A stretch of DNA of 64,000 nucleotides from Takakia lepidozioides (lineage: Eukaryota; Plantae; Bryophyta): NCBI GenBank assembly GCA_030704615.1, contig CM060731.1:47988001-48052000 (forward strand), given 5' to 3'. The translations under genes and the position numbers were made by a program. Below, piece by piece: positions 1 through 64,000 of this stretch (the stretch's first letter is position 1; every line of letters begins with the position of its first letter). The notes under the pieces are model-generated. The model was not told the origin of the DNA and did not search any database. It saw nothing but the letters and a program-made list of their open reading frames with translations.

Positions 1-467
1 AAAATACACCATGTCACGTGGCGCGGCTCGCGGGACGACATCTAACATGATTTTTTAATTTTTTTAAATGTTTAATTTATATTATTTAAAAAAAATGTTT
101 TTGGCGAAATTGCACCTCACTACGTGGTGCGGCACGGATATACGTATCATACGTACGTGTCATGTAAGCAAATACATACCTGATTGACTTATGTTACTAG
201 TGCAACGGTTATGACTAATGTCCGAGATGACACGACTTTTACGTCAGCACAAACTTGCAATCATAAAAGCCAATAATAAAAGTCGCGATCTCTTTGCAAA
301 GTTATTGAGGATGCTTTGGAAGAAGCCAAATCAGATATTGCAGGTCTTAAACTATATGTCGTTTATGTGGAGCGATACCTTGAACGATTGGAACAAGGGC
401 AGGCTATGATGGGTAGATCTAAATATATCGCACACCCTAAGGCCGAATCATTGGATGACAAAGGATA

Positions 468-653
468 ATGAAAATTTTTCCTTGTCATGTTTGTAAGAGA
501 GATTTTGACAGGGAGACTTGGGATGTATTAGTTGCATCTTACATCCACACCTATCATCCATTTTGTCTGTATGATCACTTGGAGAATAGTGATAACTATC
601 TTCAATATGGGAAAGAAGTTCTTTGCAATATGGAAGACGTTACAAGACCTTGA
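468..653 (+). pseudogene. Degenerate RING-like zinc-finger ORF remnant in transposon DNA
   Basis: CHVC...ASYIHTYHPFCL resembles the C-x2-C...C-x-H-x2-H-x2-C RING pattern with several ligands lost. Confidence 0.35.
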
Positions 654-734
654 CATTCTGCCACAGATGATGTATGCAAGCAGCCTAACATATTGTCATC
701 AAGAATACATGTAAGAGGTATATATTTTCTCCAA

Positions 735-1090
735 GCATTTACATGTCTACCCTTGGCAATATATTTTTTATTATTATTTTTAAAATACGTGCGCCCGCCA
801 ATATTGGCGGTTGTATTTTTATTTTTATTTTTATTTTTGGTTTTCTCTAAACATGTACGACTGTCGATATTGGCAGTCGCACGCATTTATATATATATAT
901 ATGTTTTTTAAAAAATATTTTAATACGTGCAATCGCCAATTTTGGCGATATCATATATGTTTTATTTTAGTTATTAAAATACCGTAAAATTTTATCCACA
1001 TGGTCAATCCACCTCAGCCGTCACCTTAACATCCAAAGATAAATAATCAATAATAAAGATGAAAAATAAAAATTAATTACACAACGGTAC
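735..1090. repeat. Palindrome array type 1 (consensus CGACCGCCAATATTGGCGGTCG) with conserved end block; partial third copy of the 6785/8039 module
   Basis: gcgcccgccaatattggcggttg (~790), cgactgtcgatattggcagtcg (~858) and aatcgccaattttggcgat (~930), followed by aaagatgaaaaataaa..attaattacac as at ~7527 and ~8840. Confidence 0.8.
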
Positions 1091-2264
1091 GTCATGTCCA
1101 GTTTCACAACCCTACTCCGACAAAGATACCCAAGCACTACCCACTCATATCAAGGATTTTAAAGATGTTTAAAAAAATAAAAAATGTAAACATGTTACTG
1201 GAACATTGTCCTTATGATTGTGCCGTTGAATTACAAGGAAAAAACCCAATCACTCTTAGATATAGTTGGTCCCAGTTGTCAATTTTAACATGACGTCACG
1301 TCATAACATCAGTACTTGTGGACTACCCTCATCTCCGCTGTTGGAAAACAATGAAGAGGCTACAATTGCATTTGAGATTCAAAATCTTTCACGTGCTGCA
1401 GGATTTCCTCAATTTTCGACTGCCTCGGGTCAAAGATTTGTTTTTCCTCTGTGCCGACATATAAAACTGATGTAACGTAAGTCGTCTTAGATACTGACTA
1501 GATTTCCAAGTGTTTTACCAGCGATCTCCAAATAACTAACAACTTGTTCTGTTTTGGCAGTATAATGCCGAACTGCCTACCTAAGGATAAAAAACTGATC
1601 GAAAAATAAAAATGTACCTATATATGCATCTACAAGGACTTTGGATGATATTGTATCTGATTGAGGACCACAATTCATATCAAACTTTTGAAGGGAATCA
1701 TTTCATATATATTGGATACGAATGTTAAATCATTTTAATATAGTATGGAATTAACTAGAATATATTCAATTATTTATATTTTAACACTTGAAATTAGTTC
1801 AAGTGTTAAGTCAGGTGTCAAGATAAACTTCACACATCAAATGTTTTATCCTCATGCTCGTGGTCGGTGGCTCATCTTTCTCGAATTAAGCCTGTACGAC
1901 CGAGTTCTCTTTTCATTGCGTGTGGGTATACTTATGTAGGGAATAGTGTTTATGTAAGGTAGATAGGTTGTTTGTGGGGATGGAATCCCCATAACTTGGG
2001 ACATCCCGGGCTTAACTAATATATTTGAGTGATTTATCACTAAAGAGAAATAAGCTCTGAGTGCTAAAAACAAATTTAGTTTTTAGTACTTATGAAGAAC
2101 TTGAAAGCTTGAGAAGAGAGCTTCGGAAGATAGCTCTTGTATTGCAAGGTTTTGCATGTAGTTGCATGTATTATTTTTAAAAAAAAATCATTGTGGTATT
2201 AGGGGTTTGAGAGTTGCTTCGCTTTAAGGAGGTGAGGAGCTCAAAGAGAGAGTTTTTGTAAATT

Positions 2265-2780
2265 TCTAGCAGCCCCGTTTTATTAAATATTTAAAAAACA
2301 TTGGACCGCCAGAGCTGTCCACAGTCGTTTTTTGTTTAATTTTTAAATTGTTTTAGATAAAATCGGGCTCCCCAGAGTTTTAAGAATAAAAACGTGACCG
2401 CCGGAGCAGGGATTGTTTTAAAAAATAATAATAATCGGGAATGCCAGCGCTAGCGGCCATAATTTATTTTTTCAATAAAATCGGGACGTTCATAATTTTA
2501 TCCACCAAAAGAAAGCAAGAAAAAAAATTGGACTAAGTTCTGACGGTCCTAATTTTATCTAAAAACGATGACCGATTTTATCCTAAAAAAATAAAAATAC
2601 ATATTAAAAAATTGCTGACGGTCCCGCTTTTTAATTTATTTTTTAAATTAAAAAAATTTCGGGATGCTCGCTATATCGGTGCCGATTTTATCCAAATAAA
2701 ATCGGGACCACCATAGCTGAGGCCTACTTTATTAGATATTTTTTAGAAAATGAGAGACCGTCAAGCTAACAGTCCCGAAA
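2265..2780. repeat. Palindrome array type 2 (consensus ATCGGGACCGCCAGAGCTGGCGGTCCCGAT) in AT-rich spacers
   Basis: Repeated degenerate units ggaccgccagagctg, atcgggac..., gacggtcccg. Confidence 0.75.
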
Positions 2781-2789
2781 TTTATGAAA

Positions 2790-3415
2790 TTTTTTTTTTG
2801 AAAACTATCAAAAGAAGTTGTGGGTACGATTTCATCCATGGAAGTAGATTCCCAAGACATAGCTCATCAGAGGACATGTGCTTTGTGTTCAAGATGTCCA
2901 CTGTCGGCAACGGGTTGAGTGTTCATTTGATAGACATGGTGAAAACTGGGGGCGAGTTAGAGAACAGTTGGGTCATGTTCAACAATGTCAAGAGAATCCA
3001 AGGGGAGCACAATGGCGTGCCATGTATACGAACTATTCTACTAAAAACTAATGACCATCGCGATATGCAAAATGAAATCTGAAAACATTTAGTCCCAGGT
3101 TTTGATATTGGAGTGCATAAACGAGCAGATGCATAGGGCAGGGAAGAGTCGGCCGCAATTCAGGGATTTTATGGCAGATAATATTAACGCGAACTGGGCA
3201 GCGGTACGGAAGGTCTACGGAGGCGGCGCTCTATTGGAAGGCAGATAATGGTCATGTGAACTCCATTGGGGATAAAGTCTACGAGCGTACACGAAAGATA
3301 CATTTATGATGGATTCCACTACGCTCACGTGTCTTTAGCTGTCTAGTGGAGGATTGCAAAGACCGAGCAGGAAGCCGAGATGGCTTTCATGATAATTAGA
3401 TTGTGGTGGGCATTT
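2790..3415 (+). pseudogene. Decayed Mutator-like (MULE) DDE transposase
   Basis: Reading across a frameshift and stops gives FVFKMSTVG..ELENSWVMFNNVKRI / TMACHVY..MTIAIC / FRDFMADNINANWAAVRKVYG / SCELHW (CxxH) / IRLWW, as I recall for bryophyte MULE-type transposases. Confidence 0.75.
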
Positions 3416-3957
3416 CAAATTCTTTGTTCATATTTTCCTAAATATGCCCAATGACTCTTTACGCGATACCGGTTCGAATAGTCCCCTAATGACTCTTTCT
3501 CCCCGATACATAACGGTTCGAAGAGTCCCCCAAAAAAAATTTCTGCGCGATATGCAACGGTTCGAAGAGTCCTCCAATGACCATTTGTCTGCTTCTGCAT
3601 TCACGTTCCCCTCACTTTCCCCCCGTTTTTCTTCTTGTGTACGTATTATACAATGACTTTAGGGCCATATTCTTGAGAGAAAGCACGACATGCTTAACAC
3701 CTAGAAGGGTCCAGTACTCTTTGGTAAGAAGCACAAGAGGTCTCTAGGTTTGTGATATTTGGTATCCCAGACAACCTCAATATGTCACTGGGTGGTGATG
3801 CTCAAAATTCTACAGTTTCGTCTTCAGGTCCTACTGCAGCTTTTGGGTGTGAATTAGTTGGGGAGGAGTGCAAAGAAATCATATATTTTCAGCTTCATTT
3901 CTTTTTTGCTAGTTAGAAGTCTCCTGCTTTTCTGGCTATATTGCATTACGTCCCCGG

Positions 3958-4518
3958 TTGGATAGGACAGGCCTGCATCAACTTCATGGTGGGCTTCATT
4001 TAACTCCCGTAGGAGGGTACATGTACGTAACACCACCAATAGTGCTTGCCAAAGCTCCAAGTGGACCCGGAAGAGGCCATGGACTTGGATCTATGGATGA
4101 TATCGCCGAGTGTCTTGCTAAGCACGAAAATGATGAGGCAATGATGCTTCAGCAGACCGTCAATGGGAACGGCCCTTCAGCAGGGGACTTCACTGCGGAT
4201 TATGACGATGACGACGACGACGAAGATGAACACATAGACATTGATGGGGAAGGTGAGGAGATGGAGGTACATGCAGAGGATGATTTGCAATGGACAGGGG
4301 CAAGTATGGAAATCATTGAAATGCATTCAATGGAGTTTGTTATCGCAGGAGAAACATGTCCAACAACAAACGAACGATGCACTGTTTGCCAAGACTATCC
4401 AGTAGAGGGCGAGTCAGTCCGTATTCTCAGTGAGTGCGGCCATTCCTTTCACTCTATATGCATTGAAGGGTGGCTGCTTCGAAACGGGTCATGCCTTGTT
4501 TGCCGCAATAGGATCTGA
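3958..4518 (+). CDS. RING-H2 (C3H2C3) finger protein with acidic tract, putative E3 ligase; intronless, inside transposon DNA; start codon uncertain
   Basis: CTVC-x15[10 protein letters not shown]10-CLVC has all 8 ligands; [11 protein letters not shown] tract upstream. Confidence 0.7.
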
Positions 4519-4848
4519 GACAAAGTAATCACTGCAGAAAGAAAACTTATATGTACTTCATGACATAGAAGTGGATAAAGGAGGCTATGATCATTGAGGT
4601 CGGCCACTTTCCAAGTGAACAAAACAGTTAAAGCACAACACTCTATTCAAAATTTTGAAAATAGAAGCCAAAGTACAAAACGTCAAAGATGTACACACAT
4701 CATTTGATGTTTCCCTAGTACCCTTAAAGTCGGCAACGACTTTAAGAGTCCACTCCGAGTTTCTGAAATGAAAAATACGATAATTGTGAACAGGGTGAAA
4801 GCTTTGGATCCAAGACAACCACTTCCTACATAATATTTCAGAGATACT

Positions 4849-5850
4849 GTGGGGTTGTTACACCATAACATTGATCCCAATAAGCATGTCAGAAAGAATA
4901 AAACAAAGAAGTTGAAAGATGTAGATTTACTTAAGATGTTTGGTGAAAAAACCGATTGCAATGGATACAAGGTTCAGTATATCGCTGACCGAGCTCTCTC
5001 CCAAAAAATCAAATCATTGTACCATAGGGTGTATTCAAGAGCTTTGCAACATACTACCGTTCTTGGTATGGAATTCAGGGATTTGATGCGGAAAAAATAG
5101 GCATGGACGTGAACTGGGCCGATTTTGCTGCTGAAGCCAACTTCATACAAGTTGGTCGAACCAAGACAGAGTGTCTTAGTCCGGAAAATGCACGAAATCG
5201 AGCTCCAATAAACGATTCGCAAGTGGTTGAGAAAGTCATCGTCCGAGAGAAGAAGTTACATACTTATATGCAACAATTGCAAAATGAGCACGAAGATACA
5301 CTCTAAAAGAAAAACATGGAAATTGAAGAGATGAATGAGAAGATTATATGCGTGATGGATATGGTGAATGACAGGGAATACGAGCTCCAAGAGGTGAAAG
5401 CGGCTATGAATGTGCTATAGACGGAGAGATAGGAAATAGTCTCTCGATGGGAGAACTTTCGGTCTGAATCCAGTGAAATCAACATGACATGGTCCAATGC
5501 CAAGATTGAGTTGGACAAGACAACCTACAGACGGAGAGACAGGAAATAGTCTCTCGATGGGAGAACTTTCGATCTGAGTCCAGTGAAATCAACATGACAT
5601 GTCAAGATTGAGTTGGACAAGACAACCTGTAATTTGAAGAATGTCAGAGAATATCAAATGCTCTTGCAATCAAGACTACTGGAATTGGAGAATAAAGTGT
5701 AGGAAGACAGTTTCAGTCAGGAGCGAGAGTTTTTGGAAACTCTACTTCAGAAAAGAATGATGCAGAATTGTGGAGGGAACAAATGAACAATGTTCGATTG
5801 GAGATAGAGCATCATATGCGTAAGCTTGAGTCTCTCTTCACTACAAATAT
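4849..5850 (+). pseudogene. Decayed transposon-associated coiled-coil protein
   Basis: Broken ORFs ...RKK / MDVNWADFAAEAN followed by an E/K/Q-rich heptad-like region with several stops. Confidence 0.45.
5418..5627 (+). repeat. Tandem duplication of about 105 bp
   Basis: agacggagaga(t/c)aggaaatagtctctcgatgggagaactttc...ggacaagacaacct occurs twice back to back. Confidence 0.9.
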
Positions 5851-6784
5851 TTAATGCAAATTGTCAATTTATTTGAAATCACTATGCATTATCATTGTCG
5901 GTTATTTGTCATGTGACTCATTTGCCGTTATCAGGAGAAACAAGGAACTTGACAAGTATATGGTTATAATCAATGACACAAAATTGATCTTAGATTTTTT
6001 ACATCATTTCTACTGACCCCACGCACAACAGACAATGCAATTGACTTGCATACGTAGAGGAATATCATTGTACATATGCGTGCAAGCTATTTCATGGCTT
6101 GCCCGTGTGCAACGTTGTTCATGGTGATGAATGTTGCTTTGCTAATATCATAAATTGTCTTATTCTGAATCTCATCAGTGGTACAGTTGGGCTAAATAAT
6201 GGTTAATACATAGTGACGATTTTTTTTGTCACTATGCACAGAACTTGTGCTTATTTCATGACTAATACATTCTATAACAGCTTTGTAATCTGGATCGTCC
6301 GAGGTGAAGTCGATAGTTCTACCTTATAACATGGATATGGAGGTCGGTGTAGCATCTATTGTTTGGGACAAAATTTGATTTAAACAACAAGGTAAAAATA
6401 AGATCAATTAAGGTTAATAATCACTAATTAAACTCTTCGGTGAGTTTCTTGTCACTTTTGCTCAAGTCAGCTTTGTGATCATCTCCCTCATCCACCCACT
6501 CAGTCTCAATTCCTTATCCATCTTCTCGTGCAAACAAGACATAAAATCCATTAGAACATTCAATAAGCTGTTAAGATCTATTTATAAGTTGTGTCAGTCC
6601 ATACTGAACCTTCTCAATGTCCGTACAAAAAATATGGTATATAGAATACTGAACAGTATGAACAAATTTAGTAGTGAAGGGGATATGAAGTAACAAAAAT
6701 ACTAGTAATAAGCTCATATTTCTCCTATCTCTTGAATAGCTTGGCGGCTGTAAATTCAATGTTTGCTCCAAGCTTTTTAGAGTC

Positions 6785-7566
6785 ACATTCCTCCTCAGAG
6801 TGAAACCATATATCTGGATTGCACACGTCACGTCTGTCGCATCACGTTAGATCATGTCACACATGACACTGACGTGACCCGCGTCACGTCGATTTTATAA
6901 AATTATCAATAAAAACAAATATGATAAAAAATGGTCACCTAATTTGTCATGTCGCATTGTCAAAGACACGAAATGAATTTATTGTAAATTACTCCGACCG
7001 CCAATATTGACGATAATTTTTATTTTTATTTTTATTTTTTAAATTCATGCGACCGTCAATATCGGTGATCGCAATATTTTTTCTAAAACACAAATGCACA
7101 CGTCCACCAATATTTTATTTATAAATACATGCGACCGCCAATATTGGCAATCACATTTTTAAAAAAAAAATACATGCAACCATCAATATTGACAGTCGAA
7201 TTTTTTTTTTAAAAACCTTTTTTAATGCGTGCGACTTCCAATATTGACGGTCGCATGTTTTTTCATTTTCTCAAAATATGTGCGACTGCCAATATGGACT
7301 GTCGTATGTATTAAAAAATTTAGAATGCTGCGACCACCAATATTCGCGATCACATGTTTTTTTGGTTTATTTTTTATTCGTATGTTTTTTCTCCTTTAAA
7401 AAGATGCCTACGACTGCCAATATAGGGGGTCTCTTATATAGTTATTTTTATTTTTTTAAATATTAAAAAATTATATCCACGTGACCTGGACCGCCACTTT
7501 GGTATCCAGGATAAATAGTCAGTTGTAAAGATGAAAAATAAATATTAATTACACATGATAATGTCC
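6785..7566 (+). repeat. ~0.8 kb direct-repeat module, copy 1, containing palindrome array type 1
   Basis: Opens with ttgcacacgtcacgtctg..gcatcacgttagatca and closes with ggtatccaggataaatagtcagttgtaaagatgaaaaataaatattaattacacatgataa; both blocks recur in 8039-8879. Confidence 0.9.
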
Positions 7567-8038
7567 ATGGCTTGGAGTCATGTTCGACGCATTGATACGC
7601 TTCCTCCTCACCGCTCTGCTCCCCTCTTTCTGCTTAAAAAGCTCCACCTTCTTCTTAGGCTTCGTTTAAGCTACTCTATTCTAGTTTTTATTGGGTTTTA
7701 TACTATCATTCTTTCACTGTCTGTTCACTACAGCGGGACTGCCAACCCGCATACTTCAGCTATGTCTATGAAGCATGTTCTCCTCTCGGGCTTCATTCTC
7801 ACTGCGCACGACTATCGCCTTTGCCCTTCGCACTTCCGTCGCCATAGCTCAGCTTGTCCGTTCTCTGCTCATGACGATGATCCGCCTCGTAAAGGGAAGC
7901 TTTTCCACCCCCGTTCTTTATCAGGAACGATTATTTGCTTCGATAGACGTATATACTTTTGCTCTTTATCTTCATAGGCTTATTCCAACAAACGTCTTTA
8001 CTGAGAGCGTGTTTGTGGCGTTCTCATGATACACCAGT

Positions 8039-8879
8039 ACATTCCTATTCAGAATAAAATCACATACCAAGGTTGCACACGTCACGTCTGTTGCATCACG
8101 TTAGATCACGTCACACATGACGCTGACGTGACCCGCGTCACGTCCATTTTATCGGAATATCAGTAAAAAGAATTATGATAAAAATGGTCACCTCATCCAC
8201 CATGACGCATTATCAAAGACTTGGTGGCTACAGAATGAATTTATTGTAAATTACTCCGACCGTCAATATTGACAGTCATTTTATTTTAATTTTTAATTTA
8301 AATACAACGACCGTTAATGTCGACCGTCAAAATATTTTTTGAAAAATAAATGTATGCAACCACCAATATTTTATCTGTAAATACGTGTGACCCCCAATAT
8401 TGGCGGTCATTTTTTTTTAAATGCGTGCAACCGTCAATATTGACAGTCACATATTTATTTAGTTTTTTAGTTTTTTTAATGCGTGGAACCACCAACATTG
8501 ACGGTCGCATGTTTTTTCATTTTTTCAAAATACACGCGACTGCCAATATTGGCAGTCATATGCATTTAAAATTTGGTATGCTACGACCACCAATATTTGT
8601 GATCGCATGTTTTTTTTGTTTATATTTTTAATGCGTGCGACCATCAATATTGACGGTCTCATTCCTTTCATCTTTTTAAAAATCGCCAACGACCGCCAAT
8701 ATAAACGGCCACATGTTTTTTTTTTTTTTTAAATGTCTACGACTGCCAATATTGGCGGTATCATATATATATATACAGTAAAATTATGTCCACGTGATCT
8801 GGACTGCCACTTCGGTATCCAGGATAAATAGTCAGTTGTAAAGATGAAAAATAAATATTAATTACACATGATAAAGTCC
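8039..8879 (+). repeat. ~0.8 kb direct-repeat module, copy 2, containing palindrome array type 1
   Basis: Same start and end blocks as copy 1, with about ten GACCG(C/T)CAATATTG(G/A)CGGTC variants. Confidence 0.9.
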
Positions 8880-11800
8880 GGTTTGGATGTGACGTGACGC
8901 GACACACGTTTGGCATGACGTGTCAGCGCTATGTCATGTCCATATGTGCAGATATGCCACATACATCCTTATTGATGAAGTTTTCAATAGACTTTGCACT
9001 ATACATTAAAATTTAGTATGCCCAAAAAAATGAACTTTCTATTTGCAAACAAATAAATAAAATATGGAAGCAATATGAAGGGTGTTGTAAGGCACATCAT
9101 TAATTTTTAACTCTTTCTTCTCAACAAGTACGTCGTCTTTCTTTGGCAAAGGTTTGGAAGCTAGAGGTCGTAGGGTAACATGAACTGCCGATACTTCAAT
9201 CAAATCTCCCTGTTAAACAATCGAAGGTTACGTATTAATTTTGAATTTACAATATACATCAATATAGATTCTAAATCCAAATCAAACTAGTGATACAGAA
9301 AACATAAGTAAGAAAAACTCATTTTAAAATAGATCGTGACCTATAAGAAGGTTTGTCGAGTTCTCCACTTGATGAAATTACAACTTTGTCCTTCTTACAG
9401 GGTAATTGCAGCCTACAGTGGACCAAAAATGTTGTCACAACACTATTTTTTTTTACCTTGATTAGTTGTAAATTATTATATTTCTAAATGGCAATGCCGA
9501 TAGTAAAAAAGGACTAAGCTACGAAGGCTCAACTACATATATTTCCTCTATTCCAAGTCTCATAACCAAATAAGCAAATAGTTAAAAATTATGGACTTTT
9601 GAACAAGTCCATAATGACTTGTTATAGTCCATATAGAAGGGTCGTTATGGATTTTTTTTAACGCATGATTCATAGAAAATTAGAAAAAAAGACTTAACCA
9701 AATGTGCTTTGAGGGATAAAGAATCTAGAATAAAAACATCCACTCAAAAATATTAAGTAAAATAAACGTTATGTACTATTTTGAGCTCTTACGAGTGGTT
9801 GTGGGTTCAAACTTCAAACCACCCTGTTGGTTGTTACAAAAGGTGTCCACCTTCATACCGGAAAGCAGTAGCCCTTCTGGGTCAAGTGACACCATAAGTT
9901 CCGCTTGCTTTGGCAACACGTCCACCTTTTTTACTATTTTGAGCCTTCAAAATAACTATTTTCGTAAAGTCATTTACATATAGAATTTTTTGAAATATAA
10001 ACACTATCTCATTAAATACATAGACCAAAGTTAGACCCCAGGGTGGATCAAGGTCAAATTTGAAAAAAACTATCGTGATCTGAAACTATCGCGATTTGAA
10101 AATAAAGTCTTTAATGGTCATAATAGACGGTTGAGATCGTAAATTGAAGCGAATCCAATGGTTGAGGATTCACCACATCCCGCTTTATGTACTTTTAAGG
10201 ACTCAAGGTATATCTCATTTTGATCCACCGTAGGCTGCAACTACCTTGCATCTCATTGGTTTGAATGCCCTAGAAATAGTGTATTTCATGACTGGAGTTG
10301 GAATATCAGATGCACCATCAAATCCTTCATCATTTGAAAAGATTGTGGCATATTGATCAATCATCTCATTAAGGTTTTGACATGTTTAAGGACTTTAACA
10401 CCCAAGTCCTTCAGATCTTTGTCGATCACTTTTTTGTGATTCCAATTTAAAACAATATATTTTCATGTACATTAGTATATATTTTTATTAAGTTGAGTAC
10501 AAATCATGGTAGAAAATCTTCAAGAAGTGGAATATAGCAATGGTAGATCTTGAGGATTAAAATAAAAGAGATTTTATGTTATAGTAATTGACATTCTAAG
10601 AAAAATTATTTAAATTTTTTTAACTAGATGCTCGTTGCCTGAACTTGTGAAGTTCGGGTGTGACTACGATCGTATCTACGATTATAGTTTTTTTTTACTA
10701 TCTCGGTTGTTGGCTTCTTGTCATTCAGGCTTCAACGCAACCACCTTTCAAGTCGGTGCATGCAATTGTATTGGATAAAGAACGCAGGGAAGACATTTGA
10801 TGTATGTTGATGGTTAAAATATTTATTTGAGCTTCGATACAACAATACGGGAAGGGTTGCCAAGAGATGAAGGGTTGCAACAATCCCAGTAGTTCCATAA
10901 TGATTAAATAGTTAACTCACTGTATTCGTTCCAAGAACGTTGTCTTAGCTTAGTGATTAGGGAAGTTATTTCATATCAACTGTCGGGGATTCAAGTCCCA
11001 ACTCCCATACTTCCAGTATGTCAGTTATTATTTAATTTAATTTTAAAAGTGCTTAGATGTGCCCTGGAGTATGTGGATAAGTAACTAATACATTACTTGT
11101 ATTTTCAACAAGTACACTTGGATTGCTGGTTAGGGGGCTTCATTATAAGTTGTAGGTCGTAGGTTCAATTTTTCTTATCCGTACTACCCTTTATAGCTAG
11201 TTGTTCTTTTAATTTTCAAGACCCCTGTCACACACCTATATAAATAAGTAGATAACTATGCTTCTTTCAATGGCTCGGTGATTAAAGAAAAAAAATGTGA
11301 TTAAAAGAGCACCCGAGGTCGAGAGTTCAAATCCCTCCGCCACAACACTTGTACTTTGTTTTTTTTTTTTTTCTGTCTTTCATATTAAGAACATCATTGG
11401 GTTGAATTTTTCTTTAATGGTTTAGTTGGTTGTTCTTTAGTAACATAAATCAATTGGGATTATTAAGAACTAAATAAATACATATCTATCTCTTAAACTT
11501 CAATAGATTTATATGTAAATAAATATAAATATCCACAGAAGAAATTGCGCATTAAAATTGGTAGGCTGTAACACCATTTCGGTATTCGCCTAAGCATCAA
11601 TATTTACGCTAATATATATATATATCTAAAATTAATAACTCTTTATCCCGGAAGTAATTACACATTCGCATTACTTATTTCTAAACTATTGTTTCGTAAA
11701 TACGTCAATGAGCTAGTACTAACCGTTGGATAGAAATTTACAAACGCAAGACTTATAAAAATATATAAAACGAAAAATGAGACTCAACAGGAACAGCACC

Positions 11801-12884
11801 TCAGGACTAAACGGCCCCTTCAGGACCTAACTTAGCTCCATCTAACCTGAACGCAAATTAAGTATGTAATTATTAATGTAGTATATTAAGGGTTGACAAT
11901 CCTCTCGTATCAAATCTGTTAAGTTAATTTAATACTATCGTAAAATTTACTAGAATTTAACTAGTTTTATGTAAGTGTCTATCCAGAGATCTAGATGTTT
12001 GTTAACATCTGAGCATGGTTATCTTCACATCAGATGCGGTGTGGCTCATATTTCTCGAATTGAGCTTCACCGCGTCTGGCTATGATACTGTATTGTGGAT
12101 TCTTCATGGCGTGGGGTACATTGGGCTTGACTTAATAGAGTGATGTAAGGAGACAGCCGTTGTATCACCGTTGAGCTAGGTGGCTTCGAGTACGCCTACA
12201 ATATGAACGAGGATGAGCAGATGGCAGTTATTCTAGTGCATGTCTCCCTTGGATTTGTTAATTGCATCATACTGAGAACATACAAGCACATGTCGTCAAG
12301 ATTTCATGGCGAAGGATCTGTTGACTGGGGATACCATATCTCAAATTGGAGGAGCAATGGGTTCAAGACTTCATTGAATTATTTCCCTTGAGCATGCAGG
12401 GGCAGATTGTGGTAGATGCATCCCAAGAAGCAGGGATGGTAGTATAAGATATACAGTACCAATGTATTTGCATTAAAAATCCGGTTTGCAGAACAGTTTA
12501 TGATAAAAAATACCATGTAGCATGGTGGCTGCTCTTCTGGCAGACCCACACAACATGCACCGCAAAGCTGCAGGTATCACTGCCAAGTTTGGACAACAAT
12601 GTAATTGTGTAGCGATACGTATACGTATGATAAATCCAACAAATCCTTACCATCAACCTTCGCCTCCTTGAAGCTCTCGTTGTATGCCAAGGTATCCAAA
12701 AAATTACTGACGTGTGTAATAACCTTAACTATATTCCATCACGCAACAATACATATAGGATGCATTAGATCCATAATAATTAGTTCCCTGCAGTAACAAA
12801 ATCACATCCAGTGTTTAGCAGCTTCTAAATTTCTTAGCTTGCAGTCATAAATTTTGTTTATTTTTTAAAAAAAACATTATTAAA

Positions 12885-13310
12885 TTCGAGACCGCCAAAG
12901 CTTGCCGTATTTATTTTTATTTTATTTTTATTTTTTTATTACATTTGAAACTGCTAGAGCTGACGGTCCATATTCGGGACAGTCAAGGGTCGCGGTCACA
13001 ATTGTTTTATTTTTAAAATTATTTTATATCAAAATCAAGACCGCTAGAGCTAGCGGTCCTTTTATTTCTATTTCTTTAGATTAAAATCGAGACTGTGTCC
13101 CAATTTTATTCACCAGCTCTGACAATCTTGATTTATTAAATATTTTCTAAAAATTGTGGGACCGTGGCGGTTTTCTTGATTAAATTCTAAAAAATCTGGA
13201 CTGCCAAAGCCGAAAATATATTTTTATTGATACAGGTAGCGGTCCGGATTTGTTAAATTAATTTTTTAAAAATTAATTCCGGACTATCAATCTGATAGTT
13301 TTAATTTACT
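12885..13310. repeat. Palindrome array type 2
   Basis: gagaccgccaaagcttg, ctgctagagctgacggtcc, gaccgctagagctagcggtcc and related units. Confidence 0.75.
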
Positions 13311-14379
13311 AAATATATTTTTGAAAAAATTTCCAAATTTATTTTTCAAATAGTGGCTCAAATTTTTCACCAGATATGACATGACAACTTATATGATACC
13401 ATAATAAACTATACAATGTAAAAGTTAAAATCAAAACACTTGCACAACGTAAAGTCAATTTTTGAGGTGACGTGACGCACGTCTGGACATGATGGTAAAG
13501 TGTTAACACCACCTCACATCATTTTGTCAACTAGGCTTTGGCCGCACAATAGCTCATGCACACTGGTTGTGTAATTTTTGTAATTTTAATTTTTACATTG
13601 CATAGTTTCTTATAATAACATGTAAAGTCCTAAATTTTAGGAAATTACCAGTGTTGGGCGGTTCTTGCCTTTGTGAAGGAACCTTCGGTTCCGGTTCCAC
13701 AAATTTTTGAAGAGACGGTTCCGGATCCGGATCCGGTTATTTTTTATTAAGGCGGTTCCGGTCCGGTTCAGGTTCTGACTTTTTAACATGGGGGCGGTTC
13801 CGGTTACCGGTTAGTTGCTGGAAAAAAAACGCCGGTTCCCGGTTAGGTTCCGGTTCTTTTTTAAAAATATATTAAATTCTTTTAATTTTTTATTCTTCTA
13901 GAAAATTAGATGAACTAATCTGATTGGTCATACTGAGAATTTTCAACTAAAACCAGGGAATTTATTAGTAAAACAGAAGTAAATAAACTTATATGTTTTT
14001 TGTGATTGTCTTTTATGGTATATATAACTAGTTATATACGCATGGTCTCCATTAAAAAAGGAAAACCAGAGATTTTATAAGTTGTTGTACGGTGTAGCAA
14101 AGAACAACTAAAACAGACTAACTACATAAGGATCTTAATTCAAAATACAAAACAAATTAAACATGTGTAATTCTATGGTTACCTTTTATGGTGCAGCAAA
14201 AGCACAACTAAAAAAAACTACATAAATTTGTGTTTTATGGATGATGCTTTGTCAATATAGCATACAACAAACTAAGTACACGGGATGTCACTGAAATTTT
14301 CAATAAAAATGACAAATAAACAAACTCCAATCAAAGGAGTATAGTGTAATATGTTGAACAATTATTTGTCTCTAAGACA

Positions 14380-16815
14380 TCAGTCTACCTCAAAGAGGTT
14401 TGCCTCTGCAATCAAGTCCTCATTCTCATCTAAGATGACTTCTTCCCTATCCAAAAACTCTTTCATGGAAGTACTAAAGCAACCAACTCTAGCATCATTT
14501 GGCCAATTATTGACTACACTCACAAGCATATCAAGGTTTTCAATATTTAACCTGCACCGTCTCAAGTTTGTTATGACACCTGCAATACTAAAAACCCTCT
14601 CAGCTTCAATCTGAGATCCAACTATGCCCAAAATTAGCCGTGCCAAAAATCCCACATACGGAAAGAGAGATTCGTGTTCTTTCCACCATTTCAAAGGAGC
14701 CACGCACTCACCTTCATTTATCTTCATCCTTCTGAAATGTGATAGTTGTTCTCTCACCACTGTCAATGTCATGTCTTCATTGTGGTCATGCACACCAAAT
14801 AAGGACATCTCGTCCATTGTGGCAGTGGGCTGTGATTGGGCCGAAGTATCCGGATGTAAGACCTTGAAACACTTTACCAAAAGAGGCTCTAACACCATAC
14901 TATCATATTGGGACACAATATGCAAAGCACGCTCTTTGCCCACATATTGTGATACCAATGACAACCCCTTGTAACGTGGGTCAAACATAAGCGCGAGCAT
15001 ATTGTGAGCTTTGCGCGATTGAAACCCTTCCAAAAAAGAAAGAAATGGTTCCAAGACATATACCACCTCTCGAGCCATCCGCCATTCCAACAATGTCAAC
15101 TCTGTTGAGAAATCCCCCATACAATGATCCACAGTTGCAGCCCCCCTAGCACTACTTCCTCGCATGCGAATTGTTGTGGCAATGGCTGCATTAAGAGCAT
15201 CGGACAACAACCAAAATCCCCCAGATTGATTCATAATGCACTCATGAACCACAGGCCCTAGAACTGTAGAAATTGATTGGGCAATGGCCCACACTTGTGG
15301 ACTTGGTATGCGAGATTGCAGTGCCAATGAGGTTTGCCTAGAGTAACAAGTGATTATGGCTTGCCTAAACTCCAAAGTCTCTTGGAAGAGGATCACCTTG
15401 GAAGCAAACCGTGTCTTCACCGGAGTCTTCAGTTTGCGGGGATGAATGCCGCTGTCCACACATGCCTTTGCCCATTCTTGTCTCCCTTTGCCACTTTTTT
15501 TGGTCCAAGTAATGGTTTTTTGCAACTCTGATTGGGCATTTTTTATAGAAACCGATCTCATATCTGCGCATACTTTTGCATCATTTGTTGCATACTGGCA
15601 ACACTTGGACATTGCATGCCCAAAACAGCTACCCACAAATGGAGAATCCAACCCCAAACACGCACATGAGACCACCGAATTCAAAGCATTGGTCAAAGTG
15701 GCCAAGTTACCTCCCTCATCTTTGACGTAAGCAATAATGCGAGTATTGAGGCCATACTTCACAAGAAGATTGTTGACTTGATGTGCCATGGCAGCCCCAG
15801 ATGTGTCAGGTGTCTCAAACATGTCAAGAGTCACATGACATTGCTCCCACTGTTCATTAATAAAGTGCGCTATGATGACAAAAGTGTCAGTTCCCCCTCT
15901 TGACATCCACAAATCAAAACTCACGGAGCAAGTAGCACAACTTTGAAGAGATGGGGACATGTAGCGCTCTTTCGTCTTCTCTGCCAAGATTGGAATGGCC
16001 TCATTCACAAATGTCCGTCGAGAAGGGAAAACAATCCGAGGATTTTGCCTCAACACCATCCTTCTTAGCCAAGGGGATTCTACCAAAGACAGTGGAACCA
16101 ACTCCTTTGCAATGAATAAGACTAAATCCTCATTGAACTGCTTCTGTTGATCATCATTTTGGTTGTATGGAGTGGAGCTCCTAAAAAAAGAAGCTATGTT
16201 TCCAGGAGTGGGGCCGGGCCTCTTTTTGGCTGGCCTACGGGCCTTATCAGGTCCAAGATTTTCCCTCTCAATCCACCTACGCAAAACAATGTCATGTTCT
16301 TGATCCACATGCTTTCGAAGGGCAGAGATACCATTGGTTTTATTATAGGTCACAATGCCCTTCTTGCTTTCAGGAGTGACACCAACAGGATGACATAGAA
16401 CACACCTCATTTGTTGTGGATTTGTTATGTCCACTGGAGCAGAGTCTTTTGTTGCATAGAATGCCCATGTCGAAGCAGTGCGATTGTGGGGCTTCCAAAA
16501 ATCCCGTTGTTTGTCAAGTACTGGGAGCTGCGCCTCCACATCCAACACCGTGTGTGATGGCGAAACTGTGGAAGATGACATTGCAGCCAAGGCTTGATGA
16601 GCTGATGTAAATGAGGCTTCATGATGAGCATCCTCTGCAACATGGCACTCCACCAAAGCTCTCTCATTATCAACATTCATGTCAAGAACAACTTCCCTTT
16701 CTAGTTCATCGAAAATATTGGGCTCCATGACATAAAAAGCTTGTGGAACAACTCCTATGTAAAAACAATGCAAACAAAGAATCCAAAAGGCATTTAATAA
16801 TTGTGCACAACTCAT
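14380..16815 (-). CDS. hAT transposase with BED finger and C-terminal dimerisation domain; true start may be ~16728 or a spliced upstream exon
   Basis: Uninterrupted 811-aa ORF: BED finger (WAFY..CVLC..H..EH), SFDLW (D), KDEGGN (D), CFGH, KTRFAS, PLKWWK, EAERVFS (E). Confidence 0.95.
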   Translation of the reverse strand: MSCAQLLNAFWILCLHCFYIGVVPQAFYVMEPNIFDELEREVVLDMNVDNERALVECHVAEDAHHEASFTSAHQALAAMSSSTVSPSHTVLDVEAQLPVLDKQRDFWKPHNRTASTWAFYATKDSAPVDITNPQQMRCVLCHPVGVTPESKKGIVTYNKTNGISALRKHVDQEHDIVLRRWIERENLGPDKARRPAKKRPGPTPGNIASFFRSSTPYNQNDDQQKQFNEDLVLFIAKELVPLSLVESPWLRRMVLRQNPRIVFPSRRTFVNEAIPILAEKTKERYMSPSLQSCATCSVSFDLWMSRGGTDTFVIIAHFINEQWEQCHVTLDMFETPDTSGAAMAHQVNNLLVKYGLNTRIIAYVKDEGGNLATLTNALNSVVSCACLGLDSPFVGSCFGHAMSKCCQYATNDAKVCADMRSVSIKNAQSELQKTITWTKKSGKGRQEWAKACVDSGIHPRKLKTPVKTRFASKVILFQETLEFRQAIITCYSRQTSLALQSRIPSPQVWAIAQSISTVLGPVVHECIMNQSGGFWLLSDALNAAIATTIRMRGSSARGAATVDHCMGDFSTELTLLEWRMAREVVYVLEPFLSFLEGFQSRKAHNMLALMFDPRYKGLSLVSQYVGKERALHIVSQYDSMVLEPLLVKCFKVLHPDTSAQSQPTATMDEMSLFGVHDHNEDMTLTVVREQLSHFRRMKINEGECVAPLKWWKEHESLFPYVGFLARLILGIVGSQIEAERVFSIAGVITNLRRCRLNIENLDMLVSVVNNWPNDARVGCFSTSMKEFLDREEVILDENEDLIAEANLFEVD

Positions 16816-18719
16816 ATATTTACAACTAAAAATGTAAACAACTAAAAAATAAAGCTCAATGAAAGGGAGTTACAGGCGGGTAATGGTGGCTGGTTGGCAG
16901 GTCCCTCCCTACTTTGGACTCCCTCCCTCTCATGCAGAATCTGCTATAACAGAAGCCAAAGGGGCTATCTCATCAACCCCCAATTGTATCAAGAATTAAA
17001 AAATTTAAAGAAAGGGAAGATACTTACCAGTGATGATCAATGTGGGCTGGTTGGCGGGCCCCTCTTTGCTTGTGCTCCCTCCAATATAAAATCTACCATA
17101 GTGGAGCAAGGGCTATCAGCCCCTTGGTATATCATCAAAGAAAACAGGAAAAAAAAAAAAAAAAAAAAGAATGATGATCAATGATTACCATGGACCAAGG
17201 GGCCTGGTTGCAGGTGGGCCCTCCTTGCTCGTCCTCCTAAACTTGTGCACCACATGCCATAGCAGAAAAGGAGGAAGCTGATTAGCTTCATGGTGAACTA
17301 AAGCTAAAAACAGTAAAATAACCAAAAGTGGTGGATGCTTACCAACGTCACTAACTCTACTTGCTACAGCATTGACATCCACTCGATTGCTTAGATCATT
17401 CTCTTTGAAAAGCCCTCTTTAGTAGCTGAACAACACTTGGAGACGACTGGATGACTAAATCACTGACAACCAAGACCAGGTTGACTTTCAAGTGAAGACA
17501 GCCAGAATGCAGTGCCACGTGGAGTAGCCAGAAACTATGAATGAGAGAGCCCCTGAAGGAGAGGATGGAAGAGACGGGGGGATGGCTGCTCACATACCTC
17601 CTCTCGCCAGTCAACATTGTTCAAGATTCCCTGACACACAGCGAAAAGAGGAACACCCTCGTACAAAACCTGCATAAGCACCTTATTCAGCTCCACCTGC
17701 AGCTATCCTACCATCCCACAATACAACTTCTTGGAAATGAACAGTGCGGAGACCCCTCACAACAGGGTGAAATCAATTCTGCCAATACAATAACCCACAG
17801 AATGGTGAACAAAAGAAAAGGGGGTTACCTCACTCGCTGCAAAACCTGGGTAAATCTGGAAGGAGCTCACTGAGTGCCCGTGGTTCAAACACATTTCCCG
17901 AAAGTATGTGTGCACCTGCCACATATACAGGAACAGTCAGGCGCCGAGGTTCTGTATAAATCTTTGTTGCACGATGAACACATTGATCATGGCAATAGAC
18001 ACTGAGGCAAGGAAGCAACCTACTGTCATTACGCCCCAACCAACTTGCTATCCATTATGTGCTGCAAAAGTACAGATTGGTCATACAAAGCTAGCCTGGC
18101 TGTCATCCAGATTGTACAACTAAGCACCGTACAAGAGAGGGGCAGAAGCTGACCTCTTTCTGGGTTAATTCTTCTCGGTTGGTCTGAATTCATCTAGATT
18201 ATGTAGCTAGCACAGAAGCGAAGAAGTGGCAAATTTGTTGACCAACTACAGCGCGAGGTGCAAACCTGCAGAATCTATCTCACTGTACAACCGATTTGAT
18301 CTTCGGGGAGCAGCAGCAGTTGTTGGTCTATTTCTTCGCTGCTCCAATATATTGTCCAGGTGACTCGATGTGGGCCATTCTGCACTTGCGCTGTCTGAGT
18401 CAATACACTTCTTGCTGCTTGCTGCTCGCTCTAGATAAGCAAATTACTCATAGGGCCCTCGTTCTGAACAGCACATGGGTAAGCGCATTGATCTTTCGTG
18501 TTATGATGCAGGGGCATGCTCTCCGAGGTGGGATTAATCAGAACAGGAAGGTGAAGAGGGACAGGGAGGGGGTTCTGGAAGGCTAAGCTGCAGCATCAAC
18601 TTGCACTGGCCTATTAACCAGGATTAGCCATGCCAGACACAGACCCTGCCTGCAGGGGGCCTTTCCCTCAGAGAGGCGTACCTCACGCTGGTGAAGCCAC
18701 GAGAGAAACAAGAGATTGT

Positions 18720-20065
18720 ACTCATAAGACGTTGTTTGCCGTAGCCTTGTGGCCATTGACCCCGCGCCCAGTTTGAGCGGGAACAAAAGGAACAGAACCT
18801 ACCTCCGTCAGGGGCTGACGTTGGTAGTAAGACTTACCATCGTATAAGGAATTAATCCGGGTTTTCCAGATATCCTCTAGAAAACCCTTCACACAAGCAT
18901 CAATCTGCTGTGTGTGATTTGCCCAAAAACTAGGCCTCAGGAGGGCCTGGGCTTTTGGCTCAGCCTCGAGACTTTCAAAGTTGGTAAACAGGGGTACAGG
19001 CACAATTCCCTTGATAAAATTGAAGAGAGCCTCTCTTTGGTGAGAGAACCCCGGGCAGCGTATCAGAAAATGAATACTGTCTTCAGATTGCCCACAGAAC
19101 GGACAATTGCACTCTCCCTTTCCTCTCTGCTTCTGTTTGCTGTTCAAAGGTAGGCTTCCTGCCCTGAGTTTAAATTTCAGTCTAGTGCCGAGAGTGGGTA
19201 GACCTTGAGGTCATCCAAGATGTCCACCCCCATGTCACTGACTGGAAACAAGTTCAGGGAAGTTCTCTGCCTAACTTCATTTTCATCAGACAATCTCATG
19301 GCAACAGACATGGCCTCAGACACTACAGCCTCTAAGGCAGATTTATCCAACAGGGTCAAGACTTGCGGATCCAGATCCAGGTCCTTGAGAATCTTTTGTA
19401 CTCTCTTCTGCCAGGACTTAGCCTGTTTGACAGGGCGGTCCTGTTTCCAAGATATAGAGTCGATGAACTTAGGATATCTGGTGTTGGGCATATGTTGCAG
19501 CTGACCCCACCATCTGACCTTGAATTCATCTCGTCGGGAGCTTAAGGATGGAATGCCAAACTCACCCCGAACAGCCAATTGGCTGTTTTGGAGCATGCTG
19601 ACATACACTCCTTAAGCACCCCCCACTTGAATGGATTCTAGAGACTTAGCCTGGTTGGAGTTATCAACCCATATAGCAGATCCGTACTCCAAGGCAGGTC
19701 TAATAACGCGACAAAGCATGGTTTTCTTAACCTCAGAGATGACCCCTCTGCAGTGGAAAAATTTAGTGAGCCCCAGAGCTTTGCCCTTGCCAGTTTGAAC
19801 AACTTTCCGGATATGTGCATCCTAACTACAAACGGAGGAAAACTCAACGCCCAGGTAAGTGTAGGAAGGGAGGACCGGGATCTCTTGGCTACCCCACTGC
19901 CACAAGATCACTTCCTCCCTCTCCTCTGTCGTTGAATGCTACCACTGCACATTTGCTAACATCCAGGAAAAAAACATAAGTGGGTTCCCTTCTTTTTCCT
20001 TCCCTGAATAATCTGGCTTAGAGTGAAGATATGATCCACACAGCCCCTGTTTCGCCGAAAGCCGA
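18720..20065 (-). mobile_element. Deleted and frameshifted LINE (RTE/RTEX-like) ORF2 fragment inside the hAT element
   Basis: GFRRNRGCVDHIFTL (RT N-terminal part), YTYLG, RPALEYGSAIW, AVRGEFG and C-terminal CPFCGQSEDSIHFLIRCP. Confidence 0.8.
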
Positions 20066-21124
20066 GAGAAACAAGCCGAGAGAAACAAGAGAAAAGAGAA
20101 GAGAGAGAAGGTAAGCTGCGAGAGAGGAGGGAGAAACTAAGGAGGCCAACCACCAGAGGGCCTGTAGGATACGGTAGAACTTGAACAAAAACCAGCACTG
20201 TTTTAGGGGGTGTGGGAGCCAAGGAGCTCACGAGAGAGAGGAAAGAGACTGGTGTGTGCATTTGTGTCTTAGGGTGCGGAAAACCTCATGTAAAGAATCC
20301 GTTTATCCTCATAAGAAATTGCCCTTGCATTCACTCCATACATATATGCATCGTGAAAATGGAGGAGAGAGACTGAATGACAAGTTATATACGCTTCGAG
20401 ACAGTCTGAGCAGAAGTATTACCCGGCGCTGTTCTGGCACTCTCCCCGCCATGCCTTCGTTCCGTTTTCCTTTGCTTCTTCCTGAATCCGGTCGAGTTGA
20501 ATCACGACCCCACCAATGTATTGCACAACACAAGCGTCCGACACGGATTCTCTCCTAAGCTGCTTCTACCAGAATCCACATTACTGTAATCAGGCATACA
20601 GCGTGAAACATATCATACTCCCGCTCTCCCCTTCCCTGCCTTGTTTCTCCCGAAACAAAGTAGAAACGTTGTGACCCAAACAAATCACACGCCCCTCCCA
20701 CACTTCCATCTCTCCCCTGTCCGATCCTTCAACGCAGACGCATGCTACAAAGCCCGAATTCACAGTGAGATGGAGATGGCAAGCCAATGATGTGGCCTTC
20801 TGGGACTATTGCAGCACTACGGCGTGGCCGATTACCTTCCGCTTCGCCGCATCATGAACCGCGCACGTAGAGACACTTAGGGCTACAGCCCAGGGGTGGA
20901 ACCGGAACCGGAACCGGAACCCTAACCCCCAAACCCGGTTCCCACACATGTGGTCGTAGCTGGAACCGCCGGTTCCGGTTCCCACACAATCCTGGATTTC
21001 CGGTTCCGGTTCCGGTTCCGGTTCTGCGCAGGCGGTCCGGTTCCGGTCCGGTTCCACATAACCGGAACCGGAACCGGCGGTTACCCGGGGCCCAGGCGGG
21101 TAACCGCCCAACACTGGAAATTAC

Positions 21125-21420
21125 ATAATAAAATCGGCTGGGGGGAAAGCTAGACAGTGGTCCGGGATATTTTCATATATATATATATTGGGACCGCAAG
21201 CTATCCCGATTTTTAAGATGATATTTAATGAAAATGGGACCGCCAGCTCTAGATGTCCCGTTTTTAAAAATAAAACAATATTCAATAAATAGGGCTTGTC
21301 AGCTCAAACGATTTTGATTTTTGAAATAATATTTAATAAATCAGGACCGCCAACACTTGCAGTTCAAAATTGTAAGAGAATATTTAATAAATCGAGACCG
21401 TTAGAGTTGGCGGTGTGTGA
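21125..21420. repeat. Palindrome array type 2, resuming right after the hAT insertion
   Basis: gggaccgcaagct, gggaccgccagctctag, ggaccgccaacac, gagaccgttagagttggcgg. Confidence 0.7.
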
Positions 21421-21934
21421 CAATGACATGGAGGTGGATAAAGGTGTTAACCCCGGCAACATTGTCATTTACATTCTTTTTGTCCCTCATTACCTTTCAT
21501 TTTATGAGTACCAATTTATTTTATTGTTATATTTTTTCTTGTTCATACAATGAGTACTTGACATGATATTATTTTACAGGATTTCATATTCTATGTGTGG
21601 GAGGGGAATCACCGACTTCATGTTTGGACTGAGGTTATCCACAACCACCATTTAGATGATCGAGCATGACACTATCGTGTTGATTACCAAATCATGACTT
21701 AGTTATCATAGACATTTTCAGAGTTTTTAAATTTTGAATTTTATTTTGCATCAGATTGGAAATAAACTCTTGTCCAAAACGCTTCAGGAGTATGCCCCAT
21801 TAGAGCACATTTGTGTATGTGCATATTAATGCGCAGATTGAAGATTGAGAACTTTTAAGGTCAGAAGAGTCGACGTAGACACCACAGAATCCTTTATGTT
21901 TTGGCGACTGCAGAGTCATGTAGTCATATTTGTC

Positions 21935-21992
21935 AGTTATGACTAAAATACAGTCGTACACAAAGTCATAAAAAATTGCATTTGTTGTAGTG
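21935..21992. mobile_element. Orphan CACTA-type right terminus
   Basis: ...gtcataaaaaattgcatttgttGTAGTG (reverse complement CACTACAACAAATGC) with tatgact/agtcata subterminal motifs; no matching left end found in the window. Confidence 0.55.
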
Positions 21993-22029
21993 AGAATGAC
22001 GGAACATAATCACCTCTTTATCGTGGAAT

Positions 22030-23850
22030 CAAGGTCAAAAGAGTGTTTTTTTCAACTAAGCATTTCTGCCTGGGAATGTGATGAGCTAATTACCTGCTGA
22101 AAAGGTTACCCCAGAGTCCTGCAACGTCTCTATCCAACCAGCACATCTGACGGGAAGAGCGGACAATACTACCATCTTACCCCAACTCCTTAAGGAGACC
22201 CCCGTTGACCTCACTATCAGTCTTTCTGCTCACCCCTACCATATCACGATCTGGTTTAACAGTGACACAAGCATTCCCAAAGACAAAGTTCTGGCACTAG
22301 CAAAACAACACTTCACAGATCAGATGAACATTCAACTCAGCATTACGTTATATGCCGCAATCTCAGTTTATACGAAGCTTGCTATTGGGATATGCTCTGG
22401 CATCCTCAAAGTTGAACTGCTTCACCCAGAAATCGACGATATCGTCCTGCTCAAGGGTGACCGTGCTTTCGTCTTGATCATGGAATCTAACATAAAAAAT
22501 GCAGGGCAAGGTTGAGAGAGAACCTTCGATCTGCTGGCTTTTGCTGAACACCTATCGTTCGACATTGCGGACGACACACTACTGGCACCATGGGTCTCGT
22601 GCTCTCCATTGTGCACTTTTTTTTGTCGAGACATATGAACACGGAGATGATTTCGAAATACTTCATGTCACCAAATCACTTACTAGTATCAAATTCGGCT
22701 TCATCTACCTCGTAGGGAAAACAACGTACACGCGTGTTTGAGTTTAGTGTTCGGATGGGGTACCTACAAATGAAGCCAGTGATTCGCATTAAAAAGACCG
22801 GCATCAATGACATCAAGGCTACCCCGAAAGAAGCTAATGCTGAACGGGATGCACTCACGTTGATCATCAGGAATCTGAACGTAGCACACGCGTCACATCA
22901 TGTCATCGTTGAGGCTTTATCACGGATCTTTGGCATAGGCAACATCGTCCACACCTACTTCAATAATGTTGCCTCAGCTGAAAAAATCAAGCATGCTAAT
23001 ATGATGCATATCACGTGCAAAAACCCTACTATCTATACAATGTCAGTACAACAAGCCCCAAGTCTTCATGCAGATTGACAAGTTTATTGACTTCTCTTCC
23101 TACATATACAATCTGAATGGCTCTAGCCCTCTTGCCGCTGAGAGCCTTGACAGGCTAAGAGTGACTAACATCAATCAGACATTAGTGGATACGGTGGAAT
23201 CCATCAGCATCCATCCACTGCCGAAGCCCCCAATTACCGCCCGCGGGATTCCTCATGTCTGACCTAGATAATAAACTTGTTGCCCATTCCATTTCCATCA
23301 AAAAGGAGCTACGCCAGGACCTCATCAAACTGGAAGTCAACGTTACTGCGGTGAACAAAGCCCAGAATAAAAATTATCACGACAACCTCGTCTCCATGCA
23401 CGAATTGATCAAAAACCATCTAGTGGTTAACCTGGAGAGCTTCTATGACCATGCCAATCTGACGTTAGCAAAACTCCTATCCCTCCCCAATGGAAGCAGC
23501 AAAAGCTCAACCGCGCCTGATACTTCTGGGACCGCACCAAAGCCCTCATATCCGTACTTACATTCCCCCACTCCACAAAATAATTCTCACTCATTGTTGT
23601 TAATAATTATAAATACACCCTTCCGCCCGTGGTGCACCAACATATGTCCCACCCCTCCTAAGCCTAACTATGTGGCGGACAGCTTTGCACACCAATAAAT
23701 AATTATAAAATACCCCTCCTTATTTATGACAAACCCTGCACCCACATTAAAGATCCATAATTACAATTCCACAACCACCCAATATCACCCCTGCTCACTT
23801 GCCCAACGCCCCTTGTTACAAACATGATCACCTATATATTATGTCTGCAA
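22030..23850 (+). mobile_element. Decayed LINE, 5' part (ORF1-like)
   Basis: Broken ORFs (LKVELLHPEIDDIVLLKGDRAFVL, FVETYEHGDDFEILHVTK, LTLIIRNLNVA) resembling bryophyte LINE ORF1; grades into C/A-rich sequence that resumes after 30228. Confidence 0.6.
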
Positions 23851-25329
23851 GGGGTTTGTTTTTTATGAGCCATGCGTTTTCGAACCTACCCCAAAGCGAA
23901 CCCGAAGCCAGATTCCCGGTTCGGAAGAGGCTCGGGATATTAGCAAACACTAGAAGAGAAACCGGCTTTTTCCACGGCTTTTTCCACACTTTTTGCTGTG
24001 GAATCAGCCGCAGTCCACACCTGCCGTGGGTGTAAGGAACGACTAGTGCTTTCGGACACCCCGTGGACGGCCTGGCTCTCGGGTGGCCCTATGGAAAAGT
24101 CCACGGGTGGCTTTTTCCACGGGAGGCTTTTTCCATGGATGGGCTTTTTTCACGGGGTGCATGGTGACATGGCCACTGACATGGCCAATGGCATAGCTGA
24201 CATGGTAGAGTGTGAAAAAGGCCAGTGTGGCATGTTTCACGGCGGATTTCACACCTTGAACAAGCCACTATGCGACACGTGTCATATTTCACACCTTCGA
24301 CAAGTTACTATGCAACACATGTTCGTTCCTGTGTGGTGGTACATATTAATTAATTAATTATTTACTTTCCAATATTAAGTTTGAATATTAATGGATTTAA
24401 TTTATTGTTATTATTATTATTATTATGGAAAAATGGACAGTGGCCTAGATGAGAACATTATTAAATAACAAAATATTGAAATTATGTTTTTAGAAATTAT
24501 ATTTATTCGCTCAGATACCAAAACACACCCTTTGCAGGGAAGGAGAGTTTGCCTTAGTGTCTATGCTGAGTTGCGTCTCCTACTCTCTGTAATCTAATAG
24601 ACATTCACCTGTTTCCCTCGGTTGTCCCACCCTTGACTGCGGTCAGAAAAGCATTCAATCCACAGCTTCTCCTCATCTTTGTTACATGTTTCTAGATATT
24701 TTCCTATTGTCATTTTGGCAGTATCATGTCAAAATCACTCCAAACTATGTACCATCTACCCATGCAGGTTTCTTGTAGCTAACCCTCACACAGGGAATCA
24801 TAAAAATCTGGAGCTTGAAATCTGGCTCTCTTGGATGACACTCTATCCCTGCTCCTTCAGCATCCATGCCTCTGCACAGATCATGCATACATCCTTGCAT
24901 TGTTGTTAGCAGCTGACAATAGCAGCCTAGATTTGTTCCAGCAAACACCCAACTCAACTTATCACACCAGTTCCTATTCTCAATTGCATCTACTACTCTG
25001 TAATCCAAAGGCATTTACCTTCCAAGACGGTTGTCCCAACATTGACTGGGGTCAGAAAAGTATTCATTCCACAGCTTCTCATCTCTGTTACCTATTTCTG
25101 GATACTTTCCTATTGTCACTTTGGCAATATCATGTCAAAGTCACTCCAAACTATCAAAGGTTCACTCAACCAGCTAACTTGCAGAATTCTTAAAACATGA
25201 AAATTTAGGGAGATTCTGATAAGAGGGGAAAACAGAGTGAAATGGGTTGAAGAAGGTGCCTTTATTAGCATTGCCAGAGTTTATCAATTGTGCCGCTGCT
25301 GCTGCGACTTCCAGTTGACCATCTACCCA

Positions 25330-28300
25330 TGCAGGTTTCTTGGAGCTATTTTTCCACGGGGAATCACCCCTTCCTGCATCATTGCTCATATGTCTCCAAA
25401 GCCTCCATCCGCGCCCTTGCTGTGCATATCCTGCAATCATCGCACTCCACAACACCACATCTCGTTCAGCCATACTGTCAAACACTTCCTTTGCATCCTC
25501 GATGCACCCACATTCGGCATACATGCAATCCACCAGGGCAGTGTTCAGAATGACATTGGGTACAATTCCAGATTTGACGATGTCACCATGGACCTCTTTG
25601 CCCTTTTCCAGAGCTCCCAGGCTTGCACATGCATTACAAACAAATGTGATGTGGTTGGGTTTCACCCCTTCGCGCAACAGTTGCTCATAGGTCTCCAAGG
25701 CATTCCTACCACACCCATGTTAAATCCTGCCAACATTATATTCAACGTGATCAAAGTTCGTTAAGGCATTCCGTTGAACACTCGGTGTGCATTCATGATG
25801 CTCCTGCACTTAATATACATGTTCACAAGGGGGTTGAGGAGAAAAACACTTGGTGTGAATCCACTTTGGATATGTGACTGAAATGCTCCTTGGTTTAAAG
25901 GTTGTAGAGCCTCTTTCAGTCTGCCTGCCTCACAAAGCATCTTCACATGCCCAGAAGAGCAAGAAGAAGCATTATGGACTCCCTCTCTTGATCCTCTTTT
26001 AGAAGCTGTGGGATGATTGAGGTGCCTGATTTAAATCAGGGCTGCCAGGCCTGCAATGCACACAAACATGATGTGGCCGGGCTGAACCCCTTCCACCATC
26101 ATTTGCTCATAGGTCTCCAAAGCCTCCATCCCACGTCCCTGCTGTGCATACCCTGCAAGCAACGCACTCCACGACACCACATCTCGTTTAGCCATAGTGT
26201 TGAACACTCCCTTTGCATCCTCGATGCACCCACATTTTGCATACATGTCCACTAGGGTATTGTTCAAAATGACATTTGGTACAATTCCAGCTCTGAAGGT
26301 GTCACCATGGACCTCCTTCCCCTTTTCCAGAGCTGCCAGGGCAGTGTATGGAATGATATTAGGTACAATTCTAGCTTTGATGATATCCCCATGCACCTCT
26401 TTGCCCTTCTCCAGGGCTGTCAGGCCTGCAATGCATACAAACATGATGTGGCCGGGCTGAACCCCTTCCCCCATCATTTGCTCATAGGTCTCCAAGGCCT
26501 CCATCCCACGTCCCTGCTATGCATACCCTGCAAGCATCGCACTCCATGACACCACATCTCGTTCAGCCATAGTGTTGAACATTCCCTTTGCATCCCCGAT
26601 GCACCCACATTTTGCCTACTTGTCCACTAGGGTATTGTTCAAAATGACATTTGGTACAATTCCAGCTCTGAAGGTGTCACCATGGACCTCCTTCCCCTTT
26701 TCCAGAGCTGCTAGGGCAGTGTTTCGAATGACATTAGGTACAATTCCAGCTTTGATGATATCCCCATGCACCTCTTTGCCCTTCTCCAGGGCTGCCAGGC
26801 CTGCAATGCATACAAACATAATGTGGCTGGGCTGGACCCCTTCCCTCATCATTTGCTCATAGGTCTCCAAAGCCTCCATCCCACGTCCCTGCTGTGCATA
26901 CCCTGCAAGCATCGCACTCCACGACACCACATCTCGTTCAGCCATAGTGTTGAACACTCCCTTTGCATCCCCGATGCACCCACATTTTGCATACATGTCC
27001 ACTAGGGTATTGTTCATAATGACATTTGGTACAATTCCAGCTCTGAAGATGTCACCATGGACCTCCTTCCCCTTTTCCAGAGCTGCCAGGGCAGTGTATG
27101 GAATGACATTAGGTACAATTCTAGCTTTGATGATATCCCCATGCACCTCTTTACCCTTCTCCAGGGCTGCCAGGCCTACAATGATGTGGCTAGGCTGGAC
27201 CCCTTCCCCCATCATTTGCTCATAGGTCTCCAAAGCCTCTATCCCACGTCCCTGATGTGCATACCCTGCAAGCATCGCACTCCATGACACCACATCTCGT
27301 TCAGCCATAATGTTGAACACTCCCTTTGCATCCTCGATGCACCCACATTTTGCATACATATCCACTAGGGTATTGTTCAAAATGACATTTGGCACAATTC
27401 CAGCTCTGAAGGTGTCACCATGGACCTCCTTCCCCTTTTCCAGAGCTACCAGGGCAGTACAATTCCAGCTTTGATGATATCCCCATGCACCTCTTTGCCC
27501 TTCTCCAGGGCTGCCAGGCCTGCAATGCATACAAACATGATGTGGCCGGGCTGAACCCCTTCCCCCATCAGTTGCTCATAGGTCTCCAAAGCCTCCATCC
27601 CATGTCCCTGCTTTGCATACCCTGCAAGCATCGCACTCCACGACACCACATCTCGTTCAGCCATAGTGTTGAACACTCCCTTTGCATCCTCGATGCACCC
27701 ACATTTTGCATACATGTCCACCAGGGTATTGTTCAAAATGACATTTGGTACAATTCCAGCTTTGAAGGTGTCACCATGGAACTGCCAGGGCAATGTTTCG
27801 AATGACATTAGGTACAATTCCAGCTTTGATGATATCCCCATGCACCTCTTTGCCCTTCTCCAGGGCTGCCAGGCCTGCAATGCATACAAACATAATGTGG
27901 CTGGGCTGGACCCCTTCCCTCATCATTTGCTCATAGGTCTCCAAAGCCTCCATCCCACGTCCCTGCTGTGCATACCCTGCAAGCATCGCACTCCACGACA
28001 CCACATCTCGTTCAGCCATAGTGTTGAACACTCCCTTTGCATCCCCGATGCACCCACATTTTGCATACATGTCCACTAGGGTATTGTTCATAATGACATT
28101 TGGTACAATTCCAGCTCTGAAGATGTCACCACGGACCTCCTTCCCCTTTTCCAGAGCTGCCAGGGCAGTGTTTAGAATGACATTAGGTACAATTCCATGC
28201 ACCTCTTTGCCCTTCTCAAGGGTTGCCAGGCTTGCACAAGCATTGTAATGCACACAAACATGATGTGAGAGGGCAAAACAGGTTGAAATAGGTCAAAGAA

Positions 28301-28630
28301 GAAGATGCCCTCACCACATTGTCCTTGAGGTTGTGTCATGACTTGACCGACCATCAACCCAAAATTTGTGTGTGCTGCTTGTGTCTGTAGTCAGGTAATG
28401 TCGGATTGGTCTGTGAGATCGAACCACCACGGTGTAGCTGAGTAGGCATAGATTGAAACACGGCCTGCTATGACCAAGCTAACTCTCCCAAGAACGGCAA
28501 GCTCGCAAGAATGTTGCGAGCTTCTCCTCATCTAATCTCCTCATCCTCTCCTCCTTCCTGCATCATTTGCTCAACGCCTCCATCCCACGCCCCTGCATAT
28601 CCTGCGATCATCGCGTTCCATCCCTCGGCT
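25330..28630 (-). pseudogene. PLS-class PPR gene fragments (CACTA cargo), broken by stops and frameshifts
   Basis: Repeated [42 protein letters not shown]; an N-terminal-type piece LCEAGRLKEAL..LVNMYIKC at 25761-25946. Confidence 0.9.
26041..28265 (-). repeat. Six tandem copies of a 375-bp (125-codon) PPR-derived unit
   Basis: The anchor gctgycaggcct recurs at 26041, 26416, 26791, 27166, 27510 and 27865 (spacings 375, 375, 375, 344, 355). Confidence 0.92.
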
Positions 28631-29589
28631 ACATGGTGTGGCGCAGGGAACCAAAAAAAAACGCCAAGTCCCAGCCCTCCTCTGTGTTCACGATTACCCT
28701 AGTGGGCAACCTTATTAGCAACTTTTTGACTTTTTAACCTTTTGCACTTTGATTCATTCTAGGTCAGAGGCTAAAGTCCTGCTATCAGACTTGTCTAGAA
28801 AACCAAAACACCACGTAGACAAACATTTGATAATGGTAATAAAATATATTACAATTGGGCTGGTTTGAACACTTGTTAGTAAATATAGGTTAGGATTTTT
28901 AGGTTAGGATTTTTTCGAAATATTCTGGTTTTTTCTTTGATGTGTGAGATGACAAAGTCCAAGCATGTCACATAAACAAGGAGTTCAACGTAAAGATGAT
29001 GCAAGTGATTTGTGGCAAAAAAGTGTAAATCATGCCTATGCCTATTTGTCCTAGTTGTGTCATAGGTTGCAACAGAACGGGGCCACATTTGAATGCGATC
29101 CCCATGCTCATTTCACCAAGGGCATTATAGACTTCATAATGTAGAGATTGAAAATGGGGTGTATTCTTCATTTGCTAGTACCATCGTGCAGATTTCTAAA
29201 CGTAAACATGAAATTCATAATCATTTTCCAAGGGCATCATTCTCAAACTCCCCATACACCACAATCAGTGGAAATAATTGTATGTTCCCATTTCACACAT
29301 GTGTGTAACATGCCATGTAAACTAAGCCAACCCCTGCCACGCTCATGGCTGTTTTCACACCGTTCTTGCCTGGGGGGTGGACCACATGTGAGACACCCCA
29401 CAGTTATGGCATATTTAGACCCACACCTTGGCTCAGTGTACAGACCCGTGATAAAAGCCGTGGAATGTGCCAGGCGTGAGATGGCAGAGCCGTGGAAAAA
29501 GCCGGTTTCTCTTCTAGTGAAAGCTGAAAGACCAAGTTATATCCCAAAAGATGACTAAATGTACGGTATTAGAAGGTGTACCCGCGCGG

Positions 29590-29696
29590 GCAAAACAGAA
29601 AATGGGCAGCTAGAAGTCTGTGCCGACTTTCAAAAAAACAAAAACAAAAACAAAACGGAAAATGGGCAGCTGGAAGTCTGTGTCGACTTCTCGAAG

Positions 29697-29744
<48 letters not shown>

Positions 29745-29890
29745 GGAAAATGGGTAGCCGGAAGTCTGTGCCGACTTCTCAAAAAAAAAAAAAAAAACTG
29801 AAAATGGACAACCGGAAGTCTATGCCGACTTCTCAAAAAAAAAAAAAAAAAAAAAACACCCGGAATTCTATGCCTACTTTCCGGAAATGG
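29590..29890 (+). repeat. Five GAAGTC-tgtgcc-GACTT(C) hairpin-type units separated by A-rich/poly(A) tracts
   Basis: aaaatgg..gaagtctgtgccgactt repeated; A-run of more than 40 nt near 29700. Confidence 0.8.
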
Positions 29891-30228
29891 AATCCCAGAA
29901 GTCTTCACATGACCAGGTTGGACGGTGGTTATAGAATAAACACCTATTCCCGGGGTTGCCCCAACTCGTTTGCAAGAGCAGAGATGCTCTTTAAGTCGGA
30001 ACCGACGCCCAAAATATGGAGAATTCCCGAACCTAGCTTTGCAACCGAACCTAACTTGAATGTCCTGTGATGAGGGGAAATCGTGCACTTGGAACACTGA
30101 TAAACTATCAAAAACCAGCTTCACATGGTCCGAAACCAAAGAATATTCCATTAAATATGTTTTTTTTTTTTTTTTTGGGCCTTTGCTCATGCTTAAATGT
30201 GCTCATTGCTCATAGAAAGTACACACCC

Positions 30229-31955
30229 TGTCTACAACAACACACTAAACCTAGATTATCTAGTATTCAACCTCCCACACTTTTCGGCCATTCGCTCCAC
30301 CCTTACCTTCGAGGTAACCCCCAACCCCATCACCCACTCTACATATACCCCAAACCCCCGTCCTTCTCCAATACCGTACCTACACGATATCATTAGTCAG
30401 CTAACTGTGGACCCCCAAGCAAGCTACGCATTATATTCCAATCCAACACCATATCGCTCACACATACTCACCAACACTAAGTTTGACCACTTCACTCATT
30501 TTCTCCCCATGCCATTATCCACCAATCCTATTACCACACAACAAATTGCCACTTTGGCCTCCCCACATATCAATTCCCAGCACTTATCAAAGCCTCTCGT
30601 AAGCTCGCAGCATTCCCGACACAACACCTCCTCTTCTTCCTTATCACTATCATCTCCCCTCTACTGGGAACGTGTAATGAAAATTTTGAATCTCACTCAG
30701 ATTCTCAAATCCACTCCCTCTTTCGCAATCTCCAGGAATTGACTCCGCACCCCAACAACTACTTGGCTCCCCCTCATTGCCTTTCTGACCTACACACATC
30801 GCTCAATCTTTTACGATCCACTCGTGGTGTGGTACACAAAATACTAGGGACCATCTAGCAACAGTAACTACAACAAATCTATGCTATCAAACCATCACTA
30901 CCAAATTCCCAATTCTATCAGAGAACATACTCTCTGCCACCCTCCACGTTGTCACTCCGCTCCCATGATACCAGCCTCCATCACCACCACCTCACTCACA
31001 TCATACATCACCCTTGCCAACTCTAATTGGTATATTGCACCGACCAACCCCCCCCCAATCTATAACCCGACCACTCCCCTACCACTCCCAACCCATATGC
31101 CCTCGATATCATTACCTGACCAAGCTTCATACCAACAATCCAAATAGCTCATCTATAAGAAAAACTCCTTCAAGCCTACTACTTCTTATAGGGTAACCAT
31201 TTATTTGCTCCACATTGCCTTTGTAGCCAATCCGCCCCATACACCCCTACTAGGAGAGGTGTTGCATTGGGCATTTCTCGCACATGTCACTCGCCTAGCA
31301 CTACCATAAAAGTAACTGTACTCGTCCATCTCAGAACCCATCTTCAAATCATCCAAATCCACATGCCCACACTCAACCCCATTACCCTTATACACTTATA
31401 CATGTCATCTCACACAAACGACCTAATATTGATTCCAGGTATACTGCACTTAACCTCAAACAGAGTTACCCACTCCGAATATCAACACCATCACTACATT
31501 TTAGACAGGTAACTTCAATAGAGACATTGCCCTACTCAGACACACATATAATGGCATCCACAACCCCCATCCCTGCTCGACCACGAATGAGCTAGGTTTA
31601 CTCAACAACACCAATTTAACTACGTCCCCGCATACCACCAATACTCAAGACATGATGGACTCAGCTACACTTCATTAAGCATTCTTAACGGTTTCTACCT
31701 CAAAACACATACCGAGATCCGAACATACCTCATGATCCACATCCACATTGACAACATATGCAACTCGGACCATTACTACGTATCCGTCTCCTTCCCCCCT
31801 CTTTCTTCCCCCTTAGACCCATCCTATCTATACATACACCCACCCCCCAAATTATGATCATCTCACCAATACCTCAACACAACATAACCGCACTCCAAAA
31901 CCACTTCCAACTAGCCGCCTCGACACTCATACAGAATCTCTCCTGCACTCACTAA
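30229..31955 (+). mobile_element. Decayed LINE, continuation with endonuclease-like remnant
   Basis: Strongly C/A-skewed sequence; QIHMPTLNPITLIHLYMSSH resembles the APE endonuclease I-x-x-Y-x-P strand; many stops. Confidence 0.55.
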
Positions 31956-32919
31956 AACTCAAATCTGTCCCCCCAAAGCCTCGATTGAAGAAATCTCGAC
32001 GCGTTTTTCGGTGAGCGTAGCCTGTTTATGAGGAGATTTGGATTCTGCACCATCTGTTTCGAGGTTATTCGGCTGACGAGGTTATTCGTCCACTCGCTTA
32101 CTACGCACACGTGTTTCACCAACACAACATCGACATGTGACTTTTCGATAATGTCTTTGGCCAGTCTGTAGGGATCATCTATAAGGACGTTATAGGATTA
32201 AGTGAGCACTTGTAGCTCGAGAGGTCGACCAAAATACTTTCGTCCATGTGACCGAGTAAAATGTCATCCTTAAAAAAAAATGATCATCTATTTTGAGTTG
32301 GGATTCATTGTGTACAACAAAATACCCTAAGAAACCTAAAAACCTAACCTACATAATAACCCTTTTTTCGAGAACCCTAGACAATAACCCTCAACAAAAA
32401 CCCTCCGTAAAGCCAAAAACCCTAAAAAATGTGGACCATCCTTGGACGATGACGGCGAGACTACCAATTCAATATCTGACCATTTGACGTGTCAAGTTGG
32501 TGACTGAAAAAGCATGTGGAAACTATCTGAAACCTCTGAAATCAATCAATTTTGGTTTTTACAGGGAGCCCATAGAAATTGGAACCTGAGAGCAACCCAC
32601 CATATGAGATTCTACGGGGTGTAACAGTATGAACTATGCGGCACTTGTGATCAACTGTCAGCTTGTTATAGGGCACACGTGGCGTGTGCCGTGGAATAGT
32701 GCCATGCGGAGATGGGATCGAGCCAGCTAGGCAGTCCAGGCTGTCAAAGCGGGTGTGGGACGTGGATACTTATACCTTTTCTCTATTCACACTCTACCTC
32801 ATCTCATAGTGTGGTGGTAAGAAATGTTTGAAAAAAAAAAGAAAAATGTTTGTGGGTACAAGGTCAGTTTTCATCGCTCTCTTGCTCTCTCGGTCTCGCT
32901 GTAGCTCTTTGCTGGCTTC

Positions 32920-45250
<12,331 letters not shown>

Positions 45251-45379
45251 GAGGTCCAGACACACAACAAACTATATACCTCTCGGGATGCAATAGGGTG
45301 GTGCAGTGCACCTCTCGGTGCAGTAGCTGATGCAGTAGGTGTAGTGCACTGCACCTCATCGAAGAAGGGTTGGTGCTCG

Positions 45380-45436
45380 CTTCCCGCCCATTCCTCTTCG
45401 ATGACGTCTCTGTCAAGAGATTTCCTTCTTTGGCGC
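45380..45436. promoter_or_regulatory. E2F-like sites in the MCM6/ISN1 divergent promoter
   Basis: TTTGGCGC at 45429-45436 (exact TTTSSCGS) and CTTCCCGCC at 45380-45388, 130-190 bp upstream of the MCM6 ATG; MCM genes are established E2F targets. Confidence 0.6.
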
Positions 45437-45604
45437 CTTCCCAAGAGAATGACACGACCCATTTATCAGAGTGAAATATATTCCTTGTTGGGTCGTTGGG
45501 TCGGCAAAAGTGCGTTTGACTGATGGGATTGGCATCGACGCAGTGTCGAAATGTGGAGATGGGCCATGCCCTTCTGAGGACGGAGCTCTTGGAGTAACCT
45601 GGCT

Positions 45605-47806
45605 ATGGCGCCATCAGTGGTGTCCACCGTCATGGCTCCTGTGGGGTCTCTCCCGCTTGTCAATCCCTTGGCCCCGTTTCTCTCGTTTCTGTATCCTCAC
45701 GCTTCTGTTGGTTCAGGATCGCAGTGCCAGGGTTTTGGCAGGGTTTTTGCACCAAGCTGCCGAGGCAAGTCGCATCATTGGGGAATATATGTGCAGAGTA
45801 AGTTTTCAGGTAGATTTGAGGGCGAGGTAGGTTCCTCTCTTTCCCGTCTGGATCTCTGCCACGGTGCTTCTCTGTCGAGCATACCTTTCATCAATTTTCG
45901 CGCTCGACCAAATGTGGTTGTAGAAGAGTGTTCGCCTGTGAACGAGAGGCTTACATTCGTATCCGGTGAGCTTTTGAAGGATTTCGAGGGAGCTGGAGAG
46001 GAAACTTTGCTCAAGAATGAGGTCCATGTGGGAAGGGAAAGTGGCCAAGCATTTGCAGGGGACGATAGGATGGTTCCCCTGATTTCAGAGGCAGATTCAG
46101 CTGCACAAAGTGCTCATGGCCACAGCTCGACAAGGGAGGGATTACTTACAGGGTTTGATCGAGCATACCTTTCCACCTCAACATCCGAGGTCAGTGAGGG
46201 CTTAACAGAAGACAGATTGACTGAGGGGTCGGACCGGCAGCGAGAGAGCATAGACGAAGATCACAAGTATAAGTATAGTACACTTGGCAGTGAGAGTTAT
46301 GGTGCAGAAAGAGATGGTGTATACGATCAAACGCCCCTTCCTCCCCGCTCAAACCATACACATGCAGCTGGTCCACAAGGTTCAAACGAAGTATCTGAGA
46401 TACCAACTAAGCGACCAGAGAGTAGGGCAGAAATTGAAGATACTGGCCAGAGGTCTACCTTCACCTCCACTGCCAGGGACGGTGAGGATGATCGAGAGTT
46501 CAAGGATCCCATCATTGGGGAGGCAGAGGGACAGACGATTGCAAATTTGGAAACCACAGACAGATCTGTCAGTGCCCAGCAAACTAGAAGGGAAACATTA
46601 AGCCGGGAAGGTATGCGATGGAATATGCTGCTAAGTACAGAAGCCCTGGAGGATGCACACTTATCACGGGCCTCAAGCGTTACTGACGCGCACGTGCTGC
46701 GAAGGAAAGGCCGTCTGAAAGAGCAAGATGGGCTTATTGAGTTCATCGTATCCATGCACACCACCCACTCAGCAGTTCAAGTAATGGAGAAGATGGAGAG
46801 ATGGGTTGGGGAGCACTTTGAGGATCCCTTGCGAAGCACACTAAGCAGATTGATCCCTTCCGTTGGTCGTTTCTATACGCCATTGCCTCTGGTGCGTGCG
46901 CTACAGGAGTACGATGAATTTGCGTCGCTCTCACGTAGGCGATATGTGCCTCCCAATTTTGCTGAAATTCGCCATGTCCTAAACATTGCACAAGTACATG
47001 CCATTGCAGAGAAGCTGTCGCTACTTACCTTCGATGCAGATGGGACACTATATGCAGACGGGCACCACATCGAAGGAGACAACAAGATGATAGGTCACAT
47101 CATCAAGCTCATGCAACAGAGTGTCCATGTTGCCATTGTCACTGCTGCTGGGTATCCAGGAAATGCTGCTCGCTACGAGGACCGGTTGGCAGGATTGTTG
47201 GCAGCATTTGAAGGTCTGAAGTTGCCATCTAGCATCACTAGGCTTTTCCATGTGATGGGGGGTGAATGCAATTATCTTCTCCATGTCAACCCCCAGTATC
47301 GACTCGAATTTGTGCCTGATGAACTATGGAAACCTCGGTACATGCAAGAATGGGCAGAGGAAGAGGTGTGCAAGCTGTTGGATGACGCAGAGTTTGCATT
47401 GCGGTCTGCTGCAGCGCGCCTACGACTGCCCATAGAACTTGTGCGGAAGCCTCGGGCTGTTGGTGCAGTCCCCAAAGAGCCCACCATATATGAGGTTCTG
47501 GAGGAGATGGCATTGACAGTCCAAGTGCATCTGGTTGGTGCCAACCTCCCTTTCTGTGCCTTCAATGGTGGCAATGATGTATTTGTCGATGTGGGAAACA
47601 AATCAGTGGGTCTTGGGGCTTTGATGAGATATCTTGGAAAACGACCACAGGAGACCTTGCATGTGGGAGACCGCTTTACCCTGAGTGGCAACGACTCTGC
47701 AACGCGGTCTAAATGCTCAATTTTGTGGGTTGCAAACCCTGAAGAAACTGCCTTTTTCACACGTCTTTTGCTGAAGGATATTCGGCTGGCTCGTCTCAAC
47801 CCGTAA
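45605..47806 (+). CDS. ISN1: IMP-specific 5'-nucleotidase (HAD superfamily) with long N-terminal extension; intronless
   Basis: LRRKGRLKEQDGLIEFI, SRRRYVPPNFAEIRHVLN, HAD motif I TFDADGTLY, VTAAGYP, MGGECNYL, FNGGNDVFVDVGNKS, HVGDRF..GND. Confidence 0.93.
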   Translation: MAPSVVSTVMAPVGSLPLVNPLAPFLSFLYPHASVGSGSQCQGFGRVFAPSCRGKSHHWGIYVQSKFSGRFEGEVGSSLSRLDLCHGASLSSIPFINFRARPNVVVEECSPVNERLTFVSGELLKDFEGAGEETLLKNEVHVGRESGQAFAGDDRMVPLISEADSAAQSAHGHSSTREGLLTGFDRAYLSTSTSEVSEGLTEDRLTEGSDRQRESIDEDHKYKYSTLGSESYGAERDGVYDQTPLPPRSNHTHAAGPQGSNEVSEIPTKRPESRAEIEDTGQRSTFTSTARDGEDDREFKDPIIGEAEGQTIANLETTDRSVSAQQTRRETLSREGMRWNMLLSTEALEDAHLSRASSVTDAHVLRRKGRLKEQDGLIEFIVSMHTTHSAVQVMEKMERWVGEHFEDPLRSTLSRLIPSVGRFYTPLPLVRALQEYDEFASLSRRRYVPPNFAEIRHVLNIAQVHAIAEKLSLLTFDADGTLYADGHHIEGDNKMIGHIIKLMQQSVHVAIVTAAGYPGNAARYEDRLAGLLAAFEGLKLPSSITRLFHVMGGECNYLLHVNPQYRLEFVPDELWKPRYMQEWAEEEVCKLLDDAEFALRSAAARLRLPIELVRKPRAVGAVPKEPTIYEVLEEMALTVQVHLVGANLPFCAFNGGNDVFVDVGNKSVGLGALMRYLGKRPQETLHVGDRFTLSGNDSATRSKCSILWVANPEETAFFTRLLLKDIRLARLNP

Positions 47807-48582
47807 CTTGATCTTGAGTATCTGTTCACGTGTAAGGACTAGGGAGTGGAAACTGCTTGGCCCTAAATTGGTACCAGCAGAAATTGATTGTTCTCGGAAA
47901 CAAACACACTTGCGTTCAAGCTTACACCTAAGCAGATGCCAGGTTGGCTTCTCACCCTTTTCAAGCGATTTGTTGCAAGCACTTCAAGCAAGTTCAATCC
48001 TCTTGGCCTTTCACAGGTAGAGTGTGTACTATGAGCGAGGAAACCACAGACCTCACCAGCGATTTGTACCATGCTGCGTGGCTGACTGTGGTAAAGAATT
48101 GATTGGAGCATTGGTGTGTTATAAATGCTGGTGTTTGTCCAAAGCATGGGAGGTCAACTCTTCATACACTGCAACTTCTCAATGTTTGCATGCTGAGGCA
48201 GATGTTTGAAGACAATGAGTGGTGCAGAGTGAGTGGGAGGACAGAGTCACTCAAAGTGAGCAAGACGAGTAGCACAGAAGGTGAGGTCATGGACTATGGA
48301 ATTGTAGAAATTGAACGAAACACCCTGCCCTCTATAATGCTTCGTAGACAATAAGGTTGTGTGAGAGGACCTTAACGGCGATGAGATGAGATGACAGTTG
48401 ACAGTTTCCTTTCATTTTTTGTGATGTATTACGGCTGTACAAATTCCCCAGCTCCAGACTCCTTTTCCATATTTCGATTAACCACCCTTAGAGCATTTGG
48501 AACTCCAAGGCGCACCCTTGACCTATGCACCTGACCTTACCAGCACTTACATGCTTGCAACATTACAATCTCTTATTTACTT

Positions 48583-49980
48583 CTATCTCCTTGCCCTCTT
48601 GCGAGAGTGTTTTCTTTTGTCCACCTTTGCCCCCTTTTTCCTCTTCCCCAACTTTATCATCAGTCTTTTCTCCACCATCATCTGCATTTTGTTCTGCTGT
48701 ATAGCTGCTTGAAGAAGCTCAGACCCGCCTTCAAGCCCAAGTAGTCTGACCAAACCATGGGGGGGAACAAAAGCAGGGATCCCTTCTGAAGGAGCATAAG
48801 AACGCACCTTCTTACAGAGCTTCTTTGCAATTCTTAGCTCTTCAGGATTTTCTGAGTGTATGAGCTCCCTCAACTCTCCACATGTGAATGCTTTAACATG
48901 AATTCCTTTGACGCGGCCACTGCGCGACACAAGCAGACCTCCATTTGGGTCAGGTAGCCGCTCGTATGTTGCGACTCCTTGCATCCATTCAGAAAAGCAT
49001 ACTAATCCAGGGATGATTGTCGGAAGATCAGAAGTTGTCTGAGATGTGGATGCCCTGAATGGCCACATTTTAGCTGGCCTAGCCGGTATGATTAAGTTCC
49101 TCAAAACCTGTGGAGTCTCATGTTTCAAGGGATCTTTTGGGAAAAAGAAGCAGTACACGGAATCTCCTTCTCTTGCATCTGTTGCCAGGTCCAAGTATGA
49201 TGTAGGTAGCATTGGTTTCACCAAGGGCCGAGTGGGCTCCAACACACAAACATCTACATCCTCGTCCATAATCTTGACTTTAGCTTCGAAAGCCAGCCTG
49301 CCTCTGTAGTAATTTGGGTAGACAACATGAATTACATAGCGCTCTGGATTCTCAACCGCACTGTACACACAATGCAGAGCAGCAATGGATTCACCGTGGA
49401 CATCCATGAGTCCCACTGTACCTACGCATCTCTCTGTAGCCGTTGGAGACAAAACTTCCTCTGGATTTGACATGTCAGAGATATACACACGACCAACATG
49501 GGCTGTAACTTTTTCAAAAGCCGCCTTCATCCACTTGGCCCAATGCAGATCGTCTGCAGGTTCATCTTCAGAAAATAGGTCACCCGCACCACCTGCATTT
49601 TAAGCTTTGCATGTCAGATCTTTGACAGCAACTCATGTCTGAAGTCCCCTACTGAAGTAACTCTAGTACTAGGTAGCGATTCCACTTCAGCGATCTTTCA
49701 AACAGACTCCAAGTTTTTACCACTTTTGGGTTTCAACGAAGACTTCGTATGTCTGACCTAAGATTGGTGAGGCCCGCACAGTGATCCTGCCCCCGTTGAT
49801 CTCGGCATTTTCATCGGGGGAGAAAAAATGATCTCCTCGTAGAACCTCCACACACCAATCCTCTGGAACTCCGCAATATTGCACTTTCTTCTTCAATTCA
49901 TTAAAAGTAGGTGCTTCCTTGTTCCATTCAATTTTCTTCTTAGCCTTCTGCTGGGGTAGCTGGACCTCGATGACCAGCAT
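48583..49980 (-). CDS. Ubl-like domain + trypsin-like PSEUDOprotease + basic tail (paralog A); complement(join(48583..49592,49758..49980)), 410 aa
   Basis: Phase-1 intron G|GTCAGA..TGCAG|GT joins the two ORFs in frame; AALHC (His), DVDVCVL (Asp), but LPDPNGG at the nucleophile motif (Asn codon 48943-48945); tail KLGKRKKGAKVDKRKHSRKRARR. Confidence 0.8.
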
Positions 49981-51876
49981 TCTTCCGAATCCGGACCCTC
50001 GCTGCATCAAGAGCACAAAAGTTCATGGATAAATTTGGCCATGCACTACACAGTCTCACATCTAAGAATCACTGAACACAATTTGATCCAAATTTCCTTT
50101 GAATGATTCTGTGGCGGGCAACTCAGCTATGTACATGTTCATATGGTGGAATAGGCTGCAAATTGTGCAAAGCCGGCTATCTCACCTTACTTCTTTGGAG
50201 AACCTTCGGGATCGGTGAAGTGTAGCTGCGCCTTCAGTTCATTGCCCGGCCTCTGAAACGCTGAGGCAGAATTACGAAAATTGGAGATCGAATGGAATGA
50301 GCGATTTGTCTCCTGCAGTTTAGCATCACCTCTCTCTTTCTTCGAGCTCTCCTCCTCTCAGGAGAAGGGGCCAGAACCAATGAATTGAATTAATCGATAT
50401 CCCATCAGTTCAGTCTACTAGCTCGGTTGGGTCAGTTGTTCAGTTGAGTAGAATACAATGTGACATCTGAGCAGGTGCATTAACAAGGATATGCAGCCTC
50501 ATTCTCACTAAAGTACTCACATGCTCATTTTAATAAGTAGCTATAGGTGGGCATCATCAGAACCCACTAAAGAGAGCTCATATGCCTGGAGACTGATATC
50601 TATGATTTTGAAAGTAGGAAAGAACTTGATGTGATATGAGCGGTTGGATATAAACCAGCTTGGAAGGAAGAGACTGCAGTGCAAAACTCACAAATATGCC
50701 AAAGAAACTAAGTCGAACAGATGTTGACCAGTATTACGTACATCTGGATTCTAGAGTATGCTTCTAATCCCGATAGACGAGAAGTGTTCGACGCAGAGAT
50801 GGGAAAGATGCACCAGTCTTTTTTTGAAGGTCAGATGATGTTTATGAGCGAAGAGACACAAGACGGTTGGTGTTCTCAAATTCTAATTCATACGGTCCGC
50901 TTTGCTGCATCATTCATTCACGTACATCCCACTGAACTTCGAAAGTCTTGAGTAATAAGCTCTCAAGAAGGTTCAAACATTGAATCGTCATCATAGTCCT
51001 GATGAGGTGGTGAAGAGATTATATCGCACGGCCCACTCAATCTCCGATGCAAACATTTACACCTGGACTCAGCTCATTGAAAGAGGGCGTAGAAATGTGA
51101 CCCACGAGGCAAGATTCGAACCCCAGCCATCCAGCAGAACATACTGTATGCATGCCCGAGAAACTACGATCGGCCGCGTACCCTTGCACAAAAGTGCCTA
51201 TGCATGATCTCGAAGCCTCCTTTCGGGATCTTGATTGTTGTCTGTTCTGATCTGATTGTTGTGTCACGTGACGATTTATGTGCATACATGTGCAGGAACC
51301 TGAAATGTGCTAGTAATTTCTTTGGTGGTGAGAGGATCGACCTGACTCTCATCTAAGTGTTGTTTTTATCTTAGAGGAGACCGAGGAATCGATTGGAAGT
51401 GTTCAAGAAGAGACACTTGGCCTTGATCTTGATCTTATAGTTGCTATGTGAAGCTACAGGACGAATCCTAGCATCAAATGTAATCTCTACCGAATATGAA
51501 CCTAGGGTTGACTCTGATTTATAATTCGAAGCACATGTCGGAGTCTGATCAGAAACAGGAATGAAATCAAAAGCCTCATAGAATCCACAGTGGCCCTGAT
51601 CGTGTTGTTTCATATCTTAGAGAATTGACAATTATACCTCTAGACTGTTCACAATCACAAATCACTATGAGAGTCGACCTCTCTTGCAGGTAGGAATGCA
51701 ATCAGAGGTAGAGAAAATTTGATTCCCGTGGGTAGCTTGCACATGAAAATTTGAGGAGTACTATGGAGCACGCAGTATGTATGTGAACTGCAATTAATAC
51801 TGAATATTGCTACAGAAACTTCCTGCCGATTCTCGACTCGTTCTCGAATTCCAGATTTCTATTGTCTGCAGTAATT

Positions 51877-53413
51877 ATGTTAGAACTAGAAGTACGACTG
51901 CCACGGGAGACTAGAAAGATCGAATGGGACAAGGCATCTCCAACTTTTTGTGAGGTCAAGCAAAGACTTGAAAGCTGTGGAGTTGCTAAGAACTGGTGTG
52001 TCGAGATCTTGCGTGGGGATGAATATTTGTCACCTGACGATGATGCGCAACTTAAGAATATTAAGAAACTTATTGTTCGAGCATCGCCAATCGGTGATAG
52101 AAGACTGCTTCAACAATTCCCGTCTGCGGATTCTTCAACTGCAGACAATGAAACAGGTTCGTCCTCCTGGGCCCTTCCACTTCCGATTATCTTTTTTGAC
52201 GTGCATTCCTTTGGCAACGTAATGTAACCAAAGCTTTCCTTGGTCACAATTTGGCTCTGGCCACCACAAAGGAGTGGTATTTCTTCTTCTCACGTTGACT
52301 AGGAATGGCTGCCAGGAACTTCACTATGATCCAATACATTGATATGCTACCTTGCCAGGTGAATCCCAGGGTTCAACAACACCGGGGCCGAAACCCAACT
52401 TGGCAGAAATGTTTGAAACTGTGATCAACTATGTGGGCCGCGTGTATGTATGTGAACGTGATTGTAAGCAGGCTGATATTGTACATGTTGACAATTGCAA
52501 GGGAACTGTGGGGCTTGTGGGCTGTGGTGGCGAATCCATCGGATGTTGGCACATACTGGAGGCTGCAGTGAATAAACCAACCCAGTACAAGTTCTTCATT
52601 CAGTACCCAAATTACGCACACAATCTTGCCTTTGAAGCCCAAATCAAGGATAATCTGATTAGCTCGGACCTGGACTTGTTTGTGGCCGAGCCCATCGAAA
52701 CTTTGCCGTATGAAACTGCGCACCTCCAATGTGCGCTTGATGTCTCCCTAGCAGACACTGTCCACTGCTTTGGGTTTCCAGAGGTCGTGGACCGCGAGAT
52801 TATTTTGGGATACAAGAACAGGAAACACGAGGGTCAGATTTTCGCAGACTCTGAAGTGGAAAGAAGGCTGAAACTCCCCACCATCTTCTCTGGGCGGGTG
52901 TGTTTCAATGGATGGAAGCAAGCTGTGGCAGACTACCTGTGCTTCCCCAACTGTTCGGGAGGTATTCTTGTTGACGACTATGGTCATCTCAAAGGAGTTC
53001 ACGTTGCAGGGTTCAGAGTTGGACAGAAGCTCGACTTCCGTAACCTCAGGGTGACCAAGACCAGGGCAAAGGCACCACAAAGGATTGCCAGTAGAAAATC
53101 TAAATCACAACCCAAGCTCAATCTGCGCAGAAGCCTACAGAATCTGTATGCGGGCGTCAATTCCTTCTGCTCCGACACTGCCTGCTGCCTCAACGCCTGC
53201 AGGAATGAGGTTGCTGCTTTTGTTCCAGTCCAAATCTTTGAGGAACAGCTCGAACTTGCTCGACTCCGCTTGATCCGCTGTACAGGCAGCAAACCTTCCA
53301 GAGATAAGCCAAGAAAAAGTCGCTTACAGGAAGAGGACGATGACACCTACAAAAATCCCAAGAGAGTGCGGAGCCATAGATCCCATAATCCCTTAATCTG
53401 GTTACGATCTTGA
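51877..53413 (+). CDS. Ubl-like domain + trypsin-like serine protease + basic tail (paralog B); join(51877..52156 or ..52093,52359..53413), 444 or 423 aa
   Basis: Either phase-1 donor joins acceptor CCAG|GT in frame; GCWHIL (His), DLDLFV (Asp), VHCFGFP, FPNCSGGILVDDYGHLKGVHV (Ser codon 52955-52957); K/R-rich tail. Confidence 0.85.
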
Positions 53414-54239
53414 CATATATATGTATATGTGTGTACAATGAATCTCACAAGGCTAGGATCAAATTCACATATGCATCATGCAGAACCAGCTGCAAGGGAG
53501 AGGAGATGATGCCAGGAGGGTTTGCCAGGGGCTTGGCATCCACAAACACCATTGGTACTCAGTTCCAGGCAGGAATAATCTTTGATTACTAAACAGAACC
53601 ATGAGTATATAAGATATGTAGTCACGATAACCCCCCAAAAGGAGAGGGATTTACATGCAACGCACTGATGGTTTGTGGTTTCTTCAAGAGGTGCTGATGC
53701 CACTTGAAAGGACTCTGGTATCACCCTGAATGCAATTGAAAACTGTTAAATGTTGGATATTAAACTACAGTGTCTACATACAATCATATTGCATCGAGTT
53801 GGAGTAAATCATCTTACAACCTCCACAGCTGCAAGTGGTTTGCCGAAACCATTGTGGCTGCAAAGCTTTGAGCTAAACTGTCAAAGTTACAACCCCCGTG
53901 GACTATAATCAGTAATCAATTTGAAATCCTCTCCTGCTGGTGGCATGTAGAAAAAACAGGTGTTAATACAGGATGTTCCCAGTCAATCCTAAGAGAATCA
54001 CCCTCTGAGACCCAGCTTGTTTTAATCTTTTGAGGATCATTTGTACATTGATTTCCACTGCATGATTTCACACCATGGTATCTTCCAAGACTTTCTTCAT
54101 GCCTACTCTGGGGAAGAGGGCAGGTCATCAAGTACAGAACTTACTGTCACCTTCAATGACACAACATTTTCTTTCAACAGCACTGTTTGCTAACCAAAAT
54201 GATGACATCATGATCACTGTTCTCAAGAAGAGCAGACCT

Positions 54240-54551
54240 GGTGGTGAACTCAGATAGCATCCCATACCTTGAATGCACACCCAATGATGTTTGAGATGAA
54301 CTTGGTGGCAGAGTGGCAGTGACTGCACACGCAAAGGTTCTCGGTGATGTCCCACTGATCAGTCCAAAAGCGGCAGCCAGCTTCTCACTTTGGTTTGCAA
54401 ACACCAATTACTTATCCTCAACATAACTCCATACACGTGTATGAGTGTCAGGAACATACTCAGCCTGCTTCATCCACCCAGACAATCTCCTTAGATCAGG
54501 GTGATCCTCCATCCGTGGATGCAATTTGTGTTGCACAACAAATGTATGCAC
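54240..54551 (-). pseudogene. Decayed E+/DYW deaminase domain downstream of the PPR stop codon
   Basis: VHTFVV..HP, QSEKLAAAFGLIS, frameshift, then NLCVCSHCHSATKFISNIIGCAFKVWDAI*VHH; compare consensus HSEKLA..NLRVCxDCH..KFIS..VRDANRFHH. Confidence 0.85.
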
Positions 54552-56375
54552 CTAATTGTCCACCTCCATGCAGCAGCACCTTGGTTCCTTGCTGACACCG
54601 CTGCCCTCCATCATTTTGCTCACGGTTGCTGTATCGTCCAGTTTGCCAGTTTCAGCATAGTCACTGGAAATGTGCTGTGGATCCCACTTTAGAAGGCATT
54701 TTGCTGCACGTTCTGCTAGCTTCACATCCCCTTGACTTCTGCAGGCACTGAGCAAGGCCCCCCACACATGTTTACCTGGTTCAATTGGCATTTTCTTTAT
54801 GAAGTCCTCTGCGTCATCCAGCCGTCCCAAACGACCAAGAAGGTCCACCATGCAGACAAAATGCTCCACTGTAGGGGTGAGGCCATGATCTTGAATCATG
54901 GTGCCAAAGTAGTGATGGCCTTCATCCACTAGGCCCACATGGCTGCAGGCAGAGAGGACAGATATAAACGTGATTCCATTTGGCTTCAAGCCTTCCTGTT
55001 GCATTTGTTCAAATAGTTGGAGGGCCTTCCTACCACCCCCATGCTGAGCATATCCTGCTATCATTGCACTCCATGAGACTATATCTCGTTGAGCCATATT
55101 ATCAAACACTTGATGTGCATCCTTCATGGCCCCGCATTTGACATACATGCTAGCCATTGCAGTTTCCAGGATGACATCTGGAGCAATTGCAGCTTTGATG
55201 ATGTCAGCATGGACCTCCTTGCCCTTTTCCAGGGCTGCCAGGCTAGCACATGCATTGAGAACACATGTGAAAGTGACCTTGTTGGGTGTCACCCCTTTGG
55301 CTATCATCCCCTCATAAAACTCCAAAGCTTCTCTGTTATACCCATGCCGAGCATATCCAGATATCATTGCATTCCACAAGACCACATTTCGTTGAGCCAT
55401 CTTGTCGAACACGTCATGCGCATCCTTCATGCTTCCACATTTGGCATACATGTCAACAAGGACAGTCTCCAAAATTGTATCTGGCAAAATTCCAGCTTTG
55501 ATAATGTCAGCATGAACCTCTTTGCCTTTTTCCAGGGCTCCCAGGCTGGCACAACCAGTGAGAATGCAGATGAACGTTACCTTGTCTGGCATCACTCTTT
55601 CCCATATCATTTGTTCATAAATCTCCACAGCCTCCCTACCATATCCATGCTGTGCATATCCTCCAATCATCACATTCCATGACACCACATTTTGTTGACC
55701 CATGTTGTTGAACACTTCACGTGCATCATGTATGCTCCCGCATTTGGCATACATGTTAGCCAGGGCAGTCTCCAGAACAATATCTGGTGCAATTCCGGCC
55801 TTGATGATGTCTGCATGGACCTCTTTGCCCTTTTCCAGGGATGACAGGCTAGCACAGGCATTGACAATGCAAACGAATGTGACCCTGTCAGGAGCTACTC
55901 CTTCACATTGCATTTGCTCGTAGATCTCAAAAGCCTCCCTACCACACCCATGCTTGGCATACCCTCCTATCATGGTATTCCAGGTAAACAAATCTCGTGT
56001 CGGCATTTTGTCGAATACTTGACATGCATCCAAGAGGCTCCCGCACTTCACATACATGTTGATGAGCGTGTTTAGGAGAAAGATGTTTGTCTTGGATCCA
56101 CTTTGGAGAATGTGGGCATGCACCTGCTTACCCTCTGCAAGGCCCTTCATCTTGATGCACTCCTGTAAGAGGTAGGCATAAGCACTGGAATCTGCCAAAT
56201 TGCCTCGGTGGTCCAAATTGTGCAAGGCCTGCTTTATTTGTCCTGCCCTACATAGTGTCCTCACATTCGAACTGGTGCCAAAAAAGTTCTTGTTGATTCC
56301 CTCTCTTGGTAAACTTTCGAAAGCAGGGGGGCGGGTGCCAAATTCAAACAACTGTCTCGGATTGAATGCTGCCAT
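54552..56375 (-). CDS. PLS-class PPR protein (organellar RNA-editing factor type), ending in a partly deleted E domain
   Basis: 607-aa ORF with P-L-S triplets, HFVCMVDLLGRLG, VWGALLSAC and KEPRCCCMEVDN*; transit-peptide-like N-terminus. Confidence 0.9.
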   Translation of the reverse strand: MAAFNPRQLFEFGTRPPAFESLPREGINKNFFGTSSNVRTLCRAGQIKQALHNLDHRGNLADSSAYAYLLQECIKMKGLAEGKQVHAHILQSGSKTNIFLLNTLINMYVKCGSLLDACQVFDKMPTRDLFTWNTMIGGYAKHGCGREAFEIYEQMQCEGVAPDRVTFVCIVNACASLSSLEKGKEVHADIIKAGIAPDIVLETALANMYAKCGSIHDAREVFNNMGQQNVVSWNVMIGGYAQHGYGREAVEIYEQMIWERVMPDKVTFICILTGCASLGALEKGKEVHADIIKAGILPDTILETVLVDMYAKCGSMKDAHDVFDKMAQRNVVLWNAMISGYARHGYNREALEFYEGMIAKGVTPNKVTFTCVLNACASLAALEKGKEVHADIIKAAIAPDVILETAMASMYVKCGAMKDAHQVFDNMAQRDIVSWSAMIAGYAQHGGGRKALQLFEQMQQEGLKPNGITFISVLSACSHVGLVDEGHHYFGTMIQDHGLTPTVEHFVCMVDLLGRLGRLDDAEDFIKKMPIEPGKHVWGALLSACRSQGDVKLAERAAKCLLKWDPQHISSDYAETGKLDDTATVSKMMEGSGVSKEPRCCCMEVDN

Positions 56376-59300
56376 CCTACAGGACTAAAGCTCTTAAGTC
56401 CAAACCTTGTACTGAAACTCAAATATATTCGTGTAAGTGCAGAGTAACTTCAGACACGCATATGAAAAGCAAATGGATAAAAGAGAAAACAAGACCATAC
56501 CCAAGGCAGAAAAAAGAGAATCTCTTTGGAGAAAACCGACAAAGCCAAGAAACCAGGCCTTCACAGGACGAGACAAAAACAGAAAAAGCAAACAATTGAA
56601 CAAGACTGCAGCCCTGTATGTTAGTCTATCCGAGTACAAAACAAGTCAACCCAGTTCTTGAATAGTCTGGCTAACAGGGCCACGACTCAAACTCACAGAA
56701 GAATATGGTTGTCTAGTAAATACTTCATGATCAGAATTCATGAGTCCTGCCTACACATGAAGTTACCAATTGTGACTGTTTCCATTAGAACCTTTCATCG
56801 TCATCCAGAATAATACCTGCTGTATTCTTGGCTTGGAGGTCCATAGTGAGCACCACTCCAAGATTGTGCTCGACCTTGAAATCTAGCAGATAGCTGGGCT
56901 CTCACCCAAGGCAGGTTTGACCAACCCTCAATCCAAAGACCCTCCCCTGTCCGTTTATGTCTACAGTTTGGTGATGGTGGGCTTGTCTGTGAAAACCACC
57001 CAAGGAAAGGTAAGTGGCATCCTTGCAAAGACTATGCTATCTTAGAGCATCCTTCAAATAATGAAGAACATCTCATGTCCTGCTAACAAGGAAGGACAAC
57101 CTAATAGCCACAGTAAGAAACCCTTTGGCGGCAATTCCATGACGAAGAAAAATATTTGATGAATCCAAACACGTGGAGCTACAATTCAGTCCACAAAACA
57201 TCATCATGCTGACCAAGTCAATATTGATACCTCTTTCACGTCCTCAATGACGAGAATCTTACCTTATGAAACCTCTTGTTCCATCTCTTGTTCCATAAGT
57301 GTGAAGGATCTGAGAAGAACTCCTGCCAGAGCCATTCCCTGCTTACTTCTTGGTCTGCATTCAAACATCACTAAAATCTTGATCTTTCGCAGCTCCTAAT
57401 TGGGCTTACTTAAGATTGCATAGACTTCCCATAAGATAGACACCCTTACACCCCCCAAAATTTCGAAAGGAATGTGTGAAAGGCAGTGCAACCAAGCTAC
57501 AGGTGTTACATTTTTCTGAGAATGGGAGTTGGATCAGCATTTCTGGCATCATGTCTACACCAGCCCTAAAATCGATGCTCAATTTCCAAGAATTGGATTA
57601 TGCGCGGGAGCTATGGTGTTCCACACCTCAATGGGTAGAAATGTGGTTGTAATGTGTGTCGGAGCCTATCGATCCCACTGTTGAAAGTGTTTTGAAAGTG
57701 TTATATACCTTCCCTCAGTTTCCCTGCAGGCTGGGGAGTTGTCACAGCCACCACTTGCAAGGCTACTGTTGGGCCCGGTAATCCCGAGTTGCATGCCCAT
57801 TTCCATTCCACAGCCTGAGCAGTTAATTCGGCCCATGCTGTCAGAAGTCCCACCCGTTCACCGCAAGCAGAAGACAGGGACTTGAGCATGGTCACTGACT
57901 GCGCTCCACAAACGCTGCCATCCCCCTAGGCTTGTTTCCACCATGCTAGAGCTTCTCTCTACCCGCCTCTTCTATATATGTAAGCTGCCATGGGGAGTGA
58001 ACAACTCGGATTCATAATTTGTTCTTTGGTTGCCAAACTGTCGTGCTTCAACCCATTTTGACGGTTGTCTCTCTGCCTCGATTCATAGAGAGATCTGTCC
58101 CTGTCCGAGATCATCCTCACATTCCACGCCTCTCCAATTACCAGGAAAGTTGAAAGTTGTATCAACTTTGCCAAAATATTCCACCTTTTTTCCTGATCTT
58201 CCCTCCTTTGGAATGAAGCTTGTTCTCTCATATCTCCATGAAGAAGCAGCTCACACTCTAACATCACCCCGTCCTGATACCCTCTCTTGGCCATCCCTCG
58301 GGAATATGCACTTGTAGGTACTTGAATCAGCCTCCTCTTTGAAAGCTACAGGATACAAAACCCGTGCTACATAGGACTCTCAATACATATGGGCCAACCA
58401 GCTTGTGTCCATGGAGCTAAACAATGAATGCCTTCCAAGCTCCTCTCAAGTCCAGATATGAACGAGCCACCCCCACACTGAGCAAAATGGAGTGTTCCCC
58501 TGCATGACCTTCCTCATTAGGTACTACAGTAGACGCAATTTGAAAAATTGGGCTTTAATAAAGTTCGATCCTTCCTGTTCACCTGGATTCCCAAACGACA
58601 CTACCGCGGCGATTGTGTATGATTGCTGGAAGTGCAATGCGATCTGCCGGAATGTACTTTTTTTTTTTGAGAACAGGGGGATTGTAGCCCTGGAAATTCT
58701 ATTAAAGTAAGGAAAAAATAACCTTACAAATAGCCATGAAGGCAGAGGAAAGAGGTACCACTCAGAGCCAATAGTTCAAAGGGAGGGGAGAGAAAAGCAG
58801 GAACCATTAAGCACAAGGATTGTGCCAAAGGGGCTGCACTAATGATCCTGCAGCTAAGATATAAGAAACTGCCTTAGAATTAGGCAGTTTTTAAAGGAAG
58901 CAGCATCAAAGCTGCAAGAAAGAACCTAAGAGATGCCACAGGAATCAGAACCAAGAGTCCAAGGCAAATGAGGCCTATGAATCAAGGATACTGCATGCAG
59001 CTACAACAGAAGCAGAGCTGGTTCTAGTCAACACCTGTCAACACACGAGCAGAAAGAAAACTACTCCGAGCAGATACAGCAATGGTTAGTACAGCTATTT
59101 TCTCAGCAGAGAAGCCATCTGTCCTTTATGACTGGGTAGCTAGACAGAATGAGGGTGACAAGGTGGTAAGATTGGTGATTCTTCATGATGGATATCTTGT
59201 GATATCTCTGTTGAGGCAGTTCAGGAAGAGCTTAACCACGAATGCCAAGAGTCTGAAGCACCAAGTAGAGAAGCAGGGGAGATGGACTACACTAAAGAAG

Positions 59301-59439
59301 AAGAATTGCAGACTACGCGCTGCCCCTTTTCCTTTTGGGGGCTTCGAAGGACAGCTGCGTCTTGGACTTTCCTTCCCTTAGGCTGCGCTTGTGCCTCCAA
59401 TTAACCTCACCGTCTTCCAGTCCAAAGGAGAAATCCTGG

Positions 59440-59797
59440 CGCTAACGGAGCTGCCAGCACTTATTTTTCCCTTTGAGGAAAGGATGTCGGCTGACGCTCT
59501 ATCAGGATGCTCATATTTATGACAACACTCTCGCCAGTATCCCTCTCGATGGTCCAAAGTCTTTTGTACAAGCACGGTGTTGGGAAGAGATGTGTACTGC
59601 GATCAACGATGCTGAGATCTTGCGGTACATAGCAGGCTGGTGGGTGTTTGATAAAATTACGCTGGTACGGGATGTGAACCGTCCAGTGGTGGAAGGAGGG
59701 AATTTAACATAGGGAGAACTGTTGAAGAAGAAAGCAAGCCAGGGTGATGCTGGTTTGGGACGACAAAACATCTCACGACATTTTGTTCGTGAAATCG
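59440..59797 (+). pseudogene. Isolated phospholipase D (C2-PLD type) exon fragment
   Basis: FPLRKGCRLTLYQDAH, CWEEMCTAINDA, YIAGW, LT*GELLKKKASQG and VWDDKTSHD, with a stop and frameshifts; no other PLD exons in the window. Confidence 0.88.
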
Positions 59798-59939
59798 GTA
59801 TGGAAGTAGCTTACGCTGCATGTGTGATTTGTAAGCATTAGGTTCAGTGTTGGTTTTCAATTAACCGAGTACTTAGCATGAGGGCTTAGCTTGTCGCGTG
59901 AATACGTCATCAGTCTTTAGGATTAAGTGTAAAGGGTAA

Positions 59940-60319
59940 GGCCGGGTTTAGACCGCCGAAACGAGGGGCTAAAAATGCGATGGTGGTCAATGATTGGACG
60001 AATTTCAGGTTTTGGCCGGTGGATAGTTTAGACATGGTCAATGAAAAACTCCCAATCTAGGTGGCACTGCTGGATGCATATGTAGCACTTTTGAGCGGCC
60101 AAAAGTGAGAACTAGCTTCCCAAGAATGGTCCAGTGGCCAAAAGGTTTTGCCGATGTTTTGCCAAGTGGTTACGTTCCCCTACGATGGAGATGGAGTTGC
60201 AAGTGGTGGAGTCCGCGATGGAGGCCGTCCAATCGCTGGCCGTCAGCGTTTTAGCCTGTCGACACTTTACAAACCTTTCGTTTCGGCCTGTCACGCCTGG
60301 CTTGTGTCTAAACCCGGCC
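59940..60319. mobile_element. Tourist-like (PIF/Harbinger) MITE, 380 bp
   Basis: Perfect 14-bp TIRs GGCCGGGTTTAGAC / GTCTAAACCCGGCC; TSD TAA (59937-59939, 60320-60322). Confidence 0.9.
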
Positions 60320-60465
60320 TAAGCCTCCGAGTGGAGGGGATTACCGAAATGAGGCCCACCACGAGGCGGTAGCCAAATGGGGGGGCGAGTGTAGGTAATC
60401 CCCGACAGAAGGAGGCTTACCGCGCGTGAGGAACGTGCAAGGAACACAGAGGGAACGCTGTAACG

Positions 60466-60572
60466 CACTGTCCAGCCTGGCGGGTAGATTATAGGAGTAT
60501 GTAACTCACTGGCCAGCCTGGCGGGTAGATTATAGGATCGTGTAACTCACGAGCCAGCCTTGCCTGTAGATT
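60466..60572 (+). repeat. About 41-bp tandem repeat, ~2.5 copies
   Basis: ccagcctggcgggtagattatagga...tgtaactcac repeated. Confidence 0.85.
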
Positions 60573-61999
60573 CACTGGTTTCCTTTGAGGGAAAAAGCTA
60601 AAAGTTCTTTACGGCTTGTACATACTCGCATCATCAGAAAATAACCATTGTTGACACTGGTGGACCATACGCCCCAGGAGATTGAGCCACCACCGTTCCC
60701 TGCACCTTATGGCTCGTCCGGGCTCGTCCGTGTCGCAGCATAGTACGGCACCCGCACCACCAGCTCCCACCACCGTAGCTTGCACCCTGCATGCTGGCCA
60801 ATCACTCTTGCTCGCTCGCTGCCTCGTCGTTTTACAAAGCTCCATAAGAAGTCGCAAGTACTTCGCGAATTTTCCAGAGGCCACCGCCCAGTCATTTAAG
60901 CGTCTAGAACTTTCCGCTATTTCTACGCAACGATCTACACCCGCCCTCATGATTCGGACGTTCCAGCAGCCCAGCCCGCCCTCCCCATTGGCTGGGCCAT
61001 TTGCCTTCGTCTTTCTAACCTTCCCGATTAACGCCTCGGAGGATTTGGGATCTTTATTTATTTATTGACCTCTTTTATTGGTGGCCTGGATCTTACTGGA
61101 GGTTGATGGGATACGCCTTCCCATCGACTTTTTGCAACATTCCAGAAAGAGCATAAGAATGACTTCCGCAACAAGTCATGGGATGTGAGCGACATGTATC
61201 TGTACCAAATCCATGTTCTAGTCTTAACCCTTAAGTGCCTAAGCGACCCATTTTGGGTCGGTTGGGTTTGCCATAACTTCCTGCGGTTAAGGCTGATTGG
61301 GGGATTTTTGGGCTCAATAATCTGACTTTTTCGCCAAAAAGCAGCAGCAGATAAATTTCAGGGGCCTAAATCTTGCCGACGTGGACCAGTCAAAACATGA
61401 CACCTGGAATATAGCCACTTTTCTAACTATGCTACCTCGATATTCTCGCCACATGGGCACTGGGTAGAATTCACAGGAGGCCCCGCCAGCGATTTTAGAA
61501 ATATGAAAAAAAAAAACACTGGGTTAGGGTGAATGAAAGATACCCCATAAAGGAGCGGGCGGCACGTTTCCCCAAGCCCCTTGATTGCCCCGGGGGGGGG
61601 GGCATGGCGGCTGGCGCAGGTTTGGTCATTCCCAGGCCTGGGCTCTAACCTGCAATCGACGGCGATGCCCCTCAACACCATGGGCCCATAGCAGGGCAGG
61701 CTCGAGAGAGTGCCGCCGCGATGGCGGCAGAGCTCGCAGCTCGAGAAAAACTCCCATCAGGGGTGGGCCAAACCTAGGGCGGGGGTTTGATAGGGTTGAG
61801 GGTGGAGTGGCCCCCATGAATGCAGGGCCGGGTAGCCAGAGGACAAACCCCGTGCCCTATCCTAGGCTTGCAGGCTGTAACATAGGTGTTCCATTTGAAG
61901 TCTTGGGCAGGGAACCTAAAGCTGCGAGGGCATTGCCTGATTGGCCTCAAAATGTTTTGAGGACTTCATATGGATGCCCATGACATTTCTACCGGAGGG

Positions 62000-63280
62000 A
62001 TTAGGAATTGAACGGCAGAATTGTTTTGTATGATTTTATAAAGAGCTATTTTTTACGATTGCATGTATAAAAAACGTATACATCCAAATATTCCTCTTCA
62101 CTTATTCCTAACTGGTGGAGTGCGCACTGGAAAAACTTTTACTTTACTTCTCATTAACCAAGGTTTGCTTCAATTTTACAATAAACATCCACAAGTGGAT
62201 CCTTTAAGAAAAAAAAACTATTTTGATGGCATATACAGGAAAAGCCGCGTTTAATATTGATGGTACCACTATACATTCTGGACTTAATATCCCTCTCAAT
62301 TATAAAGAGCTACCATCTCTGGGCTCAGAAAAAATAGATTCAATGTGTAAACCATTTGATCAAGTTCAACTTATGGTGCTAGATGAAATATCTCTTGTTG
62401 GAAGTAGAATTCTTGCTTTTGCATATCAACGGTTGAAATCAGTAAAACGAATTCATAATCATTTTTTTGGTAATTTGGACATCATTATTTGTGGCGATTT
62501 CTATCAAGCACCGCCTATACGTGACACATGGGTTTTCAAAAAACTAAATACCGGTTCAAATGCTCTAGGGCCTAATTTTTGGCATGACTGCATAAAAATG
62601 CTACAAATTGCAGAAGGTGATGCGACAATCAAACCACCAATTCATAGATATATTGAACAACTGCGAACAGCAACTCAAACCCAAGATGATCTTAATGTTC
62701 TTAATCAAGAATGTTACCGTTAATGCCCCTCCAATGATCCCACATTTCCACATTTATACTATACAAACAAAGCTATGTTAATTCATAATCAACATGCATT
62801 TCAAGAAACCCCTGGGTGTATATACATATTCAAAGCAATTGATAAACATCACGATACATGTCCATTTTTATTTTATTTTTTGGATTAACAGGGCTATTTT
62901 TAAATTGCAAGATAATACATCTAATACTGCAGGATTACATACAACAATTTATGTAAAAAACGAAATGTTAGTAGAATTATGTGCTGGAAACTATGCAACA
63001 CGATGGCCTTGTAAATGGAGCATATGGTATATTTAAACATGCTTCAATTTTATCAAATTCAATATCTTTAACATGGATACAGTTTAACAATACAAAAATA
63101 GGTTTAGAAACACGTACAAAAAATGAGCACTTGTACAACAGTGGAATAGATCCATTATGGACTCCCATAGAACCTATCTAAAAAGAAATTCAAATAGGTC
63201 CTAATACGTCTCATTTTATTACCAGAACACAATTTCCCTTTCAATTAGCTGCAGCTCGAACAATTCATCGTTCGCAGAGC
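62000..63280 (+). pseudogene. Decayed PIF1-family helicase (Helitron-type)
   Basis: LFLTGGVRTGKT, AYTGKAAFNIDGTTIHS, LDEISLVG, FGNLDIIICGDFYQAPPI and TQFPFQLAAARTIHRSQ, split by frameshifts and stops. Confidence 0.9.
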
Positions 63281-64000
63281 AGGCAATCATGATTAACAAT
63301 TGAGAACAAGCAAAATGTGATACCATCCTATAACTACATTACCACGAACCCACTTTCCAATGAAGCCATGGTATTATAAAGTTGCGTGAGGACACAAAAT
63401 GTGTCACACTCGCGGCTCGCCACGTCACCACAATAAAGATAAAATAAAAATAAAGTTTCCATTTCAATCATTACAACTACCCCCCGAAACTTGGGCACTA
63501 TCATCAACAAAAACCCGAGCTCCGAGGTGCATGTTGGGCTTCTGAGCAGGCCAACAAGCAGTTGGGGGAGACATCGTGACACTCTGCTACGAGCAATAGC
63601 CTCCGCGTAGTCGGGGAGGGCTGCACCACAAGTTACTCTGAAGAACAGAGACGTCATGCAAAGGAATAGCTTCCAATATCCTGCACCCAAATTACATGTA
63701 TTGCATTAGCTAATGTGAAAGACATAGGGGGGGGGGGGCACATGCTATAACTAGGAGGCGAACACCAAATGAACTTACTCACATGTGAAATCGTCTCCGA
63801 GGTCATTGTCGTCTCCCTCATTGATATCGACATGAAATACAGCCTCCTGCTCTTTGGCGGCAGACATTGGCCCTTGCAACTCTTGGAGGCTCAGTAAAAA
63901 TGGTTGCATCCCATTCCATACCCAACAAATGCCGGCCCGCTGCCTTGCAAGCATGGTATGAAGCTCCTGCAAGACACAATTGTGTTACTAAGATGTTACA

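Follow-up and report, generated by a model that had tools for sequence, protein, structure and literature searches.

Pairs of an enzyme and an inactive relative are represented by caspase-8/cFLIP, ClpP/ClpR and rhomboid/iRhom. We know of no described intracellular trypsin-fold pair with one active and one dead member in plants, and a literature search found none. In animals, the nuclear serine proteases FAM111A and FAM111B carry ubiquitin-like domain(s) ahead of an intracellular domain of the Trypsin_2 type. Their genes are neighbours on one chromosome and the paralogs are reported to associate (PMC9798293), while the activity of FAM111A is described as dependent on dimerisation via the helix leading its protease domain, in which V347 and V351 lie (PMC10920703). 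A ubiquitin-like header followed by a trypsin peptidase is also listed among the architectures of Crinkler-RHS (CR) effectors, and CR proteins are recorded in land plants (PMC5289972). The products of the moss gene pair described here, genes A and B of Takakia lepidozioides, are built like FAM111A but are not FAM111 members.

The window, that is, the whole stretch of 64,000 nucleotides analysed (contig CM060731.1, positions 47,988,001 to 48,052,000), contains matches to this family in genes A and B only. As the initial annotation had it, the two genes are divergent and share one layout with ATGs about 1.9 kb apart: the start codons of A (minus strand) and B (plus strand) are separated by 1,897 nt, and both genes lie where they had been placed.

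Gene A, ATG at 49980, stop side at 48583, minus strand: 410 aa, two coding exons
49758..49980, minus strand: gene A coding exon 1, N-terminal domain of ~73 aa, predicted ubiquitin-like (beta-grasp)
49593..49757, minus strand: gene A phase-1 GT-AG intron, 165 nt
48583..49592, minus strand: gene A coding exon 2, N-terminal helix, trypsin-fold pseudoprotease domain, basic tail
49374-49372, 49254-49252 and 48945-48943, minus strand: gene A codons for His, Asp and the Asn replacing Ser, respectively
49981..51876, no strand: intergenic region between the divergent ATGs, 1,896 nt
Gene B, ATG at 51877, acceptor before 52359, stop at 53413, plus strand: likely 444 aa
51877..52156, plus strand: gene B coding exon 1, paralogous N-terminal domain and ~20-aa linker; alternative donor after 52093
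52157..52358, plus strand: gene B phase-1 GT-AG intron in the preferred model, 202 nt, based on ortholog linker lengths
52359..53413, plus strand: gene B coding exon 2, N-terminal helix, trypsin-fold domain, helical insertions, basic tail
52550-52552, 52673-52675 and 52955-52957, plus strand: gene B codons for His, Asp and Ser, respectively

The two-coding-exon models with a phase-1 intron, also part of the initial annotation, were borne out by GT-AG sites and by assembled orthologs (P0035, P0197 and P0201) in which a linker of spliced length joins the N-terminal and protease domains. For gene A, a phase-1 donor was found at the matching place in loci L001, L003 and L005, and exon 1 shares 66-72% identity with the exons of A-type orthologs. 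Gene B has two in-frame phase-1 donors, at 52094 (yielding 423 aa) and 52157 (yielding 444 aa). The latter is favoured, because exon 1 of orthologs extends ~17-20 aa beyond the SPI motif and because their linkers measure 36-41 aa, as compared with 46 or 25 aa in B depending on the donor. Exon 1 of B thus likely encodes 93 aa, of which ~72 aa would form the folded domain; over these 93 aa it is 63% identical to Physcomitrium B. Contigs from two sequencing runs cross the intergenic sequence and the B intron and are DNA-like, and therefore uninformative on splicing; the two runs match parts of both ORFs, and the pieces listed do not include the Asn codon of A. The intergenic region likely holds the promoters and 5' UTRs of both genes; it contains no direct repeats and a single inverted pair, of 12 nt. 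Within the final 60 aa, Lys plus Arg account for 30% of residues in A and 25% in B, in agreement with the basic tails noted earlier, and the tail of B ends with a conserved NPLIW motif.

The protease exons of A and B share 37% identity across 219 aa (E 3e-38). The Pfam model Trypsin_2 matches B only, below the cut-off (E 0.12). AlphaFold2 models were obtained for the Ceratodon A ortholog (pLDDT 83.9) and for exon 2 of B from the window (pLDDT 75.4), and fold searches support the trypsin/HtrA-like domain proposed at the outset, placing it with the PA-clan serine proteases by its two-barrel chymotrypsin fold, with matches to Deg5 and DegS at Z 17.6-19.7 and a Foldseek E of 7e-9. The A ortholog aligns with Deg5 at Z 17.7 (rmsd 2.8, 188 residues aligned), and B aligns with Deg5 at Z 19.7 (rmsd 4.8, 188 aligned) and with DegS at Z 19.5. 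For the protease domain of FAM111A, Z is 16.5 with B (rmsd 4.6, 200 aligned) and 13.8 with the A ortholog; the aligned FAM111A ranges of the two models, residues 340-595 and 341-599, take in the dimer helix (340-351). A helix leads the protease domain in both (residues 87-101 of the A model and 14-24 of the B model), and such a leading helix aligns in HtrA/Deg proteases too. Among PDB sequences, the family profile matched HtrA/Deg proteases only (best E 4e-4), its 46 matches at E ≤10 not including FAM111A, while a B-only profile matched none. A PDZ domain was found neither in A and B nor in the 13 family members scanned; where HtrA/Deg proteases carry it, the models have a low-confidence basic tail.

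The exon-1 domains are 51% identical between A and B (E 8e-29). In the Ceratodon A model this domain reads as strands at 2-7 and 14-19, a helix at 27-36 and strands at 43-49, 52-54 and 66-73, with pLDDT >90. The beta-grasp call, first made by eye, may thus hold, the predicted beta-beta-alpha-beta-beta-beta order being compatible with a ubiquitin-like fold. Direct matches to ubiquitin-like proteins were weak (Multi_ubiq, E 0.025 in two of eight members; Atlas rank 28, score 0.85), the fold-search lists being filled by the protease domain.

In the window, B has His, Asp and Ser (PNCSGG), whereas A has His, Asp and Asn (PDPNGG) together with CFFFP, the motifs being as first read. Across the family, Ser is found in the nucleophile column of none of the 71 A-type sequences (Asn in 50, Asp in 20 and His in one), and 70 of them keep His and Asp, the remaining one being a fragment. 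By alignment, the 67 B-type sequences have Ser in 65, His in 65 and Asp in 64, the rest being gaps and the two lacking Ser being fragments. These counts take in near-identical cluster members, and the pattern holds also among the cluster representatives (22 A and 18 B). An invariant Lys adjoins the GIHV motif in A, and an invariant Ala stands there in B. The position that usually holds the oxyanion-hole Gly in trypsin-family enzymes is Asn in B, so activity of B is not assured.

A-type and B-type proteins form separate groups in the tree (support 89/98 and 83/96), and Sphagnum, Physcomitrium and Ceratodon each have at least one A and at least one B. A is under strong purifying selection and conserved like B: mean core identity is 0.65 for A and 0.66 for B, identity between Physcomitrium and Ceratodon orthologs is 79% (A1), 80% (A2) and 80% (B), and pN for A is 0.22-0.24 against a saturated pS of 0.75-0.85. 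A is thus supported as a pseudoprotease that is old and under selection. That it might be a pseudogene in decay or an artefact of assembly was rejected, given that Asn/Asp is conserved across mosses. A search among 1.84 billion representatives gave 18 matches. None of 50 pattern matches in prokaryote genomes and none of 59 in viral contigs was confirmed as a relative, and a viral fold search returned generic trypsin folds only (9-18% identity). The literature search yielded no description of the A/B family, its locus-tag matches concerning other plants; a mention by Zhang et al. 2016 is possible.

The genomic arrangement in Takakia is only in part a recurrent one. The A and B copies found are unlinked in four named genomes: A on 05G and B on 08G and 15G in Sphagnum magellanicum; A on 05G and B on 08G in S. 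fallax; A on 5G and 1G and B on VG in Ceratodon; and A on contigs of 16.5 and 17.2 Mb and B on a contig of 20.7 Mb in Physcomitrium. The two genes can therefore do without a promoter in common. Copies found number two A to one B in Physcomitrium and Ceratodon and one A to two B in Sphagnum. The 10 kb upstream of a Sphagnum-type A (locus L001) contain no B, and the five A-type loci from a metagenome scan, of which three are <3.3 kb, all lack B. On the other side, contigs of 7,923 and 22,686 nt are each the longest contig of one A-type and one B-type protein (chance expectation for such size matches, 0.06; P ~0.002 for two), so linkage likely persists in these two. Two further shared sizes, 1,325 and 2,454 nt, were not counted, since neither would accommodate a head-to-head pair and both may be coincidental.

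On balance, and by a narrow judgement, we favour a moss-lineage system of a predicted nuclear protease, B, and a pseudoprotease regulator, A, that arose by an old duplication. A moss gene for a predicted ubiquitin-like plus trypsin-fold protein would have been duplicated to give both. B, keeping the His-Asp-Ser triad, is a predicted intracellular and likely nuclear protease; A, lacking the catalytic Ser yet strongly conserved, likely regulates B or the substrates of B. The basic tails may send both proteins to the nucleus, and the N-terminal domain may mediate protein contacts. The most likely route of regulation would be a mixed A-B dimer formed via the helix ahead of the protease domain, or capture of the same substrates, the latter suggested by the His and Asp that A keeps. 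Complex prediction for Physcomitrium B (1-400) and A1 (1-375) scored 0.00 in two runs made without alignments or folded controls, which is evidence neither way. The head-to-head layout is likely ancestral, following an inverted duplication, kept here and lost in the named genomes.

The process served is most likely to be one of development, confined to certain tissues, and not of defence. The foremost candidate, if a tentative one, is the maturation of male gametes, since Ceratodon B (KC19_VG186400, on a 110.5-Mb contig) bears the tag of the V (male) chromosome and no copy was seen in the female genome. Copies of each A gene occur in the two Ceratodon assemblies, whereas the B cluster (five of five members) gives KC19_VG186400 only. 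V-linkage in Ceratodon is weak evidence for a male role, as a copy on U may lack annotation or fall in another cluster; PMC8245031 reports expression across tissues for >1,700 genes linked to U or V.

An unlikely alternative is that A and B act independently, A having become a scaffold or binding protein devoid of catalysis, with partners of its own, and the layout being a relic of the inverted duplication. The lost linkage in the four named genomes fits this, as do an A-B core identity of only 34%, the many invariant residues peculiar to A, and copy numbers of A and B that vary separately among genera. However, both types are retained in every named genus, linkage likely persists in two other contigs, and the N-terminal domains are closer to each other than the protease domains are, which suggests a shared partner.

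Less probable still is the proposal of the initial annotation that the pair derives from Crinklers and serves as a module of immunity, cell death or toxin and antidote, with B as the killer and A as its neutraliser or a sensor. Its appeal lies in the CR-like architecture, in the head-to-head layout within the window, and in the nearest matches outside the family, P0122 (E 3e-6) and P0123 (E 6e-4), which are Trypsin_2 proteins with a similar xNSSGG motif. Yet Pfam has a Crinkler model, and none of eight header sequences matched a Crinkler-type Pfam family at E up to 10; an LXLFLAK-like motif is absent from the header alignment; and all ten header matches among the 7,995 best candidates scored belong to the moss A/B family, a weak kind of blank. 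Atypical CR headers exist, so a remote kinship is possible. Furthermore, with one or two copies of each type found per named genome, slow and even evolution (~80% identity between Physcomitrium and Ceratodon) argues against an immune role, and a selfish toxin-antidote pair needs the linkage that is lost in four genomes. What was first observed is thus confirmed, and of its interpretation the gene models, the trypsin fold, the old pseudoprotease, a predicted N-terminal domain compatible with a ubiquitin-like fold and a likely recurrence of the linked pair are supported, while Crinkler membership and an immune or toxin-antidote role are not. Finally, A is very unlikely to be an unconventional enzyme using its His-Asp pair (invariant in 70 of the 70 A-type sequences with the region present) with water or another nucleophile, as the residue in its nucleophile column may be Asn, Asp or His, a variation not expected of a catalytic residue, and its Lys beside GIHV would likely crowd the cleft.

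The family, overlooked by Pfam and entered in databases as hypothetical only, gives mosses a predicted intracellular protease that joins a ubiquitin-like domain to a trypsin fold, a combination known elsewhere from animal FAM111 and CR effectors. Its dead twin has been retained since before Sphagnum split from other mosses. Physcomitrium, in which a single B (PHYPA_007851) and two A genes (PHYPA_021142 and XP_073394262) were found, is tractable, targeted knockouts being possible. Should the male lead hold, B would be a candidate both for a protease of chromatin remodelling in moss sperm and for a gene limited to males on a UV sex chromosome. A still fuller scheme, unlikely as a whole, would have an independently evolved, FAM111-like obligate active/dead dimer of head-to-head origin process chromatin proteins in sperm maturation, its catalytic subunit captured by the Ceratodon V.

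Compared with known systems, A and B find their best structural matches in HtrA/Deg proteases (DegS, Deg1, Deg5 and MamO; Z 17-20) and differ from them in the undetected PDZ domain and in a folded N-terminal domain in place of a targeting peptide. Deg5 itself has no PDZ, so its absence alone leaves kinship with HtrA/Deg possible. From CR proteins they are set apart by the lack of a header match, of any header swapping seen and of high copy number, and by strong conservation. As in pairs of the caspase-8/cFLIP type, a selected dead paralog stands beside a predicted active one, the regulation in moss being a proposal. FAM111 is reported from animals only, has two ubiquitin-like domains or none, and keeps its triad in all species analysed, whereas the moss proteins, weaker matches to FAM111A than to HtrA/Deg, combine one predicted ubiquitin-like domain (~73 aa), 14% identity to FAM111A in structural alignment, a basic tail and a conserved dead paralog.

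Gene A, encoding a pseudoprotease in which the catalytic Ser is replaced by Asn, and gene B, which keeps His, Asp and Ser, lie head-to-head in the window, bearing out the divergent, two-coding-exon pair proposed in the initial annotation. Exon 1 of each encodes an N-terminal domain of ~73 aa (the header) and exon 2 a trypsin-fold domain plus a basic tail. The genes flanking the pair are unremarkable, encoding an MCM helicase, an ISN1 nucleotidase and a PPR protein.

Features of the window (coordinates, strand, description)
3913-4518, plus: RING-finger ORF
14380-16869, minus: 829-aa ORF free of interruptions, carrying a hAT transposase dimerisation domain
25174-28292, minus: another PPR gene, split between several reading frames
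36023-45271, minus: MCM helicase gene of several exons, with matches to MCM_N, MCM_OB and MCM_lid
45578-47806, plus: ISN1 IMP-specific 5'-nucleotidase (Pfam E 1e-94)
49980 (start codon), minus: gene A; 165-nt phase-1 GT-AG intron, predicted 410-aa product
51877 (start codon), plus: gene B; single usable acceptor (52359), two in-frame donors, product of 423 or 444 aa
54552-56384, minus: PPR gene with E motif, adjoining B
62208-62723, plus: PIF1-like helicase fragment

For B, exon-1 read-throughs and linker lengths in orthologs favour the 444-aa over the 423-aa form. The A intron, phase 1 as first described, keeps its position in three homologous loci (L001, L003 and L005). The header is joined to the protease domain in 22 of the 207 proteins collected, most of the 22 being genome annotations; three of the 22, P0035, P0197 and P0201, derive from short JGI or Logan contigs and carry a 29-aa spliced linker, which implies that these contigs are assembled spliced transcripts of A orthologs. 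Identity between the paralogs is 51% for exon 1 and, across 219 aa of exon 2, 37%, and the family profiles align with each other over 339 columns (probability 100).

As for the neighbours, the ISN1 gene is intronless, has a long N-terminal extension and is convergent with A; the MCM gene, which we take to resemble MCM6, is divergent from ISN1. Contig depth in read run X1 reached about 29,000 on the PPR versus about 10 elsewhere, which suggests that the PPR family is very large. The hAT ORF is an active element or a domesticated gene, and the PIF1-like fragment is possibly a Helitron.

Protein searches with exon 2 returned 21 A-type clusters (51-76% identity) and 17 B-type clusters (50-68%), while a joint profile run against 1.84 billion representatives gave just 18 hits, comprising A-type and B-type proteins, a third clade (C), fragments and two distant Trypsin_2 proteins. 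Clade C (P0113, 35% identical to B; also P0125, P0115 and P0116) has an intact triad and no basic tail, and could be an outgroup from beyond mosses; all named homologs are moss. A, B and C split apart on a tree of 46 chosen sequences (with a long-branch warning for two outgroup rows), where window A and window B are each the basal branch of a subgroup whose other members include copies from Physcomitrium and Ceratodon, or the representatives of the clusters holding them. Four short fragments (P0118-P0121) are by inspection artefacts rather than natural variants: their residue changes resemble bisulfite reads, converted C to T, from genes of A and C type. Annotated models of Sphagnum chromosome-15 B (P0099, P0092) begin without the N-terminal domain and those of Sphagnum A midway through it, reflecting true loss or mis-annotation.

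Among 143 distinct proteins of at least 200 aa (71 A-type, 67 B-type, 5 unassigned; near-identical members included), the catalytic Ser is present in 65 of 67 B-type and in none of 71 A-type proteins (Asn 50, Asp 20, His 1), a pattern also seen among cluster representatives; A-type His and Asp are retained wherever the region is present. The claimed contrast between an active-type B and a Ser-less A thus holds at the sequence level. A and B are equally conserved, pN between window A and four moss loci is 0.22-0.24 (synonymous sites saturated), and dN/dS for A between two Sphagnum-type loci is 0.17, far from the value near 1 of a decaying copy. A is therefore a pseudoenzyme under selection, and decay is ruled out.

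The trypsin/HtrA-like domain was likewise upheld. Pfam gave B a sub-threshold Trypsin_2 match only, and Sphagnum B sits among Trypsin_2 clusters in the ESM Atlas (0.95-0.96). AlphaFold2 models of a full-length Ceratodon A ortholog (Z 17.7, rmsd 2.8) and of window B exon 2 (Z 19.7, rmsd 4.8) each matched HtrA/Deg protease domains over 188 aligned residues; the FAM111A protease domain was a less close match (Z 13.8 and 16.5, respectively). Of the beta-grasp header, earlier proposed by eye, the strand order stood in the confidently modelled N-terminal domain of the Ceratodon A ortholog, but ubiquitin-like leads from Pfam and the Atlas were weak, and the assignment is a prediction.

Recurrence of the pairing was upheld in part. 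The longest contig is 7,923 nt for both P0022 (A) and P0003 (B), and 22,686 nt for both P0199 (A) and P0005 (B), all four proteins falling in the subgroups of window A and B. By chance, 76 A and 79 B lengths should give 0.06 matches of 4,830 nt or more, and two such matches have a P of about 0.002. However, judging by locus tags and contig sizes, the A and B copies found do not share a chromosome in S. magellanicum, S. fallax, Ceratodon or Physcomitrium; B was also not found within 10 kb upstream of the Sphagnum-type A at L001. The linked state is thus probably the ancestral one, but not a requirement. The 110.5-Mb contig that carries Ceratodon B (P0175, KC19_VG186400) is taken to be the male V chromosome on the basis of the VG tag and PMC8245031. 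Each of the two A genes is represented in both Ceratodon assemblies, whereas the B cluster lists only the V copy and no female-assembly member.

B is predicted to be a protease acting inside the cell, and its basic tail makes a nuclear location likely. An invariant His in a G-x-H-V motif, presumably at the position of the S1 His of Glu/Gln-specific enzymes such as V8 and 3C proteases, hints at its specificity. Gene structure, predicted folds, triad states, selection and co-retention of A and B are directly supported here, and we lean slightly towards A regulating B. According to PMC10920703, FAM111A dimerises via the helix leading its protease domain and requires dimerisation for activity; both moss models have this helix, so within an A-B heterodimer the dead subunit might either switch B on or hold it in check. 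A could also hold substrates, its His and Asp being intact. That the two co-retained proteins have independent roles seems unlikely. Less probable still is the immune or toxin-antidote module first envisaged: genes that are few in copy and evolve slowly and evenly look more like developmental genes than like parties to an arms race. Male gamete maturation, suggested by V-linkage, is the leading candidate for the process served. An unconventional enzymatic activity of A is very improbable.

Literature searches found no description of the family, although the primary paper on Crinkler-RHS (CR) proteins may mention it; the pair is real, conserved and apparently undescribed, and readily testable in Physcomitrium. 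The suggested CR kinship was not sustained: the header-plus-trypsin layout is common to both (PMC5289972), but the A/B header failed when tested as a CR header. Nor is the family a FAM111, since the moss proteins have a single predicted Ubl and no sequence match to FAM111, which is reported from animals only (PMC9798293). Rather, A and B would work like FAM111A plus a pseudoenzyme partner, an enzyme and pseudoenzyme together being a known kind of arrangement.
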